NCBI GenBank assembly: GCA_002773855.1 | Contig: PEZY01000012.1 | Location: 297,613-361,612 of the forward strand | Reading direction: 5' to 3' | From: Candidatus Buchananbacteria bacterium CG10_big_fil_rev_8_21_14_0_10_33_19 | GTDB taxonomy: Bacteria > Patescibacteriota > Patescibacteriia > 2-01-FULL-39-33 | DNA: 64,000 bases | Shown here: one piece after another, positions 1 to 64,000 of the stretch | How positions within the stretch are numbered: position 1 is the first letter of the stretch | Layout: every line of letters starts with the position of its first letter | Notes under the pieces: generated by a model | The model's database searches: none | What the model was told of the DNA's origin: nothing | Seen by the model: the letters and a program-made list of their open reading frames with translations, nothing else | Made by a program: the position numbers and the translations under genes

Positions 1-2
1 CA

Positions 3-86
3 GTAGCTCTGGTGTTAGAAGAATTAAAGCGGTCTTGGAATAGTTTTAAAATCAACAAATTAAATAGAGCTACTGATCTGAATTAG
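3..86 (+). CDS. 3' end of an upstream CDS, truncated by the window (unidentified, ends ...RATDLN*)
   Basis: Open frame running in from the window edge to TAG at 84-86; sits where adk/map would be upstream of infA, but the sequence is not recognisable. Confidence 0.25.
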   Translation, partial: VALVLEELKRSWNSFKINKLNRATDLN

Positions 87-155
87 TAGCTCTATTTAAT
101 TGCTAAAATAAGGCTTTTTAAACACTTCAAGCACTGTTTGAAGTGTTTAAAAAAA
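62..155. terminator. Two consecutive stem-loops: a 13-bp perfect hairpin at 62-97 and a hairpin at 120-148 flanked by A and T runs
   Basis: aaatagagctact...agtagctctattt, then aaacacttcaa-gcactg-ttgaagtgttt with ttttt/aaaaaaa flanks. Confidence 0.45.
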
Positions 156-247
156 TAGACTATTTTTAATTACTTTACATTATATTATTTATTTGTTAAT
201 CTAATTGAGCTTTGTTCTATTTATCCCGTTTTTTTGGCTTAATTATC

Positions 248-314
248 TTGACAGGTTTTATATTTTGATATAAGATGAACTTGTATTGACAAATAATTCA
301 AATCTGCTATAATT
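248..314 (+). promoter_or_regulatory. Tandem sigma70-like promoters for the alpha ribosomal operon
   Basis: TTGACA(248-253)-N17-TAAGAT(271-276), and TTGACA(286-291)-N16/17-TATAAT(308-313). Confidence 0.6.
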
Positions 315-428
315 ATCACAGCAGAAAAAACAAACAAAAATAGCTTATTTAAGTTTAAATTCTGGGCTAGCTGAGTAATGCACTTATGTTGCCAAGAATT
401 TTATTTTATAATAAAATATCAGTGTTTA

Positions 429-668
429 ATGTCAAATAAGGAAGGAAACACCCAACAGTCTAAGGACTTTTTGGAACTTGATGGAGAAGTAATAGAATCT
501 CTACCAGCCACTACTTTTAAAGTAAAGTTGGATAATGGTCATGAGATTTTAGCCCACTTATCAGGGAAGATGAGGATGTTTAACATCCGTATTTTGCCAG
601 GTGATAAAGTCAAGATTCAAATGACACCTTATGACTTAACCAAGGGTAGAATAACTTATCGTTACTAA
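429..668 (+). CDS. infA: translation initiation factor IF-1
   Basis: S1-like domain, [18 protein letters not shown] motif. I placed the start at Met 429 (79 aa); the ORF track's 378 start adds a non-homologous N-terminus. Confidence 0.9.
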
Positions 669-678
669 AAAGATAATT

Positions 679-792
679 ATGAAAGTAAGATCATCAGTTA
701 AAAAAATCTGCAAGGATTGTCAGGTTGTACGTCGCAAAAAAAGACTTGTAGTTATATGTAAGAACCCTAAACATAAACAACGACAGGGTTAA
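679..792 (+). CDS. rpmJ: 50S ribosomal protein L36
   Basis: 37 aa [37 protein letters not shown], under the track's length cut-off; zinc-ribbon CxxC..C..H. Confidence 0.95.
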
Positions 793-826
793 TTTAATCT
801 AATATTTTTAAATTTTTAAAACAGAT

Positions 827-1219
827 ATGGCAGTAAGAATTGCAGGAACAACTTTACCAAATGATAAAAGAGTGGAGATTGGCTTGACTTATATTTTGGG
901 TATTGGTAGAACACTTTCTGGTAATATTTTAAAGAAAGCTAAGGTTGACCCAAGTATTAGAATTAAAGATTTGACTGAAGATCAGGCTAATGAACTTAGA
1001 AATATTATTGAAAAGCAATACACAGTCGAAGGTGAACTGCGAAGAGAGGTGATGAGTAATATAAAAAGGTTGAAGGAAATAAAATCGTATAGAGGTTCTA
1101 GACATTCTAAGAATCTACCAGCCAGAGGACAAAGAACAAAAACAAATAATCGGACTGTTAGAGGCAATGTTAGAAAGACTTCTGGATCGGGTCGAAAAGA
1201 TTCTGGTCAAAAAACCTAA
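827..1219 (+). CDS. rpsM: 30S ribosomal protein S13
   Basis: MARIAGV-type N-terminus and a basic C-terminal tail. Confidence 0.95.
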
Positions 1220-1243
1220 TTTAACCGAAATTAAATTTTCAAA

Positions 1244-1696
1244 ATGAGCGAAGAATTGAAAAATACAAATGAATCAACAGTAGAACCAAAGGATTCTAAG
1301 GATAAAACCAAAAAATCTAGAACCAAAGGTAAAAAGGGTGTAGTTAGACAAGTAGCATCTGGTCGAGCTTATGTTAAGTCTACTTATAACAATACTATTG
1401 TTACTTTTACCGATCAAAACGGCAACGTTTTAAGCTGGTCCTCAGCTGGTCAATGTGGTTTTAAAGGTCCTAAAAAATCTACCCCTTATGCTGCTAGTAT
1501 GATAGTTAAGGATGCCTTTGAAAAGGCTAAGAAATATGGTCTTAAAGAGGTTTCAGTATTTGTTAAGGGTATTGGTGGTGGACGAGAAGCATCTATTAGA
1601 GCTTTGAATGCTAATGGTATTAATGTGAATAACATTAAAGATGTAACTCCTATTCCTCACAATGGTTGTCGAGCGAAGAAACCACGAAGAGTTTAA
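1244..1696 (+). CDS. rpsK: 30S ribosomal protein S11
   Basis: Conserved S11 core [28 protein letters not shown]. Confidence 0.95.
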
Positions 1697-1728
1697 TAAT
1701 TATAAAGATCAGTTAAATATTCAAAATA

Positions 1729-2355
1729 ATGAAGAGTCAAGATCCACAATGTAAAAAATGCCGAAGAGCTGGTGAAAAGCTATTTCTTAAAGGTGAAAAA
1801 TGTGAAGGTGCCAAGTGCACTTTGGTTAAGAGAAATTTTGCTCCAGGTGTCCACGGTAATAAAGGCTTTAAAAGATTGACTAACTATGGTAAGCAATTAG
1901 CTGAAAAGCAAAAAGCTAAAAGAATGTACGGTTTAAGAGAAAAGCAATTTGCTAGTTATTTTGACAAGTCATTTAAAAAAGTTGGTAAAACCGGTGAGTT
2001 ACTGTTTGGTATGTTGGAAAACAGATTAGACAATACTGTGTTTAGATTGGGCTTTGGTAAATCACGAAGTCACGCTAGACAAATTGTTGGTCATGGTCAC
2101 ATTGAAGTAAATGGCAAAAAAGTTGATATTCCTTCATACCAGGTTAAAGTTGGAGATATTATTTCTATCAAGGAAAAGGCTATGAAGTCACCAGCCTTTG
2201 TTAATATTAAAGAAGACTTAGAAAAGAAAGAATTAGTGCCTTGGATATCTTTAGACAAAAAAGAATTAAAAGGTAAAATTACTGGCGTACCTAATTTATC
2301 AGATGTGGCTTTAAATATTGACTGGCAAAGCATCGTTGAGTTCTATTCTAAATAA
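1729..2355 (+). CDS. rpsD: 30S ribosomal protein S4
   Basis: N-terminal CxxC zinc motif and S4 RNA-binding domain. Confidence 0.95.
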   Translation: MKSQDPQCKKCRRAGEKLFLKGEKCEGAKCTLVKRNFAPGVHGNKGFKRLTNYGKQLAEKQKAKRMYGLREKQFASYFDKSFKKVGKTGELLFGMLENRLDNTVFRLGFGKSRSHARQIVGHGHIEVNGKKVDIPSYQVKVGDIISIKEKAMKSPAFVNIKEDLEKKELVPWISLDKKELKGKITGVPNLSDVALNIDWQSIVEFYSK

Positions 2356-2400
2356 TATTTATACTAAATCATTGCCGTCAAAGGCAGGAGGAAAAAAAAT

Positions 2401-3267
2401 ATGAAACATATCTCACTACCCAAAAAATTTACTATCGAGGCAGAAGAAAAAGGCAACAAAGCTAAGGTTGTTATTGAGCCTTGTTTTCCAGGTTATGGAA
2501 TGACATTAGGCAACGCTCTAAGACGAGTGCTTTTGTCATCTCTGCCAGGTGGCGCAGTTACTGCTATAAAGATTAATGGTGTTAGTCATGAATTTAGTGC
2601 TATTGAAAATGTGTCTGAAGACGTGGTTGAAATCATTCTTAATCTTAAGCAATTAAATGTCAAAGTTTATAGTGATGAGCCAGTAGTATTAAAAGTTAGC
2701 GCTAACGGTGAGGGTAAAGTAACTGGTGCTGATGTAGAAAAGTCTTCTGATGCTGAAGTGGTTAATAAAGATCAAATTATTGCTACTTTAAATAGTAAGG
2801 ATGCGAAATTTGATATGGAAATTACTGTAGCTAAGGGTATTGGTTATGTGCCATCTGAAGAACAAGTAAACAGTAAAGAAAAGGGTGAGATTGGCGTTAT
2901 ATTGATTGATTCTATTTTTACACCAGTTGTTAATGTATCTTTGAATGTTGAAGCGACTCGAGTTGGTCAGAAGGTTGATTATGATAAAATCATTTTAGAT
3001 GTTGAAACTGACGGTACTATTACTGCTGAAGAGGCTGTACAAAAAGCGGCTGAAATTTTAGCTAATCAGTTTAGTTGGATAATGGAAGGTGGCCGAGTGG
3101 AAATGGAAGAAGTTGATGTTGAAGCTCCGGTTGAGATTTCAGAAGATAGTACTATGGCAGAAATTGAAAAAGAAGAAGTTGTTGAAGCTGAAGTTAAAGA
3201 CTCACTCGAAGAAGAAAAGCCAGCAAAAAAGAAAAGAGCTAAAAAAGAAGAATCTACTGAAGAATAA
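2401..3267 (+). CDS. rpoA: DNA-directed RNA polymerase alpha subunit; N-terminal domain only, with an acidic tail
   Basis: NTD motifs GYGMTLGNALRRVLLSSLPG; the C-terminus is an E/K-rich low-complexity tail rather than a recognisable alpha-CTD. Confidence 0.85.
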   Translation: MKHISLPKKFTIEAEEKGNKAKVVIEPCFPGYGMTLGNALRRVLLSSLPGGAVTAIKINGVSHEFSAIENVSEDVVEIILNLKQLNVKVYSDEPVVLKVSANGEGKVTGADVEKSSDAEVVNKDQIIATLNSKDAKFDMEITVAKGIGYVPSEEQVNSKEKGEIGVILIDSIFTPVVNVSLNVEATRVGQKVDYDKIILDVETDGTITAEEAVQKAAEILANQFSWIMEGGRVEMEEVDVEAPVEISEDSTMAEIEKEEVVEAEVKDSLEEEKPAKKKRAKKEESTEE

Positions 3268-3303
3268 AAATAATACATTTGCTATAGTTGCAATCCAAAT
3301 ATT

Positions 3304-3666
3304 ATGAGACATCAAAAGAAAGGTAAAAAATTAGGCAGAACGGCAGCTCCAAGAAAAGCTTTGTTTAGAAGTTTGGTTACTAGCTTTGTGATTTATGAAA
3401 AGATCAAAACCACTCAAGCCAAGGCTAAAGCGCTTCGTCCAATTGCCGAAAAAATGATTACTTTAGCAAAGAAGGACACTCTTCATAATCGTCGACAGGC
3501 TTTGAAGGTGTTATATGTTGAAGATGCTGTTAAAAAGTTATTTGAAGTTATTGGTCCTAGATACAAAGAAAGAAATGGCGGTTATACTAGAATCGTCAAA
3601 TTAATGCCAAGAAAAAATGATGGTGCAGAAATGGCTATTTTAGAATTAGTTGAGGATAAAGAATAA
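3304..3666 (+). CDS. rplQ: 50S ribosomal protein L17
   Basis: [20 protein letters not shown]... family signature. Confidence 0.95.
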
Positions 3667-3667
3667 T

Positions 3668-4024
3668 ATGGAAAAAATAGAACGAAAAACTCATCAAATC
3701 GATGCTACAGATAGACCACTTGGTAGATTAGCAACTGAAGTGGCTATGATTTTACGTGGCAAGAATAAAGCTACTTTTCAACCCCATATTGATGGCGGTG
3801 ATATTGTAGAAATTACCAATGCTCATAAAATTAAATTTACTGGTAAGAAGCTAGAACAAAAAGAATTTATTTCTCATAGTAATCACCCAGGTGGTTTAAA
3901 AAGAAAGAAAGTTAAGGATGTTTTTAAAGCTGATCCAGGTGATGTACTAAGAAGAGCAGTTGTTGGTATGTTACCAAAAAATAAATTAAGAGATTTAATG
4001 ATTAAGAGATTGATAATCAAATAA
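3668..4024 (+). CDS. rplM: 50S ribosomal protein L13
   Basis: L13 signature; start moved to the ATG at 3668, directly after the rplQ stop. Confidence 0.9.
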   Translation: MEKIERKTHQIDATDRPLGRLATEVAMILRGKNKATFQPHIDGGDIVEITNAHKIKFTGKKLEQKEFISHSNHPGGLKRKKVKDVFKADPGDVLRRAVVGMLPKNKLRDLMIKRLIIK

Positions 4025-4026
4025 TT

Positions 4027-4437
4027 ATGCCTGAAGAAACTAAAACTAAAAAGTATATTTACGCTAAGGGAGCTAGAAAAAGTTCTACCGCTCAGGCTAG
4101 ATTGTATGAAGGTGGTAAAGGTGGGGTAGAAGTTAATGGTTTAAAATTGAAAGAATATTTTAAAACGCAAGCTCTGCAAGATGTTTTTTTGAGTCCTCTT
4201 AAATTAACTAGTCATTTAAAAGACCTTGATGTTACTGTTAAGGTTCATAGTGGTGGTCAACAAGGTCAGGCTGATGCTTGTCGTCACGCCATATCTAGAG
4301 CTTTAATCTTATTGGATAAGGAACTTAGACCAGCCTTAAAAGCTGAAGGTTTCTTGACTCGTGATCCAAGAGTGAAAGAAAGAAAAAAACCAGGCTTGAA
4401 GGGCGCTAGAAAAGCCCCACAATGGAGCAAGCGTTAA
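4027..4437 (+). CDS. rpsI: 30S ribosomal protein S9
   Basis: C-terminal ...GLKGARKAPQWSKR. Confidence 0.95.
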   Translation: MPEETKTKKYIYAKGARKSSTAQARLYEGGKGGVEVNGLKLKEYFKTQALQDVFLSPLKLTSHLKDLDVTVKVHSGGQQGQADACRHAISRALILLDKELRPALKAEGFLTRDPRVKERKKPGLKGARKAPQWSKR

Positions 4438-4460
4438 AGCTTATATTATTGTATATATAA

Positions 4461-4491
4461 AACACTCAACATTCCGTTGGGTGTTTTTGTT
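4461..4491 (+). terminator. Rho-independent terminator ending the ribosomal operon
   Basis: aacactcaac-attccg-gttgggtgtt followed by ttttt. Confidence 0.7.
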
Positions 4492-4556
4492 TCTCTGGAA
4501 TTATTTTTTGACAATATACTATTTTTATGTTATGATTAAGAGACCAACAAAAGGAG

Positions 4557-4793
4557 ATGGTTATGAGACTCTGGAATTGGATTGTCGACAGGTTGCCATT
4601 AATTGTTTTTTGTTCATTGATAATAATATTTTTAAGTATTTGTTTCGCTGGTTTGTATTTATTAATCTTTCAGGCTAATTTAGTTGGATTATTGGTATTA
4701 CTTATTGGTTTTTGTTTAACGGTTGGCTTAATTATTTTTTTGTATAAACTAACAGAAGCTGTTATGGTAGTTTATTATGGTGATATTAATTAA
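4557..4793 (+). CDS. hypothetical small membrane protein (2 TM)
   Basis: Hydrophobic ORF; overlaps an alternative frame at 4481-4678. Confidence 0.3.
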   Translation: MVMRLWNWIVDRLPLIVFCSLIIIFLSICFAGLYLLIFQANLVGLLVLLIGFCLTVGLIIFLYKLTEAVMVVYYGDIN

Positions 4794-4869
4794 GTCTAAT
4801 CCGGGATTAATATGTTAGCTCTCAATAGGGAGCTTTTTTTATTGTTTAAATTGGGTTATAATTATTGAT

Positions 4870-6309
4870 ATGACTCATGGAAAATTAGCTAAAAATACCT
4901 TCTTTTTTACTATATCATTGGCTATTCAAAAGGCCATATCTTTTTTGTATTTTATTTTAATTGCTAGGGCTGTCAGTGTTGATGATTTAGGTAAATATTC
5001 ATTTGCTTTGAGTTTTGCTACGATTTTTTCTATGTTTTTGGATTTTGGTACGACTCAAATATTGGTTCGTGAAAGTGCCCGTAAAAAAGAAGACTCCCAA
5101 AAGTATTTATCTAATGTTCTGGGTTTTAAATTAATCGTGTCGGTTTTTGTCTATTTGTTAATTGTCACAGCGGTTAATTTAATGGGCTATCCAGAAATTA
5201 CTAAACAATTAGTGTATGTGACTGGCCTAGTCATTGTTCTTGATTCATTTAGTATCGCATTTTACTCAGTGTTAAGGGGTTTACAGAATTTAGTTTTTGA
5301 AAGTCTCGGTGTGATTGTTAATCAAATTATTTTACTTAGTTTGGGTTTTGTAGTTTTACAATTGAACTTAGGTTTAGTGGTTCTGATGAGTGTTTATGTG
5401 GTTGGTACTTTATTTAATTTATTTTATTCCGCTGCTTTGTTAAGTTTTAAATATAAGGTTTTTCCTAAGCCAGATTTTTCTGCTAGTTTAATTTTAAAAA
5501 TTTTAAAAATATCATTGCCGTTTGCGATTGCTGGAGTTTTTGTAAGATTATATTCCTATATGGATGTAATTATATTATCTAAATTAACTAATGATGAGGC
5601 GGTTGGTATATATAGTGTGGCTTATAAAGTAACATTTGCCTTGCAGTTTATTGGTGTGGCTTTTTCGGCGGCTATTTATCCAGCTTTTTGTAATTATTTT
5701 GTTTCTTCAAAGGAGATGTTAGCGAAAAGTTTTACTAAATCAGTTTATTATTTATTAATTATTTCCATGCCACTTTCAGTGGGAATTATTACTATTGCTG
5801 ATAAAGCGATAGTGCCAATTTTTGGTGCTGGTTATAGTGAAGCGATAGTGCCATTGCAAATATTAATGGTGTCATTAGTAATTATATTTTTAGCCTTTCC
5901 GGTCGGTGCTTTACTTAATGCTGCTAACAAGCAAACTGCTAACACCGTAGTGTTGGGCTTCATCGCTTTATTTAATATAGTCGCTAATTTAATATTAGTA
6001 CCAATGTTTAGTTATAATGGAGCAGCTTTAGCCGCACTTTTAAGCTACGTGTTGCTATTCTTTATTGGTTTGATTTTGGTTGGTAGTGTAATTAATTATG
6101 ATAAAAAATATCTTTTAATTTCAGCTGTTAAAATAATAATTAGTTGTGTGGCGATGGGATTTTTAGTGATTTTCTTAAAAGAAAGGTTGCATTTTATGAT
6201 AGTTATTCCGATTGGGGCCTTGGCTTATTTTGTGGTTTTATATGTTACCAAAGGTTTCACTCAAAACGATATATTTCAACTTAGGGATTTGTTATTAAAA
6301 AAAACTTAA
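4870..6309 (+). CDS. polysaccharide biosynthesis protein / Wzx-like flippase (MOP superfamily)
   Basis: About 12-14 TM helices and the N-terminal pattern typical of PST-family flippases. Confidence 0.7.
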   Translation: MTHGKLAKNTFFFTISLAIQKAISFLYFILIARAVSVDDLGKYSFALSFATIFSMFLDFGTTQILVRESARKKEDSQKYLSNVLGFKLIVSVFVYLLIVTAVNLMGYPEITKQLVYVTGLVIVLDSFSIAFYSVLRGLQNLVFESLGVIVNQIILLSLGFVVLQLNLGLVVLMSVYVVGTLFNLFYSAALLSFKYKVFPKPDFSASLILKILKISLPFAIAGVFVRLYSYMDVIILSKLTNDEAVGIYSVAYKVTFALQFIGVAFSAAIYPAFCNYFVSSKEMLAKSFTKSVYYLLIISMPLSVGIITIADKAIVPIFGAGYSEAIVPLQILMVSLVIIFLAFPVGALLNAANKQTANTVVLGFIALFNIVANLILVPMFSYNGAALAALLSYVLLFFIGLILVGSVINYDKKYLLISAVKIIISCVAMGFLVIFLKERLHFMIVIPIGALAYFVVLYVTKGFTQNDIFQLRDLLLKKT

Positions 6310-6310
6310 T

Positions 6311-7420
6311 ATGAAAAAAACTCTACTAGTGACTTATTTTTTCCCACCGCAAATTGGCGGCATTGAAAATTATTATTTAAATCTGTGTGCCAATCTTCCT
6401 AGTGATAAGATAGTAGTGTTAACGCAAGAAAATAGCAACACCGATGAATTTGATAATCAACAGAATTATAAAATTCATCGCACAAATTTTTTTGGTGGTT
6501 TTTTATCGCCACGTTGGCGACATTTAAAAGGTAAAATTAAAAAAATTAAAGAAGAGGAGGGAATTGAACAAATTATTTTTGGTCATTTTCATCCATTGAA
6601 TATCTTGGGGAATTATTTAGATTTGCCATATTATATTTTTGTTCATGGTACTGATGTGAAGCAAGTTAGACACAGTTTATGGCAGAGAATAATTTTTAAG
6701 AAGGTTTATAATGATTGTAAAAAAATTGTTGCCAATAGTAATTATATAGCTAGTGAAGTTGAATCTATAGTTAAAGATAAAAATAAAGTCATAGTTATTC
6801 ATCCGGGTATTAATTATCAAATGTTTTCTCAAAAATCAGATCAGATTGAAAGCAAAAGACGAGAATTAAATTTTAAATCAACTGATTTAATAATATTGAG
6901 TATGGGTAGGTTAGTCAAGCAAAAGAATTTTCAGACAATCATTAAATTGTTCCCAGATTTGTTGATAGATTTTCCTAATTTAAAATATATTATTGCTGGT
7001 GATGGGCCAGAAAGAGACCAGCTAATGAAATTAGTTTACAACTTGGGACTTAAAAATAATATTAAATTTGTGGGACGAGTTGATAATAATGACCATAGTA
7101 AAAAAGTTTATTATCAATTGGCTGATTTATTTGTTTCGGTATCTAGTATTGCCGAAGGTTTTGGGATTACCTATTTAGAGGCTCAAGCTAGCGGATTGCC
7201 AATCGTGGCTTCTAGAATTGGTGGCAGTAGTGAAGCGGTCGCTAGTAACCAAACTGGCATATTAGTAGATCCCAATGACTTGGGTCAAATTAAAGAGGCA
7301 GTTCATGAATTATTGAATAATAATAATAAAAGACAGGAATATGCGGTGGCCGGCCAAAAAAGAGCTTTAGATAAGTTTGATTGGCCTCAACAGGTAAATA
7401 AAATAAAAGAAATTTTATAA
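6311..7420 (+). CDS. glycosyltransferase family 4
   Basis: GT-B fold with the C-terminal EGFG..E..A.G.PV motif. Confidence 0.8.
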   Translation: MKKTLLVTYFFPPQIGGIENYYLNLCANLPSDKIVVLTQENSNTDEFDNQQNYKIHRTNFFGGFLSPRWRHLKGKIKKIKEEEGIEQIIFGHFHPLNILGNYLDLPYYIFVHGTDVKQVRHSLWQRIIFKKVYNDCKKIVANSNYIASEVESIVKDKNKVIVIHPGINYQMFSQKSDQIESKRRELNFKSTDLIILSMGRLVKQKNFQTIIKLFPDLLIDFPNLKYIIAGDGPERDQLMKLVYNLGLKNNIKFVGRVDNNDHSKKVYYQLADLFVSVSSIAEGFGITYLEAQASGLPIVASRIGGSSEAVASNQTGILVDPNDLGQIKEAVHELLNNNNKRQEYAVAGQKRALDKFDWPQQVNKIKEIL

Positions 7421-7427
7421 AATAATT

Positions 7428-8111
7428 ATGTCTAAGATTAGTGTGGTTATACCAGTTTATAATTCTAGTCAAACTATTGGTCAATGCCTGAAGAGTGTGT
7501 TTGCTCAAACTTTTAAAGACTTGGAAGTAATCGCTATTGATGATGGTTCTACAGATTCTTCGTGGTCTGCTTTGGAAAAATGGCAAGATCGAGTTAAGAT
7601 TTATCAGCAGAAGAATATGGGGGCACCAGCAGCCAGAAATTTTGGTTTTACCAAAAGTCATGGTGATTATGTTATTTTTTGTGATGCCGATGTGATTATG
7701 AGAAATGATATGTTACAAAAAATGTATGATAGGTTAGAAGCCAATAAAAACAAGGCTTATGCCTATTCATCATTTAAATTTGGCTGGAAAACTTTTAAAA
7801 TTTGGCCGTTTAACTTGGAGAAATTAAAAAACGGACCATATATACCTACTACTTCTTTAATCCGTCGTAATTATTTTCCGGGCTTTGACGAGTTCTTGAA
7901 AAAATTTCAGGATTGGGATTTATGGCTGACTATCTCTGAAAATGGTGGCGAAGGTATTTGGATAAATGAAGTGTTATTTGTGGCTAAAACTGGGGGCACT
8001 ATGAGTCGATGGCTTCCAAAATTATTTTATAAATTATCTTGGCTTAGTTTTGTAAAAAAATATAATCAAGCTAAAAAAATTATTCAAGATAAACATAACT
8101 TAAAGTCATGA
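7428..8111 (+). CDS. glycosyltransferase family 2
   Basis: VVIPVYN..DDGSTD and DxD motifs. Confidence 0.8.
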   Translation: MSKISVVIPVYNSSQTIGQCLKSVFAQTFKDLEVIAIDDGSTDSSWSALEKWQDRVKIYQQKNMGAPAARNFGFTKSHGDYVIFCDADVIMRNDMLQKMYDRLEANKNKAYAYSSFKFGWKTFKIWPFNLEKLKNGPYIPTTSLIRRNYFPGFDEFLKKFQDWDLWLTISENGGEGIWINEVLFVAKTGGTMSRWLPKLFYKLSWLSFVKKYNQAKKIIQDKHNLKS

Positions 8112-8782
8112 TTAGATTGCAAAAATTTTTAGCTGATGCTGGTGTAGCTTCTCGTCGTAAGGCCGAGGAGTTGATTTTAGCCGGTCGGATTAAAGTTAAT
8201 GGTCAGGTTGTTAAGGAGCTTGGTACTAAAGTTGATGAAGTTGAAGATAAAATTGAATATAATGGAAACATAGTAAGTGTAACAGTTGACAAAGTTTATA
8301 TAGCTTTAAATAAGCCCATTGGTTATATTTCTAGCGCGACTAGTAGTCAGGGTAAATCTGTATTGGATTTAGTGGATGTAGGCTATAGAATTTATCCAGT
8401 TGGTCGATTAGATAAGGATTCCAGTGGCTTAATTTTGTTGACCAATGATGGTGATTTTACTAATAAATTAACCCATGCTAAATATGGCTGTGAGAAGGAA
8501 TATGAAGTCGTAATTGATAAGTCATTTTTAGATATTGATAAAAAAGCTTTTGAGTCTGGAATGAAATTGGCTGGTTACAAACTGCAACCAGTTCAAATAA
8601 CATTAATTAAAGATAATTTAGTTAGGTTGGTTTTAAAAGAGGGGATCAATCGTCAAATTAGGAAAATGATGGGCAAACGAGGCTATAGTGTTATTAGTTT
8701 AAAAAGGATTAGAATTGGCAAATTAAAATTAGCTAATTTAGAATTGGGAAAGTGGAAAAAAATAAATAACCAAGATGTCTAA
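8108..8782 (+). CDS. pseudouridine synthase, RsuA/RluB family (N-terminal S4 domain)
   Basis: S4 motif plus catalytic GRLDKDSSGLILLTNDG. Confidence 0.85.
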   Translation: MIRLQKFLADAGVASRRKAEELILAGRIKVNGQVVKELGTKVDEVEDKIEYNGNIVSVTVDKVYIALNKPIGYISSATSSQGKSVLDLVDVGYRIYPVGRLDKDSSGLILLTNDGDFTNKLTHAKYGCEKEYEVVIDKSFLDIDKKAFESGMKLAGYKLQPVQITLIKDNLVRLVLKEGINRQIRKMMGKRGYSVISLKRIRIGKLKLANLELGKWKKINNQDV

Positions 8783-9566
8783 AAATATAGATTTATCAAT
8801 TATTATTGTTTCTTGGAATACTAAAGATTTATTAGATAAGTGTTTGAGATCAGTGTACGAAAATAATAGCCAACTTAATCTGGAGGTTTTTGTGGTAGAT
8901 AATAATTCTAAAGATCAGACAGTGGATATGGTTAAAAGTAAATATCCACTGGTTAAATTAATTTCTAATAATAAAAACTTAGGTTTTGCAGTCGCCAATA
9001 ATCAAGCTTTAAAAAAAGCGCAAGGTAAGTATATTTTATTGCTTAATCCGGATACTGAAATTTTAGAAAAAGCCTTAGAAAGAGCTATAGAATTTATGGC
9101 TAATCATTTAGATTGTGGGGTAATGGGGGCCAAATTACTAAACACTGATAAAACAGTTCAATTCTCGGTTAGAAAGTTGCCAACTTGGTGGCCAATATTT
9201 TTACTTTTAGTTAAGGCCCCTAAATTTTTTAAAAAGCTTAAAGCGTTGGATGATTATTTATGTTTGAATTTTAATTATAATAAATTACAAACAGTAGAGC
9301 AGGTGATGGGGGCGTTTATGTTGATGACCAAAAAATTAATTGATGAAATTGGTTTGTTAGATGAAAGATTTTTTATCTGGTTTGAAGAAGTTGATTTATG
9401 TCGGAGGGCTTTAGATAGTGGCTACCAAGTGGTTTATAATCCAGATATCGAAGTTCTTCATCATGGTGGCCAGAGTTTTGCTCAAGAGCAGATTATCAAA
9501 AAACAATTTATATTTTTTAAAAGTGCCATACAATATTTTTTAAAGCACGGGTTTTTAAATAAATAA
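8775..9566 (+). CDS. glycosyltransferase family 2
   Basis: SIIIVSWNTKD..VVDNNS..DxD motifs. Confidence 0.8.
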   Translation: MSKNIDLSIIIVSWNTKDLLDKCLRSVYENNSQLNLEVFVVDNNSKDQTVDMVKSKYPLVKLISNNKNLGFAVANNQALKKAQGKYILLLNPDTEILEKALERAIEFMANHLDCGVMGAKLLNTDKTVQFSVRKLPTWWPIFLLLVKAPKFFKKLKALDDYLCLNFNYNKLQTVEQVMGAFMLMTKKLIDEIGLLDERFFIWFEEVDLCRRALDSGYQVVYNPDIEVLHHGGQSFAQEQIIKKQFIFFKSAIQYFLKHGFLNK

Positions 9567-9569
9567 CCT

Positions 9570-10886
9570 ATGATACTATTTATATTATTTATAATTTTGG
9601 GAATTGCTTTTTCTTTGTGTTATATTTGGGGTAAAGAAAAATTTTCACCAGCTAATTTAATGTTAGCTGTTTGGTTAATATCTATTGGAGTAGCTCAATT
9701 ACGACTTAGTCCTCATGAAAATAAATGGACAGTTGATTTTTGGTTGGTTTTATTTTTATTTTTGGTATTGTTCTATTTATCTTTTTTGATTGTAAATAAT
9801 AAGATTGGTAAAAAAATTACCGATAATAAAAAAAATATTTTGATTGATAAAAAGATATTATTTTTTGTGGCTATAGGTTTAACCTCAGCCAGCTTGTTGA
9901 GTAATCTTTATATATTTTGGCAATTTAAAACCATGCCAATATTTTCATCTAGTCCGGATAGGATGAGATTTATTATTAACAAAAATATTTTTGGTTTATG
10001 GGAATATTTAGCCCTATTGCCTAGACTTTATATTCCGTTATTATTTTTTTATTTGTTATCAATTAAGAGTATATCTAGGAAATATAAATTATTTATTTGG
10101 CTAAATATTATTTTGGGTTTTCTATTATTATTTTTATACGCTTCTAGGTTGGTAATAATTTTGCCAATTTTGTTAACATACTTTGTCTATATTTATTTGA
10201 AAAAAAATAATATTACTTTTAAGAAAATAATTATTTCTTCAATATTGGTGTTACTAGTGGTTGGCTTTATATCTGTGGCTATTCCAGCTTTTCGTAATTA
10301 TATAACTTATAAAGATTATTATACTGACAGCCTAGATTATACGCCATTTACCTATTTGGTTAATTTATCCGGTATTGCTGTGCCGGCTGAATTACAATGG
10401 ATTATTCCATTATATATTATTCCTAGTTTTAATTTGCAGGCCATGCTACAAGCGACCACTTATTATAATACTAGTGTTAACAATTTTTATCAGGGTGCTT
10501 ATTATCTCACAGTTTTTAATCCACTTCTAAAAATATTACATTTGCCATTATCTAATGTGATAATACCCTGGGAGCCAATGTTTTTGTCTTGGTGGATAAC
10601 GGCGACATTTTTATTTTCGGCTTGGGCGGATTTTGGTTACTGGGGAATTATTTTTATAGCTATTTTATGGGGTATTATTTTAGCTGTAGCCTATCAATAT
10701 GCATCAAAAAAACCGACTTATTTGTCGATTATGTTAATGTCTTATTTTAGTTTTGTGGTGATAATGAGTATTTACACTGATTATTTGATGAGAGCCGAGT
10801 TTTATATAGATGTGTTTTTTATTTTTGTGACTGGCTATATTTTTTTGAAATTTAAAAATCAGACTACTCAAAAGATTGATCAATAA
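9570..10886 (+). CDS. polytopic membrane protein, possibly an O-antigen polymerase/ligase-like protein
   Basis: More than 10 predicted TM helices; sits inside the glycosyltransferase cluster. Confidence 0.4.
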   Translation: MILFILFIILGIAFSLCYIWGKEKFSPANLMLAVWLISIGVAQLRLSPHENKWTVDFWLVLFLFLVLFYLSFLIVNNKIGKKITDNKKNILIDKKILFFVAIGLTSASLLSNLYIFWQFKTMPIFSSSPDRMRFIINKNIFGLWEYLALLPRLYIPLLFFYLLSIKSISRKYKLFIWLNIILGFLLLFLYASRLVIILPILLTYFVYIYLKKNNITFKKIIISSILVLLVVGFISVAIPAFRNYITYKDYYTDSLDYTPFTYLVNLSGIAVPAELQWIIPLYIIPSFNLQAMLQATTYYNTSVNNFYQGAYYLTVFNPLLKILHLPLSNVIIPWEPMFLSWWITATFLFSAWADFGYWGIIFIAILWGIILAVAYQYASKKPTYLSIMLMSYFSFVVIMSIYTDYLMRAEFYIDVFFIFVTGYIFLKFKNQTTQKIDQ

Positions 10887-11805
10887 TATCTTTATTACCT
10901 AGTATAAAATCTTTAGCTTTTATTTTATTTTTGCCTTCAATTTGTAATTCAGATATTTCTAGTAGCTGATCGTTACAACCAATCAAAAATTTATCATTAT
11001 TGATTATTATTTTGCCGGCCAATGTATGTCCATCAGTGATGTTGACAGGTGGGAATATTTTTACCCGTTTTTTGCTTAGAGTAGTCCAGGCTGTTGGCCA
11101 GGGATAAAAGGCTCTGATTTGATTAGATATAATTTGAGCTGATTTATGCCAATTAATTTTAGCTTCTTCTTTGCTGATGAGTTGACAATAAGTAGCTTGT
11201 TCATCATTTTGAATAGTTGGAGCAATTTGGTTGCTGATAAATTTTTTAATAGTCTCAATCAAAAAATTAGTACTGCTATTGTCAGACATAATTTTATGTA
11301 GTGATTCATTATCTTCGTTACCAGCTAAGAGTAGCTCTTTTTGGGCTAAAATCGGCCCGTGGTCCATTTTAGCATCCATTAGCATGATTGTTATGCCTGT
11401 TTTGGTTTCGCCATTTAAGATGGCATTTTGAATGGGTGAAGCCCCTCGGTATTTTGGTAGTAATGAAGGGTGAACATTAATATTGCCTAACTTGGCAATA
11501 TTAAGTATTGCTTGAGGAATAATTTGACCGTAAGCCACAACTACCGTAAGATCTGGCTCCAAAGACTTCAGTTCCTCGATGATTTTAGTATCGGTTTTTA
11601 ATTTTTCTGATTGAAAGATTCTAATATTATTTTGGATAGCCACTGCTTTAACTGGTGGTATAGAGATGATTTGTTTTCTGCCAGTTGGTTTGTCTGGTTG
11701 GGTAATTATTCCTACAATTTCAAAATCGTTATTAAGTAAAGATTTTAAATAGGGGACGGCAAATTCTGGTGTCCCCATAAAAATTATTTTAGATGGTGCT
11801 TTCAT
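10864..11805 (-). CDS. fmt: methionyl-tRNA formyltransferase
   Basis: IIFMGTPEFAV..HPSLLPKYRGASPIQ motifs. Confidence 0.9.
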   Translation of the reverse strand: MKAPSKIIFMGTPEFAVPYLKSLLNNDFEIVGIITQPDKPTGRKQIISIPPVKAVAIQNNIRIFQSEKLKTDTKIIEELKSLEPDLTVVVAYGQIIPQAILNIAKLGNINVHPSLLPKYRGASPIQNAILNGETKTGITIMLMDAKMDHGPILAQKELLLAGNEDNESLHKIMSDNSSTNFLIETIKKFISNQIAPTIQNDEQATYCQLISKEEAKINWHKSAQIISNQIRAFYPWPTAWTTLSKKRVKIFPPVNITDGHTLAGKIIINNDKFLIGCNDQLLEISELQIEGKNKIKAKDFILGNKDIIDQSFE

Positions 11806-11806
11806 A

Positions 11807-12265
11807 TTAGTATTCGATATCTGCTAAGTCTTTAACCTTATCAATGAATAGTATGCCGTCTAAATGGTCTATTTCATGTTGAATAATTCTAGCTAATAAA
11901 CCATTGGCTTTAATGGTTTGTTCTTGACCACCTTCATTAAGATATTTTATAGTAACGCTTTTATGTCTTTTAACTTGACCGTATTTATGAGGAATTGATA
12001 GGCAGCCTTCTTCGTCCCAGTCTTTAAGTAATGATTTTTTGATAATCTTAGGATTAATAATGACTAGATCTTTGTCTTTGTGTCCAATAACCAATAATCT
12101 AATGTTTTGTCCAATCTGCGGAGCGGCTAGACCAACGCCATTACTATCTTTCATAGTTTCTAACATCTCTGGAATTAGCTTTTGAATTTTTGAATCTAAA
12201 ACATCGGTCACTTTTTGTGATTTTGTTCGTAAGATTGGATTGGGATGAATAATAAGCTTTAACAT
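11807..12265 (-). CDS. def: peptide deformylase
   Basis: GLAAPQIG, EGCLSIP and HEIDHLDG motifs. Confidence 0.95.
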   Translation of the reverse strand: MLKLIIHPNPILRTKSQKVTDVLDSKIQKLIPEMLETMKDSNGVGLAAPQIGQNIRLLVIGHKDKDLVIINPKIIKKSLLKDWDEEGCLSIPHKYGQVKRHKSVTIKYLNEGGQEQTIKANGLLARIIQHEIDHLDGILFIDKVKDLADIEY

Positions 12266-12306
12266 AACTATATTATGTTATAAAAAAGGTAAAAAGTCAA
12301 TAGTAT

Positions 12307-12651
12307 TTGGTGTCTAATTTACAAGAGTTAAGGTTTTTGGTAGAATCATTATTAATGAAAAAAGATGAAGGCCCTCAAAAATTAAGTGATCTGTTTGGTA
12401 AAATTGAACAGAAGAAAGCCCCTGCTCATGAGTGGCAAGATTTAGCTTTGCGTATAATTTCTGATTTAGGCGTGCCAAATTTTAAGCGAGGTTCGGTGTT
12501 TAAGATTTGCAAAGATAATACTAAAGAGAAGGTGGAAAGAGCTTATAATGATACTAAAGAGCTGTGTAAGAGTGGTGAAAAATGGAAATATTTTTTTAAG
12601 GTAATCGCTGATTCAGATAGTAATATTGAGCACAAAATAAAATCCACCTAA
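12307..12651 (+). CDS. hypothetical protein
   Basis: ORF with a hairpin terminator at its 3' end. Confidence 0.4.
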   Translation: MVSNLQELRFLVESLLMKKDEGPQKLSDLFGKIEQKKAPAHEWQDLALRIISDLGVPNFKRGSVFKICKDNTKEKVERAYNDTKELCKSGEKWKYFFKVIADSDSNIEHKIKST

Positions 12652-12668
12652 ATTAGGTGGATTTTTAA
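12642..12668. terminator. Bidirectional rho-independent terminator
   Basis: aatccaccta-aat-taggtggatt followed by ttttt. Confidence 0.6.
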
Positions 12669-12679
12669 ATTATTATGAT

Positions 12680-13471
12680 TTATTTTAATTCTAAATTGGC
12701 AGTTAAGTAGCCAACACCAAATGGAGCTTCATAGCTTAGAATTTTGGTTTCATAGTTGATATTATTTAGAATTCCTAGAAGTATTAATATTGAACGTAGT
12801 CCACATTCAGCAGCATTTCCAATGGTTTTTGTATCCATATTAACGATGCCCTGTGAATCACCAGCCTGTAGTAGCTTAATTAACCCCTCATCAAACTCTT
12901 TGCCAGCTGGATTGAATTTAGCTGGAGCATTCTCGGTTAGGCAATGAGATAAATCAGCCGAAGCGATAACAGCTATTCGCTTATCAGTGCTAAAAATTAC
13001 TTCTTTTAAGATTTTACCAAAGTCCAAGTGCGATTGATTATCTAGCAGTGAAAAATATATTGGAATAATTTTTATATTTTGTATATTTTGACCTAAACAG
13101 TAGAATGGTATACCAATACCATGGTCTAATTTAGTTTCAGATATGATATTAATTGGTGATTTACTGGATATTCTTTCCTTGTCATTGGTCATTAATAAGA
13201 TATCACCTTTAACAGGTATTTTGGTGGAAAAGTCGCCAAAATCTTCAAAATTAATTTCAAAGTTATCTGATAGATTGATAGTGAAATGATCAGCATTGGT
13301 GTGACCATGAGGTGAAATGATAATTAAAATATCTGGCTTAGCTGCGTATAGATCTCTTTCTAGGCTAGCTAGAGCTTCTTTGGTTTTGGTTATATTCTCT
13401 AAGTGTTCTTTGCCAATACTAGGAATAATTATTGGCGGGTGAGGGGATATGGCGCTAAAAACTAATGACAT
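12680..13471 (-). CDS. MEMO1-family protein (AmmeMemoRadiSam system protein B-like; class III extradiol dioxygenase fold)
   Basis: About 260 aa with the family's PHGH/DHG..LSH His-rich motifs. Confidence 0.65.
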   Translation of the reverse strand: MSLVFSAISPHPPIIIPSIGKEHLENITKTKEALASLERDLYAAKPDILIIISPHGHTNADHFTINLSDNFEINFEDFGDFSTKIPVKGDILLMTNDKERISSKSPINIISETKLDHGIGIPFYCLGQNIQNIKIIPIYFSLLDNQSHLDFGKILKEVIFSTDKRIAVIASADLSHCLTENAPAKFNPAGKEFDEGLIKLLQAGDSQGIVNMDTKTIGNAAECGLRSILILLGILNNINYETKILSYEAPFGVGYLTANLELK

Positions 13472-13606
13472 AAAGTTTAATTAAAAATTAAAAAATAAAA
13501 GTGTAAAATTAATGTATTGCTACGCAATGGTTTTTTAAATAAATTATGAGCATAGTGGACACTTGATTTTTTAGTTTTGCGTTTTAAGTTTTTAATTTAT
13601 TTCGTT

Positions 13607-14977
13607 CTACCAATCGCCAGTGATTGTTTGTCCTAATTGATGAGCATCTAAAGTTTCTTGGTTGACTGTTTTTATGTTGTCCCATTTGTAATTCATAGAT
13701 AAGAATATCTTAGAATTAAATATTGGTAGTTTTTTTTCATCAGAAATGACGTACACCGTACTAAGGTTCTTAACTTTAATTAATTCTCCGTCTGGCAGGG
13801 TAACTGGATTACCGGGACTGTAAATGTCTAGTTCGCTGGATGCTACTTTTTCGATTGGGACACTGCGGAAATTGGCGTTCATTATTTCTTTGTTGATGAC
13901 TAATTTTTTCTTACCACTGATAATATAATAAACATCACCAGTAGTTTTGTCCTGAAGTAGTTTGCCTGTTGGGTAGATGGTATTTTTGGTGATATTAGAT
14001 TCAGTTCTATACATTTCTAATTCATCGTTGCTAACTCCAATAATATCATCTTCAGTAAAGCCGATTTGTTTTAAGAGCTCTTCGTTTTCAATTTTTCTCT
14101 TGGTGTCATCAATAATCATATAAATTTCTTTAGCTGGATTCTGAAGTAGGGAAAAATTAAGGTATTCAATAGATGGGCCATCATCATAGTAATCTAAATC
14201 TGCTGGAGAAACCATAATTACTTTTTTAGGATCAAATCTGGATAAAAATACAGAGTTTGACACGATTTTTCTTTTGGTGCCATTTTCTATATAGTATTTG
14301 GCTGTGGAATCTTCATCTTGTAGTAATGAGCCATCTGGCCACTTTTTACCAAAATATCTATTCCATAAATCCCAAAAAAGTTTATTACCACCACAGTTAC
14401 CACCACAGTCAACATGGGGAGTGTAGGAATATAAGCCAGCGGTAGCGGCATTTTTAGGAGTAACTGGCAAATTATCAATAGTTCTGGTTACACCAGGTCG
14501 GTAATAATAATTTCCTGGATTATCTACATAGTCTCTGGTTTGTAAAGCAGCTGAATTAACTTGTTTAAAAAAACCTTGCCATCTAGAATTACAGCCACCA
14601 CCGTCAGGACAGCCATAGCCAGTAGCCCAATCATATTGAGTTTGTTTAGGGGCGGGATTATCTAAAAGGCTCATTTCTTTTTGAACAAGGACTAATAAAT
14701 ATTTAGGATTTATTAAGGCATCAAGAGCGGTTTTATAAAAGGTTTCAGCAGCAGTGATTGATTTACCTTCTTTATCAATAGTTACATAGTTTTTTAAGGT
14801 ACCAGGTCGTTTATCTAAAAAACGTTGAATGTCTTCTAAATCCATGGAATTATAATTAGTAATTTCTGAGTCAGAAATTAAATAATTTGGGTCAAATTCG
14901 GCAGCTAAGGCTGGATTAGATATTAATGTTGTGGCCACTAAAAATAGGGCTATAAAGGTAATTTTACAATTGGTCAT
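13607..14977 (-). CDS. secreted hypothetical protein (signal peptide; Cys/Gly-rich central region)
   Basis: N-terminal signal peptide ...NPALAAEF; no recognisable catalytic motif. Confidence 0.5.
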   Translation of the reverse strand: MTNCKITFIALFLVATTLISNPALAAEFDPNYLISDSEITNYNSMDLEDIQRFLDKRPGTLKNYVTIDKEGKSITAAETFYKTALDALINPKYLLVLVQKEMSLLDNPAPKQTQYDWATGYGCPDGGGCNSRWQGFFKQVNSAALQTRDYVDNPGNYYYRPGVTRTIDNLPVTPKNAATAGLYSYTPHVDCGGNCGGNKLFWDLWNRYFGKKWPDGSLLQDEDSTAKYYIENGTKRKIVSNSVFLSRFDPKKVIMVSPADLDYYDDGPSIEYLNFSLLQNPAKEIYMIIDDTKRKIENEELLKQIGFTEDDIIGVSNDELEMYRTESNITKNTIYPTGKLLQDKTTGDVYYIISGKKKLVINKEIMNANFRSVPIEKVASSELDIYSPGNPVTLPDGELIKVKNLSTVYVISDEKKLPIFNSKIFLSMNYKWDNIKTVNQETLDAHQLGQTITGDW

Positions 14978-15177
14978 TTTCTATTAGGTTTATTTATTTT
15001 TATTTGTTTAAATTATATCAGATATTTAAGATTTTTGGTATATATTCATAGACTTTTGATTTATAGTCAATTTATTTATGTTTTATGATGATTTTAGAGT
15101 GTCTTGATTTTTATCTATCTGATATTTCTGTTAAAATAGATGACAGGTAGAAATAGTGAATAAAAATAATTTTTCTT

Positions 15178-15900
15178 ATGAAAATAGATTTAGAAAATTT
15201 TGAAGATATAGAAAGAGATAAATCTTTTGATTACGGTTATTCTAGAAAAAAAAGAAAAAAGAAGAATAATTTAATTAGAATATTAATAGCTATCGTTGTA
15301 AGTTTATTAATAGTATTATTGATAGCTTATTTAACGTTGAAGTTTTTTGTTGGACCAATTGTTAAAACTGTTGATGGATTACCTGGTGATTTTCCAGCTG
15401 GTATAGATTTTTATCAACCTGATCAGGCTAAAATCAATTTAGAAGATCAAGTGGGGAAAGAGAAAATGATTTCTGGATTAAAATCAATGCCAGATTGGGT
15501 GCTAACTTTATTTTTAAATTTCTTGTCCGAAGACTTAAAAAAACAATTAGCCGATAATTTTGGTGATGATATTAATATTCCCAAAAATTTTAGTGTTGAT
15601 GATTTAAAGGAATCACTTAATGAAATTGATGTTAACAAAACTCAAACAGTTAATTTGTCGTGGGCCGGTGTTGATAAAACCAAAGAAGAAATTGCTGCTT
15701 ACTATAAGCAAAAATTAAAAGCTAGCAACTTCGAATTCAAAGAAAATTTAACTGATTATCAGATTAATTTAGGTTTTTGGAAAGATGGTGTCTTTGGTCT
15801 GATGTCTTTTACTGATCAAAAACAAGAAATAGACGGCGGCGTTAAATATAATAGTGATGTTGATATAACCGTTAATTATTTGAATGAATTACAAAAATAA
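15178..15900 (+). CDS. hypothetical membrane-anchored protein
   Basis: N-terminal TM helix following a basic stretch. Confidence 0.45.
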   Translation: MKIDLENFEDIERDKSFDYGYSRKKRKKKNNLIRILIAIVVSLLIVLLIAYLTLKFFVGPIVKTVDGLPGDFPAGIDFYQPDQAKINLEDQVGKEKMISGLKSMPDWVLTLFLNFLSEDLKKQLADNFGDDINIPKNFSVDDLKESLNEIDVNKTQTVNLSWAGVDKTKEEIAAYYKQKLKASNFEFKENLTDYQINLGFWKDGVFGLMSFTDQKQEIDGGVKYNSDVDITVNYLNELQK

Positions 15901-16646
15901 TGAAAAAAGAAATTTTAGGCGTTGGCCTTGATATTATTGATGCTGATCAAACAATATCAAAAATCACTGAGTATTTGCAATCAAATAAGCAGTATCATTT
16001 GGTGACAGTTAACCCAGAGTTTATTGTTGAATCTCGGGACAATAAAAAATTTAAAAATGTTTTAAATAAAGCATCACTGGCAGTTTGTGATGGTTTTGGT
16101 TTAGTATTAGTAACTCTTGGTAAATTAAAACGAGTCACCGGTGTTGATTTATCTGAGAGGTTGTTGGGTGGTGAAATTAAAAATTCCAAGGTTTTTTTAT
16201 TAGGTGGCACTAAAGATAACGCCAAAATATTAATGACTAAATACCCTGGCACTATTGTTGGAGCAGAACAGGGTGGTAATATTAATATTAAGACATACCA
16301 ATTAGATAATAATGATATTATTATTAATAAAATAATTAAAAGCAAGGCTAATATATTACTAGTAGGTTTTGGTCAGGTTAAGCAAGAGATGTGGATTAGT
16401 CAAAATTTAAGTAAAGTGCCAAATGTTAAGGTGGCTATAGGAGTTGGCGGCACTTTTGATTATTTGTCAGGTGATATAAAACGAGCGCCCAAATTTTTTA
16501 GATCATTGGGCTTGGAGTGGTTGTATCGATTAACCGCTCAGCCTCAAAGGCTTCGGCGAATTTTTAATGCGACCATTAAGTTTTTGTGGTTAGTAGCGCT
16601 CAACAAACTATTAAAATTAAAGCATCCTAAATTGACAAAAAGATAA
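15900..16646 (+). CDS. WecB/TagA/CpsF-family glycosyltransferase
   Basis: Size and conserved core match the N-acetylmannosaminyltransferase family. Confidence 0.65.
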   Translation: MKKEILGVGLDIIDADQTISKITEYLQSNKQYHLVTVNPEFIVESRDNKKFKNVLNKASLAVCDGFGLVLVTLGKLKRVTGVDLSERLLGGEIKNSKVFLLGGTKDNAKILMTKYPGTIVGAEQGGNINIKTYQLDNNDIIINKIIKSKANILLVGFGQVKQEMWISQNLSKVPNVKVAIGVGGTFDYLSGDIKRAPKFFRSLGLEWLYRLTAQPQRLRRIFNATIKFLWLVALNKLLKLKHPKLTKR

Positions 16647-16679
16647 TTTATTATTATTATCAAGTCTAATAACTCCAAT

Positions 16680-18173
16680 ATGTTTTTTAATAAGAAGTTA
16701 AAAATTAGAACTAGGTTTGCTCCCAGTCCCACTGGCTTTCTTCATGTTGGTGGGCTACGTACCGCTCTTTACGCTTATGTTTTAGCCGAACAGAATAAGG
16801 GTGATTTTTTGCTTAGAATTGAAGACACTGATCAGTCTAGAGAAGTAGAAGGGGCAGTGGATAATTTATTAAAATCTTTAAAATGGGCTGGCTTAGAAGC
16901 TAAAGAGGGGGTAATTATTGATAATGATGATAAAATAGCTGAGAAAGGCAATTTTGGCCCCTACACACAGTCTAAAAGACTAGAGATATACCAAAAATAT
17001 GCCAAAGTATTGGTAGATTCTGGTCGGGCTTATTATTGTTTTTGCACCTCAGAAAGATTGGAAAGTTTAAAAAATGATCAAAAATCAGCTGGTCAGGCTA
17101 CTCACTACGATAAACACTGCTTATCCTTAACTAAGGAAGATATTAAAGCTAAACTAGACAATGAGGAAAAATATGTTATTAGATTTAAAGTACCAGAAAA
17201 ACAAGAGGTAGTTTTTAATGATGTGGTTAGAGGTGAGATTAAATTTAATACTGCTGACATTGATGATCAAATTATTATAAAATCAGATGGTTTTCCAACT
17301 TATCATTTGGCCAGTGTTGTGGATGATTACTTAATGAAAATAAATTATATAATCAGGGGAGAGGAGTGGCTATCTTCTACACCCAAACATGTTTTGTTAT
17401 ACGAAGCTTTTAATTGGCCAGTGCCACAATTTGCTCATTTGCCATTGTTATTAAATCTAGATAAATCTAAATTATCTAAACGTCAGGGTGATGTGGCAGT
17501 AGAAGATTATCGTGATCAGGGTTATCTGCCAGAAGCTTTGGTTAATTTTGTGGCTTTACTTGGCTGGAATCCTGGGACTGAACAAGAAATTTTTAGCTTA
17601 GATGAATTAATTAAACTATTTGATGTCAAAAAAATTCACAAAGCTGGGGCAGTTTTTAATCGTGATAAATTAGATTGGTTTAATAGTGAATATATTAAAA
17701 AATTAAGTTCTACTGAATTTAAGGTATTGGCTAGGCCATATTTAGAAAAAAACATAACTAAAATTTCAGCAGATTTAAATCTAGAAAAATTATTCGAAAT
17801 TGAACAGCAAAGAATTAATAAGTTAAGTGAGATTGGTAATGATTTAAGTTTTATTTTTACTGATAATTTGGCATACAGTGTAGCTGATTTGGTTTGGAAA
17901 AAATCTACACCAGAATTAACTCTCAAAAATTTAGAATTACTGATTGGTGAATTAGAAGGGTATTCACAAAGTAATTGGCGGGCTGATAGTTTGGAAAAAA
18001 ATATTATAAAATTTATTGCCGAATCTGGTTTAAAAAATGGCGATGTGTTGTGGCCAATGCGCTTTGCTTTAACTGGTCAAGTTAAATCGCCAACCCCATT
18101 TGAAGTGGCCGATATTCTAGGTCAAGAAAAAAGTTTAGATAGATTAAGGCAGGCTATAGATAAATTAAAATAA
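16680..18173 (+). CDS. gltX: glutamate--tRNA ligase
   Basis: HVGG (HIGH-type) and KLSKR (KMSKS-type) motifs. Confidence 0.95.
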   Translation: MFFNKKLKIRTRFAPSPTGFLHVGGLRTALYAYVLAEQNKGDFLLRIEDTDQSREVEGAVDNLLKSLKWAGLEAKEGVIIDNDDKIAEKGNFGPYTQSKRLEIYQKYAKVLVDSGRAYYCFCTSERLESLKNDQKSAGQATHYDKHCLSLTKEDIKAKLDNEEKYVIRFKVPEKQEVVFNDVVRGEIKFNTADIDDQIIIKSDGFPTYHLASVVDDYLMKINYIIRGEEWLSSTPKHVLLYEAFNWPVPQFAHLPLLLNLDKSKLSKRQGDVAVEDYRDQGYLPEALVNFVALLGWNPGTEQEIFSLDELIKLFDVKKIHKAGAVFNRDKLDWFNSEYIKKLSSTEFKVLARPYLEKNITKISADLNLEKLFEIEQQRINKLSEIGNDLSFIFTDNLAYSVADLVWKKSTPELTLKNLELLIGELEGYSQSNWRADSLEKNIIKFIAESGLKNGDVLWPMRFALTGQVKSPTPFEVADILGQEKSLDRLRQAIDKLK

Positions 18174-18202
18174 AAAAACGACCTGAGTTGGGCCGTTTTT
18201 GC

Positions 18203-18430
18203 TTATTTTTCGATTGAACAGAGATTGGCGTCAAAGCCACAGATAGCACAGATACCAGTAATTACTGCTGGGCTATAATTTTCATTACTACATTGCGGAC
18301 ATCTTAGTAGTCCAATAGCACCGCCATCTTTACAGATAAAGCCAGAGCCTAGTAACTTATCACCCTCTTGAAATTTAATTTCAATATTATCAAAATCTTT
18401 TGGTGTTGGTAATTTTTTGATTTGGGTCAT
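18203..18430 (-). CDS. small Cys-rich protein, zinc-ribbon-like
   Basis: CPQC and CAIC pairs; convergent with gltX. Confidence 0.4.
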   Translation of the reverse strand: MTQIKKLPTPKDFDNIEIKFQEGDKLLGSGFICKDGGAIGLLRCPQCSNENYSPAVITGICAICGFDANLCSIEK

Positions 18431-18502
18431 TGTAGTAATATCCTTTTTGTTTGATGTTTGGAAGGTGCAATTAATAGATATATTATGTAAATATTATTTT
18501 AT

Positions 18503-18531
18503 TGTCAATTGCCAGTATCTTGTGTTATAAT
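18503..18531 (+). promoter_or_regulatory. sigma70-like promoter with an extended -10, upstream of the M23 peptidase
   Basis: TTGTCA-N17-TGtTATAAT. Confidence 0.55.
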
Positions 18532-18557
18532 ATGATTGAAAATAATAATATTGTCCC

Positions 18558-19820
18558 ATGCCAAGACAAGATAGACTTTGGAATTTAGCTAAATATCATA
18601 TTATTGCTTTGTTGTTAATGCCAATACTGCTTGTTGGTGTTTTTTTATTTACTACTAGAGGGTTGGTGGCCGAAGAAACAGCAGTAACTACTGGTGCTAA
18701 TCAGACTGAGGTTGACGATTTAACTCAACAAATTGATGATCAAAGAAAAAAAATTGATGCTATTGCTGATAAAATTAATGAATATAAAAGTAGTATTAGT
18801 AAATTTCAAAAACAATCTAATACTTTAAAAAATCAAGTTTATATCATAGATAATCAAATAGCTAAAACCGAATTAGATATTGAAGCTAAAAATGAAGAGG
18901 TTACAGTTACTGAGTTGGAAATATCTAAAGTAGAGTTAGAGATTGTAGATAATCAAAAAGCCATTGAAGAGCAAAAGAAATATTTATCAGCTTTTATTAG
19001 GTTATTGGATTATTATGATGATAAAGATTATTTATCAATACTGTTAAATAATAACTCTTTTTCCGAATTTTTTGATCAAATAAATAATATTGAGGGTATT
19101 GAAGAAGATTTACAAAAAACTTTAAATCGCTTTCAAGAGTTAATTGATAGATATAACGCTCAAAAAGATGAGCTAAATGCCAAAAGAGACAAGTTATCTG
19201 AACTTTTGAATAAATTAGAGAGTGAAAAAGATTCACTACAAGCTCAAATAGGGACTAAACAATATTTAATTGCTGAAACTAATAATTCTGAAAATAAATA
19301 TCAAGGCTTGGTTAGTGATTTAAAGCAGCAACAGTTAGCCGCTAATAATGCAGTGGCTGAAATGGAAAGAAGATTGCGTCAAGAATTAGAAAAGAAAGGT
19401 CCAGACGAGGCTTTTAATAATTTAGCTGAAGCAGCACTTATTTGGCCAACTAGTAGTCATCGGATTACCGCTCATTTTCATGATGCTGATTATCCATTTA
19501 AAGCTACGGTTGGTGAGCACTCTGGTTTGGATATCGGCGTAGGCAAGGGGACACCAGTAATGGCAGCTGAAAGTGGCTACGTGGCTAAAGCGGCTATTGG
19601 TACTAAGTGGTATGGTAATTATGTTATGATTATTCATAGTAATAACTTAGCTACTCTTTATGCTCATCTTAATTCTTTAAATGTTAAAACAGATCAATAT
19701 ATTAGCAAAGGGCAGGTAATTGGCCTGAGTGGTAGCACCGGTTTTTCTTCTGGACCACATCTTCATTTTGAGGTTAGATCTGGTGGAATCCCAGTTAATC
19801 CTTTAAATTATTTACCTTAG
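18558..19820 (+). CDS. M23-family metallopeptidase with an N-terminal coiled coil (EnvC-like)
   Basis: HSGLDIG...HLHFEV LytM/M23 motifs after a long coiled-coil region. Confidence 0.85.
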   Translation: MPRQDRLWNLAKYHIIALLLMPILLVGVFLFTTRGLVAEETAVTTGANQTEVDDLTQQIDDQRKKIDAIADKINEYKSSISKFQKQSNTLKNQVYIIDNQIAKTELDIEAKNEEVTVTELEISKVELEIVDNQKAIEEQKKYLSAFIRLLDYYDDKDYLSILLNNNSFSEFFDQINNIEGIEEDLQKTLNRFQELIDRYNAQKDELNAKRDKLSELLNKLESEKDSLQAQIGTKQYLIAETNNSENKYQGLVSDLKQQQLAANNAVAEMERRLRQELEKKGPDEAFNNLAEAALIWPTSSHRITAHFHDADYPFKATVGEHSGLDIGVGKGTPVMAAESGYVAKAAIGTKWYGNYVMIIHSNNLATLYAHLNSLNVKTDQYISKGQVIGLSGSTGFSSGPHLHFEVRSGGIPVNPLNYLP

Positions 19821-19829
19821 CTTATATTT

Positions 19830-20246
19830 ATGGATAGGGATGAAATTATTAAATCAATTTTAACTTTTATATCTAATATATTTATTTGGTTTATCTTGTC
19901 TGGTATAGTATTTTTTATGTATTTCTTTTTTAATAAAGAATTGTATGAAAAATTGATTAAGTTTTTAATACCAGTTTTTATTTATTCGTCCGGTTTGATT
20001 TTGGTGTCTATGTGGCGTAAACGAAAAAATGATAATTTAGTTAAAGGTGGTAGTGAAACTGGATCGACAATTTATATTACTCAATGGGATAGGATGAAGC
20101 ATGATTTAGTGATGTTTATGACACCAATTATCATGTTGTTGGTAGCCAAATTTTATAAAAAAAATGTTGATGGTTTTGATATTATTTTGTCAGCTATTGC
20201 ATTTATAGGGCTTTATATGTCAAAATGGGTTTATAATAAAAAATAA
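19830..20246 (+). CDS. hypothetical membrane protein
   Basis: About 4 TM segments. Confidence 0.4.
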   Translation: MDRDEIIKSILTFISNIFIWFILSGIVFFMYFFFNKELYEKLIKFLIPVFIYSSGLILVSMWRKRKNDNLVKGGSETGSTIYITQWDRMKHDLVMFMTPIIMLLVAKFYKKNVDGFDIILSAIAFIGLYMSKWVYNKK

Positions 20247-20274
20247 AATAAAATAAATAATAATGTCTTAATAT

Positions 20275-20427
20275 ATGGAAAGTATAGTAAAATGTGCTCA
20301 ATGTGATATGCCTATAACTGATGAATCAAAATGTAAATGTGACTCTAATTTGTGTAAAGATTGTTGTGATTGTAAAAAATCAGAAGATTCAAAGTGTGCC
20401 TGTGGCCATGATTGCGGTTGTAAATAG
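20275..20427 (+). CDS. metallothionein-like small protein (50 aa, 13 Cys)
   Basis: MESIVKCAQCDMPITDESKCKCDSNLCKDCCDCKKSEDSKCACGHDCGCK; repeated CxC/KCACxxxC motifs; followed by an intrinsic terminator; under the ORF track's length cut-off. Confidence 0.45.
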   Translation: MESIVKCAQCDMPITDESKCKCDSNLCKDCCDCKKSEDSKCACGHDCGCK

Positions 20428-20443
20428 TATTTAAGTATTTTAA

Positions 20444-20469
20444 ATAGCCCCTTGCAGGGCTATTTTTTA
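20444..20469 (+). terminator. Rho-independent terminator
   Basis: tagccc-cttgca-gggcta followed by ttttttatt. Confidence 0.65.
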
Positions 20470-20557
20470 TTTGACTAAAATTTAATTTTATTGTAAAATA
20501 TTAATCTAATAATAGCTCTTTTAACAACTAAAATGGAAACCACAGGAGTGTTACAGT

Positions 20558-20818
20558 ATGAAGCATATTAATCAGGCAATTGAAGATCTGTTGTATAATT
20601 TAAAAATGGCTTATTTAAAGGTTAAATATCGCATATGGAATAAGTATATTCTTATGTGGTGGTATCGTTTATGGATCAGACAAGACGAAAATCATAAGTC
20701 GTTAGACATGGACTGGCGAGCGACAGTAGGAATGGATGAAAAAGGTATTAAAAAATATTTTCTGGATCTATCTAGGCGCAGAGATATTGCTCATGAACGA
20801 GATAAACTGAGGGAGTGA
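20558..20818 (+). CDS. hypothetical protein
   Basis: Good SD (caggag) 8 nt upstream of the start. Confidence 0.5.
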   Translation: MKHINQAIEDLLYNLKMAYLKVKYRIWNKYILMWWYRLWIRQDENHKSLDMDWRATVGMDEKGIKKYFLDLSRRRDIAHERDKLRE

Positions 20819-20824
20819 TACTTA

Positions 20825-21817
20825 ATGAAAAAGTTATCACCTCAACATATTTTAAGAAAGTGTTCTAAGTGTCGCTGTCTTCGCACTAATACTGGTAATG
20901 AATTTTTTTGTAGTTTACACTATGATCAACCAGAAAAGGGAATCCATACTTTGTTAGACTTTAAAAAAAATCATCATGGAGTTAATATTGATGAACCTAA
21001 GTGTGCTGGACGCTCTAATGCAGTTGACCTAGAAACATTGGTTAATGAAGTAGCAGCTAGAGCCAGACATTTCGGTAGAAGTTTAATTGGTTTTTCAACT
21101 GGCTCTCTTTATAAATTTGAAGTGCCGTTAGTGGATAAATTAAAAGCTTTTCTTCGAGCTGGTTCAACGGTTTTGGAATTAAGTTTTGCCACCACAGAAG
21201 AATTACTAGCTTTTGATCCAACTGAAGCCGATTTAAGTAAGTTTAAAAAATATCATAAAATTACTGTTCATGCTCCTTGGAAGGGTATTAGGTATTTTGA
21301 TGGTACTGTTCAGGCCTATCAGGTGATTGAAAAAATCATAGAATTAGGTCAACTTTTTCATGTTAGCGGAGTAGTGTTTCATCCAGATATTGTAGATAAT
21401 TTTGATGCTTTGGATTTTGTGCCACTGCCAATTTTGATTGAAAATATGGATCGTAATAAGAAGTTTGGTATTTCGCCGGAAGAAATGGCTATGATCAAGC
21501 TTAATTATGGTTTTGATTTTGTTTTGGACTTGCAACATGCCTATGAGCATGATCCGTCAATGTTATTAGCTCAGGAGTTAATAGAGGCTATGGGTGATCG
21601 TATTGCCCATTTGCATGTTAGTGGTCAATCTAAAACTAGTCGTCATGCTCCAGTTTATCAAGCTAATAACAAGAATGAGATATGTAAACTACTTAGGACA
21701 TTACCTAACATACCAGTAATATTAGAGGGGGTTATTTCAGAAAATTTCTTTCCTAGTATTAAGATAGAAATTCACTATGTTACTGAAAATGGTGATCCAT
21801 TTAAAAAAAAATACTAA
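20825..21817 (+). CDS. xylose-isomerase-like TIM-barrel protein (AP endonuclease family 2 / sugar-phosphate isomerase fold) with an N-terminal Cys cluster
   Basis: HAPW, FHPD, IENM, DLQHAY and HLHVSG metal-ligand pattern; N-terminal CSKCRC..C..H; strong SD. Confidence 0.55.
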   Translation: MKKLSPQHILRKCSKCRCLRTNTGNEFFCSLHYDQPEKGIHTLLDFKKNHHGVNIDEPKCAGRSNAVDLETLVNEVAARARHFGRSLIGFSTGSLYKFEVPLVDKLKAFLRAGSTVLELSFATTEELLAFDPTEADLSKFKKYHKITVHAPWKGIRYFDGTVQAYQVIEKIIELGQLFHVSGVVFHPDIVDNFDALDFVPLPILIENMDRNKKFGISPEEMAMIKLNYGFDFVLDLQHAYEHDPSMLLAQELIEAMGDRIAHLHVSGQSKTSRHAPVYQANNKNEICKLLRTLPNIPVILEGVISENFFPSIKIEIHYVTENGDPFKKKY

Positions 21818-21839
21818 TCCGGCAATATGCTGGATTTTT

Positions 21840-22799
21840 TTATTGTCCACTGTGAAATTTTTTGTGAATATCTTTTAATTTTTTATTAGTAACATGCGTA
21901 TATATTTGAGTGGTGGCAATATTGCTGTGGCCTAGTAATTCTTGGACCGATCTTAGATCAGCGCCTTGATCTAATAAATCAGTGGCGTAGCTGTGTCTAA
22001 GGGTGTGAGGTGTAGCGTCTACTGGTAGACCAGCCATAACAGTATATTTTTTTACTAAATTTTCAATTGATCTAGACGATAGTCTGTGGTCATCATCGTT
22101 ATTATTGCGACTATAGTTGATAAACAGGGGAGTTAACATGTCATTTCTGGTCTTAAGGTATTTTGAAAGCCATTTTAGGGATCGATTGGAAAAATAGATA
22201 GTTCTAGTTTTGCCACCCTTACCATTAATAACTAATTCCTGGTCAGTGAACTTATTTGTAATCAGGTTATTGCGATTAAACTGCTTAACGTTAAGCGAAG
22301 TTAATTCTGAGACCCGGATGCCAGTAGAGAAGAGTACCTCTAGTATGGTTCTATCTCTTAAGCCATCAGGCTTAGATGTATTTGGCATATTTAACATTTT
22401 TTCAATTTGTTCAAAATTTAAAAATTTAATTGATTTATCTTTATCAGTTAATTTTGGTAATTTTATTTTGTCAGAGGGCAGTGAGATGATATCTTTGTCA
22501 GCTAAATAATTTAAGAGTATTCTAATGGCCCTTAAATAATAGCTTTGAGTAGTCTTTTTAATCCGTTTACCCTTATCATCCTGTTTACGTGATAAATAGA
22601 GTCGGTAGTCCCAAATATGGTCTGTAGTGAGCTCGTGGGGCTTGATATCAACTAAGTCATGATCCTTAAGCCAGTTTATAAACATTTTTAGAAAGTTATG
22701 ATAATTACGGGTTGATACTGGACTCAGGCCCTTTTCAACCTCACAATAGTCTAGGAAGTTAGGGATATGTTTAATTAGTGGAATATTAGATTTTTTCAT
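21840..22799 (-). CDS. tyrosine site-specific recombinase, XerC/XerD family
   Basis: Catalytic R (TGIRVSEL), HTLRHSYAT, and GHSNIATTQIYTHV (H..Y) motifs. Confidence 0.9.
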   Translation of the reverse strand: MKKSNIPLIKHIPNFLDYCEVEKGLSPVSTRNYHNFLKMFINWLKDHDLVDIKPHELTTDHIWDYRLYLSRKQDDKGKRIKKTTQSYYLRAIRILLNYLADKDIISLPSDKIKLPKLTDKDKSIKFLNFEQIEKMLNMPNTSKPDGLRDRTILEVLFSTGIRVSELTSLNVKQFNRNNLITNKFTDQELVINGKGGKTRTIYFSNRSLKWLSKYLKTRNDMLTPLFINYSRNNNDDDHRLSSRSIENLVKKYTVMAGLPVDATPHTLRHSYATDLLDQGADLRSVQELLGHSNIATTQIYTHVTNKKLKDIHKKFHSGQ

Positions 22800-22903
22800 A
22801 GTTTTTTGGTTCTTTACTTCTCTTATCCTCTGTTATACGAAGTTAAATATATTATAAAATAAAATTAGTAATCACTCAATAAAGTTATCCCCTGGCTCAT
22901 AAT

Positions 22904-22945
22904 GCATAACGCATAGCGTATAACATATAACGCATAACGCATAAC
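22904..22945. repeat. Six tandem 7-bp repeats (consensus GCATAAC) upstream of the recombinase gene, with related half-sites nearby
   Basis: GCATAAC GCATAGC GTATAAC ATATAAC GCATAAC GCATAAC, read directly; ACGCGTAAC at 22972-80; inverted GTTATGCAT at 23029-37. Confidence 0.8.
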
Positions 22946-23056
22946 TTATAATATGTAATACACAACATGTGACGCGTAACGGAAAATTTATTATTACTAA
23001 CTGCATAGGCTAGTGTTATGTGTTACTCGTTATGCATGGATGCTCTCCCCTATTTT

Positions 23057-23902
23057 CTACTTATAATATATTTTATCGCCGAATCTTAAGTCAATGTATT
23101 CCAATACCGAACGGTCTTTGACTTTATTATTTAAAACCATCTGCATATTTTCTATGGCCGTATCAAAGTTACTAGTAACATCAAAATGAGCTTGCCAGCC
23201 GAGCTTGGTAATAGCGGTTATTTCGTTCAATCCCCCGCTTTTATAATTATTTATCTCAATACCTAGAGATTTTAATTTGTCGTTTAATTGTAAAATAAAA
23301 TCAACAATAGTACTAGACACAGCTTCTGTCCCAATAGTTGTTTCCTTGTCAGTTAGCATTAGTGGAAATTCACTAATATAAATATTGCTTTCTTCTGGTC
23401 TAATTTCTCTAATAATTATGCCCTGCTTGTCAACAAAAAATAACTTGTCATTATTTTTAATTATTAGGTAATTAATCCTTTCTTTAATGTTAATAGTGAT
23501 TTTTTTCCAGCCACGTTTAATTGCTATTTCATCTAAGCCATATTTACCGCCAATAGCCTTAATTATATTTGATTTACTAATAAATAATATATTTTGTTGT
23601 GGTAGTATGAACCAGCGCCAATTATTAAGTTGTTCATCAACTATTTGTTCTAATTCTATTTTGTTTATTAGGTCAGCACCATTAACGTCAATGGTTTGAA
23701 TTTTAAATAAATCACTGTAAATTATAATGTATAACAAAAAAACACCTAAAAGTATTTTTAAATACAATTTAGTATTAAATCCTCCAGAATGCTCTTTTTT
23801 AACGGATCTAGTAAAATAAGGATTTGAGAAATGCTTTCTTTTGTAGTCTTTTTTGATCCTTATTTTTGATTGATAATTCTTATTAGAAAAATCTTTAATC
23901 AT
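23057..23902 (-). CDS. ftsQ: cell division protein FtsQ/DivIB
   Basis: N-terminal TM, POTRA-like domain, and position immediately downstream of ddl. Confidence 0.7.
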   Translation of the reverse strand: MIKDFSNKNYQSKIRIKKDYKRKHFSNPYFTRSVKKEHSGGFNTKLYLKILLGVFLLYIIIYSDLFKIQTIDVNGADLINKIELEQIVDEQLNNWRWFILPQQNILFISKSNIIKAIGGKYGLDEIAIKRGWKKITINIKERINYLIIKNNDKLFFVDKQGIIIREIRPEESNIYISEFPLMLTDKETTIGTEAVSSTIVDFILQLNDKLKSLGIEINNYKSGGLNEITAITKLGWQAHFDVTSNFDTAIENMQMVLNNKVKDRSVLEYIDLRFGDKIYYK

Positions 23903-24839
23903 TTTTTATTGATAATTCTATAATTCTATTTAATAAATCTGTAAAACTTAAGCCATGACTTTTTGCGCTTTTAGGACATAAACTATTTTCTGTTAAGCCT
24001 GGTAGAGTATTAATTTCTAGAAAAAATATTTGTTGGTCTTTTATTATAAAGTCCACACGGCTTAGTCCGCGACATCCTAAAATATTAGCTATCATTAAAG
24101 CTTGATTTTTAATGTTTGTTTCTAATTCTTTATTAATCCTAGCTGGTACTATCTCTTGGCATTTGCCAGTAGTGTATTTAGATTCATAGTCAAAAAAATC
24201 GTTCCCAGGTAAAATTTCAATTAAGGGCATGGCTTCATTACCAAGGATTGAAGCAGTGATTTCCTGACCGTTTATATATTCTTCTATTATGGTAGTTTCA
24301 TCATGTAAAAATGATTCATTAATTGCGTCTATTAATTTGTTGTAATTTTTAACTATACTTACACCCACTGAAGATCCAGAAATACTTGGTTTTATAACAA
24401 TTGGCAGTGTTGTTTGCTTAGATATAGTTTCTATGATTTTGTCTTTATTTTTGAGCCAATTACTTTTTTTAATAATTAGATCATTTGGTGTCAATATATT
24501 ATGAGATTTAAGTATTTTTTTAGATAGAACTTTATCCATACATAAAGCCGATGCTGTTACTTCACTACCGTTATAAGGCATGTTTAATGAATCTAATAAA
24601 CCTTGAATTGATCCATCTTCACCAGCTTTTCCATGCAGGGCAATAAAACAAAAATCAATTTTCTTGTTTAAGCAATCATTAATTAGTTCTCTTAAGTTTA
24701 TTTTTGGATCATAAATATTTATGTCATATTTTTCTTTATCTAAGTTGTTTACAACTTGCAATCCAGAAGATAGCGACACTTCTCTTTCATTGGAAGTGCC
24801 GCCCAGAAGAACGCCAATTTTAAGTTTGTTGTTAGTCAT
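23895..24839 (-). CDS. ddl: D-alanine--D-alanine ligase
   Basis: ATP-grasp fold; IALHGKAGEDGSIQG motif. Confidence 0.9.
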   Translation of the reverse strand: MTNNKLKIGVLLGGTSNEREVSLSSGLQVVNNLDKEKYDINIYDPKINLRELINDCLNKKIDFCFIALHGKAGEDGSIQGLLDSLNMPYNGSEVTASALCMDKVLSKKILKSHNILTPNDLIIKKSNWLKNKDKIIETISKQTTLPIVIKPSISGSSVGVSIVKNYNKLIDAINESFLHDETTIIEEYINGQEITASILGNEAMPLIEILPGNDFFDYESKYTTGKCQEIVPARINKELETNIKNQALMIANILGCRGLSRVDFIIKDQQIFFLEINTLPGLTENSLCPKSAKSHGLSFTDLLNRIIELSIKND

Positions 24840-26092
24840 TATTTTTTTAAAATAACATCAAAACCAGTAAATTTTTGCAAAACTGCTGGTATTTTAATAC
24901 TGCCATCAGCTTGTTGAAATTGCTCTAAAATAGCTGGAAAGAGTCGACTAGTAGCCAAACCAGAAGCATTTAGTGTATGAACAAATTCATTTTTGTCTGT
25001 ATCTGGGTTTTTATATCTAACATTGCCTCGACGAGCTTGATAATCACCAGCGTTAGAGGCACTAGATACTTCCTTGTAGACTGCCATTGACGGGATCCAA
25101 ACTTCAATGTCTTTGGTTTTTCTCATGGCCGCGCTGGCATCTCCTGCTGCTAATAGAGTTGTTTGATAATGTAGTCCTAAGCCTTCCACTAATTTTTCAG
25201 CATTTTCTACTAATTCATCAAAAGCCTTGGCAGACTCTTCGGGTTTGGTAAATTGAAACATTTCAATTTTGTTGAATTGATGACCGCGAATCATACCCCT
25301 CTCTTCCTTGCGATAAGAGCCAGCCTCTCGTCTAAAACAAGCACTATAAGCACAGTATTTTAATGGTAATAATTTTTCATCTAATATTTCATCTCGATGA
25401 TAGTTGCCTAACATCATTTCGGAAGTAGCATTAAGACAGCTTTTGTCTTGAGTCCAAAAAAGATCTTCTCTAAACTTTGGCAAATGACCAGAAGTATAGG
25501 CTGACTCCTCGGTTAATAAAAATGGTGGAATCATAAATTGATAGCCATTTCTGGTATGAAATTCTATAAAATAGCTTAAAAGTGCCCATTCTAAAATAGC
25601 ACCTTGGCCTTTGTAGATCCAAAAACCATTACCCGACATCTTGACTCCCCTTTCATAATCAATAATATCTAGATTAGTAGCTAGTTCTACATGATCTTTT
25701 GGCTCAAAATCAAAACTAGGTTTTTCTAAATAAGTTTTTACTATCTTATTATTTTCTTTGCCACCAGCAACAACATCTTCAGCAGGAATATTTGGCAATT
25801 CTGACATCGCTTCGTTAAATTTTATATCAACTTCAGCTAATTGAGTATCAATTTCTTTAATCTTCTCCCCTATTTCTTTCATGTTAGCAATAATTTCTGG
25901 AGTGGGCTTAGTTTTAGAATGTTTATTTCTTTCAGCTTTTAATTCTTCGGTTTTATGAATTAAATCCCTGCGCTCCTCATCAAATTTTAAAATTTGAGCC
26001 AAAATAGTTTCCAATTTATCAGCGTCCATGCGCTTGAGTAAGGCGGTTTTAATCCCCTCCTGATCTTCTCTGATTTTATTAATGTCTAGCAT
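24839..26092 (-). CDS. serS: serine--tRNA ligase
   Basis: N-terminal coiled-coil arm and class II aaRS core. Confidence 0.95.
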   Translation of the reverse strand: MLDINKIREDQEGIKTALLKRMDADKLETILAQILKFDEERRDLIHKTEELKAERNKHSKTKPTPEIIANMKEIGEKIKEIDTQLAEVDIKFNEAMSELPNIPAEDVVAGGKENNKIVKTYLEKPSFDFEPKDHVELATNLDIIDYERGVKMSGNGFWIYKGQGAILEWALLSYFIEFHTRNGYQFMIPPFLLTEESAYTSGHLPKFREDLFWTQDKSCLNATSEMMLGNYHRDEILDEKLLPLKYCAYSACFRREAGSYRKEERGMIRGHQFNKIEMFQFTKPEESAKAFDELVENAEKLVEGLGLHYQTTLLAAGDASAAMRKTKDIEVWIPSMAVYKEVSSASNAGDYQARRGNVRYKNPDTDKNEFVHTLNASGLATSRLFPAILEQFQQADGSIKIPAVLQKFTGFDVILKK

Positions 26093-26133
26093 ATTATTCG
26101 GTTAAAAATTATAAAGTAAAAAGTTATAAAATT

Positions 26134-26595
26134 TTATTTTTTATTTTTTAATATGTCAGTAATTAATAATGATAGACCTATTAAAAAATTTATAAATGCA
26201 ATAATAAAAAAACCATATCCAAAAATAGCAAGTTTACCAAATCCATCATCTACTAATGAAATAGCAATAATAACTAACAATAATGATAAAATAAATATGG
26301 AAATTATAATAATAAAATACTTTTTTGTAAAAAAATTAAGTCTCGCCATAAAAAGTAATAAAATCACCATAGCATAGGGTACAACAAGAAAAATGAAATC
26401 AAGAGGCATTAAAAATTGAATAAATACTGATAAGGCTATTATAGTAGAAGATAAAAGAAATACCTCACCAGTTATTAGAATTGGATTTTGAACACATTTA
26501 TTTATTAGTTTGTTTATCATTGATTTATTGTCTGATTTATTTTCATTAAATTCATCTATCGATTTTATAAAATCATTGTTATTTTCCTGTCTCAT
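26134..26595 (-). CDS. hypothetical membrane protein
   Basis: 3-4 TM helices. Confidence 0.4.
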   Translation of the reverse strand: MRQENNNDFIKSIDEFNENKSDNKSMINKLINKCVQNPILITGEVFLLSSTIIALSVFIQFLMPLDFIFLVVPYAMVILLLFMARLNFFTKKYFIIIISIFILSLLLVIIAISLVDDGFGKLAIFGYGFFIIAFINFLIGLSLLITDILKNKK

Positions 26596-26606
26596 AAGTT
26601 CTCTTT

Positions 26607-28127
26607 TTATTTGTTTAATTTTGTTTTTTGTGTTTTCGTGTTTTCGTGTTCCGTTGGTCTAAGTAATGGAAATAGTACTACATCCCGAAGATTGGTATGA
26701 CCGGTCAAAAGAGCGACTACGCGATCAATGCCCATGCCCCAACCAGAAATTGGTGGTGCACCATGCTCTAGAGCGGTAATAAACTCATCATCACTTTCCA
26801 TTACTTCTTCTTCGCCAGCCGCTTTAGCTTTTAATTGGTCATTAAATCTTTCTTTCTGATCAATAGGGTCAACTAGTTCGCTATAAGCTTTAATAATTTC
26901 CCAACCGTTGACTACTAATTGAAACTGATCAACAATATTTTCATCTTGATCATTAACTCTAGCCAGTGGTTGCAAATATTTAGGATAATGATACAAAATT
27001 GTTGGATTAATGATTTTTGGTCTAGAAACTTTTTTATATAAATTATCCACTAGTCCAGCTAGACTCATGTCGTTCATACCATCAAATTCTATTTCAGCTT
27101 TTTTAATATCAGTTAAAAGTTTTTTGTTGTCTGTATATTTGGTGATATCTAGGCCAGTATCAGTTTTTATTAATTCAATAAAATTAACTCGCTTAAATGG
27201 AGTTGAAAAATCGACTTGATGAGTTTTTTCATCACGGCCGATTAGTTCCATTTTTCGATCAATATCTAATTTATCAAATAGATAATCAATCATTTTTTCG
27301 GTAAAAATAATGTTATCTTCAAAATTCCAATAAGCACAATAGTGCTCTAGATGAGTGTGCTCTGGTAAGTGTGATGGATCTACACCCTCGTTCCTAAAAG
27401 CTTTGCCTAACTCAAACACTTTTTCCATACCACCAATGATTAACTCTTTTAGTGGTAGTTCATGAGAAATCCTCAAATAGATATCAATATCTAAGGCGTT
27501 GTTGTGGGTTTTATAAGGAGTAGCAGTGGCGCCAGTGGCTTGATGTAAAAAAGTTGGTGTCTCAACCTCATCGAAACCTTCTAAATAGTAAAATTCTCGA
27601 AGATTTTTAATAAAGTTACTTCTAAATTTAAAAGTTTTTTTAGAATCTTCGTTCATTAATAAGTCTAAATATCTTTGACGATAAATAGTATCTTGATCTT
27701 TAACGCCATGAAATTTTTCTGGCAGTGGTCTAAGGGCTTTGCCTAAGAAGGTATATTCATCAGCTAAAACCGAAATCTCCCCTTTTTGGGTGGTAAATAT
27801 CTTACCTTTAATGCCCAAAAAATCTCCCATATCCACTTTTTTTTCTAAAAATTTAAAATTGTCACGGCCAATTTCATTAAGTTTAAAAACAATTTGCATT
27901 TTTCCAGACCAATCCTGCAAATGACAGAAAGCAATTTTGCCCATTTCCCGTTTGGTCATAATACGACCAGCTACACTAACTTCGGTCCCCTCTTTTAGAG
28001 ATTTTGATTCTAATAAGAAGTGGGTTTTGGTAAATTTTTCTGGATATGGTATTATCCCCTCTTCTTTTATTTTTTCTAGCTTCTTTAGACGAACTTGACG
28101 TTCATCTTGCAGGTTATTTTCGGCCAT
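26607..28127 (-). CDS. lysS: lysine--tRNA ligase (class II)
   Basis: N-terminal OB fold and class II motifs. Confidence 0.95.
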   Translation of the reverse strand: MAENNLQDERQVRLKKLEKIKEEGIIPYPEKFTKTHFLLESKSLKEGTEVSVAGRIMTKREMGKIAFCHLQDWSGKMQIVFKLNEIGRDNFKFLEKKVDMGDFLGIKGKIFTTQKGEISVLADEYTFLGKALRPLPEKFHGVKDQDTIYRQRYLDLLMNEDSKKTFKFRSNFIKNLREFYYLEGFDEVETPTFLHQATGATATPYKTHNNALDIDIYLRISHELPLKELIIGGMEKVFELGKAFRNEGVDPSHLPEHTHLEHYCAYWNFEDNIIFTEKMIDYLFDKLDIDRKMELIGRDEKTHQVDFSTPFKRVNFIELIKTDTGLDITKYTDNKKLLTDIKKAEIEFDGMNDMSLAGLVDNLYKKVSRPKIINPTILYHYPKYLQPLARVNDQDENIVDQFQLVVNGWEIIKAYSELVDPIDQKERFNDQLKAKAAGEEEVMESDDEFITALEHGAPPISGWGMGIDRVVALLTGHTNLRDVVLFPLLRPTEHENTKTQKTKLNK

Positions 28128-28305
28128 ATTTTCGTTATTTTTAGATTGGGTAATGTTTTTATTCTACAATGTTAAACCAATTTTTGCAAGTGAAATTAAT
28201 GGTTATATAGTGACAAAAATTAAAAATTATGTTATAATTTAACTTTTATTATTTTATAAATAAAAAAGCTCCATTTCCTATTATAGGTGGAGCTCCTGGT
28301 AAAAT

Positions 28306-28641
28306 TCAAACTATTCTGTCTTTTCTTATCTCATTAATAATAGAAATAGTCCAGTTTATGGCGATTAAAACACTTGGCCAGGTGGATAATATAACAAATA
28401 TTTTATCTTCTTTGATGAGTTTAATGGTGGAAGATACTTTTTTAACCGCTTGCCTTTCGAAAAAAGTAAGAATAATATTTTGGTCAAAATCCTCCATTGA
28501 CGCCAAAAATTCTTGTTCTAAATCTTCTACTACAAAAGTTACAACTGATAGAATAATAAAGCCAATTAAATAATAAATAGCTACTGATAATAGTATAATG
28601 GTCATACTCATAATACAGACTAGCCACAGTGGAATGAACAT
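28306..28641 (-). CDS. hypothetical membrane protein
   Basis: 2 TM helices; hairpin terminator downstream at about 28265-28292. Confidence 0.4.
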   Translation of the reverse strand: MFIPLWLVCIMSMTIILLSVAIYYLIGFIILSVVTFVVEDLEQEFLASMEDFDQNIILTFFERQAVKKVSSTIKLIKEDKIFVILSTWPSVLIAINWTISIINEIRKDRIV

Positions 28642-28727
28642 TTTATCTCTCCTGTTGGGTTTAAACGTATAACCAAACTAGAAATTAAATAGTTTAAATA
28701 TACTATATAATATTCACTAGTATGTCA

Positions 28728-28756
28728 AACAAAAAAAGAATCAAGTTGATTCTTTT
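28728..28756. terminator. Bidirectional terminator
   Basis: aaaaaagaatcaa-gt-tgattctttttt. Confidence 0.6.
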
Positions 28757-28765
28757 TTAGGAGTA

Positions 28766-29059
28766 TTATTTTTTGCGTTTAGCTTTTTTTTCATTCTTTT
28801 TTTCTTTGAAATGAACTGCTAGTTTGCTCATTCCTTCGATTAGGGGTGGTAAATAACTGGCGGTAGTTTCAACTTTCTTTTTGACAATCTCTAGAATTTG
28901 ATCAATTAGATCTAATTTTTTTCTAGCACTAACTGTCATTTTTTTAATATCGCGTAAAATTAAAGCGATATAAATACAGCCCCAACCAATAGCCAAGCCA
29001 ATAAATATAACAATAAAAGCTATAGATAGGTTAAGAAAGTCTTGTGATGTTTGAAGCAT
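28766..29059 (-). CDS. hypothetical membrane protein (N-terminal TM followed by a coiled coil)
   Basis: ORF with a Lys-rich tail. Confidence 0.4.
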   Translation of the reverse strand: MLQTSQDFLNLSIAFIVIFIGLAIGWGCIYIALILRDIKKMTVSARKKLDLIDQILEIVKKKVETTASYLPPLIEGMSKLAVHFKEKKNEKKAKRKK

Positions 29060-29061
29060 GG

Positions 29062-29082
29062 GAGTGTTATTAGTTTATAAAG
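29062..29082. repeat. Left inverted-repeat doublet (GTTTATAAAGTTTATAAAGT) flanking the four-helix-bundle gene
   Basis: Direct read; matches the reverse complement of the 29464-29491 doublet. Confidence 0.6.
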
Positions 29083-29112
29083 TTTATAAAGTCCTTAAAG
29101 TAAGAATAATTT

Positions 29113-29457
29113 TTATAAGCTCTTGATAAGACCAGATAGTATTTTAGATATTTCTAGCGATAAATTATAATATTTTTCAAAATTATCTTGTGATATATAT
29201 TTTAATTCTTTAGCTATATATAACATCGATCTAACTTCAGCGCATGATCCCTTGGCAATAAATAAAAAATGTTTAAATTCATTGTCACCTTTTCTTTCAA
29301 AGCCCTCAGATATGTTATTCATTATTGACACGGAAGCACGTTGAATTTGATCTTTGAATCCAAAATCACGAGAATTATCAAACTGTCTGTAAATATTTAT
29401 TGTCAAAATTTTTGCTTTTTTCCAGGCAATAATATCTTCAAATTTATCTATTTTCAT
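29113..29457 (-). CDS. four-helix-bundle protein (family usually encoded in 23S rRNA intervening sequences)
   Basis: FEDIIAWKKA...GSCAEV family motifs; 114 aa. Confidence 0.7.
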   Translation of the reverse strand: MKIDKFEDIIAWKKAKILTINIYRQFDNSRDFGFKDQIQRASVSIMNNISEGFERKGDNEFKHFLFIAKGSCAEVRSMLYIAKELKYISQDNFEKYYNLSLEISKILSGLIKSL

Positions 29458-29463
29458 AAAATA

Positions 29464-29491
29464 ACTTTATAGACATTTGACTTTATAGACT
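29464..29491. repeat. Right inverted-repeat doublet (CTTTATAGAC x2) flanking the four-helix-bundle gene
   Basis: aaCTTTATAGACatttgaCTTTATAGAC. Confidence 0.6.
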
Positions 29492-29496
29492 TTCGA

Positions 29497-31860
29497 CTAC
29501 CTTATGGTTATATTATATTCCTTTTTTAATTTATCGACAACTTTATCATGAACTTTTTGGGCTTCTGTTAGCTCTAATGTTTTATTATCATCCCGATAAT
29601 TAATTCTGATAGCCAAAGCTTTTTTGCCGGTGGGAATTTTTTCACCTTGATAAACCGATAAAAATAAAACTTGTTTTATTAAGTCATTAAAATCTTTAAC
29701 AGTATTTACAACGTCGCTGTACAAAATATCTTCTTCAATTTCCATCGAAATATCTAAATCAATCCCAGGAAATTTAGCAATTGGTTTGTAAGTTGAGCTG
29801 TCTTTAATGAATTCTGCTAACTTGGAAAAATCAATTTCAGCTAGAGCGACATTCTTTTTGATACCAAATAATTGTAAATTTTCTTTGTTTATGATACCAA
29901 TTGTTCCAATGGATTTTTCGTTGATTATAATTTCGGCTGATTCATTGCTGCTCCAGTAGAGATTAGTCTTTTTAATGGGTTGGGTGGTAAAATCTTCAAT
30001 ATTCAATTTTTGCAGGACTACTGCCAGAGCTCCTTTAACATCAAAAAACGCTTTATCTTTTGAATCCTCAGCCATGGCAATACATAAATCTGTTTTTTCA
30101 GTTGGTAGTTCTTTAGGATTATTGATGTATGATTTGCTGAGTTCAAATATTTTTAAATCACTCACCATTCTTTCATTTTCTTTAATAGATTGTAATAGGC
30201 CCGGTACCAATGAGACGCGCATATATTCAAAATCACCAGATAATGGGTTGGCTATTTTTACGTGATCATTTACATCTAAACCAGAGCTTTTAATTAATTT
30301 TTCTGAAATAAATGAATAATTAATATTTTCGCTGTAGCCTAAGCCCACTAAAGTGTCTTTGATTTTATCCTCTTGTTGAAATATTTTTTTCTGATCGTTA
30401 CCTGTTGGTAAATCGCCAGTCATTAACTTGGCTGGTAATTTATGATAACCGTAAACTCTAGCAATCTCTTCGATTAAATCATGTGGCCCCTCGATGTCAT
30501 TGTTTCTAAAATATGGCACCTCGACTTTAATGTCGCCAGTACCAGATACTTTGAAACCTAATTTTTCTAAAATAGATTTTACCTCAGCTGGTTTAATCTC
30601 TATGCCCAATATTCTTTTAATATCATCGCTTGGTAAATTAACAGTTTTAATTTTAAATGAATAACTAGACTCATCAATTAATTTTGAAGCCACTTTACCG
30701 TTAGCTAATTCAACTACCAATTCTATGGCTCTTAAAATAGCTGGTGTAGTGTTTTCTGGTGCCAAGCCCTTCTCAAATAAATTAGAGCTATCAGAATGTA
30801 AATTTAGAGCTCTGGCTGTCTTTCTAATTGATAGTTGATCAAAATTGGCTGCTTCTAAAACAATAGTCTTAGTCTCGTCGGTCGCGGCTGAAAGTTCGCC
30901 ACCCATAATACCGGCTACAGCTACAGGATCTTTTTTGTCGGCAATAACTAGCGAGTCTTCAATTAATTCATAATTTTTACCATCCAAAGCTAAAAGCTTT
31001 TCACCTTTTTTGGCACCCCTAATTATTATTTCTTGACCAGCTAATTTATTATAATCAAAAACATGCATTGGTTGGCCAAATTCTAATAAAATATAATTAG
31101 TAATATCGACTAAATTGTTAATTGGTCTAAGTCCAGCCGATAGTAATCTTTGTTGCATCCAGAGCGGTGAACTTTCAACTTTAATGTCAGTCATAACAAT
31201 CGCTTGGTAACGTGAACAGAGTTTTGATTCTTTAACACTAACATCTAATTTTAATTCTTTGTTGATTTTAAGATTTGGCTTTGATTCTTCGTAAGTAAAT
31301 TTAACATCCAAAATAGCCGAAGCTTCACGAGCTAAACCAATAATATTCATAGCGTCTGGACGATTGGAAGTGACTTCAATATCAAAAATATAATCATCTA
31401 AGTTCATCACTTTCTCTAGTGGTAGTCCAACTTTGGTGTAGGCTGGTAAAATGTAAATCCCCGTGTGATCTTCACCAATGCCTAATTCTTTTTGAGAGCA
31501 CATCATGCCAGCACTTTCGACGCCTCGTAGACTAGCCTTTTTAACTTCAAAGCCAGATACTTCCCCGCCCACTGTTACTACTGGTACTTTTTGACCGACT
31601 GCAATATTAGGAGCACCACAAACAATTTGGAGTGGTTCTTTGGCACCCACATCAACTTGGCAAACCTGTAATTTGTCAGCAGAAGCATGCTTCTCAATCG
31701 AAATGATTTCACCAATGACTACTTTTTTAAAAGTTGGTGTGAGTTCATGAATATAATCGATAGTGGGGCCACTGATAGTTAATTTTTTGGCAAAATCACG
31801 AGCACTATCTTTAGTAGTGACGTATTCTTTTAGCCAATTGTAGGAAAAATTTAGGTTCAT
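29497..31860 (-). CDS. pheT: phenylalanine--tRNA ligase beta subunit
   Basis: Start trimmed to MNLNFSYNWLKEY, the conserved PheT N-terminus; B3/4, B5 and FDX-ACB domains. Confidence 0.9.
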   Translation of the reverse strand: MNLNFSYNWLKEYVTTKDSARDFAKKLTISGPTIDYIHELTPTFKKVVIGEIISIEKHASADKLQVCQVDVGAKEPLQIVCGAPNIAVGQKVPVVTVGGEVSGFEVKKASLRGVESAGMMCSQKELGIGEDHTGIYILPAYTKVGLPLEKVMNLDDYIFDIEVTSNRPDAMNIIGLAREASAILDVKFTYEESKPNLKINKELKLDVSVKESKLCSRYQAIVMTDIKVESSPLWMQQRLLSAGLRPINNLVDITNYILLEFGQPMHVFDYNKLAGQEIIIRGAKKGEKLLALDGKNYELIEDSLVIADKKDPVAVAGIMGGELSAATDETKTIVLEAANFDQLSIRKTARALNLHSDSSNLFEKGLAPENTTPAILRAIELVVELANGKVASKLIDESSYSFKIKTVNLPSDDIKRILGIEIKPAEVKSILEKLGFKVSGTGDIKVEVPYFRNNDIEGPHDLIEEIARVYGYHKLPAKLMTGDLPTGNDQKKIFQQEDKIKDTLVGLGYSENINYSFISEKLIKSSGLDVNDHVKIANPLSGDFEYMRVSLVPGLLQSIKENERMVSDLKIFELSKSYINNPKELPTEKTDLCIAMAEDSKDKAFFDVKGALAVVLQKLNIEDFTTQPIKKTNLYWSSNESAEIIINEKSIGTIGIINKENLQLFGIKKNVALAEIDFSKLAEFIKDSSTYKPIAKFPGIDLDISMEIEEDILYSDVVNTVKDFNDLIKQVLFLSVYQGEKIPTGKKALAIRINYRDDNKTLELTEAQKVHDKVVDKLKKEYNITIR

Positions 31861-31864
31861 AAAA

Positions 31865-32965
31865 TTAAAACTGATTAATAACTCGTAAATCATTTTTGTA
31901 TAACAATCTAATATCATCGATATTCAAGCCCGATTTCATCATATAACATCTTTCTACGCCCCAACCAAAGGCAAAGCCACTATAAACCTTAGGATCAATA
32001 CCACCCGCTTTTAAGACATTAGGGTGGACCATACCGGCGCCAGCTAGTTCTAGCCAGCCTTCTTTGCAAAGCTTGCAACCCTTGCCATGACAAACACCAC
32101 AAGAGATATCTACCTCAAAACTGGGTTCGGTAAATTGAAAGTGGTGTGGTCGTAGTCTAATTTCTCTATCTTCGCCAAAAAATCTTTTAACAAAATATTC
32201 TACCGTACCCTTGAGGTGGCTTATGTTTATGTCTTTATCAATAACCAAGCCTTCAAATTGATGAAACATTGGTGAATGAGAAGCATCGATTTGACGACGA
32301 TAAGTTTTGGAAATATTAGTCATACGAATTGGCAACTCCCCTTTTTCCATTTCCCGGACTTGGCCAGATGAAGTGTGCGGGGTTAATATCCGCTGACCTA
32401 ATTTTTTATTAATTGGTTCGCGATCAATAAAAAAAGTTTCCCATTCATCACGGGCTGGATGGCCAGCTGGCATATTTAGAGCTTCAAAGCCATAATAATC
32501 CCACTCGACTTCTGGATAGCGCTCTCTTTGAAAACCAATATCTTCGAAAATACCAGATATTTCTCTGATGGCTTGCGAGACCATATGAAGATGACCAACT
32601 GGTTGTTCGGTACCAGGTAAAGTTGGGTCAAAAGCAGTGTCAGAATTATTTTTATTTCCTAAATTAGATTTAATAGTCTCTAATTTATTAGTTAAAAATT
32701 GTTTTACTTCGTTGGCTAACTTGCCGACTGCTGGCATTTCTTCTTTGGGCACACTTTTCATTTCTTTCATTAGTAGTGTTAGAACCCCACTCTTTCTGCT
32801 AAGATATTTATTTTCCAAAGATTCTAAATCAACCAAAGATTTAATTTTTTCTGCTTCATCGTTGAATTCTTTTTTTAGTGCTTCTAATTTTGCCTTCATT
32901 TTTTTGAGACTAAATAATTTAGTAATGTAGCTATTATAGTCCCAAAATTGACTTTTAGTCAACAT
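31865..32965 (-). CDS. pheS: phenylalanine--tRNA ligase alpha subunit
   Basis: Class II core with GHPARD...FEGLV motifs. Confidence 0.95.
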   Translation of the reverse strand: MLTKSQFWDYNSYITKLFSLKKMKAKLEALKKEFNDEAEKIKSLVDLESLENKYLSRKSGVLTLLMKEMKSVPKEEMPAVGKLANEVKQFLTNKLETIKSNLGNKNNSDTAFDPTLPGTEQPVGHLHMVSQAIREISGIFEDIGFQRERYPEVEWDYYGFEALNMPAGHPARDEWETFFIDREPINKKLGQRILTPHTSSGQVREMEKGELPIRMTNISKTYRRQIDASHSPMFHQFEGLVIDKDINISHLKGTVEYFVKRFFGEDREIRLRPHHFQFTEPSFEVDISCGVCHGKGCKLCKEGWLELAGAGMVHPNVLKAGGIDPKVYSGFAFGWGVERCYMMKSGLNIDDIRLLYKNDLRVINQF

Positions 32966-32989
32966 AAAAACCGCTCAAATGAGCGGTTT
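32962..32989 (-). terminator. Hairpin plus T-run whose T-tract overlaps the pheS start codon
   Basis: aaaccgctc-aaat-gagcggttt; minus-strand T-run. Confidence 0.5.
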
Positions 32990-33004
32990 AATAGTAAAAG
33001 TCAA

Positions 33005-33385
33005 TTATATTCTTTTTTTATAGCTTAAAAAGAAAAATTCTAAAACCACAACAGCGGCTACTAACAGGATGGTATTTAAGATATTTAACATTTTGGCACC
33101 TTGCAAGATTAAAATACTATCTACTAATAAAGCAAAGAAAAATGATTGCCTAAAAGAGGTGCCAACAATGCTGTATTCCAAGGAAAATTTATTGAAGGCT
33201 TTTCGAAAAGCAAAACTGGCTAAAAAGAAAGTGCCAAGGAGTGAAAATAATAAAGTTAAATAAAACAAAAGAAAACCAAAAAAATCAGTTTCGAAAGGAT
33301 TAATTTGTGAAACAATAGAAATCCAAATCACCCAGAATAAAATTGTAGCACAGGAAACAACGGTTAATAATTGCTTGATGTTCAT
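33005..33385 (-). CDS. hypothetical membrane protein
   Basis: 3 TM helices; TGcTATAAT extended -10 upstream at about 33425. Confidence 0.45.
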   Translation of the reverse strand: MNIKQLLTVVSCATILFWVIWISIVSQINPFETDFFGFLLFYLTLLFSLLGTFFLASFAFRKAFNKFSLEYSIVGTSFRQSFFFALLVDSILILQGAKMLNILNTILLVAAVVVLEFFFLSYKKRI

Positions 33386-33435
33386 AAAAAAAAATAATTT
33401 TATGTTATTAATTCTATTATAGCATAATTATTTGG

Positions 33436-33469
33436 ACAAATAAAAATCCCGTCGGTAAAGACGGGATTT
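33436..33469 (-). terminator. Rho-independent terminator closing the left end of the GC-rich island
   Basis: aaatcccgtc-ggtaaa-gacgggattt, a 10-bp perfect stem, with a minus-strand T-run. Confidence 0.65.
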
Positions 33470-33803
33470 AGAGAAGGGTGAACTGGAATGTTGTGAAACT
33501 GTATTTGAGAGAGAATCTCCAAACTAAAGTTGGAGAAATGCAATTTACAACATACCAGCATGAAATCCTTCCCTCAGTGAAAAATTATAGCACCCCTAAA
33601 AAATACAATCAATCTTTTTTTTAATTTTTCTGTGGATAAAAAAAATCTCTTCCATTGCGCCGTTAAGTTTCTAAAAATACTTAGACACTTAACGGGGAAA
33701 AAGAAGAGAGATTTTCTAGTCCTAAGACTTTAACTTCCCCGGTCAAATTAATAAGTTAATTATTAATTTGATTAGGGAGAGGAAGTATCAATGACGCCTC
33801 CTC

Positions 33804-34037
33804 TCAAATGGTTTCGACTGTGATCAGTGCCGCTTCGCTTTTTCGAATGGCAATGACACTATCATAAATTTTAAGGCGCATAGGGTCACCTAGTGGAGCA
33901 AAGCCTAAAACTTCAATCCCCGCTCCCTCAATGAAGCCCATTTCTAGTAGTCGTTGAAAGACAGCAAATACTGTTTCTTTTATTTCTACGACTATACAAA
34001 ATTGGCAGGCGTGTAACTTATCTAGAGTGGTGGTCAT
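33804..34037 (-). CDS. feoA: FeoA-family protein (orphan; no feoB present)
   Basis: RLLEMGF.EGAGIEVLGFAPLGDPMRLKI....IAIRKSEAALITVE matches the FeoA SH3-like consensus. Confidence 0.7.
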   Translation of the reverse strand: MTTTLDKLHACQFCIVVEIKETVFAVFQRLLEMGFIEGAGIEVLGFAPLGDPMRLKIYDSVIAIRKSEAALITVETI

Positions 34038-34105
34038 AATATAAAACCTCTCTTAGATGATGAGCGGGCTGACAGATTGGATCTGCAGCCCGCTAAATGT
34101 TGGGG

Positions 34106-34324
34106 TTAGACAGCTTCGGGACGAAGCTGTCTCATGAAGTCGAAGCAGTCAACTGCTCTGTCCTCAAGGACATCGGAGCGATGTACTGGACAACGAGAGC
34201 ATGGCGACGTTTCGTCTTCACAGATGAGTCCGCGTTGCAGAATTTCTTCTGCGGACAGCGTCTCCAATTCTGACATGGGATGGGCATGAGGACAATCCTC
34301 ACATTCGTTATGACACATGGCCAT
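34106..34324 (-). CDS. small Cys-rich protein (CxxxCxxC..CxxC), C-terminal DCFDF motif
   Basis: ORF in the GC-rich island; its 3' end is encoded by a perfect hairpin at 34109-34131. Confidence 0.35.
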   Translation of the reverse strand: MAMCHNECEDCPHAHPMSELETLSAEEILQRGLICEDETSPCSRCPVHRSDVLEDRAVDCFDFMRQLRPEAV

Positions 34325-34385
34325 AGCATTTCTCCTTATTCGGTTGCAATTGATCTAGTCCGAGAAATTCGGGCTAGTAAAAGAG

Positions 34386-34568
34386 CTACTGGGGATATTC
34401 CATTTCAGGGAAATGGAGGTCGAAACAGTCTGGACAATAGCCATGGCTAATGTCTCTCCTACCTTCGACGGACTGCTCTGTCCATGAGCCGTCAGTTTGA
34501 CGAACCTTTTTACATACGCAACATTGAACTACCATTGATGTACCTCCATAGTTGAATTTTCCCCACAA
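34386..34568 (-). CDS. small zinc-ribbon-like protein (CCVC...CPDC), C-terminal DCFDL motif
   Basis: ORF in the GC-rich island. Confidence 0.35.
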   Translation of the reverse strand: MWGKFNYGGTSMVVQCCVCKKVRQTDGSWTEQSVEGRRDISHGYCPDCFDLHFPEMEYPQ

Positions 34569-34648
34569 CGATACGAAGCAAGTTTGAACAAAATGGTCGG
34601 TCTCTTATAATATATATTTATTTGTACCGGTTTTGTCAAGTTTGCTTG

Positions 34649-34670
34649 TTAGTAGACCTACTAGTAAATA
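34649..34670. repeat. Inverted-repeat arm L (ttagtagacctactagtaaata)
   Basis: Partner arm at 34795-34819; about 17/20 of the aligned positions match the reverse complement. Confidence 0.5.
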
Positions 34671-34794
34671 TTTTTTGTTTATAAACTTTTATAATTTTGA
34701 GATAAATTTTTCAAATAATCTTTGCGGTTTAGAGGTTCTAAATTAAAAAGATTTTTGGAAATTTAGTCGAAATTTATAAGTTTTAACAAAAAGG

Positions 34795-34819
34795 TATTTA
34801 CTAGTGGGTCTACACCTAG
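34795..34819. repeat. Inverted-repeat arm R (tatttactagtgggtctacacctag)
   Basis: Reverse complement of arm L; the 120 bp between them is AT-rich. Confidence 0.5.
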
Positions 34820-35006
34820 CATGTCCCTCCTTCGTATCGGCGTGGAGAAAATTCTCCAATCGCCAGTTCATTAGAACAACTAATAGAGGATGACTGATGA
34901 AAAATAGATTTCATAAGGCCCTATTATGGTTGTGACCCGAAACATATAATTCGTAATTTGTTCCCTCCCCTATATGATTGTTCTAAAATAAATTTAATGT
35001 ACTCTT

Positions 35007-35120
35007 CAAAACTATCCCGTCAAATTGATTTCAATTCCCTCATAATTAACATTTTCTGGAATATTCTTTTTTAACAAGATAGTTTTGAGGAGAAATCTTT
35101 ATGGTTATTATGATTTCTCC
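35007..35120 (-). ncRNA. Structured repeat element, copy A (long-range helix plus terminal GC hairpin); strand tentative
   Basis: 5' arm caaaactatc pairs with 3' arm gatagttttg; hairpin ggagaaatc/gatttctcc. Confidence 0.4.
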
Positions 35121-35289
35121 AGATTTTGCTGGCGAGTATTATTTTCAAGTGGCATCCTCTACTGGTTGAAAAATAGTAGCCCTTTTCTCTAAATACGCAG
35201 ATCAGGCCACCAACTACTCGATAAGTGTGTAAAATTTTACCGTAACGAACTTCTAATAACTCTGATTGTGACATCTCACTATCCTCCAT
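35071..35289 (-). CDS. questionable small ORF overlapping copy A of the structured element
   Basis: From the ORF track; its C-terminus is encoded by the hairpin region. Confidence 0.15.
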   Translation of the reverse strand: MEDSEMSQSELLEVRYGKILHTYRVVGGLICVFREKGYYFSTSRGCHLKIILASKIWRNHNNHKDFSSKLSC

Positions 35290-35300
35290 GGTTTTTTACC

Positions 35301-35420
35301 AGAACTATCCAGTCAATCGATTTTATTCCCTCCTTTGTATTTTTTATAAATCAAGAAATGGAACCCTCATATTGACAAGATAGTTTTGGTGAGGAGCACG
35401 AGTTCAATGTCGTGCTCCTC
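35301..35420 (-). ncRNA. Structured repeat element, copy B
   Basis: Arms agaactatccagtcaat / attgacaagatagttttgg; hairpin gaggagcacga/tcgtgctcctc. Confidence 0.4.
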
Positions 35421-35427
35421 TGTATCT

Positions 35428-35631
35428 TTACCTCCACGGTTGGTGGTAAAGACATGTTCCGTGGTGTTCGCGCATCATAAACACCACGGAAAGGTCCATT
35501 GACAATTTTCTGGCTACCTTAACAGCCCCAACAAAACTGTCAAATACATAGATAAAGTCTATGCAATCGCAGGTGTAACCAAATACTGTATACATAAATT
35601 TCTCCTCTCGTTGTTGAAATGTACTACCCAA
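35428..35631 (-). CDS. small Cys-containing ORF (likely start MYTVFGYTCDCIDF...), preceded by copy C of the structured element and a GAGGAG Shine-Dalgarno
   Basis: SD gagaggag 8 nt upstream of the internal Met; shares the GYxCDCxDF motif with ORF 34386-34568. Confidence 0.3.
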   Translation of the reverse strand: MGSTFQQREEKFMYTVFGYTCDCIDFIYVFDSFVGAVKVARKLSMDLSVVFMMREHHGTCLYHQPWR

Positions 35632-35733
35632 AACTATCTAGCCAATCCCGTAAATCCTCTAAATTGATTTAAGTAGAATCAGCAGATTAGCGAGATGGTT
35701 TTGGGAGGGGCTGGACATCACAGGTCCAGCCCC
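35629..35733 (-). ncRNA. Structured repeat element, copy C
   Basis: 21-nt arms cccaaaactatctagccaatc / gattagcgagatggttttggg; hairpin ggggctggac/gtccagcccc. Confidence 0.4.
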
Positions 35734-36736
35734 AGAAAGGTTGAGTGCGCATGGACAACACACCCAAGAATGAAGATTGTCGGATCAAAGATCCTTATCA
35801 GGGCGACGCATCTAGATAACTAGCTGCCGCCCTTATAAGGAGCTTCGAATCTTTTTAACAAGAGATTAAAAGATTCACTCCCTTAAAACAAAAGAACCCT
35901 GGTTGGAGAGAGAGGGTTCCTTTGCGGTGACCACTATAATAAATATACTGGTGGTTTTTTCTCTCTCCTTATTGTGCTAGCATTATATCATATAACAGTA
36001 ATCTTGTCAAGTATATTGCTGGTTTTTTGCTAAAAATTAGCTAAAATTAGCTAATATTATAAACTTGTCAATATGATAAAATTGTGATGTAATATAGTTT
36101 TATGAAATTTAGTTACTTAGTATTTCTTATATTCGTTATTCAATGAGTTATATATCTTATCTCTTTCTATCTGTTACTTTTGTACCGCCAAAAGTAACCA
36201 AAAGCTCGCAAACGTAAAAAATCATGGCAATTTTATATCAGCTCGCTAGAGCCAATTAAACAAAACAGCGACCTAATAATTGTCTCTAACGCTCGCCTTG
36301 ATATAAAATTGACACAATATTTTTTAATGTTTGCATTTTTTATAATAAATATATAAATAAATTCGAGCATATGAAAAATTAAGTAGAAAAACAATAATAA
36401 ATTAAGCGTTTGTGAGTTGTCTACGAACAAATTTTTCGCATGTCTGAGCCATTTTCGACCTATCTAAATAAATAGAAAATGGTGAGTTCGGAAAATAGCG
36501 AAGATTTATTATAGTTTTTCCTTAATTTTATCATCGCTCGTAGTTTTTGTGTTACTTTTTGCTATCAAAAAGTGACGAGAAAAGTTATTAAAAAATGAGA
36601 TTGCTTCTTACCTCGCAATGACGTTTGTAGATGGAGTGTAAAGTAATAGAAATAAAGAAAATAATCTCTCTACCTCCCCCACCCGTATAGTTGCGGTCGA
36701 TATGACATGATAAAATAAAATAAAATTATAGATAAA

Positions 36737-36765
36737 AAAGACTAGTCATATGACTAGTCTTTTAA
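36737..36765. terminator. Perfect palindromic hairpin; bidirectional terminator downstream of the helicase-nuclease gene
   Basis: aaaagactagtcatatgactagtctttt. Confidence 0.65.
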
Positions 36766-36773
36766 AAGCATAA

Positions 36774-39700
36774 TTACGCTTTATGTTCACAAATACTGTT
36801 AAAGTCACAATAATTACACATCATCCCTGGTTTTGGCGGAAATTCCGCTTGTTTAATACCCTCTATATTTTTTATTAACTTGGCTTTGGTTTTTTCTAGT
36901 TCTTTGGGCGTACCCAGGAAAGAAACTTCTTTATTGTCATCTAAATAATGAAAAACCAATTCTTTGACGGGTTCTTTTAATACCTCTTCTACGGCCATTT
37001 GATAGATTAATAGTTGTTCTTTGTTATCAAAAGTTAATTTATCTTTAGCACTGCCGGTTTTATAGTCTACAATTCTGACTCCCCCATCTACTTTGTCTAT
37101 CCTATCGATCACACCATAAAGAGTAAAATTTTCTAAACCATTTTGAATATGTAAATTAAATGGATATTCTAAATACATAGTTTTGGGCCAATTGTCTTTA
37201 TTTTGTTCATAAAACTGTTTTAGAGATTTTTCACCTTTGATCCGGTATTTTTCTTTGGTGTCTCTGTCTGGAAACCAATCATCAATAAAAGATTCTTTAT
37301 AAATTTTGGCCATATCCTCCCAGTCGACATCTTTTTTGTCATGACTAGGTATTAATTCTAATTGACTAGGATTAATTCTTTTACTAACTAGTTCTAAAGT
37401 TTTTTGTAGACTGTTATGCATAGTGCGACCAAAAGAAAACTGTGGTTTACCTGGAGTCGGCACTTTTAAAATAAATGAAAACCGATACTGATAAGGACAA
37501 GTTTCAAAAGCTTTTAGTCGAGTAAAAGAAAATTTAGCTGGGAGCTTTGGCTTGATTTCTTCTTGGTAGTTTTTATTTTTAATGTCTTCTGATTCAATTG
37601 AGGTTTTAACCGTTTCCGATAAGGTTAAACCAATTGGTTTAAGTTCTTGGATAAATCTAGATATTTTTTTGGCTCTAGCCCCACCATAGTTCTCAGCCGA
37701 TGAAAAATATAAATTACTTTTGGCTCTAGTCATCGCCACATAAAATAGGCGTCGCTCTTCCTGAAGATGAATATCGCACTCTGGCACAATCTCTTTAATT
37801 AATTTGTCTGGCAAGCTAATGGCTTCGCCTTTGGCGGTAGTGGGAAATCTTTTGTCTACCATATTAGGTAAAAAGACGCATTCAAATTCCAAACCCTTGC
37901 TGGCATGAACGGTCATAATTTTTACCGTGTCAGGATCATCAGATTCGGTAGTTGATTTTAAGCTACCCTCTTCACCAGACTCTAATTCTAATTCTATTAA
38001 GTTCAAAAAACTTTTTACTGATTTATCACTGCTTTCTTTTTCAAAGTCTTGAATTTTTTTGAAGAATTGATTTAAATAGGCTAACTCCTCTAGATTTTTA
38101 GTAGAGTCTATAGTAGTTAAAGATTTAAGATAGCCAGATTTATCCATAAAGCCCTGAATGATTTCGGTAGTGCGTTTACCACTGGCGGCTATTTCTGAAA
38201 AATGATTGATTAATTTCATAATACTGGTAACTTTTTGTTGAGTGTCACCACTTATAACTTTTAATTCACCAGCTTGGCGTAGAGATTCATAAAGTGATAC
38301 ACCTTTGCGTCCGGCCCAATAGTTAAAATTCATTATTTCTTTGTGTGGTATATTCCAAAGTGGCATCGAAATAAAGCGGTACATAGCGACACTTTCGTGA
38401 TAACTATCTAGGAGTTTTAGGAAAGCTAGAATATTTAAAATAATATTTTTGGCATAAAGTCCTTTGGAAGCTAAGAAGTTATAAGGCACTTTGGCTTGCT
38501 CTAGGGCGTAGATAAATTCATTAGCACTAGAATTAGCTCTAATTAGAATAGCAAAATCAGACCATTTTAGATTTTCATTTTTATTATAAATATCAATTAT
38601 TTTATCAACTACCAATTTCACTTCGTCTTCTAAATTTTGACCATGAAGATGTTCTATTACTCCCTTTTGAGAATTATTAGCTAAAAGTTTTTTGGATAAT
38701 TTATTCTTTTTTTGATTGCCTTCGGCTAATTTTATCTCTAGACGGTATGGATTATTTAATTGAATGAATTGATAAGTTAAATCCAAAATATTTTGAGCGC
38801 TACGATAGTTGGTATTTAAAAATACTTCTTTAGCACTAGTATAGTCACTTTTAAATTGTAAGATGTTAGAGATAGAAGCACCCCGAAATTTATAAATCGC
38901 CTGATCGTCATCACCGACTACCGTGACATTGTTTTTGGGACTAGCCAGTAATTTAATTAATTCGTATTGAGCATAATTAGTATCTTGAAATTCATCAACT
39001 AAAATATATTTAAATTTAGCTCGATATTTAGCTAAAACATTTTTACGCTCGATAAAGAGTTTAAGTAAATAACTAATTAAATCGCCAAAATCCAAAGCAT
39101 TATTATCTAGTAGTAGTTGCTGATAGGTTTTGTAAGCTTTAGCTGTTTCTTCTAATTTTTTTAGTTCTTGGGCAATGGCTTGGTTTAATTCCTCGGCTTC
39201 TAATTCCTCCATAGCTTCTGGTTCCAGTAATTCGGCTGCTAATTTTATTTGGTCGTTGATAGTTAAAACGCTATCAACATATTTTTGATAATCTTCTGAA
39301 GTAATATTTTCGTCTTTGGCTCGAGAAAAATGTCTGAGTAAGTTATGAATGTATTTAGTAGGATTGCCTAATGGTTTGTAATAATCAATATCAAATTTAG
39401 ATAAATTGTTTTTTAACAGCATCCACTGACCAGTAGTTGAGAGTAATTTAAAATCAGTTGGCAAGCCAATTTCTAAACCATTTTCTTTTAAAATTCTTTC
39501 AGCAAAAGAATGGAAAGTAGAAATCCATAAATCAACATAACCATAGGGTAGTAGTTTATCAACTCGTTCTTCCATTTCACCAGCGGCCCTGTCAGTAAAA
39601 GTGAGGGCTAGTATTTCCTCTGGCTGACATTTGCCTTGTTCAATTAAATAAGCAATGCGACTGGTAATCACTGTAGTTTTACCGGTACCAGCTCCAGCTA

Positions 39701-39776
39701 CGATTAAAAGTGGCCCTTTATCATGGGTTACGGCCGCTACTTGTTGGTCATTTAAATTTTTAAGTAAATCTGACAT
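36774..39776 (-). CDS. UvrD/PcrA-family ATP-dependent DNA helicase fused to a C-terminal PD-(D/E)XK nuclease domain with a 4-Cys cluster (AddA/Cas4-like)
   Basis: Walker A GAGTGKT; helicase motifs; C-terminal ...FETCPYQYRF...MMCNYCDFNSICEH. Confidence 0.8.
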   Translation of the reverse strand: MSDLLKNLNDQQVAAVTHDKGPLLIVAGAGTGKTTVITSRIAYLIEQGKCQPEEILALTFTDRAAGEMEERVDKLLPYGYVDLWISTFHSFAERILKENGLEIGLPTDFKLLSTTGQWMLLKNNLSKFDIDYYKPLGNPTKYIHNLLRHFSRAKDENITSEDYQKYVDSVLTINDQIKLAAELLEPEAMEELEAEELNQAIAQELKKLEETAKAYKTYQQLLLDNNALDFGDLISYLLKLFIERKNVLAKYRAKFKYILVDEFQDTNYAQYELIKLLASPKNNVTVVGDDDQAIYKFRGASISNILQFKSDYTSAKEVFLNTNYRSAQNILDLTYQFIQLNNPYRLEIKLAEGNQKKNKLSKKLLANNSQKGVIEHLHGQNLEDEVKLVVDKIIDIYNKNENLKWSDFAILIRANSSANEFIYALEQAKVPYNFLASKGLYAKNIILNILAFLKLLDSYHESVAMYRFISMPLWNIPHKEIMNFNYWAGRKGVSLYESLRQAGELKVISGDTQQKVTSIMKLINHFSEIAASGKRTTEIIQGFMDKSGYLKSLTTIDSTKNLEELAYLNQFFKKIQDFEKESSDKSVKSFLNLIELELESGEEGSLKSTTESDDPDTVKIMTVHASKGLEFECVFLPNMVDKRFPTTAKGEAISLPDKLIKEIVPECDIHLQEERRLFYVAMTRAKSNLYFSSAENYGGARAKKISRFIQELKPIGLTLSETVKTSIESEDIKNKNYQEEIKPKLPAKFSFTRLKAFETCPYQYRFSFILKVPTPGKPQFSFGRTMHNSLQKTLELVSKRINPSQLELIPSHDKKDVDWEDMAKIYKESFIDDWFPDRDTKEKYRIKGEKSLKQFYEQNKDNWPKTMYLEYPFNLHIQNGLENFTLYGVIDRIDKVDGGVRIVDYKTGSAKDKLTFDNKEQLLIYQMAVEEVLKEPVKELVFHYLDDNKEVSFLGTPKELEKTKAKLIKNIEGIKQAEFPPKPGMMCNYCDFNSICEHKA

Positions 39777-39856
39777 AGATAATTAATAAGTAATATATAA
39801 ACTAGAATACAATAAAAAACTGGCCTTGACCAATTTTTATTATAGCTTGATAATTT

Positions 39857-40630
39857 TTAATTTATTTTAACTTCTGTGCCAACACTGGTCCAATTATACA
39901 ATCTTTCCATATTTTCATAGGCCACATTGACACAACCATGGCTCATGGGTTGGCCAAAATTATTATGCCAATAAGCGCCGTGGATGTAATAGCGATAACC
40001 ATTAAGATTGGTAAAATGCATATTCCATTTGGTATCTGGATAATAATAATTGTAACCGGTACCACCATAATTTTTGGCTGGTACTTTAGCTAAAATTGTA
40101 AAATTACCGGTAGGCGTTGGTAATACCGACACACCACTAGAAATTGGAAATGATTCTAAAATCTGACCATCGAATAGATAGGTTAAATTTTGGGTTTTTA
40201 AATCAACCTTAATTAGTTTTGTAGATTTGGCACCAGAATTTTTAAGTGGATTAAAGCTGGTTTTGACTTCCATACCGTCTGGATAGGAATCAGCATCGGT
40301 ATCACCATTAAATAAATCAGTTTTAATTGCCAACTCCCATTTGTCGTTTAAGCCGTCGTTATCAGAATCGACATCGGCTAACTTACGACCATTGGCATGT
40401 CGAGGTGAATAACCATTTACTATTTCTTTTTTGTCATTATAACCATCACCATCAGTATCATAGTAATTGGCGTCGGTATGATAAACATACATTTCATCAT
40501 GATCAGAAACGCCATCGCCATCGGTATCAATTATATTATCAACGCCGTAAGCTACCGAATATAATGATAAAAATAAAATAAAACACAAAAAATAAAATAG
40601 TAGTTTTTTCATACTACTATTATACCACAT
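39857..40630 (-). CDS. L,D-transpeptidase (YkuD domain) with N-terminal thrombospondin type-3-like Ca-binding repeats
   Basis: Catalytic HG...SHGCVN motif; repeated DTDGDGxxDxxE; signal peptide. Confidence 0.8.
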   Translation of the reverse strand: MWYNSSMKKLLFYFLCFILFLSLYSVAYGVDNIIDTDGDGVSDHDEMYVYHTDANYYDTDGDGYNDKKEIVNGYSPRHANGRKLADVDSDNDGLNDKWELAIKTDLFNGDTDADSYPDGMEVKTSFNPLKNSGAKSTKLIKVDLKTQNLTYLFDGQILESFPISSGVSVLPTPTGNFTILAKVPAKNYGGTGYNYYYPDTKWNMHFTNLNGYRYYIHGAYWHNNFGQPMSHGCVNVAYENMERLYNWTSVGTEVKIN

Positions 40631-40635
40631 CTTTT

Positions 40636-41637
40636 TTACTTAATAGCTAATTGCCCACAGGCAGCATCGATATCGCGACCAAAAGTATAGCGTTGGGTAA
40701 CTGTGATGCCATTTCTCAACAAAATATTTTTAAACTTTTTAATAGTATATTCCGGTGATGGTTTATTGCCACCTACCGGATTACAAGGAATTAAATTAAC
40801 CACCACTAACTTACCTTTTAAGAGTTCAGCTAGTTCGGTAGCGGCTTCTATTGAATCATTAGAATCTTTAATTAATAGATATTCAATCATTACTTGTCGG
40901 CCAGTTTTTTCGATATAACTATCCATAGTCGATATAATCTTGTCAATTTTATATTTACGACTAATCGGCATTAATTTTAGACGCATTTTGTCGTTGGGAG
41001 CGTGTAGTGATATAGCTAAATTTACTTGGATACCTTCTAAAGCTAGCTTTTTAATGCCTTCAGTGATACCAGAGGTGGAAATAGATATTTTCCGAGCCCC
41101 GATATTAAAAGTTTCTTCACTATTTAAAATTCGCACGGCGGCTAAAACATTGTCATAATTTAGCATGGGTTCACCCATACCCATAAAAACAATATTAGTT
41201 ACTCGGTCTTCTGGTGAATAAGTTTTTCTGATGTATCTGGAGAAGAATATAACTTGCTCGATAATTTCATTGGTCTTTAAGTTTCGTTTATAGCCCATTT
41301 CACCAGTGGCACAAAAAGTACAACCCAAGGCACAGCCAACTTGTGAAGAAACACAAACAGTATACCGACCATCTTTATGCATCATTAACACAGTTTCAAT
41401 TTTCTGATTGTCTAATAAGGTGATTATGGCTTTGAGAGTTTTTTTGTCTCCGGTCTTTTTAATTTCACCATTAATTTCTAGCGGACACTCTTGATTTAAC
41501 TTTTGTCTTAAATCTTTAGACAAGGTAGTGGCCTGATCCCAATTATCAATTAAGTCACCATAGATGGACTTTTGGATTTGCTTGTATCTAAAAGCTGGTT
41601 GACCGACTAAGACTTCACTTATTTTTTCGATATTCAT
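40636..41637 (-). CDS. rlmN: 23S rRNA (adenine2503-C2)-methyltransferase, radical SAM
   Basis: CVSSQVGCALGCTFCATG radical-SAM motif characteristic of RlmN/Cfr. Confidence 0.9.
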   Translation of the reverse strand: MNIEKISEVLVGQPAFRYKQIQKSIYGDLIDNWDQATTLSKDLRQKLNQECPLEINGEIKKTGDKKTLKAIITLLDNQKIETVLMMHKDGRYTVCVSSQVGCALGCTFCATGEMGYKRNLKTNEIIEQVIFFSRYIRKTYSPEDRVTNIVFMGMGEPMLNYDNVLAAVRILNSEETFNIGARKISISTSGITEGIKKLALEGIQVNLAISLHAPNDKMRLKLMPISRKYKIDKIISTMDSYIEKTGRQVMIEYLLIKDSNDSIEAATELAELLKGKLVVVNLIPCNPVGGNKPSPEYTIKKFKNILLRNGITVTQRYTFGRDIDAACGQLAIK

Positions 41638-42408
41638 TTATTTATTGTAAACACTATGTAAAATAATAGCTGCAGCTGAGGCTACATTTAAAGATTCTAT
41701 ATCTGGACTAATATTTATTTTTATAAATTTATCAGCTATTTTTTCTATGTTTTTATCCACTCCCCGACTTTCATCACCCAAAACTAAACAAAAGTTTTTT
41801 AATTTATTTAAATCATTAATGTTGTCGGCTTTATTCATTATAGTTGAAACAATCGGTAATTGGCCTTTCATTTTATTTAAGAGAGTAAAATTCTTATCAT
41901 AATTAATATTTATTTTAAAAATTGTATCTTTGGCCGCAGCAATAGTTTTAAAGTTGTAAACATCAACACAAGTCTCATCTAAAATTATGTCTTTAAAGCC
42001 AAAAGCAACAGCTGATCGGAAAATGGTGCCAAGATTACCAGGATCGCCAATACTATTAAGATATAAAATTGATTGATCATAACTAATTGGCTTAAGAGTT
42101 GGTTTTTTGTAAACCGCACAGATACCCGCTGGATGATCTAAATTAGAAAAAGACTTGTTTATCTTTAAATTAATTTCAAACCAATCTGATAAGTTGCTTT
42201 GATTAGCTATAGCTGTTACAACTTCTCTGTTTTTAATTAAAAACTCATCACTGACAAATAGACTAATTGGCTTATAACCAGCTGCTAGCGCATCTTGAAT
42301 TATTACCAAGTTTTCAACCAAAAACTCCCCAAATTCTTCTCGGTATTTTTTGAGTTGTAATTTTTTTAAATGTTTAATTTTGGCGTTATCGTCACTGGAT
42401 ATAATCAT
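41638..42408 (-). CDS. SpoU/TrmH-family RNA 2'-O-methyltransferase
   Basis: SPOUT C-terminal motifs (GNLGTIFRSA, VLGDESRG). Confidence 0.75.
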   Translation of the reverse strand: MIISSDDNAKIKHLKKLQLKKYREEFGEFLVENLVIIQDALAAGYKPISLFVSDEFLIKNREVVTAIANQSNLSDWFEINLKINKSFSNLDHPAGICAVYKKPTLKPISYDQSILYLNSIGDPGNLGTIFRSAVAFGFKDIILDETCVDVYNFKTIAAAKDTIFKININYDKNFTLLNKMKGQLPIVSTIMNKADNINDLNKLKNFCLVLGDESRGVDKNIEKIADKFIKINISPDIESLNVASAAAIILHSVYNK

Positions 42409-42409
42409 A

Positions 42410-42871
42410 TTATTTTATAGCTTTGGCAAATTTTTTTAAGGCAGTTATTTGATTTTTATGTAAATGAATTTCTGGTCGCTTCTTTTTGATTAATTTAAAA
42501 CTATCTTCAAATGATTTACCACTATAAATAAAATAAGCTATGGCCATACTAGGCGCTCGGCCATGACCGTTTCTGCAGTGAATATAAATTTTAGTTTTAG
42601 ATTTTATTATTGAATCAATAAATTGAGAGCCGATTAGTAGTTGATTTTGAGTTGGTGCAGCGCCGTCTTTAGTGGGGAGCCAGAGAAAATAATCAACACC
42701 CCAGGCTTGGTCTATTCTTTCCTTTTCCATACTTAAATCAGCTTTAACACCTTTTTTTAATAATTTTTGATCAAAATGAACTTGGCAACAAGCATTGGTG
42801 CCAATATAAATATAGCCAGTAATTTTACTGAAATTCATAACTGGTCCGTGGGGCATGGATTTTAATGACAT
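42410..42871 (-). CDS. dual-specificity / tyrosine protein phosphatase
   Basis: CX5R active-site loop HCRNGHGRA. Confidence 0.75.
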   Translation of the reverse strand: MSLKSMPHGPVMNFSKITGYIYIGTNACCQVHFDQKLLKKGVKADLSMEKERIDQAWGVDYFLWLPTKDGAAPTQNQLLIGSQFIDSIIKSKTKIYIHCRNGHGRAPSMAIAYFIYSGKSFEDSFKLIKKKRPEIHLHKNQITALKKFAKAIK

Positions 42872-42882
42872 AAATTTATAAG

Positions 42883-44004
42883 TTATTTAATGGCTTGGGC
42901 AACGCTAATAGCCACATTTTTATCTAAAACTGACGGCACAATTTCTTCTTCAGTTGGATTAGTCACGTAATCAGCAATGGCTTGGGCGGCTTTTAATTTC
43001 ATTTCAGTTGTGATTTTTTTAATGTTATTGTCTAAAGTTCCCCTAAACATACCTGGGAAAACTAAAACGTTATTAATTTGATTTGGAAAATCACTGCGAC
43101 CAGTAGCCATTATTTTGACGCCGGCACTTTTGGCTAAATCTGGCATTATCTCTGGGTCGGGGTTAGCCATCGCAAAAACAATAGGATCAGTATTCATAGA
43201 TTTAATCATATCGGCTGTTAGGATATTGCCTTTGGACACACCAATAAAGACATCAGCTTTCACTATTGCTGTAGTTAAATCACCACACAGATCTATAGTA
43301 TGCTCGGCCATTTCTTGTTTACTACTATTTAAATCGTTGCGAGATTTACATATAGTTCCCTGGGTATCTAAAATTGTAAATTTTTTTAAACCAGCGGCCA
43401 TTAGTAATTTAGTGATAGCCATGCCAGCTGCACCAGCCCCATTTATTACTACATAAATATCCTCGATTTTTTTATTGGTAATTTTAAGAGCGTTAATTAA
43501 TCCGGCTAACACCACAATGGCAGTGCCATGCTGGTCATCATGAAAAACTGGAATATCTAATTCAGTTATTAATCTTTGTTCTATTTCAAAGCATCTGGGT
43601 GCAGAAATGTCTTCTAGATTAATACCAGAAAAGCTTGGGGCAATCATTTTTACAGTTTTGATTATTTCTTCAGTGTCTTGAGTGGCCAAGCAAATTGGAT
43701 AGGCGTCAATATTCCCAAATTCTTTAAACAATATAGCCTTCCCTTCCATCACTGGCATCGCCGCTTCTGGGCCAATATTACCCAAGCCTAAAACAGCACT
43801 ACCATCAGTAATAATAGCGATACTATTACCAACATTAGTATATTTTTTAACTAATAATTTATCTTCATAAATAGCACGGCTAACATCAGCTACACCAGGC
43901 GTATAGGCCAAACTTAAGTCATCTTTAGTGTTTAAGTAAACTTTGGATTTTATTTCAATTTTACCATGATTTTTTTCGTGCAGGTCTAAAGCCTTTTGAT
44001 TCAT
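42883..44004 (-). CDS. NAD(P)-dependent malic enzyme (short form)
   Basis: Malic enzyme N-terminal and NAD-binding domains (GAGAAG). Confidence 0.85.
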   Translation of the reverse strand: MNQKALDLHEKNHGKIEIKSKVYLNTKDDLSLAYTPGVADVSRAIYEDKLLVKKYTNVGNSIAIITDGSAVLGLGNIGPEAAMPVMEGKAILFKEFGNIDAYPICLATQDTEEIIKTVKMIAPSFSGINLEDISAPRCFEIEQRLITELDIPVFHDDQHGTAIVVLAGLINALKITNKKIEDIYVVINGAGAAGMAITKLLMAAGLKKFTILDTQGTICKSRNDLNSSKQEMAEHTIDLCGDLTTAIVKADVFIGVSKGNILTADMIKSMNTDPIVFAMANPDPEIMPDLAKSAGVKIMATGRSDFPNQINNVLVFPGMFRGTLDNNIKKITTEMKLKAAQAIADYVTNPTEEEIVPSVLDKNVAISVAQAIK

Positions 44005-44085
44005 AATTTATATGTAAAAAATATTTTAACTTATAACTAATTATACCACATCTAAAACTATAAAATTAGTCGGAGCGCCCTAATA

Positions 44086-44113
44086 AAAAACTTCCTCGTT
44101 ACTTGAGGAAGTT
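44086..44113. terminator. Bidirectional terminator
   Basis: aacttcctc-gttact-tgaggaagtt with flanking A and T runs. Confidence 0.6.
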
Positions 44114-44120
44114 GATTTTG

Positions 44121-44363
44121 CTACTCACAGATCTTTCGGTAGTCTTTGGGAACTTTATCCCAAGCCGGCATAAATATCGAGAGGATTATATATATAGCTA
44201 CGAAGGCACTAGCATGTGGTATGCCCCATAAAGTAATTACAACCCATAATAATCTAATAATCCAAGTGGGAGCACCTAGACAATAGGCTATACCAGCACA
44301 GACACCACTGATCCATTCAAATTCAGGACAACTGACTCTTTTGAGTTTTCTTGTCATGGCCAT
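44121..44363 (-). CDS. PspC-domain protein
   Basis: GVCAGIAYCLG...TWIIRLLWVV PspC motif. Confidence 0.7.
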   Translation of the reverse strand: MAMTRKLKRVSCPEFEWISGVCAGIAYCLGAPTWIIRLLWVVITLWGIPHASAFVAIYIILSIFMPAWDKVPKDYRKICE

Positions 44364-44415
44364 GTTTTATGCCTTTCTTTTTGGAGATCAATTGAAGTTT
44401 ATATTAGCAAAATTT

Positions 44416-44673
44416 CTATTCACAGATTTTTACATAATCTTCTGGTGTTTCTTCCCAGACCGGAGAAAATATAAAAAAGACAGTATAGGCAATAACTCCA
44501 ATTTCCAAATCAGGGGTACAGAGTATAGTCGCTACGATCCACATAATTCTCATTATCCAAGTTCGTATGCCAAAACAATAAGCCATACCAGCACAAACAC
44601 CACCAATACGTCGATACTTATAGCTATATATTCGTTTAAAGTCTCGGTCAAGCATTAGCCTCTCCTTAATCAA
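44416..44673 (-). CDS. PspC-domain protein (tandem paralog)
   Basis: GVCAGMAYCFG...; shares the C-terminal DY.KICE with its neighbour. Confidence 0.7.
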   Translation of the reverse strand: MIKERLMLDRDFKRIYSYKYRRIGGVCAGMAYCFGIRTWIMRIMWIVATILCTPDLEIGVIAYTVFFIFSPVWEETPEDYVKICE

Positions 44674-44983
44674 GTTTTAGCCATAGTTGATTGGGATTGT
44701 CAGTGGGTTTGCTATCATTTTTTAAATCATCTAAGCTACGAAGACCTAGGGCAAACCAACAGCCCTGAATAAAGCCTAGCCAACGGAATGATTTCTCTAA
44801 ACGATTTTCCGCTAGTAGACCGTCAATTTCATAAGATAGATAATGAATATGTCCAAGTATTGTTTGGCGATCTATAATACGTCGATCATAAGTGTCACAT
44901 TTGGCTATAGGTGCTCCAAGTAAAAACAAAAATTTTTGGTATTTACTCATCATTTCTTTGACTTTTTCTGCTGTCATACTCAC
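44666..44983 (-). CDS. hypothetical protein
   Basis: ORF only. Confidence 0.4.
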   Translation of the reverse strand: MSMTAEKVKEMMSKYQKFLFLLGAPIAKCDTYDRRIIDRQTILGHIHYLSYEIDGLLAENRLEKSFRWLGFIQGCWFALGLRSLDDLKNDSKPTDNPNQLWLKLD

Positions 44984-45085
44984 CTCTTTGACGTAAGTTA
45001 AATGCCAATTTATGTAAAATGTTCTAAGCTTAAACTAGCATATTAAAGCATTTTAATCAATACTTGTAAATTAACCTTAATATTG

Positions 45086-45114
45086 TTGACATTTTATATC
45101 AAAAATGCTATACT
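45086..45114 (+). promoter_or_regulatory. sigma70-like promoter upstream of typA
   Basis: TTGACA-N17-TATACT. Confidence 0.5.
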
Positions 45115-45196
45115 TATAGAGCATAAAAATAAATTTACCTAGTAATTTTATTTCCGTCTTTTTTAAAGAAGCGGCTTTATTTTTTATATCACAATT

Positions 45197-46987
45197 ATGA
45201 CTATTAGAAACTTAGCAATTATTGCTCACGTTGATCACGGTAAGACTGCCTTGACCGATGCTTTGATGCGTCAAACTGGGATGTCTACTTCGGCTACCAG
45301 TATGGATAGTAACGATTTAGAAAAAGAAAGAGGTATTACTATTTACGCTAAAAATACTTCGGTTTATTACAAAGACACTAAAATAAATATCGTGGATACT
45401 CCAGGCCATGCTGATTTTGGTTCTGAAGTAGAACGGGTTTTGCGATCTATTGATTGTGTGATTTTAGTAGTTGATGCTCAAGAAGGTCCTATGCCTCAAA
45501 CTAAATTTGTACTTAAAAAATCTTTAGAATTAGGTTTAAAGCCGATTGTCGTCATTAACAAAATCGACAAAGCCGCTGCTCGACCAGAAGAAGTTCATGA
45601 AATGGTTTATGAATTATTTTTGGACTTGGGAGCTAATGATGAGCAATTAGACTTTACGACTTTATACGCCATTGCCCGTGATGGGATTGCTAAAAGAAAA
45701 TTAGCAGATGAATCTGATAGTTTAACCCCGTTACTTGATACTATTTTAGAAATAGTGCCTCCAGCTTCTAGTGTCGAAGCTATTGCTAAACCACTTTTAT
45801 TGCAACCGTTTAATTTAGCCTATGATAATTTTCTAGGTAGATTGGCCATTGGAAGAATTTATGAAGGCACAGTTAGTCAAAGTCAAAGTGTAGTAGTGAA
45901 AACTGCAGCTGGCGAAATTAGAAAAGGTAAAATTACTAAACTCTTTACTTTTGAGGGTCTAACTCGTAAAGAAGTGCCGTCAGCCAGTGCTGGCGATATT
46001 ATTATGGTGGCTGGTTTACCAGATATTTATATCGGCGAAACTATTTGTGAAAATGAAAGCCAAGAAGCTTTGCCAGCTATTAACATTGATGAGCCGACAA
46101 TCTCTTTAAACTTTTTGGTTAATAACTCCCCTTTTGCGGGACGAGAAGGTAAATTTGTGACTAATCGTCAGTTAAAAGAAAGATTAGAAAAGGAATTAGA
46201 ATTAAATGTTGGTTTGAAAATTGATTTTTCGACTACTGAGTATTACAAAGTTTATGGTCGTGGTGAAATGCATATTGCTATTTTATTAGAAAATCTACGA
46301 CGTGAGGATTATGAAGTTCAGATTTCCCAGCCTCATGTTATTATTAAAGAAGTTGATGGCAAAAAATTTGAACCATTTGAAGAAGTGACTATTAATGTGC
46401 CTCAAGAAATGTCTGGGGTAGTTATTGAAAAATTAGCCAAAAGACGTGGGACTATGACCGAAATGAAGCCAGAACATGGCCATTTAAAATTAATGTTTGA
46501 AATTCCAACTCGTGGCTTGTTGGGTTATAAAAACGAATTTGTCGTGGACACACGTGGTGAAGGTATTTTATACACCCAAGTAATTGGTTTTAAACCTTAT
46601 GCTGGTAAAATTGATCGAACTGAACTAGGTTCGATGATATCTATGGCGACCGGTAAAGCTTTAGGTTTCTCTCTCTACAATCTACAGAGTCGCGGTACTT
46701 TATATATTGGCGCTACAACTGAAGTTTATGAAGGTATGGTGATTGGTAACACCGCCAAAGGTGAAGATATGTCTGTTAATCCAATCAAAGGTAAGCAGCT
46801 GAGCAATATGCGATCTTCTGGTGCTGATGAGGCAATTCGTCTAACCCCACCAATGGACTTAACTCTAGAACGTGGTATGAGTGTCATGAATGATGATGAA
46901 TACCTAGAAATTACGCCCAAAAACATTAGACTACGCAAAATGTATTTAACCGAAACCGAAAGAACTAAGCACAAACGAGCTAAATAA
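45197..46987 (+). CDS. typA: translational GTPase TypA/BipA
   Basis: AIIAHVDHGKT and DTPGHADF G-domain motifs; 596 aa. Confidence 0.9.
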   Translation: MTIRNLAIIAHVDHGKTALTDALMRQTGMSTSATSMDSNDLEKERGITIYAKNTSVYYKDTKINIVDTPGHADFGSEVERVLRSIDCVILVVDAQEGPMPQTKFVLKKSLELGLKPIVVINKIDKAAARPEEVHEMVYELFLDLGANDEQLDFTTLYAIARDGIAKRKLADESDSLTPLLDTILEIVPPASSVEAIAKPLLLQPFNLAYDNFLGRLAIGRIYEGTVSQSQSVVVKTAAGEIRKGKITKLFTFEGLTRKEVPSASAGDIIMVAGLPDIYIGETICENESQEALPAINIDEPTISLNFLVNNSPFAGREGKFVTNRQLKERLEKELELNVGLKIDFSTTEYYKVYGRGEMHIAILLENLRREDYEVQISQPHVIIKEVDGKKFEPFEEVTINVPQEMSGVVIEKLAKRRGTMTEMKPEHGHLKLMFEIPTRGLLGYKNEFVVDTRGEGILYTQVIGFKPYAGKIDRTELGSMISMATGKALGFSLYNLQSRGTLYIGATTEVYEGMVIGNTAKGEDMSVNPIKGKQLSNMRSSGADEAIRLTPPMDLTLERGMSVMNDDEYLEITPKNIRLRKMYLTETERTKHKRAK

Positions 46988-46998
46988 ATTTAGCTACT

Positions 46999-47027
46999 AA
47001 AAAACACACCAGAGATGGTGTGTTTTA
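46999..47027 (+). terminator. Rho-independent terminator
   Basis: acacacc-agagat-ggtgtgt followed by tttt. Confidence 0.7.
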
Positions 47028-47031
47028 TATA

Positions 47032-47060
47032 TTGACAAATTATAAATAATGTGTTAATAT
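47032..47060 (+). promoter_or_regulatory. sigma70-like promoter
   Basis: TTGACA-N17-TAATAT; AGGAGG Shine-Dalgarno downstream. Confidence 0.55.
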
Positions 47061-47105
47061 GTATAAAACTTTATTGAACCTTGTAAAAGCCAACAGGAGG
47101 ACATC

Positions 47106-55944: not shown

Positions 55945-56631
55945 TTAAATTACATATTTACCAACTTTTTGATCTTGACTTACTTCCCCATTTTCTATGG
56001 TTACTACTCGCTTCTTTAGACCATTAACCACATCTTTATCGTGAGAGACTAAAACCACAGTAGTGCCAAATTCATTTATTTTTAATAATAAATCAATAAT
56101 TTCTTTAGAATTAATAGCGTCTAAATTACCAGTTGGCTCATCAGCTAATAATATTTTTGGTCGATGAATTAAAGCTCGAGCTATGGCTACACGTTGCTTT
56201 TCACCACCAGACATTTCCTGAGGGTAGCGATCTAATTTATCGCCCAAATCTACAATTTTTAAAACTTGAGGCACGATACTGTTAATGCGACTTTTAGTAG
56301 CTCCAGAAACTTCTAAGGCAAAGGCTACGTTTTCAAAAACAGTTTTTTTAGGCAATAATTTAAAATCTTGAAAAACTACCCCTATCTGTCTACGTAGTGA
56401 TGGCACTTGGCGACTTTTAATATTGGTAATGTCCCAACCACCAACAATAATTTTACCTTCACTAGAATCTGGTTTAATTTCCGAAATAAGCAAGCGAGCT
56501 ATGGTAGTCTTACCAGAACCAGATTGACCGACTATCGACACAAACTCACCTGGCTCGATATGCAGATTGATATTTTTTAGAGCCACAGTATTGGGTTCAA
56601 AAGTTTTACTGATATTTATAAGATGAATCAT
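55945..56631 (-). CDS. ftsE: cell division ATP-binding protein FtsE
   Basis: Walker A GQSGSGKTT, LSGGEKQR signature and Walker B. Confidence 0.9.
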   Translation of the reverse strand: MIHLINISKTFEPNTVALKNINLHIEPGEFVSIVGQSGSGKTTIARLLISEIKPDSSEGKIIVGGWDITNIKSRQVPSLRRQIGVVFQDFKLLPKKTVFENVAFALEVSGATKSRINSIVPQVLKIVDLGDKLDRYPQEMSGGEKQRVAIARALIHRPKILLADEPTGNLDAINSKEIIDLLLKINEFGTTVVLVSHDKDVVNGLKKRVVTIENGEVSQDQKVGKYVI

Positions 56632-56638
56632 ATATAAA

Positions 56639-57457
56639 TTATTTTATCTCAATGGGGGTTACTTTAACACTTGATATAATGCCAACACCAGTGCTAGTGG
56701 CTAGTTCTAAAAAGGCAGCTTTAGATAAATCCAACACTCTTTCCTGACACGGACCCATCAAAGCTTGTTCACGTTCTGTCCAATCAGCGCATTTTTTAGG
56801 GCCATAATCTTTAATTGTGACCACTACTTCTTTATTGTTATACATATTATGCACTAAAACTTTGGAATCTATAGCAAAATCACGACTAGCAGCTATTAGT
56901 TCACCTTGATATTTCGGATAAACATACCAAGAAGCCTTGCCGATAATTTCTGATTCATTAAAAATAGCTAACATAATTTTTTTACGTTTTGGTAACTCAA
57001 CAGTTAAAGTTTTATTTAATTCATCTCTCACTGATTCTAATTTTACAAATTGCAATATTGTCCAATCAAAAAAGTAAACTTCTTTATAATGATCATCTGA
57101 TTCATATTTAAGGGTAGCTGTTGGCTGAATAGCAAAGCTAGTATCAGAAATAGGGGTAAAATTAATAAAATATAAATCGGTAGCTGGAGATTTGCCTTCA
57201 GGAATAGTGAAAAAATTACCAATACTGTCTTTATCAACTATTGTTAACATTTTGAGAGTTAATTTTTCAGAAGTTGAATTAGCAAAAAACCTTAAACTTA
57301 TATCATTATTATCTTCTGGAACTAAATCATAATCTTCTACAATCGGATAATTTATTGTCTTAAAATATAGCCAATCTCTGGCTAAGGCAAAATTTGAATT
57401 AAGAACTGACAGCAAAATAAAGAATATAAATATGAATAGTGACAACTTTAATCTCAT
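56639..57457 (-). CDS. RlpA-like lytic transglycosylase (DPBB domain) with an N-terminal unknown domain
   Basis: GKASWY...DFAIDSKVLVHN...VTIKDYGP double-psi beta-barrel motifs. Start trimmed to MRLKLSLFIF, the signal peptide, because the longer ORF overlaps tRNA-Thr. Confidence 0.7.
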   Translation of the reverse strand: MRLKLSLFIFIFFILLSVLNSNFALARDWLYFKTINYPIVEDYDLVPEDNNDISLRFFANSTSEKLTLKMLTIVDKDSIGNFFTIPEGKSPATDLYFINFTPISDTSFAIQPTATLKYESDDHYKEVYFFDWTILQFVKLESVRDELNKTLTVELPKRKKIMLAIFNESEIIGKASWYVYPKYQGELIAASRDFAIDSKVLVHNMYNNKEVVVTIKDYGPKKCADWTEREQALMGPCQERVLDLSKAAFLELATSTGVGIISSVKVTPIEIK

Positions 57458-57496
57458 TATGTTATACTGATTTTTATTAATTATTGTTAACAACAC

Positions 57497-57569
57497 GCCC
57501 ATGTAGCTCAATTGGTAGAGCAACGGTATCGTAAACCGTAGGTTATCGGTTCAATTCCGATCATGGGCT
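57497..57569 (+). tRNA. tRNA-Thr (anticodon CGT)
   Basis: GCCCATG acceptor, anticodon arm ACGGT-ATCGTAA-ACCGT, T-arm ATCGG-TTCAATT-CCGAT; 73 nt. Confidence 0.85.
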
Positions 57570-57574
57570 CAATC

Positions 57575-59002
57575 TTAAATATACCGTTTTATCACAGTAT
57601 TATCAAATAAACTCTTAATGTATAACTCGGTATCAACTGTAATTAATATTTGATTTAATTTAATGCTTTGTTTACCAGAATCTTCATCAATTAACTTAGA
57701 TTCTACCTGATAAATATGATAACCCCAATCATCTCTAACCACCTGATTATACACTTCTCCATCATTTAAAGAAAATAGAGCTGATTCCAGCTCAGCTGGC
57801 AGTTCACCTTGGCTATACCAACCTATGTCACCATTTTGATTTAAATTTGATGAATCGTTGGAATATTGTAAGACTAATGTCTTAAAATCAGCGTCTGATT
57901 GTTGGGAGATAGCTAGCGCGTCGTTAGCATTTTTAAGAGCTTCTTTGGTTACATCTAAACTTTCATCATCAATAATTATTTTTCCCAGAACATCAACAGC
58001 TAAAATTGGCATTAACACATTTTGTTTAAATGTAGCTAAATCCATGCCGTAAGTGCTTTTTATATCTTCAATAGCTTTACTCTCGGAACCAATTTGTTTT
58101 ATAACGCTTTGCATTTCAGTGTCTAATTGCTCTGGAGTTATTGACTGACCATATTTTTTAAGTTCATTTTCAATAATATTGACAGATACCAAGCGATTAA
58201 AAATTTGTTCTTTAGTTTTATCACTGTTTACGGCAGTTGCATTATCATTAAGCTCTAATACACTCTTAACGATACTTAAATCTTTGTAATAATTAGCCAA
58301 ACTAATAGTTCGACCATCAACACTGCCAGCTGGTAGTGGTAGGACATTAATAACCTTCTGACTAACAACGCCGTTCCAACCTAACTTATAAATACCAAAA
58401 ACGTCAACACCTAAAGCAGCTACTAATCCTAAAATTAAAAATACAGCAGCACCTAAAATAAACATTTTTAAATTGCCAATTTTCAGTTTAGGTTTAGATA
58501 TCCTCAAAGAACTAATAGATGGCCTAACAGAGCTATCTGGTCTAAAAAATAATTCTCGTTCTTTAGCCCTATCCTCTGGTGTTCTTGTTTTTTTCTTAGT
58601 AACTGGACTAGGTGCTGGTGTTAATTTTCTTTCGATTTTAGGCTTTGGAGTAGGCTTTTTCTTAATTGCAGTAGATTTTTTAATAGAGGTTTTTTTTCTT
58701 GGTGCATGTTTAGAAGTTGCCTTAACCTCATCAATTTTTGGTTTAATTACTTGTTTAGTTTCTTTTTTAATAATTTCCTTAGAAATATCAGTTTTCATTG
58801 CCTTTTTATTTACAATTGGCTTAGTTTTTGGTTTTTCTTCAACAATCTTAATCGGAGCAGGTTGAGCATTTTTTCTCACTGCTGGTGTTATTTTCTTATT
58901 TTTTGGCTTAATAAATAATTTTTCATTTTTACTAATTTCTGCCAAAACTTCTTTTTTTAATCTTAGTTTTTTTTCTGGTGTTAAATTGTAACTTGAAGCC
59001 AT
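57575..59002 (-). CDS. membrane-anchored peptidyl-prolyl isomerase (parvulin / PrsA-SurA-like) with a Lys/Pro-rich N-terminal region
   Basis: C-terminal PpiC-type PPIase domain; central TM helix. Confidence 0.75.
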   Translation of the reverse strand: MASSYNLTPEKKLRLKKEVLAEISKNEKLFIKPKNKKITPAVRKNAQPAPIKIVEEKPKTKPIVNKKAMKTDISKEIIKKETKQVIKPKIDEVKATSKHAPRKKTSIKKSTAIKKKPTPKPKIERKLTPAPSPVTKKKTRTPEDRAKERELFFRPDSSVRPSISSLRISKPKLKIGNLKMFILGAAVFLILGLVAALGVDVFGIYKLGWNGVVSQKVINVLPLPAGSVDGRTISLANYYKDLSIVKSVLELNDNATAVNSDKTKEQIFNRLVSVNIIENELKKYGQSITPEQLDTEMQSVIKQIGSESKAIEDIKSTYGMDLATFKQNVLMPILAVDVLGKIIIDDESLDVTKEALKNANDALAISQQSDADFKTLVLQYSNDSSNLNQNGDIGWYSQGELPAELESALFSLNDGEVYNQVVRDDWGYHIYQVESKLIDEDSGKQSIKLNQILITVDTELYIKSLFDNTVIKRYI

Positions 59003-59018
59003 AATATATAATATTTAT

Positions 59019-59444
59019 TTATTTTTCAAAAAAATATAACCACCATTTTTTGTAATTGGGGTCGTTTATATTATCACGAGACACTACTACCCCTCCTAAC
59101 ACTTCTGAATTTTGATCAATGGTATTATTGTTTAAATTATTATCTCTTACTACTAGTACCACATTTTCACCAGGCTTTCTGAGACCAAATTTTAATCTCG
59201 CTTCTTTCTCTAATTGCCTACTGGTAGTCCAAGAGTCTATCAACTGACTAATTTCCGAATTCTCTTTTTCTAAACGATCAACATCAACTCGGTATTGTTT
59301 AATTTTTTCGTCAATTTGGTGACGATTTACCACTTCTTTGATTAAATTAATACTCAAAAAGACAGTGACTACTATACAAACAACAATTATTACTCTGGAA
59401 CGAGAAAAATATTGTTTTATGATTTTTTTATATCTTCTTAACAT
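59019..59444 (-). CDS. septum formation initiator, FtsB/DivIC family
   Basis: N-terminal TM, coiled coil, then EKEARLKFGLRKPGE family motif. Confidence 0.75.
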   Translation of the reverse strand: MLRRYKKIIKQYFSRSRVIIVVCIVVTVFLSINLIKEVVNRHQIDEKIKQYRVDVDRLEKENSEISQLIDSWTTSRQLEKEARLKFGLRKPGENVVLVVRDNNLNNNTIDQNSEVLGGVVVSRDNINDPNYKKWWLYFFEK

Positions 59445-59467
59445 TTATATTATAACACAAAAAATAA

Positions 59468-60067
59468 TTAATTAGAAATTAGTCGATTAAATTTATCCTC
59501 ACCTAGTCTTTTTTTTATTCTACTTAAAATTTTTATGGCTTCTTTACCGGCTATCTCACCCTTGGCTTCAAAATAATTTTCTCTTTGGTTAATAATTTTA
59601 CTAACTACTAAAGCTGGGTATTTAATTGATTTTAATTCTATAAAACTATTTTTATCATTTATAAAATATATATAAATATGACCCAAACTAAATATTGTTT
59701 TAAGTAACCCATTTGTTTGATGATTAACATCTTGAATTTTACCATATAAAACAATACTTGATGAACTATTTAAAAAACCCAAACGCTCCATATCAATTAA
59801 TCGTTTATTGGTGATAACCAGAGCAGTATTAGAATAAATTAAATAAACTCTATAGATTAATAATAAAGCTATAATAACTACACTAAAAAATAAAATAACT
59901 CCCCAAGTGCCCTGAAGAAATAAAGGGTAAATTAAAAAAAATGGCAATAAAATCATAGAGATAGCCATAAAAAGTGGTCTAAAATAATGCCACAAAGATT
60001 TTCTAATCACATCTATGATTACTTCATTATCAGCAATGTTTATTTTTTTAATTAATTTATTAGACAT
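59468..60067 (-). CDS. membrane protein with a bacterial PH (bPH_2 / YdbT-like) domain
   Basis: 2 TM hairpin followed by a PH-like domain. Confidence 0.5.
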   Translation of the reverse strand: MSNKLIKKINIADNEVIIDVIRKSLWHYFRPLFMAISMILLPFFLIYPLFLQGTWGVILFFSVVIIALLLIYRVYLIYSNTALVITNKRLIDMERLGFLNSSSSIVLYGKIQDVNHQTNGLLKTIFSLGHIYIYFINDKNSFIELKSIKYPALVVSKIINQRENYFEAKGEIAGKEAIKILSRIKKRLGEDKFNRLISN

Positions 60068-62798
60068 TTAATGTTATCATTTCTTTATTTTTGCTAATCG
60101 GCGGTTGTTTTTTATAATTGCTTTTCCTTTTAACTATAAAATAATGTTTTACTATTTCAATAGCAGTTATTTTAATTAATCCTAATGACAGAATAACCAA
60201 CCATTCCCGACCATTTAAACTAACTGTTTTAAATATAGTCTGTAAAAATGGTACGTATACAGCTGAGATTAAAATAAAAAAAGCAATAATTACAGCACCG
60301 ACTAAATACAAATTACTAAAGATATTTTTTGTAAAAATACTGTGCCTAAGCGATCTAACACTAAACACATAAAGCAATGAATCTATGCCAAGGGCAGTAA
60401 ATATTATAGTCCTAATATGATCTAATCTACCTTCGCCCATAGTGTTAAGTAGATAGATAAACAGTATAAACAGGATAATATCAGTGATAATACCAATGAT
60501 AAATATTAACACTTTCATTTCTTTATTTAGAATAGGTTCACTTTTTTTTCTGGGCTTATCTTCCATAATTTCTGATTCGCCTGGCTCTAAAGTTAAGGCA
60601 ATATTAGGCAAGCCATCAGCTACCAAATTAATCCACAAAATTTGAGTGGCTAAAATTGGCAATGGCAATCCAACTAATAATGAGCCAGTGATTAAAATTA
60701 ATTCAGAGAAACTGTCTGATAGAAGATATAAAACTACTTTTCTAATATTCTCAAATATTATTCTTCCCTGTTCGATAGCGGCCACAATAACTTTAAAATT
60801 ATTGTCCAATAATATAATATCTGCTGTCTCTTTAGTAACGTCAGAACCATCACCCAAGGCAATGCCAATATCGGCACTCTTCAGGGCTGGGGCGTCATTA
60901 ATACCATCGCCAGTCATGGCTACTACTTCTCCTCTAGCCTGCCAAGCGTCAACTACTCTTAATTTATGGCGTGGTTCAACTCGAGCATAAATATCTATAT
61001 TAACCACTCTTGCCTGCAACTCTTCATCTGTCCAATTATCGAGCTCACTACCTTCAACTATATTGCCATCAGTTTTAAACCCAAGCTCATCAAAAATAGC
61101 TTTAGCTGTTAGCCGATGATCACCAGTGATAACCACCGTTCTAATACCAGCTGATTTACAAAGCAATAAAGCTTCTTTCGCTTCTCTCCTAAGTGGATCT
61201 TTAATAGCCACAAAGCCCAGAAAGGTTAAATTTTTTAATTCATCATTACAATTTTTAAAGTCATGGCCAGTCTTATAAGCAAAAGCTAATAGACGTAAAC
61301 CTTTCTTGGTCATGGCTTCATATTTCTTCTTTAAATAATTTAGTTTTTCAAGAGTTAATGTTTCAGCCTTGCCACTGATCATTACCTTACTGCAATATTT
61401 AAAGATTATTTCTGGAGCTCCTTTTGTAAAAATGTGTTGATGCTCAGCTTTTTTATGATTACATAATGTAGCCATAAATTTTTTTTCTGAATCAAAAGGA
61501 ATTTCATCAAGTTGAATATAATCTTTATGTAATTTTTCTGGTACATAGCCAGATTCAATGGCCGCAATAAGTAAAGCCTTCTCTGTTGGACTACCAATTA
61601 TTTTTAAACTTTCCAGTTCAGCCTCTGGGTTTTCAACTACCGCTGCATTGCATAAAACAGACACTTTAGAAATTAAATCTCTAACTTTCTCTACTTCATT
61701 TAATTCTTTGGATTTTGTTAGTTGGTATTCTTTATCCGCAGTTATGATTTTAGAAACCTGCATATTTCCTTCTGTTAATGTGCCAGTTTTATCAGTACAT
61801 ATTACCGATACGCTCCCTAAAGTTTCTGTTGCTACTAACTTTCTGACTAGAGCCTTTTTCTTTAATATAAATTGCATGCCTATTGTTAAAATAATCGTCA
61901 CGGCAATTATTAAGCCTTCGGGAATAGCCGCCACTGCTAAGGCAACTGCTGTGATAAACATTTCCAATGGATCTTTATTTAAAAGAATCCCCACAAAAAA
62001 TATAAGTGAACTTAGAATTAAAACTAAAACAGTCAGCCAATTACTAAATTGAGATAAACCTTTTTGCAAGGGAGTTTTCTCTTCTTTAGTGTCTTTAATT
62101 AATGACGTTATGGCTCCAATTTCTGTATGAATTCCAATTTCACAAACCAAAGCTGTAGTCTTACCCCTAACCACTAAAGTACCCATATAAACCATGTTTT
62201 TCCGATCGGCTAGATAGGTGCCAGTTTTTAAAATTTTATTATTTTTAGATGAAGGTGAAGATTCTCCAGTTAATGTAGCCTCGGTTGTTTGTAAATCTTT
62301 TGAATCGATAACTCGGCAATCAGCTGGCACTTTATCACCGGCTTGAATAAAAACAATGTCACCTGGCACTAAATCTATGGCATCAATTAATTTCTCATTA
62401 CCATCACGTAAAACTCTAGCCGTATTTTTGACTATTTTTTTGAGCTGAGAAACAGCTTTATTAGCTTTATTTTCTTGCCAAAAACCAAAAATCGTATTAA
62501 TTATGACCGCAAAAAATATTACTAAGGCGTCAGTTATATCACCCAAAAATAAAGAAACTGAGCCAGCTACTAGTAAAACATAAACCAGGGGCGATTTTAG
62601 CTGACTAATTAATATTCCTAAAGCTGAAAATTGTTTTTCGGCTGGAATTTTATTGAAGCCATATTTTTTTTGAATCTTTTCATGATCTTTGGAACTTAAA
62701 CCATCTTTACTACTTTTTAACTTCTTAAAACAATCAACTACTGACAATGAATACCAATGTATTCTTGTGAATTCTGGTTTATTTTTTTTAACTGTCAT
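60060..62798 (-). CDS. cation-transporting P-type ATPase (P2-type, Ca2+/Mg2+-like)
   Basis: DKTGTLT phosphorylation site, TGES, GDGINDAPAL hinge, 10 TM helices. Confidence 0.9.
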   Translation of the reverse strand: MTVKKNKPEFTRIHWYSLSVVDCFKKLKSSKDGLSSKDHEKIQKKYGFNKIPAEKQFSALGILISQLKSPLVYVLLVAGSVSLFLGDITDALVIFFAVIINTIFGFWQENKANKAVSQLKKIVKNTARVLRDGNEKLIDAIDLVPGDIVFIQAGDKVPADCRVIDSKDLQTTEATLTGESSPSSKNNKILKTGTYLADRKNMVYMGTLVVRGKTTALVCEIGIHTEIGAITSLIKDTKEEKTPLQKGLSQFSNWLTVLVLILSSLIFFVGILLNKDPLEMFITAVALAVAAIPEGLIIAVTIILTIGMQFILKKKALVRKLVATETLGSVSVICTDKTGTLTEGNMQVSKIITADKEYQLTKSKELNEVEKVRDLISKVSVLCNAAVVENPEAELESLKIIGSPTEKALLIAAIESGYVPEKLHKDYIQLDEIPFDSEKKFMATLCNHKKAEHQHIFTKGAPEIIFKYCSKVMISGKAETLTLEKLNYLKKKYEAMTKKGLRLLAFAYKTGHDFKNCNDELKNLTFLGFVAIKDPLRREAKEALLLCKSAGIRTVVITGDHRLTAKAIFDELGFKTDGNIVEGSELDNWTDEELQARVVNIDIYARVEPRHKLRVVDAWQARGEVVAMTGDGINDAPALKSADIGIALGDGSDVTKETADIILLDNNFKVIVAAIEQGRIIFENIRKVVLYLLSDSFSELILITGSLLVGLPLPILATQILWINLVADGLPNIALTLEPGESEIMEDKPRKKSEPILNKEMKVLIFIIGIITDIILFILFIYLLNTMGEGRLDHIRTIIFTALGIDSLLYVFSVRSLRHSIFTKNIFSNLYLVGAVIIAFFILISAVYVPFLQTIFKTVSLNGREWLVILSLGLIKITAIEIVKHYFIVKRKSNYKKQPPISKNKEMITLNV

Positions 62799-62948
62799 GT
62801 AATAAAATAATTAATAAAATATTATCAACACTTAAGAAGATTTATTAATATATTATAACATAATTACTTAATTAAACTAAAATTATTATAAAAATTTTTA
62901 AAATAAAAAACCCAAGTTTTTCAACTTGGGAATAATTTTTTTATTTAA

Positions 62949-64000
62949 TTAACAAAGAACAGTAGCAGCCAACTCGGCTACTGCTGATCGTTCACTTTTA
63001 AACATAGTCATATGACCAAACATATCATAACCCTTGAGTCTTTCAACTACGTAGGTTAGACCGTTATTGATTGGCGAGAGATATGGCGTATAAATCTGAT
63101 TAGGATCGCCAGTTAAAATTATCTTGGAATTTTCACCAACTCGAGTAATCAAAGCCGCAATTTGGCGAGGCGTCAAATTTTGAGCCTCATCGACAATAAT
63201 AACACAATGATGTTTAGTTGATCCCAGGGCAAAATTAATGGGCTTTATTTCCATTAAGCCATCATGAATATATTCAGCTACTGGATCAACGTAATTAGTA
63301 TCACCATCCTTTTTATACTTCTTACCCAAAATGAGACGCATGTTTTCAATAATTGGTCCACAATAGGGAGCAAATTTTTCAGATTCAGAGCCTGGTAGAT
63401 AGCCGAGTGATTTAGCAATTTCAATATTTGGCCGCCAAACCAATATTCGACTGGGTTTACCATCGTGTTGATGAGTAAATGCTCCATCACCGAGCAACTT
63501 CATGGCCGCTAATATAGCAAGTAGCGTTTTACCGGTACCGGCCTTGCCAACCAAGGTGGCTATTTTAATATTAGGATTAAGCAACATATCATAAGCCAAG
63601 GCTTGCTCAGTATTAATCGGTCCCTTAGCCAATAAACCTCTTTTAGTAGGATCCATTGGCTTAGGCTTATGGACATAGATAAAAATATTATTAGCTTTGT
63701 CATAAATAGCCAAAGTATATTTATCGCCAAATGTTAAATAACAACAAGCATTTGGCAGTAATCCACTAGCTTCTGGTAATTCAATAATTTGAGTCGCTTC
63801 AATTTTACCATTAGACCCTAACTCAGCTTTAAGATGGGCTAATTTTAATGGCAATGGAATAGTCACTACTCCAGAATACAAATCACCCAAAGTATTTATC
63901 TGTTGATCATGAGTATAATCTTCTGTGTTGATACCACACGAGTCGGCTTTAAGTCGAAGATTAATATCTTTGGTTAGTAAAATAACATTGTTGGGCTTTT
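62949..64000 (-). CDS. PhoH-family ATPase with an N-terminal PIN domain (YlaK-like); 5' end lies beyond the window
   Basis: Walker A GKAGTGKT; the frame stays open upstream of the track's TTG start to the window edge (…ILLTKDINLRLKADSCGI = PIN motif). Confidence 0.8.
   Translation of the reverse strand, partial: KPNNVILLTKDINLRLKADSCGINTEDYTHDQQINTLGDLYSGVVTIPLPLKLAHLKAELGSNGKIEATQIIELPEASGLLPNACCYLTFGDKYTLAIYDKANNIFIYVHKPKPMDPTKRGLLAKGPINTEQALAYDMLLNPNIKIATLVGKAGTGKTLLAILAAMKLLGDGAFTHQHDGKPSRILVWRPNIEIAKSLGYLPGSESEKFAPYCGPIIENMRLILGKKYKKDGDTNYVDPVAEYIHDGLMEIKPINFALGSTKHHCVIIVDEAQNLTPRQIAALITRVGENSKIILTGDPNQIYTPYLSPINNGLTYVVERLKGYDMFGHMTMFKSERSAVAELAATVLC

Follow-up and report, generated by a model that had tools for sequence, protein, structure and literature searches.

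A candidate metallothionein-like microprotein encoded at the end of an M23 peptidase transcription unit in Falkowbacteria

The window analysed here, a stretch of DNA of 64,000 nucleotides, carries a small gene for a Cys-rich protein of 50 residues. The gene is genuinely coding and is restricted to a narrow clade of Falkowbacteria, and selection acts on the amino acid sequence of its product, above all on the Cys residues. The depth of conservation is modest: there are five sequence types, from closely syntenic genomes. By every criterion that sequence can address, the protein appears to be metallothionein-like and to be unrelated to any described family. We consider it about an even bet (a probability of roughly 0.5) that it serves as a lineage-restricted, all-thiolate, metallothionein-like metal buffer, reservoir, or sink that is not of the SmtA/BmtA type. 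Within this proposal we infer the metal binding, its stoichiometry, the identity of the metal, and the physiological role.

20275..20427, + strand: gene for the Cys-rich microprotein (50 aa, 12 Cys; evidence from 5 orthologues, dN/dS, Cys columns, and the open frame)

The Cys-rich protein and its family

Translation of 20275-20427 (+) gives MESIVKCAQCDMPITDESKCKCDSNLCKDCCDCKKSEDSKCACGHDCGCK, which is an exact match to the translation in the initial annotation of this DNA. The Cys residues follow the pattern C-x2-C-x9-C-x-C-x4-C-x2-C-C-x-C-x7-C-x-C-x3-C-x-C, in which there are four CxC motifs, two CxxC motifs (CAQC and CKDC), and one CC; the protein has one His and no Phe, Trp, or Tyr. The initial annotation had pointed to CxC repeats together with a KCAC-x3-C motif, to a single His, and to the lack of a hydrophobic core. 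The motifs and the lone His can indeed be read from the sequence, and all five members of the family described below are free of aromatic residues and contain only 4-6 aliphatic ones (Ile/Leu/Val/Met). Two other statements need correction: the Cys content is 24% (12 residues, not 13) rather than 26%, and the gene is not unannotated, since GenBank already lists its product as hypothetical protein GW933_01715 / NCN07390.1. The source of NCN07390.1 in GenBank is a Candidatus Falkowbacteria bacterium MAG, and gene calls for the protein are present on at least 24 JGI, ENA, and Logan contigs. Because just one codon separates ATG 20275 from the upstream in-frame stop, this ATG is the sole possible start besides the internal Met12.

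The window has a GC content of 32%, and Cys codons make up 2.2% of its triplets, so that ~1.1 would be expected per 50 codons. The chance of finding at least 12 Cys in 50 codons is P = 8e-10, or ~1e-4 when corrected for all 50-codon windows in six frames. When the 715 ORFs with a length of 30 aa or more were compared, the runner-up Cys-rich stretch of 50 aa had 6 Cys.

The family alignment covers five members: the window protein, P0002, P0003, P0004, and P0005. All are small (39-52 aa), have a Cys content of 23-28%, and are acidic, with Asp+Glu exceeding Lys+Arg in 5/5. The N-terminal part is an eight-Cys core of invariant spacing, C-x2-C-x9-C-x-C-x4-C-x2-C-C-x-C, which is followed by a variable linker of 2-9 residues, either acidic or Ser-rich, and then by a C-terminal module. 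Four members have C-x-C-x3-C-x-C as this module, and P0004, the protein of locus L008, has C-x-C-x-C; P0004 therefore has 11 Cys, and in it C-E-C-N-C replaces the KCAC-type C-terminal motif. Besides the Cys residues, K6, D16, K19, and D23 are invariant, as are the pairs K6-C7 and K19-C20. His45 is Ser in P0003 and has no counterpart in P0004, whose His is elsewhere; thus, His45 is not a conserved ligand of the kind used by SmtA. The N-terminus reads as short, charged, and Cys-containing, which argues that it is not a signal peptide.

An AF2 model made from a four-sequence alignment, with no metals present, has a mean pLDDT of 56; it shows the first CxxC in a β-hairpin and residues 17-32 as a helix. 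This pLDDT is too weak for fold assignment; modelled without metals, such a value is the one expected if the fold depends on metal. A Foldseek search of the low-confidence model against the PDB yielded one meaningless match (E=9.7).

Orthologues and evidence for a coding gene

Four further orthologues, 39-52 aa in length and 59-78% identical, lie in the same syntenic slot. When 1.84 billion representative proteins were searched exhaustively with phmmer (E≤0.001), the orthologue P0002 (46 aa) was the single match. P0003 (50 aa) and P0005 (52 aa) came from profile searches, and L008, which encodes the 39-aa version P0004, came from a genome scan that used the downstream 330-aa gene as its anchor; P0006 differs from P0004 by one residue. 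Searches of 5.8 billion protein clusters plus the 1.84 billion representatives gave just 5 sequence types of the protein. Divergence between the genomes is moderate, with GluRS 76-78% identical and the M23 peptidase 77-86% identical. Loci L001-L004 encode the identical protein, and since their DNA is 100% identical to the window over 441 nt, they carry no information on selection. A scan of viral contigs gave no match, and neither did a scan of genome contigs with the 138-aa membrane protein encoded just upstream, while the same kind of scan with the 330-aa protein gave one locus, L008. Metagenome scans with the profiles of the Cys-rich protein and the membrane protein also gave no match; these are uninformative, as the JGI contigs L001 and L003 carry the locus.

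The dN/dS of the gene is 0.11-0.20, in the same range as that of the flanking genes (0.09-0.24), and its synonymous sites are near saturation (pS 0.62-0.85). Indels among the orthologues keep the frame, and frame +1 is the sole frame open across all five loci. The Cys columns of the alignment are free of substitution in 12/12 cases (where the residue is present) versus 7/33 of the other columns (Fisher p = 1.8e-6). Both TGT and TGC are used in 10/12 Cys columns, and 42% of the pairwise Cys-codon comparisons differ synonymously; the use of both codons indicates that the target of selection is the encoded residue rather than a nucleotide motif. The initial annotation had named loss of the reading frame or of the Cys positions at related loci as the outcome that would speak against it, and both are kept in the four other loci.

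These results bear directly on the idea that the ORF is spurious and that the DNA is instead a noncoding 3' UTR, an sRNA, or a TGT-rich element. Such an idea can draw on the shortness of the ORF, the lack of a Shine-Dalgarno sequence, and the lack of homologues outside one clade. However, it is effectively refuted by the dN/dS of 0.11-0.20 with saturated synonymous sites, by TGT/TGC switches that occur without loss of Cys, by in-frame indels, and by the stops that every other frame has in at least one locus. In addition, no Rfam family is found, a search around the ORF at E≤1 giving only a chance snoRNA-like match.

The Cys-rich gene has no Shine-Dalgarno sequence. Across the window, a Shine-Dalgarno-like motif is present within 20 nt of the start in 3/46 ATG-initiated ORFs of at least 150 aa, and because 43/46 of these long ORFs are without one, its absence at the Cys-rich gene is no evidence against translation. 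The upstream regions are simply AT-rich, and this suggests that initiation in this organism is largely independent of Shine-Dalgarno pairing. An AT-rich motif is seen ~8-12 nt before the ATG of the Cys-rich gene: TAATTATTAATA in L005, L006, and L008, TAATTAATAA in L009, and TAAATAATAATG in the window (20251-20266). It is kept even in L008, where the upstream membrane-protein gene is missing; its role could lie in translation initiation, or it could act as an internal -10-like element. An overlapping 37-aa ORF in frame +2 (20321-20434) was considered and rejected, as it contains stops in 4/5 loci.

The transcription unit and its surroundings

The following features make up the unit and its boundary.

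18502..18531, + strand: likely promoter of the unit (TTGTCA, 18-nt spacer, TGnTATAAT with an extended -10)
18558..19820, + strand: first gene, M23 (LytM-type) zinc metallopeptidase, 420 aa (PF01551, E=3e-31)
19830..20246, + strand: second gene, multi-pass membrane protein of no family, 138 aa, 9 nt after the M23 gene
20442..20475, + strand: intrinsic terminator (9-bp stem at 20442-20465, 6-nt loop, T-run)
20471..20499, + strand: promoter of the next unit (TTGACT, 17-nt spacer, TAAAAT preceded by TG; 10/12 matches)

Because a conserved promoter, a terminator, and a second promoter bracket these genes, we take the Cys-rich gene to be the last cistron of an M23-membrane-Cys unit. The sequence at 18502-18531 is likely to drive this unit as a σ70-type promoter; within it, TTGT.AAT and TGTTATAATAT are invariant in 4 orthologous loci, and the flanks vary. 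The terminator (-15.2 kcal/mol, z = -4.4) recurs as a hairpin and T-run at the same place in 5/5 loci with stems of different sequence (z = -3.2 to -6.1), so that the intrinsic terminator reported downstream of the ORF in the initial annotation is both real and conserved. The next promoter, in which TTTGACTAAA and TTGTA.A (TTGTAnAaT) are invariant in 5/5 loci, marks a boundary and lies outside the unit of the Cys-rich gene.

The M23 peptidase has an N-terminal TM segment and a coiled coil, its translation contains the HxxxD and HxH motifs, and its gene is upstream of the Cys-rich gene in 4/4 loci that reach that far. In Pfam, the 138-aa membrane protein has only sub-threshold matches, among them NMN_transporter (E=1.8e-4). 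Its versions in L005 and L006 are 62-78% identical, and the 3' end of its gene is present in L009; the protein is absent from L008, and thus it is not an obligatory partner of the Cys-rich protein. The gaps between genes are 9 nt (M23-membrane) and 28 nt (membrane-Cys). At L008, a 183-nt spacer (5573-5755) replaces the membrane-protein gene. This spacer has three GC-rich hairpins, one of them terminator-like (5641-5655), matches no Rfam family (best E=0.35), and may be either the scar of a deletion or a structured element of small size. L008 (CAYIBK010000010.1) is labelled "uncultured Gammaproteobacteria bacterium"; its GC content is 33% and its gene order follows that of the Falkowbacteria window gene for gene (GluRS 76%, M23 79%, and Xer 80% identical), and the label is probably a binning or taxonomy error.

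More distant neighbours are GluRS, WecG, a Xer-type recombinase, an FtsQ-like protein, Ddl, SerRS, a class II (Asp/Lys/Asn-type) aminoacyl-tRNA synthetase, and PheST. No genes for metal homeostasis (ArsR/SmtB, P-type ATPase, CDF, Znu) are present in the five loci within ~5-12 kb on either side, and over the same range there is no RiPP maturase. The adjacency of the Cys-rich gene to the M23 gene could be merely inherited synteny.

Other small genes lie close to the unit or elsewhere in the window.

18203-18430, - strand: 75-aa ORF, CPQC...CAIC (zinc-ribbon-like), divergent from the M23 operon; no Pfam family
20558-20818, + strand: 86-aa ORF directly after the conserved next-unit promoter; no Pfam family
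20825-21817, + strand: 330-aa protein, common to all loci, 58-65% identity
33804-34037, - strand: FeoA, lone (PF04023, E=5e-17), with no FeoB nearby
34106-34324, - strand: Cys-bearing ORF, 72 aa, beginning MAMCHNECEDCPHAH
34386-34568, - strand: Cys-bearing ORF, 60 aa, CCVCKK...HGYCPDC; weak DUF5679 match

The 75-aa ORF is kept at the same position in L005, L006, and L008 (52-78% identity). The core of the 86-aa ORF, WW[YH]RL[WF]IRQDE...RRR.IAH.RD, recurs in a 52-aa ORF in L005 and in a 106-aa ORF in L009; no counterpart is present in L006 and L008, where only ~130 nt lie at this position. Shine-Dalgarno-like sequences (AGGAG/GGAG) are found at both the 86-aa ORF and the 330-aa gene. In the 330-aa protein, Cys13, Cys16, Cys29, and Cys60 are invariant among three aligned orthologues and precede a domain with weak similarity to AP_endonuc_2 (a xylose-isomerase-like TIM barrel). 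The FeoA gene and the two Cys-bearing ORFs lie within a region of 3.4 kb (33400-36770) that has no ORF of at least 120 aa and contains only small ORFs of the minus strand. Its GC content is 0.40 (34001-36000) versus about 0.32 elsewhere, it matches no Rfam family, and it may be a foreign island.

Tests against known protein families

Metallothioneins are small, Cys-rich proteins that form metal-thiolate clusters (PMC10612145, PMC7387436). The compositional features of this polyphyletic class are present in the Cys-rich protein, namely its size, its Cys content and motifs, and its lack of aromatic residues and of a hydrophobic core. The initial annotation had gone further and assigned the protein to the SmtA/BmtA type (PF02069). 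This assignment does not hold: no Pfam family, whether PF02069 or a eukaryotic metallothionein family, matches any of the five members at E≤10, and hhalign against SmtA gives a probability of 3.3% over 13 columns. Searches of NCBIfam, PADLOC, and PHROGs gave no match to the protein. Among PDB sequences, which include the SmtA and PflQ2MT chains, there was only noise at E≤10, consisting of two chains with E = 0.34 and 3.1. The latter, 6YDH, is a zinc-finger microprotein of Haloferax, and its match is non-significant. Nor does the protein belong with the C(P)XCG (DUF1610-like) proteins, as it has no CPxCG knuckle and no Pfam match and 6YDH is found only at E=3.1.

Binz-Kagi family 14 is reportedly defined by the N-terminal signature K-C-A-C-x2-C-x-C. 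Because a profile match, the His ligands, and this signature motif were each tested and each failed, we conclude that the Cys-rich protein is not a member of the SmtA/BmtA family. A divergent repressor of the SmtB/ArsR type, which is a feature of cyanobacterial SmtA, is found in none of the five loci. The Pseudomonas metallothioneins likewise have no adjacent metal regulator and are found in operons with genes of unknown function (PMC7387436), and thus, the lack of SmtB is not disqualifying. As judged from sequence, the protein appears to belong to no known metallothionein family.

A proposed metal-thiolate cluster and competing explanations

In the proposed mechanism, the protein would be a cytoplasmic, acidic, aromatic-free polypeptide of 39-52 aa whose 11-12 conserved thiolates fold the chain around a polynuclear metal-thiolate cluster. 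A metal-dependent cluster fold is suggested by the 11-12 selected Cys, the lack of a hydrophobic core, the Lys residues next to Cys, the acidic charge, and the failure of prediction without metal. By analogy with metallothioneins of 9-12 ligands, the cluster might hold ~3-4 Zn(II)/Cd(II), or more Cu(I). The two CxxC knuckles may form a zinc-finger-like, perhaps nucleating, site, by analogy with SmtA, and CxC, CC, and CxC-x3-CxC would supply the bridging and terminal thiolates. The origin of the protein would be independent of the SmtA/BmtA and MymT families.

The Cys-rich gene would be transcribed last in a unit headed by a zinc-dependent M23 cell-wall peptidase. Given the σ70-type promoter and the lack of a metal sensor nearby, its expression would be constitutive or coupled to cell-wall remodelling and not metal-induced. 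It is attractive to imagine that the Cys-rich protein supplies zinc to the co-transcribed M23 enzyme; this link is speculative because the catalytic domain of the M23 peptidase is probably outside the cell.

Several observations weigh against a metallothionein-like role: there is no metal-homeostasis gene within about 10 kb, where the neighbours are housekeeping and cell-division genes; no sequence or fold similarity to characterised metallothioneins was found; and the strict spacing of the Cys residues is equally compatible with a rigid structural zinc domain. The protein might instead be a structural multi-zinc microprotein (e.g., with 2-3 Zn(Cys)4 sites arranged as a cross-brace or treble clef) that acts as an interaction or regulatory module, perhaps for the M23 peptidase, the membrane protein, or the division machinery. 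This is the chief competing explanation, and we regard it as somewhat unlikely and still deserving of real weight. The N-terminal C-x2-C-x9-C-x-C-x4-C-x2-C recalls cross-brace and zinc-ribbon patterns, the invariant spacing of the eight-Cys core fits a rigid zinc domain equally well, and in the low-confidence AF2 model the first CxxC falls on a β-hairpin and the second on a helix. Likewise, the neighbouring cell-wall and division genes (M23, Xer-type recombinase, FtsQ-like, Ddl) fit such a module, the acidic charge suits binding to protein rather than to nucleic acid, and regulatory zinc-finger microproteins are known in prokaryotes (PMC6562870, PMC10716476). However, a Cys content of 24-28% with a CC and four CxC far exceeds the need of discrete Zn(Cys)4 fingers, and a hydrophobic core and aromatic residues are absent. 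In addition, the C-terminal module varies (CxC-x3-CxC versus CxCxC in L008), as a precise structural site seldom does, there is no match to a zinc-finger family, and the membrane-protein partner is dispensable.

Two other explanations have less to recommend them. An iron-binding redox protein (a rubredoxin/desulforedoxin-like Fe(Cys)4 protein or a small Fe-S carrier) in an anaerobic CPR bacterium is improbable: a CxxC with an adjacent CC recalls the ligand pattern of desulforedoxin, which we take as a lead only, and there are 12 Cys in a protein from what is probably an anaerobe, but the ferredoxin motif CxxCxxCxxxCP is missing, the rubredoxin, desulforedoxin, and ferredoxin families of Pfam give no match at E≤10, PDB sequences give none either, and no genes for Fe-S assembly or redox partners are nearby. 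Still more improbable is the precursor of a modified or secreted peptide, whether a RiPP (ranthipeptide, sactipeptide, lanthipeptide) or a disulfide-rich toxin. The protein is small and Cys-rich, and its less conserved N-terminal stretch can be read as a leader. Yet Cys residues occur throughout the chain, the would-be leader included (C7 and C10), the protein is acidic and has no signal peptide, and radical-SAM (SPASM), LanB/C/M, YcaO, and peptidase-ABC exporter genes are absent from the five loci. NCBIfam, which should include models for SCIFF-type precursors, gives no match.

Significance

SmtA and MymT are the only two bacterial metallothioneins whose biological function has been studied (PMC7387436). 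Full-text literature searches found no paper that discusses metallothioneins in CPR/Patescibacteria; the 23 co-mentions were incidental, and among the ten matches listed none was relevant by title or abstract. A bolder form of the metallothionein-like reading, which we advance only tentatively and with less than even confidence, is that the family represents a third independent lineage of bacterial metallothioneins after SmtA/BmtA and MymT. This would be an all-Cys lineage with a single cluster of eukaryotic style (~M4Cys11-12), found in a few Falkowbacteria (CPR), encoded in an M23 operon without a metal sensor, and serving as a zinc reservoir or buffer for a minimal genome.

If the metallothionein-like reading is correct, a CPR cluster protein of 50 residues with only thiolate ligands would add an independent origin to the metallothionein class, would open a first way into the study of metal buffering in minimal-genome organisms, and would provide a compact new metal-binding scaffold. 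The very narrow distribution would also make the gene a candidate for a recently born gene. The family is tiny and restricted to one narrow clade, and its context points to no special role; the pay-off is likely to be incremental.

Comparison with known systems

The SmtA/BmtA proteins, including SmtA of Synechococcus and PflQ2MT/PmtA of Pseudomonas, resemble the Cys-rich protein in being small (about 50-56 aa), cytoplasmic, and Cys-rich and in having a KCAC-type motif. A further likeness, probable in the present case, is a thiolate cluster with a smaller, zinc-finger-like CxxC element embedded in it. The number of Zn bound is 4 for SmtA and 3 for PflQ2MT (PMC10612145, PMC7387436). In contrast, the ligands of SmtA/BmtA are Cys9His2 or Cys9His, whereas the Cys-rich protein has 11-12 Cys and no conserved His; the motif of SmtA is KCACxxCxC and N-terminal, whereas here it is K-C-A-C-x3-C-x-C and C-terminal; and SmtA has a Tyr, whereas the present family is without aromatic residues. 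The SmtA/BmtA proteins come from cyanobacteria and proteobacteria and the Cys-rich protein from CPR bacteria, with no detectable homology between them. With the Pseudomonas metallothioneins, the Cys-rich gene shares the lack of a neighbouring metal regulator and its place in an operon with unrelated genes (PMC7387436).

The C(P)XCG microproteins of Haloferax volcanii (HVO_2753 / PDB 6YDH) are also prokaryotic, smaller than 70 aa, and furnished with several Cys pairs, and often have no Pfam family. Their C(P)XCG knuckles contain 4-8 Cys, and they bind at most one zinc (PMC11241148). The Cys-rich protein differs in having 12 Cys, no CPxCG, and the CxC and CC motifs that are typical of clusters.

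A resemblance in the type of ligand is seen with eukaryotic metallothionein domains (the mammalian β domain, M3Cys9, and α domain, M4Cys11) and with the Zn3Cys9 CXC/pre-SET domains, which, like the Cys-rich protein, use only Cys ligands and have no aromatic residues. Here too CxC, CC, and CxxC are flanked by Lys, Ser, and Asp, and the 11-12 Cys of the Cys-rich protein equal those of a single M4 cluster domain. The likeness, as judged by eye, lies in pattern and composition. There is no Pfam match at E≤10 to the eukaryotic metallothionein or CXC domains, and the Cys-rich protein is bacterial and more acidic.

The final comparison is with MymT of Mycobacterium tuberculosis, a Cu(I) protein of 53 aa that is lineage-restricted, has motifs of the CxC and CxxC type, and is unrelated to SmtA (PMC7387436). 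MymT has no sequence relationship to the Cys-rich protein, as the phmmer search of 1.84 billion proteins (E≤0.001) returned P0002 only. Copper induces MymT, which uses His and has fewer Cys, whereas no copper context is seen at the loci of the Cys-rich gene. Nevertheless, the two proteins are alike in size, in Cys-richness, and in the narrowness of their lineages, and MymT provides the precedent for independent origins of bacterial metallothioneins.

Follow-up and report, generated by a model that had tools for sequence, protein, structure and literature searches.

The archaeal recombinase XerA acts alone on a 28-bp dif site whose arms are rather symmetrical. In the classical bacterial XerC/XerD system, the two recombinase genes are scattered over the chromosome (PMC2731167). 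In streptococci and lactococci, the XerS gene and difSL form one module at the terminus, with the site adjoining the gene (PMC5357621, PMC2731167), and difSL is 31 bp long with an 11-bp central region (PMC5357621). Helicobacter and Campylobacter mostly carry a single xer gene linked to a terminus dif, the XerH/difH system (PMC2731167, PMC3325230). The XerL/dif system of the Legionellales is lineage-specific and uses a single Xer; it was recognised by a palindromic, AT-rich terminus site that is mimicked by a mobile element (bioRxiv 10.1101/2021.09.12.459815). Among simple tyrosine recombinases, a "Cand" subgroup comprises Xer-related proteins of candidate phyla (Smyshlyaev et al. 2021, PMC8138268), and no dif site is given for this group in that study. 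In the literature that we searched, no dif site was described for the CPR/Patescibacteria, for which only the recombinase group had been noted (PMC8138268).

Here we analyse a 64-kb stretch of a Patescibacteria/CPR genome, referred to below as the window. Judged from its sequence, one locus in the window is very probably a chromosome-dimer-resolution module in which a recombinase gene lies beside a 28-bp dif. Gene-linked Xer/dif pairs are an already known kind of system, but for CPR bacteria such a pair is apparently undescribed.

Results

The recombinase gene and its product

The xer gene (21840–22799, minus strand) encodes a 319-aa tyrosine recombinase that consists of core-binding and catalytic domains only. 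The first-pass annotation of this DNA had called the product Xer-like, and profile searches bear this out: Pfam detected Phage_integrase (8.6e-40) together with an N-terminal SAM-like domain, and the best matches among NCBIfam models were XerD (TIGR02225, 231.9 bits) and XerC (TIGR02224, 222.6 bits), scores that remain below the equivalog cut-offs of 329.6 and 335.15, respectively. Neither the XerA profile (NF040815, 190.8 against a cut-off of 220) nor the XerS profile (NF003462, 128.5 against 267) was satisfied. The nearest solved structure is that of E. coli XerD (1a0p, 5.1e-38), followed by 4a8e (1.7e-36); the match to XerH (5jjv, 6.2e-13) is weak, and the protein does not qualify as XerH-type. 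In the alignment to E. coli XerD, the catalytic residues R162, K194/197, H265, R268, H291 and Y300 are kept, and the R-K-H-R-H-Y set is invariant across 18 orthologues. The domain make-up and the catalytic residues are thus those of a simple tyrosine recombinase of the kind that acts in Xer/dif systems. Orthologues at 70–93% identity are plentiful in Patescibacteria. A tblastn search found no second Xer homologue within the 64-kb window. Among the related loci, L075 is the only one with a nearby Xer paralogue, which is 30% identical.

A predicted 28-bp dif beside the xer start codon

The predicted dif is an imperfect palindrome of 28 bp, ACTTCGTATAA-CAGAGG-ATAAGAGAAGT, located on the minus strand at 22816–22843, 16 bp upstream of the xer ATG. 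Its left arm spans 22833–22843, its spacer 22827–22832 and its right arm 22816–22826. This intergenic 11-6-11 layout agrees with the generic description of a dif, namely an AT-rich site of about 28–31 bp with inverted arms of about 11 bp and a centre of 6–8 bp. With a position weight matrix built from related loci, 22816–22843 was the top match in the window at 25.7 bits, the runner-up scoring 6.8 and the fifth match 2.9. The 28-mer has no further copy in the 64-kb window at up to three mismatches and is mostly unique in the 20-kb loci of relatives as well. In the window, no extra dif half-sites lie close to dif; extra half-sites near dif do occur in other lineages.

Directly upstream of the palindrome lies a promoter-like site for xer (22851–22879, minus strand), with a −35 hexamer TTGAGT at 22879–22874, a 17-bp spacer and a −10 hexamer TATAAT at 22856–22851. 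It agrees with the consensus at 10 of 12 positions, a degree of matching that is no commoner in this region than expected by chance; both hexamers are kept in L083, L086, L088 and L001, and the −10 alone was noted in L084. Given this position, transcription of xer would start at or just within the left arm of dif. Immediately upstream of the −35 is a conserved box, CAGGGGATAAC (22884–22894, minus strand), present in the window, in L001 and in L083–L088. As a direct repeat, the box matches the dif spacer and the beginning of the right arm, CAGAGGATAA, at 90%, and in L001 and L005 it belongs to a hairpin or palindrome.

The locus looks like the replication terminus

Cumulative GC skew over the 64-kb window reaches its maximum at 22809, 7 bp from dif, and the check for a sign switch here that the first-pass annotation had proposed is thereby answered in its favour. 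Gene strands also converge at this point, running on the plus strand up to 21817 and on the minus strand from 21840 onwards. Between the end of the plus-strand gene at 21817 and the end of xer at 21840, a terminator scan placed a hairpin with a 9-pair stem followed by a T-run (21816–21836, plus strand). Among related 20-kb loci, the skew switches from positive to negative at the site in 35 of 44, and the cumulative maximum falls within 1 kb of the site in 25 of the 44. In 80% of 79 loci, the GC3 skew of the coding strand of xer itself is negative (mean −0.143 versus −0.003 for neighbouring genes), which places the switch upstream of xer, at dif. Over the local stretches covered, 64 kb in the window and 20 kb in the related loci, the skew maximum and the convergent genes are those of a terminus, and the xer/dif locus looks to be situated there. 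The expectation of the first-pass annotation that a dif would adjoin the recombinase gene at a terminus-like point therefore holds, although the elements that it named as the site do not (see below).

On the other side of dif, the gap of 257 bp upstream of xer is bounded by an FtsQ/DivIB-like gene (23057–23902, minus strand), which has a weak Pfam match to FtsQ_DivIB_C (0.0044, below the cut-off) and is the last of a ddl-ftsQ block that ends upstream of dif. The order ddl-ftsQ-dif-xer is common to L081, L082, L085 and L088, and in L083 and L084 a corresponding 281-aa gene precedes dif-xer. No FtsK was found among the ten large open reading frames of the window that were scanned.

Conservation of the site across Patescibacteria and on phages

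The best match reached at least 15 bits and was a dif-like site in 73 of 79 related Patescibacteria loci (up to 20 kb each); the matrix was built from related loci and then scored on those same loci, so that only the position of the best match relative to xer serves as an independent test. In shuffled loci, the best matrix score averaged 4.4 bits with a maximum of 15.3. Every one of the 73 is situated upstream of xer at a distance of no more than 1.5 kb, and for 64 the distance is at most 300 bp, whereas random placement would put about 2.4% there. The site is kept in loci labelled Falkow-, Buchanan-, Magasanik-, Kuenen-, Nealson-, Staskawicz- and Kaiserbacteria and Paceibacter, and 74 sites gave the consensus A(C/T)(G/T)TCG(C/T)A(T/C)AA-T(A/G)TA(G)(G/A)-T(T/A)AA(G)CGA(C/A)(G)T. 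In the relatives whose Xer proteins are 93% and 90% identical (L083 and L084), dif is identical at 27 of 28 positions while the distal spacer is unrelated or deleted; the site is thus retained while its flanks vary.

Positions A8, A10, A11, T18, A20 and A21 are conserved at 95% or more. Farther out, 86% of sites have complementary bases at positions 3 and 26, versus 51% in shuffles, and none of 1000 shuffles came up to the observed level; positions 2/27 and 1/28 covary too; because the loci share descent, such shuffle statistics, for arm covariation as for skew, overstate independence. Arms that are nearly symmetrical and that change together across lineages point to one recombinase species binding both of them. 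This pattern, observed in the arms of the related loci, suggests that both dif arms would be bound by a single Xer protein and not by two paralogues.

The site also occurs outside chromosomes. Phage contig L234 carries a near-identical dif copy together with genes for terminase, head and adaptor proteins and a primase; in the 13.9 kb of this contig that were examined, no integrase domain was detected. A second viral contig, L235, contains the full site too. Between the phage-borne site and the dif on the chromosome of L048, 27 of 28 bases agree, or 31 of 32 when flanks are included, and no xer was present in the parts of the phage contigs examined. A search for the dif variant of the window itself on phages found nothing.

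These comparisons bear on whether the palindrome could be a regulatory element of xer only, either an operator or a 5′-UTR hairpin, with the recombination site elsewhere. Such a role would suit its usual position, mostly 5–150 bp upstream of xer and straight after the promoter-like −10, and the covariation of the outer arms would fit a hairpin stem equally well. However, the would-be loop is the most conserved part of the element, and positions 8 and 21 are complementary in no locus, as an 11-6-11 recombinase site predicts. In eight loci, an open reading frame intervenes between the site and xer, and in L045 the two are 655 bp apart; in all nine, the site is kept, is intergenic and persists between convergent genes. 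Its orientation relative to xer is reversed in 16 of the 73 loci, its place coincides with the skew switch, and near-identical copies reside on phage contigs that have no xer in the parts examined. We therefore consider a purely regulatory role highly improbable and retain the interpretation of the palindrome as a predicted dif.

The heptamer array belongs to a species-specific spacer

The gap between xer and the ftsQ-like gene also contains the elements that had originally drawn attention to the locus. As the first-pass annotation described, six tandem units of the type G(C/T)ATAAC (GCATAAC, GCATAGC, GTATAAC, ATATAAC, GCATAAC and GCATAAC) occupy 22904–22945 on the plus strand, with a solitary heptamer-like copy, ACGCGTAAC, at 22972–22980 and an inverted GTTATGCAT at 23029–23037, all of which the sequence confirms. 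They do lie in the 257-bp gap upstream of xer, but 105 bp separate the start of the array from the ATG at 22799, with the promoter-like site and the palindrome in between. Tandem Repeats Finder delimited the array as 22898–22945, with a period of 7, 6.9 copies and a score of 61. At up to two mismatches, GCATAACGCATAAC occurs six times in the 64-kb window, always in the gap upstream of xer, compared with an expectation of 0.30, and none of 100 shuffles reached six. The inverted GTTATGCAT is part of a partner array of about three degenerate heptamers in the opposite orientation (23014–23037), and 22902–22925 and 23014–23037 form an imperfect inverted repeat of 24 nt that is 79% complementary and 88 nt apart.

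Overlapping the array is the 25-mer ACGCATAA-CTTATA-ATATGTAATAC (22937–22961, plus strand), which is unique in the window and which had been proposed as the dif itself. That the array and this 25-mer constitute the dif, or an accessory Xer-binding region like the accessory sequences of cer and psi, was worth considering. Every unit is similar to the inner 7 bp of the clade's left arm, (T)CGCATAA; in a hand alignment, the 25-mer and E. coli dif, taken as quoted in the earlier annotation, agree at 18 of 28 positions; and the array lies only about 60–130 bp from the predicted dif and includes a 9-mer, CGTATAACA, that recurs exactly, in inverted orientation, at the left-arm/spacer junction of that dif. 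Against this, the likeness of the 25-mer to Xer arms is confined to its left half. The right half is without the conserved TWAAnCGA, the invariant T of arm position 4 is missing, and the 25-mer is outside the top five matrix matches, whereas the predicted dif is about 90 bp away.

Comparison of orthologues is more telling. Three assemblies of the same species (L081, L082 and L085) agree exactly in the array, the 25-mer and the flanking motifs, but orthologous loci whose Xer proteins are 93%, 90%, 83% and 79% identical lack these elements and retain the promoter and the palindrome. No heptamer array was found in L083, L084, L086/87 or L088, nor in 80 more distant loci. The proposal that the array is the dif thus appears to have been largely refuted already by these orthologues, and we regard it as slightly less probable than a palindrome with a regulatory role only. 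The conditions under which the first-pass annotation was prepared to give up its site were accordingly split: the skew extremum does lie here, but a better dif candidate is found some 90 bp off and the heptamers are absent from orthologous loci.

The heptamers also fail as a general companion of dif. Tandem Repeats Finder, applied across all loci to 600 bp on each side of dif, returned no heptamer array beside dif in the other loci. Conversely, at least 129 unrelated contigs (at least 120 metagenomic and 9 viral) with GC contents of 0.25–0.71 contain arrays of this heptamer, and near the arrays of these 129 contigs there was neither xer nor a dif of at least 15 bits. Permuted control heptamers gave 7 and 9 viral matches, compared with 9 for the real heptamer.

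A species-specific array could still bind protein: its six direct and roughly three inverted heptamers might serve Xer as decoys or accessory half-sites, or might be iteron-like sites for a further regulator that tunes xer or the end of the ftsQ operon. With its four unit variants the array is imperfect, but it does not differ among the three same-species assemblies and is thus not visibly unstable; it has an inverted partner, its units are like the core of a Xer half-site, and it is positioned just upstream of the xer promoter-like site. The 9-mer common to array and dif would allow for a weak interaction between Xer and the heptamers, which may occur. On the other hand, nothing is conserved beyond the species, this class of heptamer is generic in metagenomes, no candidate binding protein is encoded nearby, and the likeness to dif amounts to a single 9-mer, with a probability of about 10% of arising by chance in AT-rich sequence by our own rough estimate. 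A binding function for the array is unlikely on this evidence, although less so than the array being the dif.

Two further candidates gained no support. A structured RNA was rejected: no Rfam family other than two tRNAs was found in the window, and folding of 22890–23056 was no better than that of shuffles (z-scores for the heptamer region of −0.03 on the minus strand and −1.6 on the plus strand). A miniature mobile element of 136 bp (22902–23037) with 24-nt imperfect inverted ends is likewise unsupported: it has no other copy in the window, the stretch has no match in the phage or plasmid collections, and a search of the metagenome collection with a 22-mer from the middle of the stretch gave no exact match.

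The array, its inverted partner and the 25-mer are part of a spacer of about 150 bp that is present only in the source species, and the solitary ACGCGTAAC also lies in this species-specific spacer, which is replaced in orthologues. Array, partner and 25-mer most likely represent a tandem repeat produced by strand slippage, without any conserved function, and the resemblance to the inner half of Xer arms (CGCATAA / CGTATAA) is probably coincidental.

The first-pass annotation had also offered an attachment site with arm-type repeats, and the recombinase would then be the integrase of an integrated mobile element. Its membership of the Pfam phage-integrase family and the repeats upstream of its gene would be in keeping with such an origin. 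Pfam, however, finds no arm-binding N-terminal domain in the product, and the suggested search for a second core copy, carried out with the 25-mer, the 28-mer and a degenerate core, found neither candidate core duplicated in 64 kb. No tRNA gene adjoins the locus, both tRNAs being more than 30 kb away, and the flanking genes that were checked are all housekeeping (ddl, ftsQ-like, serS, lysS, gltX and pheST). The gene is conserved at 70–93% identity across many CPR lineages, with the same ftsQ-xer context in the close relatives for which flanking sequence was at hand, and nothing similar to the insert turned up among phages or plasmids. We give this origin hardly any credence, and less than any of the other alternatives, and keep to a resident Xer with a predicted dif.

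Discussion

We propose that Xer (21840–22799) would act on the predicted dif (22816–22843) at the meeting point of the two replication arms. Following replication, Xer would occupy the left and right arms of dif on both sisters and resolve a dimer into monomers by one additional crossover; the trigger would probably be FtsK at the septum, by analogy with other Xer systems. Since dif lies directly downstream of the promoter-like site, Xer bound there would cover the presumed start of its own transcription and may thus curb xer expression and limit its own synthesis.

A broader reading is possible, but we put it forward tentatively, as having somewhat less than an even chance of being correct in full. 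Much of the Patescibacteria, at least the ABY1-type and Paceibacteria-type lineages sampled, may resolve dimers by a single XerC/D-like recombinase whose gene is physically linked with a nearly palindromic dif of 28 bp at the terminus; the placement of dif on the transcription start would lead to self-repression; and tailed phages would bear host-specific mimics of dif and use the host Xer without an integrase of their own, in the way that IMEX elements do.

A clade-wide 28-bp marker beside a recognisable gene would allow the terminus to be located in thousands of fragmentary CPR genomes, which would aid assembly checks, circularisation and estimates of replication rate. The 28-mer is also a cloning-ready substrate with which the use of one recombinase in very small cells could be tested. 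Moreover, mimicry of dif provides a handle for tying phages to their CPR hosts. The heptamers, for their part, illustrate how a conspicuous but apparently ordinary tandem repeat can be mistaken for a dif.

Among known systems, XerC/XerD-dif of E. coli and B. subtilis resembles the window system in the 11-6-11 layout, in the terminus site and in protein sequence, XerD and XerC being the nearest relatives; the left arm also shares the inner CGCATAA with the XerC arm of E. coli. It differs in that the window gene adjoins its site, the equivalog cut-offs are not reached, and the arms are nearly identical and covary. In XerS/difSL, the gene likewise lies next to the site, and the use of a single recombinase, which has been shown there, is inferred here; the window site, however, is 28 bp long with a 6-bp spacer, and its protein is not XerS, having 319 instead of 356 residues. 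Linkage of gene and site is shared with XerH/difH too, but the window protein is only weakly XerH-like and the arm sequences are unlike. With archaeal XerA/dif, the window system has in common a 28-bp site with rather symmetrical arms and, as we read it, a single recombinase, and XerA supplies the second-best structural match (4a8e); its lineage, however, is bacterial and the XerA cut-off is not reached. The taxonomy and the domain make-up of the window Xer fit the Cand subgroup. Finally, the features by which XerL/dif was recognised are found in the window system as well, phage-borne mimics included; XerL, however, is a divergent recombinase for which no linkage between its gene and the chromosomal dif is described, whereas the xer gene of the window adjoins its predicted site.

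A recombinase gene and its probable linked dif site

The gene at 21840-22799 on the reverse strand encodes a 319-aa tyrosine recombinase (xer) whose domains are limited to a catalytic one and a SAM-like one for core binding. The top model scores of the protein are those of XerD, XerC and XerA, all under the equivalog cut-off, while its nearest solved structure is E. coli XerD, with which its catalytic R, K, H, R, H and Y align. A database protein identical to the product is labelled Candidatus Falkowbacteria, and Patescibacteria are rich in orthologues of 70-93% identity. Possible companions of xer occur in two loci: in L086, an 83% relative, two additional ORFs of 162 and 260 aa follow on the same strand (1780-3047), and the longer, with weak Phage_int_SAM_1 and faint Phage_integrase matches, may be a degenerate second recombinase; L075 encodes, some 0.7 kb downstream of xer, a Xer paralogue with 30% identity.

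A 257-bp gap separates xer from a weakly FtsQ-like ORF (23057-23902, reverse strand) and holds both a heptamer array and a palindrome that we designate dif. We fetched 80 loci encoding relatives of the recombinase, one genome per species. Their upstream regions are without heptamers, and the majority carry an imperfectly palindromic 28-mer of the form ACTTCGCATAA-TGTAGA-TTAAGCGAAGT. The window's version, ACTTCGTATAA-CAGAGG-ATAAGAGAAGT, lies at 22816-22843 on the reverse strand, leaving 16 bp to the xer ATG. A position weight matrix was refined on the related loci and up to 20 kb per locus was scanned; the best match reached at least 15 bits in 73 of 79 loci; shuffled loci averaged 4.4 and peaked at 15.3. 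Since the matrix was trained on the loci it scored, the independent test is the position of the best matches and not their scores: all 73 are found upstream of xer at no more than 1.5 kb, 64 of them at no more than 300 bp and 40 at no more than 50 bp, with a random expectation of about 2.4% for a match within 300 bp. The window site scores 25.7 bits and its runner-up 6.8 bits. The consensus keeps T4, C5, G6, A8, A10 and A11 in the left arm and T18, A20, A21, C23, G24 and A25 in the right, around a 6-bp spacer. The forward-strand 25-mer at 22937-22961, proposed as the dif-like site in the first-pass annotation, falls outside the window's top five matrix matches.

The palindrome could alternatively be a pure operator or 5'-UTR element of xer. 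However, in eight loci another ORF, mostly on the opposite strand, intervenes between dif and xer, and in L045 a 655-bp interval, in which no ORF of at least 70 aa was called, separates dif from xer; the site persists and is intergenic in all nine, which argues against such a role.

Toward xer, the gap runs from the ftsQ stop (23057) through a spacer of about 150 bp that is peculiar to the species and holds the heptamers, a conserved box CAGGGGATAAC (22894-22884, reverse strand), a promoter-like site (-35 TTGAGT, 17 bp, -10 TATAAT; 22879-22851, reverse strand) and dif to the ATG at 22799. Close relatives retain the box, the promoter-like site and dif, and it is this conservation that supports the promoter-like call, because matches of the promoter scan are no commoner in the region than expected by chance. 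A transcription start about 7 nt past the -10 would land on the first bases of dif, so that dif-bound Xer could hinder transcription of its own gene. The box also stands directly upstream of the xer -35 in L001, L005 and L083-L088. It belongs to a perfect palindrome in L001 and to a hairpin in L005, and its sequence is similar to that of the dif spacer with the start of the right arm. Its position is taken by a DnaA-box-like TGTGGATAA in the distant loci L015 and L053 and by a related TGTGGATAT in L057 and L058.

Several further observations concern dif. Extra inverted copies of the right arm occur 31-81 bp downstream of it, between dif and xer, in L007 (TAGATTAAGCGACC-TGT-GGTCGCTTAATCTA), L017, L020, L025/L026, L029, L033 and L047, where a hairpin can form between them and the right arm; nine cases were counted against a rough chance expectation of 0.5, and the window has none. 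In L063 (9732-9990), dif and about 85 bp of downstream flank are tandemly duplicated, the second copy having a good left and a degenerate right arm; this looks like a trace left by a mini-element or by an unequal or illegitimate Xer recombination event. The complete Nealsonbacteria genome CP179889.1 (L036) bears another strong dif-like site (25.8 bits; 2361-2388), inverted and 7.5 kb from the xer-linked one. The window's left arm with its flank (22831-22846, TAACTTCGTATA) agrees at 12 of 13 bases with the loxP arm, ATAACTTCGTATA.

The site tracks the probable replication terminus

By convention, the minimum of cumulative GC skew marks the origin and the maximum the terminus, and genes tend to run along replication. 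In the window, genes lie on the forward strand up to 21817 and on the reverse strand from 21840, and skew is about +0.2 on the left and negative on the right. The skew check called for in the first-pass annotation places the cumulative maximum of the 64 kb at 22809, within the gap. By this convention the gap is a terminus-like point over the 64 kb covered.

The related loci extend this observation. Skew changes from positive to negative at dif in 35 of the 44 loci with at least 5 kb on either side, and the cumulative maximum lies within 1 kb of dif in 25 of them. The GC3 skew of the xer coding strand is negative in 80% of 79 loci, with a mean of -0.143 versus -0.003 in neighbouring long ORFs (-0.30 for the window's xer). 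The compositional switch is thus at dif, upstream of xer, and a switch at the convergent gene boundary downstream of xer is disfavoured. The site appears to track the terminus, beyond gene linkage alone.

Not far from the terminus-like point are two small ORFs rich in Cys, of 50 aa (20275-20427) and 75 aa (18203-18430), the former (MESIVKCAQCD...CGHDCGCK) metallothionein-like by eye. Elsewhere, 3.4 kb (33386-36773) with GC above its surroundings contain no ORF longer than 77 aa and no Rfam match; on reading, they hold several small ORFs with ribosome-binding sites, which encode Cys-rich peptides and a 77-aa protein that is FeoA-like by eye, and repeated CAAAACTATC and GATAGTTTTG motifs.

Arm symmetry and a possible single recombinase

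The two dif arms are near mirror images, TCGCA(T/C)AA against the complement TCGCTT(A/T)A, and their outer positions covary by lineage (ACTTCG...CGAAGT, ACGTCG...CGACGT, ATGTCG...CGACAT). Positions 3/26 are complementary in 86% of 77 distinct sites versus 51% after shuffling, a value matched by 0 of 1000 shuffles, although shared descent of the sites inflates this statistic. As the arms mirror each other and covary, the pattern fits a single protein binding both. Positions 8/21 are complementary in no site, and this conserved asymmetry of the A8/A21 type beside the spacer could order strand exchange. The dif of L074 (9395-9422, ACTTCGCATAATGTATATTATGCGAAGT) is palindromic save for two central bases and is without the asymmetry kept elsewhere. 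The 64 kb searched contain one xer homologue; the genome may have a single recombinase.

A lineage-specific heptamer array

The heptamers, GCATAAC GCATAGC GTATAAC ATATAAC GCATAAC GCATAAC (22904-22945), together with ACGCGTAAC (22972-22980), the inverted GTTATGCAT (23029-23037) and the 25-mer, all on the forward strand, are present as first annotated. Tandem Repeats Finder reports period 7 with 6.9 copies, a two-unit pattern with up to two mismatches gives six matches, all in the gap, against 0.30 expected, and an inverted-repeat search adds an imperfect inverted partner (23014-23037, forward strand).

The array is identical in three same-species assemblies (L081, L082, L085) and absent from orthologous loci, among them the close relatives L083, L084, L086/87 and L088; no other locus has one within 600 bp of dif. 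Between ftsQ and the box, L083 and L086/87 (Xer identity 93% and 83%) carry an AT-rich spacer of similar length, unrelated to the window's; being homologous between these loci, it is probably the ancestral type. L084 (90%) has no such spacer in a gap of just 96 bp, and that of L088 (79%) is different and unrelated.

Tandem runs of three or more G(C/T)ATAAC units were detected in at least 120 metagenome and 9 viral contigs of 0.25-0.71 GC content, none with an xer homologue or dif match nearby, and two permuted control heptamers gave 7 and 9 viral matches versus 9 for the real one. Among these unrelated contigs (L089-L217; e.g. L128, L143, L150, L165, L168, L183), (GCATAAC)n or (GTATAAC)n arrays reach about 36 units, and several have a nearby inverted copy. 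One array adjoins CCCTAAA telomere-like repeats (L101), which suggests a eukaryotic origin. RNA folding of the window's heptamer region was no better than that of shuffles, and no relatives of the region were found in phage or plasmid collections.

The array resembles the inner left arm of dif, with which it shares one inverted 9-mer, a likeness that by our own estimate is within reach of chance. Our reading is therefore that the array arose by strand slippage, as a lineage-specific repeat in a fast-turnover spacer; binding of Xer or of some other protein by the array in this species seems quite improbable.

Copies of dif on phage contigs

Consensus patterns of dif were scanned against 2.9 million viral contigs and yielded two matches, each a full 28-bp copy. 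In L234 (IMGVR_UViG_3300033153_002784), the copy ACTTCGCATAATATAGGTTAAGCGAAGT (10844-10871) occupies a 1-kb gap with the structural module on one side and the replication module on the other; the contig encodes a large terminase, major head protein, adaptor and primase, and no integrase domain was found in the examined 13.9 of 16.0 kb. L235 (IMGVR_UViG_3300050014_000157) encodes an exonuclease, an RNA ligase and an HNH nuclease, with no integrase in the part examined, and its site (1595-1622) shares 27 of its 28 bases with dif on the L048 chromosome, and 31 of 32 when flanks are counted. The core patterns alone would give roughly 0.1-0.4 chance matches per scan; chance is unlikely here because identity extends to the outer arms and flanks. 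From the parts of the contigs examined, both are candidate phages using the host Xer, offered as a lead. Phage mimicry of the host's own site is in keeping with elements that exploit Xer, of which Legionella LME-1 is one (bioRxiv 10.1101/2021.09.12.459815).

Relation to known Xer systems

In summary, the sequence identifies the locus as a putative xer-dif module at a terminus-like point. This much of the initial reading stands, with dif relocated to 22816-22843 and the heptamers ordinary. The module is of real, if modest, use for marking the terminus in CPR genomes, and it provides a lead on single-recombinase resolution and phage dif mimicry. A full-text literature search, whose coverage excluded most subscription journals, found no description of a CPR dif site; for candidate phyla, a subgroup of Xer-related recombinases has been named 'Cand' (PMC8138268). 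Like XerS/difSL and XerH/difH, in which one gene is linked to its own site at the terminus (PMC5357621, PMC2731167), the module consists of one gene linked to a site at a terminus-like point. However, its protein belongs to neither the XerS nor the XerH family and, unlike XerC, XerD and XerA, scores under their equivalog cut-offs, and its dif has the canonical 11-6-11 layout rather than the 31 bp of difSL.

Follow-up and report, generated by a model that had tools for sequence, protein, structure and literature searches.

An Avd-like gene between inverted tandem-repeat arms at the pheT stop codon of Candidatus Buchananbacteria: a candidate free-standing form of the rRNA intervening sequence

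To our knowledge, reports of intervening sequences (IVSs) in bacterial rRNA, with their conserved ORF, go back to about 1990-1993, and no agreement was ever reached on their origin and function. IVSs that lack an ORF are found in Salmonella, Yersinia, Campylobacter and Proteus as extended stem-loops of 90-180 nt in helices 25 and 45. Among DNA-level elements, MITEs and the TA-targeting, IS630/Tc1-like non-autonomous elements are short, end in terminal inverted repeats and have gene-less derivatives, while REPIN-RAYT systems consist of REP doublet hairpins and a flanked Y1 transposase gene. In Coxiella, the helix-45 IVS contains 2-3 tandem GACAGAT heptamers before the IVP ORF, with RNase III cleavage at the first of these repeats (PMC4990558). 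According to PMC4990558, Ralph & McClelland (1993) regarded the IVS as a mobile element whose ORF serves mobility, a hypothesis that was never tested. The conserved motif of the protein family is given as GxxRxxxSxxxNxxE in PMC3936711 (after Lin et al. 2006), and the 23S_rRNA_IVP family recurs as "CRISPR-associated" in array-based screens (PMC3936711, PMC10910872). In the RT-Avd ribonucleoprotein of diversity-generating retroelements (DGRs), the Avd pentamer binds RNA, and the template is flanked by a long-range avd:Sp RNA duplex (bioRxiv 10.1101/2023.10.23.563531).

We analysed a window of 64 kb (the whole stretch of 64,000 nucleotides) of a Candidatus Buchananbacteria genome, in which a gene of the IVS protein family lies between two short repeat arms directly downstream of pheT (Table 1). 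Our favoured reading, which we hold to be rather probable, is that of a selfish cassette of about 425 bp and of the rRNA-IVS type, in which a promoterless Avd-like gene within inverted AAAGT-type arrays is co-transcribed with pheST and enclosed by a stem of the RNase III type.

Table 1. Features of the cassette and of its insertion site (window coordinates)
Feature	Position	Strand	Basis or remark
97-aa membrane protein gene (tm97)	28766-29059	minus	its ATG adjoins the retained spacer remnant
Remnant of the original spacer between pheT and the next gene, TAATAACACTCCC; right junction	29060..29072	minus	compared with the L086 and L088 spacers
3' arm, downstream of the gene; three tandem 9-nt units ACTTTAAGG, ACTTTATAA, ACTTTATAA, then AC	29073..29101	minus	reverse complement of 5' arm units
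Cargo gene, intact, 114 aa, 23S_rRNA_IVP / TIGR02436 family, Avd-like four-helix bundle	29113..29457	minus	profile and homologue matches
5' arm, upstream of the gene; four tandem units TCGAAAGTC, TATAAAGTC, AAATGTC, TATAAAGTT	29458..29496	minus	directly after the pheT stop codon
pheT stop codon TAG; left insertion junction	29497..29499	minus	comparison with empty sites (TAA there)
Host operon upstream, pheS and pheT	29497..32965	minus	co-oriented with the cassette, presumed transcription source

On the plus strand, GTTTATAAAGT is found twice (29073-29083 and 29082-29092), within the 53-nt spacer 29060-29112 that holds the 3' arm, and the minus strand has two exact copies of GTCTATAAAGT (29464-29474 and 29480-29490); the arms contain an inverted repeat (I5) of 15 nt with 93% complementarity. 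An earlier note on this DNA had described doublets of inverted repeats on both sides of the gene. The repeats are real and the right doublet is located where it had been put, but the left block, placed at 29062-29082, was off by 11 nt, and both arrays are slightly longer than described, with four and three units, respectively. A search for further copies of GTYTATAAAGT, as the note had proposed, yielded four exact matches in the 64 kb, all of them flanking the cassette gene (shuffle mean 0.26, with 0 of 100 shuffles reaching four). When one mismatch is allowed, the seven copies found in the window are unremarkable against the 6.5 expected, and the signal thus lies in the local cluster of exact copies. 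No further cluster of at least three AAAGT/ACTTT cores is present in the window (0.16 expected). Overall, this local cluster of exact copies, with arms that pair, differs from the scattered AT-rich motifs devoid of stem potential by which the note thought its idea could fail.

The cargo protein matches PF05635 along profile positions 1-106 of 106 (119 bits, E=1.4e-34, cut-off 33.8) and TIGR02436 with 114 bits (cut-off 24), which bears out its earlier recognition as a four-helix-bundle protein of the IVS family with 114 aa. A pentameric four-helix-bundle toroid is predicted, as the sequence resembles those of proteins crystallised as pentamers (2GSC, E=1.5e-10; 2RLD, E=2e-6). The RxxxSxxxNxxE core is readable in QRASVSIMNNISEG, and the full family motif appears as R-ASV-S-IMN-N-IS-E within ...QIQRASVSIMNNISEGF..., its leading G replaced by Q. 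More than 7995 homologues were obtained, the best non-identical ones having 76-78% identity and being distributed across phyla, with none of the homologues found above 78%. The assumption that the family is typically encoded inside 23S rRNA did not hold: at none of 79 genome loci (0/79) does the gene reside inside an rRNA gene, as judged by rRNA probe matches, with Rfam applied to L017 only, and to be free-standing is thus the norm for this gene family. A phage or plasmid as vehicle was rejected, as no relatives were found in viral contigs and a phage collection, and the 28 plasmid records all show less than 60% identity. The defence-system models of PADLOC gave no match for the cassette gene. 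The only sign of a second gene copy in the window was a non-significant tblastn match (E=0.08, 34975-35115). With a single cassette and no gene-less hairpins (0) in 64 kb, and with the nearest homologue at 78%, a recent movement of the window copy is without support.

In the window, pheT runs as ...AGG TAG TCGAAAGTC... into the 5' arm, and the C-terminus of PheT (…EYNITIR) is unaltered by the cassette. In the closest relatives, pheT ends with TAA, and 17-18 nt separate it from the start codon (ATG) of the next gene, the cassette being absent; the site is empty in relatives whose PheT proteins are 86% and 69% identical. The empty sites L086 (...AGA TAA TTCTTAACTCACAATCCC ATG) and L089 (...AGG TAA AATTAATTTGTATTCCT ATG) contain neither arms nor gene. 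Judging from these junctions, the cassette is an insertion, and the insertion polymorphism lends support to the small mobile cassette that the earlier note had offered as the alternative to an IVS-like stem; our data support the view that these are two sides of one thing. Another relative has an IVP gene of a different subfamily (29% identical) with ATTAGTT arrays in its 4-nt pheS-pheT spacer, and three further relatives show gene-less array hairpins with other units in the same two spacers. The sole promoter-like site found (TTGTCG-17-TATAAT, 29540-29512 on the minus strand) is located inside conserved pheT coding sequence, and it was rejected as a cassette promoter because the empty-site relatives have the same sequence. 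Neither rRNA nor an RNase III signature gene is present in the 64-kb window.

Folding of 29055-29500 (minus strand) paired the flanks in both the minimum-free-energy and the centroid structure, but the whole 446-nt fold is no stabler than shuffles (z = 0.14) and is by itself uninformative as evidence. The arm-arm duplex has -16.8 kcal/mol in sense and -21.1 in antisense, and the sense duplex with 70/80-nt flanks has a z of about -3.1 against shuffles; its only arm mismatch is C·A on the sense strand. This stem is weak and AT-rich, which counts against our favoured reading. Among 80 homologous cassettes, the median flank complementarity is 15.25, compared to 7.5 in direct comparison, 9.45 when loci are mismatched and 7.4 after shuffling of the flanks. 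The median duplex dG is -31 vs -15.7 kcal/mol for shuffles, and the duplex z has a median of -3.9 and falls below -2 in 59 of 78 loci. The locus folds, the family-wide flank complementarity and the arrays shared with 23S rRNA together support the earlier proposal that the doublets pair into a stem around the gene. No RNA-specific signal was detected in the arm mismatches, among which transversions dominate (216) and sense G:U-compatible changes number 57 vs 83 antisense-compatible ones, and the antisense duplex is the stabler one at 44 loci vs 33 (p=0.06). With no sense preference, neither G:U enrichment on the sense strand nor sense-over-antisense stability serves as proof of RNA-level selection. 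A fixed inner-stem register relative to start and stop codons was likewise rejected: the cassettes have none on the 5' side with respect to the start codon, and only a trend for the 3' array to begin right at the gene's stop (12 of 37) was seen.

The approximately 80 homologous cassettes come from several phyla and include cultured isolates, e.g., Riemerella and Nostoc; in these the gene lies between inverted arrays of 7-9-nt units, with about 3-5 units per arm. This free-standing architecture is not described in the literature that we searched. The first unit begins at most 10 nt from the upstream stop codon in 45 of 71 cassettes. Extra arrays occur in other genomes at about 15-fold over chance, and of 112 metagenomic arrays with the doublet motif, 58 have an inverted partner within 1.5 kb, with loops of at most 120 nt in 48 of these 58, i.e., the motif forms mostly gene-less hairpins. 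The same type of repeat is found in rRNA itself. In a Magasanikbacteria genome, the helix-45 loop of the 23S rRNA contains a hairpin of the form (AUAAAGUCC)x4/(GACUUUU)x4, and a free-standing IVP cassette with AAAGTC units is located 3.4 kb from it. A second 23S rRNA site, also in a hairpin loop, has an insertion of an AAAGTC-type array. By the criterion of repeat type, which it shares with the 23S rRNA of related bacteria, the window cassette is a free-standing version of the rRNA IVS elements.

According to our favoured reading, the cassette entered the pheS-pheT-tm97 operon in one piece, precisely at the stop codon of pheT, and left both neighbour genes intact; its transcription would come from pheST read-through. 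In the transcript, the purine-rich 5' arm and the 3' arm may form an imperfect stem of about 25-30 bp around the ORF, which by analogy with rRNA IVSs could be an RNase III substrate. Cleavage would excise the cassette RNA and so spare the host transcript any harm from the insertion. Since arms and protein are cognate, the predicted pentameric Avd-like protein probably binds its own repeats. Such binding could regulate processing or translation, or else help to propagate the cassette together with its gene-less hairpin derivatives.

An alternative is that the arrays are the terminal inverted repeats of a MITE-like non-autonomous transposon with its transposase elsewhere, the gene being a passenger and the RNA stem a by-product. 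Many features fit: the arm complementarity is strand-symmetric and without G:U bias, short gene-less derivatives are many, and two cassette copies that are 97% identical (L048 and L054) occupy two different sites of one Bacteroidales genome. The ends are often TA|GTC...GAC|TA, and compared with L086 the window junctions are compatible with a TA duplication (TA|...|TA). But the upstream stop codons before the arms are of all three types, stops of the form TGA|GT... speak against TA being duplicated in general, and no consistent duplication is seen at the L211 and L209 junctions either. In 76 of 80 cassettes, the gene has the orientation of its upstream neighbour, and such 95% co-orientation is unexpected for symmetric ends unless expression of the passenger matters. 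Arm similarity also correlates with protein identity (Mantel rho 0.52, against a maximum of 0.19 in 500 permutations), and divergent IVPs within one genome have dissimilar arms, such that arms and supposed passenger diverge together. In addition, genuine rRNA IVSs built with such repeats work at the level of RNA, and no transposase recurs nearby. A Y1 transposase was seen once (L088), and neither the window nor 1.65 Mb of loci contains homologues of it, leading us to reject an association at the sensitivity of this homologue search. We therefore regard such a transposon as unlikely.

It is more doubtful still that the element arose in two steps, with array hairpins spreading alone and the IVP gene, as a separate homing entity, entering hairpin loops in rRNA or intergenic DNA, such that the arms belong to the target. 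Gene-less hairpins do greatly outnumber gene-bearing ones for the AAAGT-type unit, the rRNA insertions are in hairpin loops, relatives have gene-less hairpins in the same spacers, and L088 has a lone ACTTTATAAAC unit at the equivalent junction. This is in contrast to the empty sites of L086 and L089, with neither arms nor gene, and to the arms themselves, whose sequence tracks the protein subfamily and not the host genome: AAAGT-type arms accompany proteins of 65-77% identity in at least five phyla.

Purely regulatory repeats at an immobile locus, i.e., operator or RNA-binding sites, or pieces of a promoter (-10-like TATAAA) or terminator for the cassette gene only, are in our assessment quite improbable. 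TATAAA does occur inside the unit, 8 nt before the ATG, the number of units per arm is near the pentamer stoichiometry of the family, and the homologue Avd binds RNA. This explanation disagrees with the insertion polymorphism and the repeated independent colonisation of the same spacers, with identical repeats inside rRNA, and with the GC-rich units of other subfamilies (e.g., GGCGTAAGG and GGGAAAAG), which bear no resemblance to promoters; a scan of the arms also found no terminator-like site. Regulation and mobility are compatible and do not exclude each other.

That the gene is an avd gene left over from a DGR after loss of the reverse transcriptase (RT) and template repeat (TR) has very little probability. 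A weak similarity to bAvd (PF22296, E=1.9e-4) and to a PHROG annotated as 'Avd protein of DGR' (3e-6) exists, and avd genes sit directly downstream of a co-oriented target gene; the bAvd score of 22.3 bits, however, is below the 40-bit cut-off. None of the open frames in the 64 kb contains an RT motif, no RT family is represented among called genes within 10 kb, and no TR/VR-like long direct repeat lies up to 800 bp away from the gene; this origin was rejected. Moreover, pheT is not a variable-protein gene, and comparison with the empty site in relatives gives a compact insertion of about 425 bp. Finally, chance AT-rich sequence of low complexity, as the 32% GC of the genome and the chance-level one-mismatch count could suggest, has a negligible probability and is refuted by the four exact copies at one gene vs 0.26 expected, by the flank complementarity and duplex energies, and by the recurrence of the architecture in about 80 loci with varied and in part GC-rich units.

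Returning to the IVS-type cassette, a broader proposal can be made, which we put forward only tentatively and consider possible at best. IVP/Avd-like proteins and their cognate arms might constitute an unrecognised, phylum-spanning class of mobile elements, in which the protein is a trans-acting factor that recognises its own 7-9-nt repeats and propagates or maintains both the cassettes and the more numerous gene-less hairpins. Its targets would be rRNA hairpin loops and sites just 3' of the stop codons of transcribed genes, resembling REPIN-RAYT without a known transposase fold and possibly being RNA-mediated. If true, this would explain what rRNA IVSs are and what purpose their ORF has. The locus and its relatives indicate that this type of IVS element lives mostly outside rRNA, that its gain and loss take place at precise positions, right behind stop codons within operons, and that its arms co-evolve with its protein, with abundant gene-less derivatives, some of which are rRNA IVS hairpins. 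An old puzzle is thereby converted into testable questions: whether the protein binds its own repeats, whether RNase III excises the element from mRNA, and what moves it. The inverted arrays may also explain the "CRISPR-associated" label of 23S_rRNA_IVP, and they contribute unannotated structured repeats to compact CPR genomes.

Compared with known systems, the cassette protein has in the Avd of DGRs (PDB 4DWL) a likely homologue with a pentameric, basic four-helix-bundle fold, as far as similarity on the cassette side can tell, and both genes are directly downstream of a co-oriented gene. The window cassette differs by having neither a reverse transcriptase nor TR/VR repeats and by its bAvd score below the cut-off, and tandem arrays on the flanks are not known as a feature of DGRs. 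MITEs and IS630/Tc1-like elements have in common with the cassette the small size, the terminal inverted repeats, the gene-less derivatives and junctions compatible with TA duplication, whereas the cassettes show orientation biased to the upstream gene, all three stop types and no linked transposase. Similarity to REPIN-RAYT lies in one protein gene between inverted copies of its cognate repeat, in many gene-less hairpins in intergenic transcribed 3' regions and in a repeat type that co-varies with the protein subfamily. The flanked gene is here PF05635 and not a Y1 (HUH) transposase, its product being a 114-aa helical bundle without HUH/Y1 motifs, and the arms are arrays of 7-9-nt tandem units instead of a single palindrome.

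Among rRNA IVSs, those without an ORF correspond to the gene-less inverted-array hairpins of 23S loops and intergenic spacers, whereas the window element has a gene. In the strict sense, an IVS is located in a helix of 16S or 23S rRNA, whereas this cassette is between pheT and the 97-aa gene; its ends are complementary and enclose the insert, as in an IVS. It also differs from the ORF-containing IVSs of 23S rRNA (Leptospira, Coxiella burnetii helix 45, Xanthomonas, Brucella and the reported insertions in CPR rRNA) by its position in an mRNA operon at a stop codon (pheT/membrane-protein gene), where the question of a fragmented structural RNA does not arise and RNase III processing is only predicted. 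With these it has in common PF05635, the ORF within inverted flanks with short tandem repeats just upstream, a size of about 430 nt with the ORF in sense within the host transcript, a sporadic distribution of horizontally transferred appearance and, in the helix-45 loop of CPR 23S rRNA, AAAGTC arrays of the very type found in the window.

The 114-aa ORF at the centre of locus L001, the window's own, is a full-length member of PF05635 (23S_rRNA_IVP; 119 bits), also matches TIGR02436 ("four helix bundle protein"; 114 bits), and is similar by sequence to the pentameric crystal structures 2GSC and 2RLD. Its likeness to Avd, the accessory protein of diversity-generating retroelements (DGRs), is weak (PF22296, 22 bits, below the cut-off; PHROG Avd family, 3e-6). 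Taken alone, the locus is unremarkable within its very large family. In the AT-rich window (32.5% GC), this IVP gene is flanked by two short tandem arrays that are mutually inverted. The earlier note had recognized these repeats, but its coordinates for the left block were wrong, the true place being 11 nt further right. The pattern GTYTATAAAGT, further copies of which were sought throughout the 64 kb, has four exact matches and none beyond the cassette flanks; shuffled sequences averaged 0.26 matches, and 0 of 100 reached four. In gene orientation, the 39-nt spacer from the pheT stop to the ATG reads TCGAAAGTC TATAAAGTC AAATGTC TATAAAGTT ATTTT, and the spacer 3' of the IVP stop includes ACTTTAAGG ACTTTATAA ACTTTATAA AC. 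The two arrays are paired with each other in the minimum-free-energy and centroid RNA folds, with a modest arm-arm duplex (-16.8 kcal/mol sense, -21.1 antisense).

Features of the pheST locus and of the repeat blocks around the IVP gene
Feature	Position	Strand	Remark
pheS	31865-32965	minus	gene order
pheT	29497-31917	minus	gene order, 5' of 114-aa ORF
GTCTATAAAGT	29464-74, 29480-90	minus	right block, exact copies
114-aa ORF (IVP)	29113-29457	minus	between pheT and 97-aa gene
GTTTATAAAGT	29073-83, 29082-92	plus	left block, exact copies
97-aa predicted membrane protein	28766-29059	minus	3' of IVP ORF
111-aa ORF, then lysS, serS		minus	3' of 97-aa gene

A sigma-70-like match (TTGTCG-17-TATAAT, 10/12) lies at 29512-29540 on the minus strand, inside the final part of pheT and ~10 nt short of the cassette; it is also conserved in cassette-less relatives and, if functional, would be an internal operon promoter and not part of the element. 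Elsewhere in the window, ~2.4 kb (34325-36773) hold no ORF longer than ~70 aa and no Rfam match except a chance-level miRNA, with patches of 41-50% GC at 34.0-34.6 kb and 35.2-35.95 kb against 32% for the genome. Public gene calls place there an odd 55-residue product over 672 nt, and 34975-35115 (minus) resembles the IVP protein weakly by tblastn, short of significance (E=0.08).

Relatives picked as a graded series by PheT homology reveal an insertion polymorphism. In the closest one (L086, PheT 86% identical) and in L089 (PheT 69% identical), 17-18 nt separate the pheT TAA from the start codon (ATG) of the small membrane-protein gene that also follows in the window; the IVP ORF and the repeats are absent from this spacer in both. 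The window has the same PheT C-terminus with the stop changed to TAG, the G of which starts the first unit, and ~13 nt of the old spacer (TAATAACACTCCC) are left before the next ATG. Since the end of PheT is intact, a spacer remnant is kept and both relatives are empty, the whole ~425-bp unit entered at the stop codon. The junctions fit a TA duplication, a compatibility seen in a single comparison and no proof.

The spacers of this operon have been occupied repeatedly. L087, a 78% relative, has another IVP gene (29% identical), bounded by ATTAGTT/AACTAAT arrays; this cassette stands in place of the 4-nt pheS-pheT spacer, with both host genes intact. Gene-less inverted-array hairpins or partial arrays (units TAGCT, TTGAAA, TAAGTT, CGTAATT) occur in these two spacers in L209, L210 and L211, each array starting right after the stop codon. 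The spacer between pheT and the next gene was thus colonised at least three times independently at its stop-codon end, out of ~18 possible positions. In two Sphingobacteriales genomes, L073 (25-1917, 2282-2635) and L077 (2272-4665, 5001-5360), an IVP cassette with GTCGTAAGTC-type arrays in a 'flipped' arrangement lies directly 3' of pheT. The pheST operon has therefore been colonised in two unrelated phyla, which could be coincidence or operon preference. The native pheT 3' end (…ATAAG[A/G]TAA) resembles an array unit. In L088 (5860-6303 and 37-465; PheT 78% identical), the gap after pheT is 445 nt and contains an unrelated small membrane-protein ORF, followed by a lone ACTTTATAAAC unit at the right-hand junction used in the window (…AACTTTATAAAC TA ACTCACTCCC ATG), perhaps a decayed element. 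About 1 kb 5' of pheS, this relative has a Y1 (IS200/IS605-type) transposase gene.

A scan of species-representative genomes yielded 79 loci with proteins 54-77% identical, spanning Patescibacteria, Bacteroidota, Proteobacteria, Marinimicrobia, Ignavibacteria, Bdellovibrionota and others; adding L001 and the second gene copies present in five of the loci brings the analysed set to ~80 cassettes. Almost all have short-unit arrays 5' of the gene and the reverse complement 3' of it. The upstream flank compared with the reverse complement of the downstream flank gave a median local score of 15.25, versus 7.5 for direct comparison, 9.45 for flanks of different loci and 7.4 for shuffled flanks, and the median RNA duplex energy of these homologous cassettes was -31 kcal/mol versus -15.7 in shuffles (median z -3.9). 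Where the protein is at least 62% identical to that of the window (the closer clade), units are spaced by 7, 8 or 9 nt, with a median of 4 units in the left arm and 3 in the right. The units differ by locus (AAAGTC, AAAGTT, GTCGTAAGTC, GGCGTAAGG, TTAGGGAG, GAAAGTG), and both arms within a locus stay complementary. Arms and protein co-diverge (Mantel rho 0.52 between protein identity and arm 5-mer similarity; maximum 0.19 in 500 permutations), and divergent IVP genes of one genome have dissimilar arms (cosine 0.08-0.23; 0.54 for an 89% identical pair). As the arms track the protein even within a genome, they belong to the element and not to the host genome. A metagenome-assembly artefact is ruled out by the same design in cultured Riemerella anatipestifer (GGTTCAAGG/CCTTGAACC arrays) and on a Nostoc plasmid (GGGAAAAG/CTTTTCCC).

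A Bacteroidales subfamily (L048, 4850-5000 and 5350-5490; L054; L055) has the order array-inverse array-gene-array-inverse array with GAAAGTG units, a layout that permits two local hairpins or one ORF-enclosing stem and may act as a conformational switch. In one Bacteroidales genome, a pair of copies (97% identical) lies 7.5 kb from each other in an X-X'-gene-X-X' arrangement, a recent duplication.

In 76 of 80 cassettes, the gene points the same way as the nearest upstream ORF of 100 aa or more (median distance ~50 nt); for the downstream neighbour this holds in 57 of 74. From the upstream stop codon (TAA 34, TAG 22, TGA 15) to the first repeat core, the distance is no more than 10 nt in 45 of 71 loci, with a median of 6 nt. 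The cassette's place is thus the extreme 3' end of a host gene, in sense orientation. Because the cassette seems to have no promoter of its own, we take the orientation bias to mean that it depends on read-through transcription.

Many arrays are found apart from the gene. Metagenomes scanned for pairs of GTCTATAAAGT-type units no more than 8 nt apart gave 119 stretches. An IVP gene adjoins only 6 of 112 arrays. For 58 of them an inverted partner is present within 1.5 kb, with loops of up to 30 nt in 31, 31-120 nt in 17 and a gene-sized 301-600 nt in 5. Extra cognate-core arrays occur elsewhere in 16 of ~75 genome loci (~20 per 552 kb versus ~1.3 expected from window shuffles). AAAGT-type hairpins in L110 (5229-5420), L116 (4408-4610), L121 (1268-1470) and L139 carry no gene and enclose ~85-100 nt of GC-rich non-coding cargo with a conserved sequence (…ATGGACCC[T/C]TCGCGGGGCGCTTTAT…GTCCGAAGGACACC[T/C]GTGACC…), which recurs across different metagenomes, including one human-gut contig, and may be a small structured RNA or a nested element. 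Tandem runs of up to ~250-350 nt, made purely of the 9-mer GTCTATAAA or of mixed AAAGTC units, are present in the metagenome contigs L111 (2915-3030), L114, L146, L178 and L103 (3100-3480) with no inverted partner nearby, which suggests that arrays can grow by slippage.

Several arrays fall inside 23S rRNA genes. In L017 (Magasanikbacteria; LSU rRNA at 6415-10274 by Rfam), an insertion of ~100 nt, (AUAAAGUCC)x4 - loop - (GACUUUU)x4, takes the place of the hairpin loop at model positions 1210-1218 (helix 45), and a free-standing IVP cassette built on AAAGTC units lies in this locus too (5001-5351). A 127-nt array hairpin replaces the loop at model position ~285 in L101; judging from probe spacing, L147 and L154 appear to use this site and L142 the helix-45 site. 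The window's flanking repeats are therefore the same kind of sequence as bona fide rRNA intervening sequences (IVSs). Published cases agree: in the Coxiella helix-45 IVS, 2-3 tandem GACAGAT heptamers lie just 5' of the IVP ORF and RNase III cuts at the first repeat (PMC4990558), and IVP ORFs have been reported in CPR 16S and 23S insertions (PMC11270868). The reading of the locus as an IVS-like stem or a small mobile cassette is supported and extended.

The cassette would be co-transcribed with pheST, its arms pairing into a stem in RNA that RNase III would then cleave. Avd makes contact with RNA in the DGR ribonucleoprotein (bioRxiv 10.1101/2023.10.23.563531); by analogy, the Avd-like pentamer may bind its own repeats, and the IVP protein may take part in propagation. 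Arm mismatches have no excess of sense-strand G:U-compatible changes (57 versus 83 antisense-compatible, with 216 transversions), and sense duplexes of homologous cassettes are no more stable than antisense ones, both of which weaken the RNA reading. Imperfect arms are no argument against RNA function, because the certified L017 rRNA insertion is equally imperfect (9-nt versus 8-nt units), but arm complementarity could equally be a DNA-level constraint.

The papers searched contain no account of IVP cassettes that are free-standing and carry inverted tandem arrays, nor of their gene-less derivatives or stop-codon placement. The listing of 23S_rRNA_IVP near arrays in two CRISPR-association screens (PMC3936711, PMC10910872) may, we conjecture, be explained by the flanking tandem arrays. 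The family-wide architecture appears under-described.

In REPIN-RAYT systems, a gene is flanked by cognate repeats and accompanied by many gene-less hairpins; IVP cassettes follow the same logic with a different protein. They resemble MITEs in form, but their orientation bias and protein-arm co-divergence do not fit a passive passenger. A DGR is rejected, with no reverse transcriptase motif in the window, no template repeat within 800 bp of the gene and a bAvd score below the cut-off. The cassette would work like an ORF-containing rRNA IVS but lacks the defining feature of one, location within rRNA; the architecture seen across the family is directly relevant to the long-standing problem of the nature of rRNA intervening sequences.

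Follow-up and report, generated by a model that had tools for sequence, protein, structure and literature searches.

A clade-confined Patescibacteria locus probably built of structured RNAs and micro-protein genes

We analysed a 64-kb stretch of DNA (the window), where a 3.4-kb gap between long genes (33386–36773) appears, by a somewhat better than even chance, to be a clade-specific locus that is transcribed from the minus strand and built of structured RNAs and micro-protein genes. Its proposed order would be a promoter (P1), a ~90-nt leader with a terminator, a hairpin domain (D1), an array of hairpin modules, two further structured elements (D2 and D3), a second promoter-like site (P2), a cys49-cys72-feoA operon and a small RNA (sRNA). 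The longest ORF in the gap is feoA (77 aa), and the nearest ORFs that reach 110 aa on either side encode a 126-aa membrane protein (33005–33385) and a 1000-aa UvrD/PDDEXK helicase (36774–39776). A first-pass annotation had described the region as a 2.5-kb island without long ORFs; no ORF above 77 aa was found in it, and the gap proved larger than claimed. The strong intrinsic terminator that had been placed at its left edge is present (33469–33444, minus strand), the DNA to its right (36011–36773) is indeed non-coding and AT-rich (28% GC), and every recognisable element in the island lies on the minus strand, as had been noted, including two small Cys-rich ORFs and, as the repeated structured elements, three hairpins. 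The features are, in the proposed order of transcription:

36037–36054, no strand assigned: palindrome pair and candidate operator, the perfect palindrome TTAGCTAA twice, 10 nt apart, just upstream of the P1 −35 element
35982–36010, minus strand: promoter P1, TTGACA, 17 nt, TG-TATAAT
35885–35975, minus strand: Seg0, promoter-proximal leader with a 5′ motif, a variable hairpin and an intrinsic terminator
35785–35875, minus strand: D1, a short stem-loop and a 27-bp rod-like hairpin (35849–35785)
35707–35733, minus strand: SL1(C), GC-rich stem-loop immediately 5′ of hairpin C
35627–35705, minus strand: hairpin C, C-type loop, covariance-model score 72.9 bits
35428–35595, minus strand: ORF55, micro-protein gene with Shine-Dalgarno sequence GAGGAG
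35391–35420, minus strand: SL1(B), 11-bp GC-rich stem-loop immediately 5′ of hairpin B
35298–35390, minus strand: hairpin B, B-type loop, covariance-model score 77.7 bits
35071–35274, minus strand: ORF67, micro-protein gene whose stop codon lies inside the 5′ arm of hairpin A
35005–35089, minus strand: hairpin A, A-type loop, covariance-model score 87.4 bits
34871–34988, minus strand: D2, long rod-like hairpin closed by UUAGAACAAUCAUAUAG / CUAUUAGUUGUUCUAA
34829–34864, minus strand: D3 hairpin and the 5′ strand of a long-range helix, the partner strand (34554–34578) lying downstream of P2
34652–34813, no strand assigned: MITE-like insert, 162 bp, 23% GC, with 33-bp terminal inverted repeats (82% complementarity)
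34611–34639, minus strand: P2, promoter-like site upstream of cys49, TTGACA as −35 and a weak −10
34386–34535, minus strand: cys49, 49-aa zinc-ribbon micro-protein, CCxC ... HGYCPxC
34106–34324, minus strand: cys72, Cys-rich, 72 aa, GC peak of 51%
34064–34095, minus strand: GC-rich stem-loop between cys72 and feoA, read from sequence, with no U-tract after it
33804–34037, minus strand: feoA, 77 aa, PF04023
33637–33778, minus strand: two conserved hairpins (inverted repeats I1 and I20), conserved in L092, L098 and L104
33584–33612, minus strand: promoter P3, TTGATT, 17 nt, TG-TATAAT (promoter scan)
33440–33577, minus strand: sRNA of ~135 nt, closing stem AGGGAAGG / CCUUCUCU, internal helices and terminator (33469–33444)

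At the upstream end, P1 agrees with the sigma-70 consensus at 12 of 12 positions and has an extended −10 element in the promoter scan, and a promoter is kept at this site in the relatives L027, L092, L098, L099 and L104. Motifs resembling TTAGCTAA occur upstream of P1 in relatives too, and the paired palindromes may serve as an operator. The Seg0 leader carries an invariant 5′ motif, GGAGAGAGA (35968–35960), and its intrinsic terminator (35925–35885) has a loop, CUCUCUCC (35912–35905), that is complementary to this motif; given this complementarity and invariance, the two probably pair. In Seg0, 96.4% of cells are paired (39–52% in slid controls), with compensatory changes at seven pairs, and in D1, 96.2% are paired (39–49% in slid controls), with six compensatory pairs, the innermost D1 stem being CUAG/CUAG, CUGG/CCAG or CCAG/CUGG depending on the species. 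The folding z-score was −6.5 for Seg0 plus D1 of the window and −11.1 for the 586-nt leader of L027. Altogether, compensatory base changes occur in at least five conserved elements (leader/terminator, D1 hairpin, hairpin repeats, D2 rod and sRNA), which supports the structured-RNA reading offered in the first-pass annotation; as the locus occurs in no more than five or six species, these changes represent few independent events. The Rfam comparison proposed there yielded no family for the island: at gathering thresholds, Rfam 15 recognized only two tRNAs in the window, both outside the island, and the best sub-threshold matches of the island and its homologs had E values of at least 0.01, to microRNA or leader models.

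Between D1 and D2, a two-part module occurs three times, consisting of a stem-loop of variable sequence followed by a ~85-nt hairpin with near-invariant arms of 18–19 bp, a conserved inner helix and one of three types of loop (37–59 nt). The hairpins are found shortly after a stop codon and 17–40 nt ahead of the next start codon. Hairpin A ends the array and is next to D2 in every hairpin-bearing relative with a contig reaching there, and one relative is entirely devoid of hairpins. There are no copies in the 64-kb window besides the three at this locus, and a metagenome-wide pattern scan of 241 million records retrieved the hairpin in seven contigs, all from this clade, with no match in viral contigs. 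The small ORFs between orthologous hairpins are unrelated among related species, and some intervals have no ORF. A homolog search with ORF55 matched nothing but itself, while the L104 ortholog of ORF67 is 81% identical, and its differences fall most often at third codon positions (10/6/17 for positions 1/2/3). Shine-Dalgarno sequences and substitutions biased to third codon positions are gene-like features of the small ORFs of the locus, where five tiny protein genes (ORF55, ORF67, cys49, cys72 and feoA) could be identified.

In 10 of 10 hairpin copies tested, the transcribed strand folds better, by 4–12 kcal/mol, and the arms contain 22 U·G cells versus 4 C·A cells, a strand asymmetry based mainly on three alignment columns. 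Because the transcribed strand folds better and the hairpins fail several criteria for integron attC sites, we infer that they function at the RNA level, as modules between genes. Near-invariance of the arms across paralogs and species suggests sequence-specific recognition, equally possible by a DNA recombinase. The hairpins would then be DNA recombination sites, integron-like or Xer/dif-module-like, at which a tyrosine recombinase encoded elsewhere inserts and excises promoterless ORFs, an alternative that we regard as unlikely. In line with it, the ORFs vary, are all oriented alike and follow a single strong promoter, each with a stop codon close before a hairpin and the next start 17–40 nt after it; the 18–19-bp arms have outer AAC...GTT triplets and the loops measure 37–59 nt; two hairpins in L092 are 98.7% identical; two ‘empty’ hairpins stand side by side in L098; and in L101, an L092-like contig, a rearranged junction falls exactly at a hairpin and adjoins a truncated tyrosine-integrase gene. 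Against it, no integrase is encoded within 10 kb on either side, and the sole tyrosine recombinase in the 64 kb (21840–22799) is 11 kb off, is best matched by XerD/XerC and scores 100 bits against the TIGR02249 integron integrase model, whose cut-off is 265. Pairing of the arms stays in register and includes mismatches, but neither bulges nor extrahelical bases. The arms start with CCAAAAC and end with GTT(N)TGG, of which the AAC/GTT triplets and one more position fit attC boxes, that is, 4 of 7 positions of RYYYAAC / GTTRRRY per side (compared by eye with the consensus). Moreover, it is the top, transcribed strand and not the bottom one that folds better, and hairpin types are independent of ORFs, type B following ORF55 in the window but having no preceding ORF in L098 or L104.

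Downstream of the array, 48 pairs are predicted in the joint consensus fold of D2 and D3, five of them with compensatory changes, and the long-range helix, which corresponds to inverted repeat I5 (25-nt arms, 88% complementary), has its pairing conserved in L027. The MITE-like insert is missing at the orthologous site in L098, L104, L092 and L103, and no additional copy was found in the 64 kb. P2 was read from sequence and was not listed by the promoter scan that found P1 and P3; L098, L104 and L092 keep its spacing and its −35 element, which is TTGACA except for a TTGATA in L092, and it may act as a weaker promoter-like site driving cys49, cys72 and feoA. The sole protein gene present in every relative with this part of the locus recovered is cys49, whose product belongs to a family of 19 members with an invariant motif and nothing above threshold in Pfam; its AlphaFold2 model has a mean pLDDT of 84, and the gene shows the codon-position substitution signature. 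Apparent homologs of cys72 are limited to this clade, the only one supported by search score being the L098 ortholog (P0024, E 1.2e-6), and the versions in L104 (55 aa) and L092 (59 aa) are by-eye calls from a common C-terminal motif. The stem-loop between cys72 and feoA is found again after the cys72 homolog in L098.

The product of feoA matches PF04023 over residues 4–75 with 62.1 bits (cut-off 23, E=5.1e-17), and FeoB was absent from the 26 window ORFs scanned with Pfam (all those of at least 400 aa included) and from the 10-kb flanks, in keeping with the orphan feoA of the first-pass annotation. The gene carries the codon-position substitution signature, and is present in L104 and L103 and not in L098, L092 or L027. 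Of the two hairpins 3′ of feoA, the second (33718–33637), with a U-run after its 38-nt arms, is likely the terminator of the cys49 operon. The sRNA has its own promoter and terminator and five compensatory pairs, and its covariance model matched only the window, L098, L104, L092 and L027.

The region had been called a GC-rich island of about 50% GC. Its GC content (39.1% in 33440–35970) does exceed that of the whole window (32.5%), but ~50% GC is confined to 34000–34350, which comprises cys72, cys49 and a stem-loop and is the GC maximum of the window (~3.9 SD over the mean in 300-nt windows), and the 2.5 kb also include the 23% GC insert (34652–34813) and portions at 30–35% GC. Another patch, of 47–48% GC, occurs elsewhere in the window at ~54500–54700. 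The peak is protein-coding, with 51% GC in cys72 and 47% in cys49, and GC3 is 0.46–0.48 in cys49, cys72 and ORF55 versus 0.25–0.30 in host genes. For cys49 and cys72, high GC and GC3 are maintained in three hosts with 30–33% GC; this sustained high GC3 counts against the reading that we favour. The GC excess is patchy and would derive from the Cys-rich genes (~50% GC in all hosts) and from folded RNA segments.

The 3.4-kb locus is 100% identical across the assemblies of six samples. Looking for the island in sister genomes, as had been proposed, showed that at least five related Patescibacteria species have its core at the corresponding position, flanked by the helicase and membrane-protein genes, and homologous segments are collinear in L027, L092, L098, L099, L103 and L104. 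In relatives, the two flanking genes are separated by 82 bp to 4.4 kb, and helicase identity is as low as 59% among those with a syntenic core (P1, D1, D2, cys49 and sRNA). By its sequence distribution, the locus is confined to one small Patescibacteria clade. The helicase/membrane-protein site is a variable hot-spot among relatives, with a 4.2-kb insert of 56% GC in L024; a remnant of the DUF721-like gene present there in other relatives was sought in the window region and none was detectable.

These data bear on a recent foreign origin of the island, for instance as what is left of a prophage or of a mobile element in decay, with its GC content as a donor trace, which we consider quite improbable. 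The GC3 of cys49, cys72 and ORF55, the variability of the insertion site (for example the L024 insert) and the lineage-specific occurrence of ORF55 with hairpin C, the MITE-like insert and feoA would be consistent with such an origin. Nevertheless, recent acquisition of the whole island, as envisaged in the first-pass annotation, is unsupported because the core is syntenic in relatives, even where the helicase is only 59% identical, and only those three lineage-specific gains fit that view. The compositional anomaly of cys49 and cys72 has been kept in three AT-rich hosts despite 40–50% protein divergence and therefore argues against recent arrival. Flanking direct repeats, phage-family matches and an integrase were sought at the locus and none was found, and the data lean towards congruence of the locus and host trees, with no near-identical copies in unrelated taxa. 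Finally, an assembly chimera or functionless debris of decayed genes, which the lack of long ORFs and heterogeneous composition might evoke, is scarcely credible and effectively refuted by the identity of six independent assemblies, the codon-position signature in the small ORFs and the covariation in Seg0 and D1, besides the conserved promoters, terminators and helices with compensatory changes and the undetectable DUF721-like remnant.

For the structured-RNA and micro-protein locus that we favour, P1 transcripts would usually end at the leader terminator, with read-through brought about either by base pairing of the invariant 5′ GGAGAGAG to the likewise invariant loop CUCUCUCC or by a factor acting at this point. 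The hairpin modules could be intergenic RNA signals that direct processing, affect stability or bind a protein, by analogy with RNase III sites, and every small ORF would thereby have a defined stem-loop at its 3′ end and a short leader at its 5′ end, while the repeated conserved hairpin sequence may supply homology for ORF gain, loss and reshuffling. A more speculative possibility, to which we assign a low probability, is that the hairpins form an undescribed cassette platform of CPR (Patescibacteria), in which unrelated micro-protein genes are swapped into a structured, highly expressed leader, the hairpins doubling as signals for RNA processing or insulation and as recombination substrates, and the 570-nt leader and cys49 could form an RNA-protein regulatory unit. 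If so, the platform would be functionally analogous to an integron but would lack the integron integrase. In CPR/Patescibacteria, whose genomes are small and dense in coding sequence, non-coding RNAs and gene acquisition are little known; the locus adds covariation-supported RNA structures outside Rfam and a widely conserved zinc-ribbon family lacking a Pfam match above threshold. It is also a compact natural case of conserved hairpins bracketing fast-changing small genes and, if cassette turnover or RNA processing depends on the hairpins, a tractable model of micro-protein gene flux in uncultivated episymbionts. Genome scans should note that the strongest GC peak in this AT-rich genome is a tiny Cys-rich coding sequence missed by ORF-length filters.

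Among known systems, integron gene-cassette arrays and CALINs, which are attC clusters devoid of an integrase, resemble the locus in having one strong upstream promoter, ~80–95-nt imperfect palindromes in an array, and small promoterless ORFs of unknown function in the same orientation whose content varies among relatives, with near-identical repeats as within the L092 array. Unlike in integrons, there is here no nearby integron integrase, extrahelical bases are missing, the R-box fit is partial, the top strand folds better, and the hairpins are not bound to ORFs and form an array within a conserved structured leader RNA. In the early region of phage T7, intercistronic RNase III processing hairpins lie between small, variable, non-essential ORFs of one highly transcribed operon and leave a defined stem-loop on every upstream 3′ end; the locus likewise has repeated ~20-bp mismatched hairpins among small variable ORFs, and a 3′ stem-loop would remain upstream. 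The stem length (18–19 bp plus the inner helix) is compatible with a ~20-bp RNase III site, but conservation of the arm sequence goes far beyond what RNase III requires, and there is a conserved inner helix with three loop types. ERIC and Correia/NEMIS elements are ~80–130-nt transcribed imperfect palindromes dispersed in many copies over the genome; they too lie inside transcription units and fold in mRNA, whereas, in contrast to REP/ERIC/Correia-type repeats, the hairpins here are restricted to one locus, with three copies in 64 kb. Like riboswitch and attenuator leaders, Seg0 has an intrinsic terminator ~50–90 nt past a strong promoter, part of which is complementary to an invariant sequence lying upstream of that terminator, but Seg0 matches no Rfam family and leads into non-coding hairpin domains instead of straight into a gene. 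GC-rich non-coding RNA islands are a classic signal for finding ncRNAs in AT-rich genomes, and the folded segments (35–40% GC) and stem-loops (54–62%) of the locus do stand above the AT-rich intergenic background, yet its top GC peak is coding (cys72 and cys49) and not RNA.

The interval between a UvrD/PDDEXK helicase gene and mem126, the gene for a 126-aa membrane protein, holds a real, composite set of RNA elements and micro-protein genes restricted to one clade. The first-pass annotation had described 33440–35970 as a 2.5-kb, 50% GC island without long ORFs, and it read this as a structured-RNA locus or a recent horizontal acquisition. The GC enrichment is real but patchy, and the description was overstated: the span averages 39.1% versus 32.5% for the window, includes a 162-bp stretch at 23%, and attains ~50% only at 34000–34350 (the window's 300-nt maximum, ~3.9 SD above average). 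The scarcity of ORFs held, with 77 aa the longest across 33386–36773, and because nothing larger occurs there the ORF-poor gap extends to 3.4 kb. These 3.4 kb are 100% identical among contigs from six different samples and are no assembly artefact. The organism is present in groundwater samples such as JGI 3300007986, 3300025139 and 3300004210. ARAGORN detected no tRNA or tmRNA in the island. The reported terminator, feoA, Cys-rich ORFs and repeated hairpins were each confirmed, and the AT-rich right flank is indeed non-coding, a 763-nt spacer (36011–36773; 28% GC) lying 3′ of the helicase terminator (36763–36736).

Features of the locus, by position in the window
36774–39776, minus: UvrD/PDDEXK helicase gene (1000 aa), one border of the gap
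35982–36010, minus: promoter P1
35975–35885, minus: promoter-proximal leader Seg0, with invariant GGAGAGAGA, a hairpin of covarying sequence and an intrinsic terminator
35705–35627, minus: hairpin C
35390–35298, minus: hairpin B
35089–35005, minus: hairpin A
34652–34813, strand not given: MITE-like element with 33-bp inverted ends
34611–34639, minus: promoter-like site P2
34386–34535, minus: cys49, Cys-rich micro-protein
34106–34324, minus: cys72, Cys-rich micro-protein
33804–34037, minus: feoA
33584–33612, minus: promoter P3
33440–33577, minus: small RNA (sRNA), with terminator at 33469–33444
33005–33385, minus: mem126, the other border, followed by pheS and pheT

Elsewhere in the window, a second GC-rich patch (54450–54745; 47–48%, ORF-poor) lies immediately 3′ of tRNA-Gln (54745–54816, minus), where a permissive Rfam scan returned the tRNA only. 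The sign of the GC skew flips at ~22000–23500, beside the window's only tyrosine recombinase gene (Xer-like, 21840–22799); a replication origin or terminus may lie at this switch.

GTDB's representative set lacks a close sister genome; the helicase matched best to Patescibacteria MAGs there, at ≤59% identity (59% for the top one). In many of these MAGs a mem126 homolog comes next after the helicase, with 82 bp to 4.4 kb between them that a ~97-aa DUF721-like gene, which the window lacks, and other genes often fill. The site is a variable hot-spot. At this same site a relative of 41% GC (L024) has a 4.2-kb insert of 56% GC with small ORFs (12249–16464). That the AT-rich spacer is a decayed DUF721-like gene was rejected, tblastn giving no match; the spacer holds paired hairpins GTTACTTTTG..CAAAAGTAAC at 36173–36203 and 36546–36576.

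Through small-protein homologs, a metagenome pattern scan and local alignment, we found homologous loci in a 45% GC MAG (L027), in L092, in L098, in L104 plus L105, and on the short contigs L099, L101 and L103, with L093, L094, L100 and L102 being identical or overlapping copies of L092. On the transcribed strand, the conserved order begins with a TTAGCTAA-type palindrome, P1, Seg0 (missing from L027), the rod RNA D1, a variable hairpin array, the domains D2 and D3 and a long-range helix; it continues with P2, cys49, cys72 and/or feoA (variable), a pair of conserved hairpins with a U-run after the second, then P3, the sRNA with its terminator, and mem126.

The structured-RNA reading is upheld by pairing and compensatory changes in Seg0, D1, D2, the sRNA and the hairpins. 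P1 fits the consensus at all 12 positions and has an additional TG. Just upstream (36037–36054), two perfect TTAGCTAA palindromes stand 10 nt from each other; all relatives have a similar motif upstream of P1, and the pair may be an operator for a regulator. In Seg0, 96.4% of cells are paired versus 39–52% in slid controls, seven pairs show compensatory changes, and complementarity links the invariant terminator loop CUCUCUCC to the 5′ motif. D1 is a 27-bp rod (96.2% of cells paired versus 39–49% in controls; six compensatory pairs) whose innermost stem varies as CUAG/CUAG, CUGG/CCAG and CCAG/CUGG. D2 is a long rod, and the consensus fold of D2 and D3 has 48 predicted pairs, five with compensatory changes. 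Fold z was −6.5 for Seg0 plus D1 in the window and −11.1 for the uninterrupted 586-nt leader of L027. Rfam scans at gathering and permissive cut-offs, covering window and island as well as L027 and L092, gave nothing relevant, no family fitting Seg0, D1, D2 or the sRNA.

Between D1 and D2, the ~85-nt hairpins form an array that varies, with its ORF content, from organism to organism. Thirteen copies from five organisms have near-invariant arms (CCAAAACYAUCUUGYYAAU and AUUGRCNRGAUAGUUNUGG), a covarying inner helix in common and three loop types, with 91% of cells paired versus 29–55% in controls. The slots run regularly from a stop codon through 7–10 nt, a variable stem-loop, the hairpin and 17–40 nt to a Shine-Dalgarno and ATG, the variable-sequence stem-loop being directly 5′ of nearly every copy. 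L027 has no hairpins and 6 nt between D1 and D2; L098 has B and A around an ORF-less gap (24 nt by pattern scan, 17 read from sequence); L104 has B, ORF45 (81% identical to ORF67) and A; the window has C, ORF55, B, ORF67 and A; and L092 has four unrelated ORFs and three hairpins, with 98.7% identity between two of the hairpins. Still other ORFs lie between hairpins in L099 and L103. ORF55 matched only itself and ORF67 only its L104 homolog, and Pfam and PHROGs searches with the ORFs between hairpins gave just a weak ankyrin-like match for one L092 ORF. The motif occurs only at this locus within the window and only in this clade within the metagenome collection, with no match in viral contigs. 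Two candidate functions were rejected: a promoter in the arm (TTGRCN-16-TACATT), present in A and C and not conserved in other copies, and micro-ORFs in the loops, also not conserved. In the L092-like strain L101 (reverse complement, 1–1400), one slot's end is joined at a hairpin to another slot's start, and a truncated tyrosine-integrase gene and a likely HicAB pair (recognized by eye from translations) follow on from that slot; the arrangement reflects either an assembly chimera or a mobile element that sits in the array.

Coding by ORF67, cys49 and feoA is supported by substitutions biased to third codon positions. The cys49 family has 19 members (P0001–P0019) from diverse bacteria with an invariant MVVQCCVCKK ... 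W ... SHGYCPxC, and matches no Pfam family above threshold. Since its AlphaFold2 model (mean pLDDT 84) has two Cys pairs, cys49 reads as a probable zinc ribbon. PDB sequence search and Foldseek returned nothing significant; the weak, non-significant Foldseek matches fall together on Zn(Cys)4 regions of Fur-family regulators (Fur, Zur, PerR), a likeness that is suggestive because feoA shares the operon. The latter is a bona fide FeoA, found in three lineages only and with no feoB in the window. For cys72, searches support a homolog in L098 only, the L104 and L092 versions being assigned by eye, and exhaustive HMMER searching recovered nothing beyond members of the clade and false positives of a repetitive kind.

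Both Cys-rich genes have 47–51% GC (GC3 0.46–0.57) in three hosts of 30–33% GC despite strongly diverged proteins, and this high GC is a conserved property of the genes, no mark of recent transfer. Recent horizontal acquisition applies to sub-parts of the island, not to the whole. The MITE-like element is missing at the same site in four relatives and has a single copy in the window. Small palindromic repeats that look like REP-type elements, CATTGCGAGG..GCAATC and GCCTGCCGGCAGGC, recur in intergenic DNA of the window (36591–36626), L098 (10757–10791, 11458–11493, 9170–9200) and L103.

The sRNA has a closing stem, covarying inner helices and a terminator, and its covariance model, among 40 sources, matched only organisms of the homologous-locus set. 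We rejected a leader-peptide attenuator of the downstream pheST operon because its 53-codon ORF crosses the terminator and is not conserved (stop after four codons in L092), and because, in relatives, repeats lie between the sRNA and the gene that follows it. RNAduplex found no target sites in the locus transcripts conserved across orthologs.

We give slightly better than an even chance to a mechanism in which termination at P1–Seg0 would be conditional, with GGAGAGAG and the loop CUCUCUCC as its proposed elements, so that read-through from P1 would enter a hairpin-punctuated string of small ORFs, with hairpins that would act at the RNA level and also promote turnover of these ORFs. The transcribed strand folds 4–12 kcal/mol better in 10 of 10 hairpin copies tested, and the arms contain 22 U·G versus 4 C·A cells, a strand asymmetry that rests on about three alignment columns. 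Literature searches on integrons or attC in Patescibacteria/CPR gave nothing pertinent. A DNA-recombination role like that of integron cassette arrays is unlikely, even though arm conservation exceeds pairing needs and L101 shows DNA rearrangement at a hairpin. No IntI occurs in the window, whose sole recombinase is Xer-like and 11 kb away. The hairpins lack extrahelical bases, match R boxes only in part, and their types are not tied to particular ORFs. Thus, transcribed-strand folding, the U·G excess and this mostly failed correspondence with integrons favour hairpins that act as RNA-level modules between genes.
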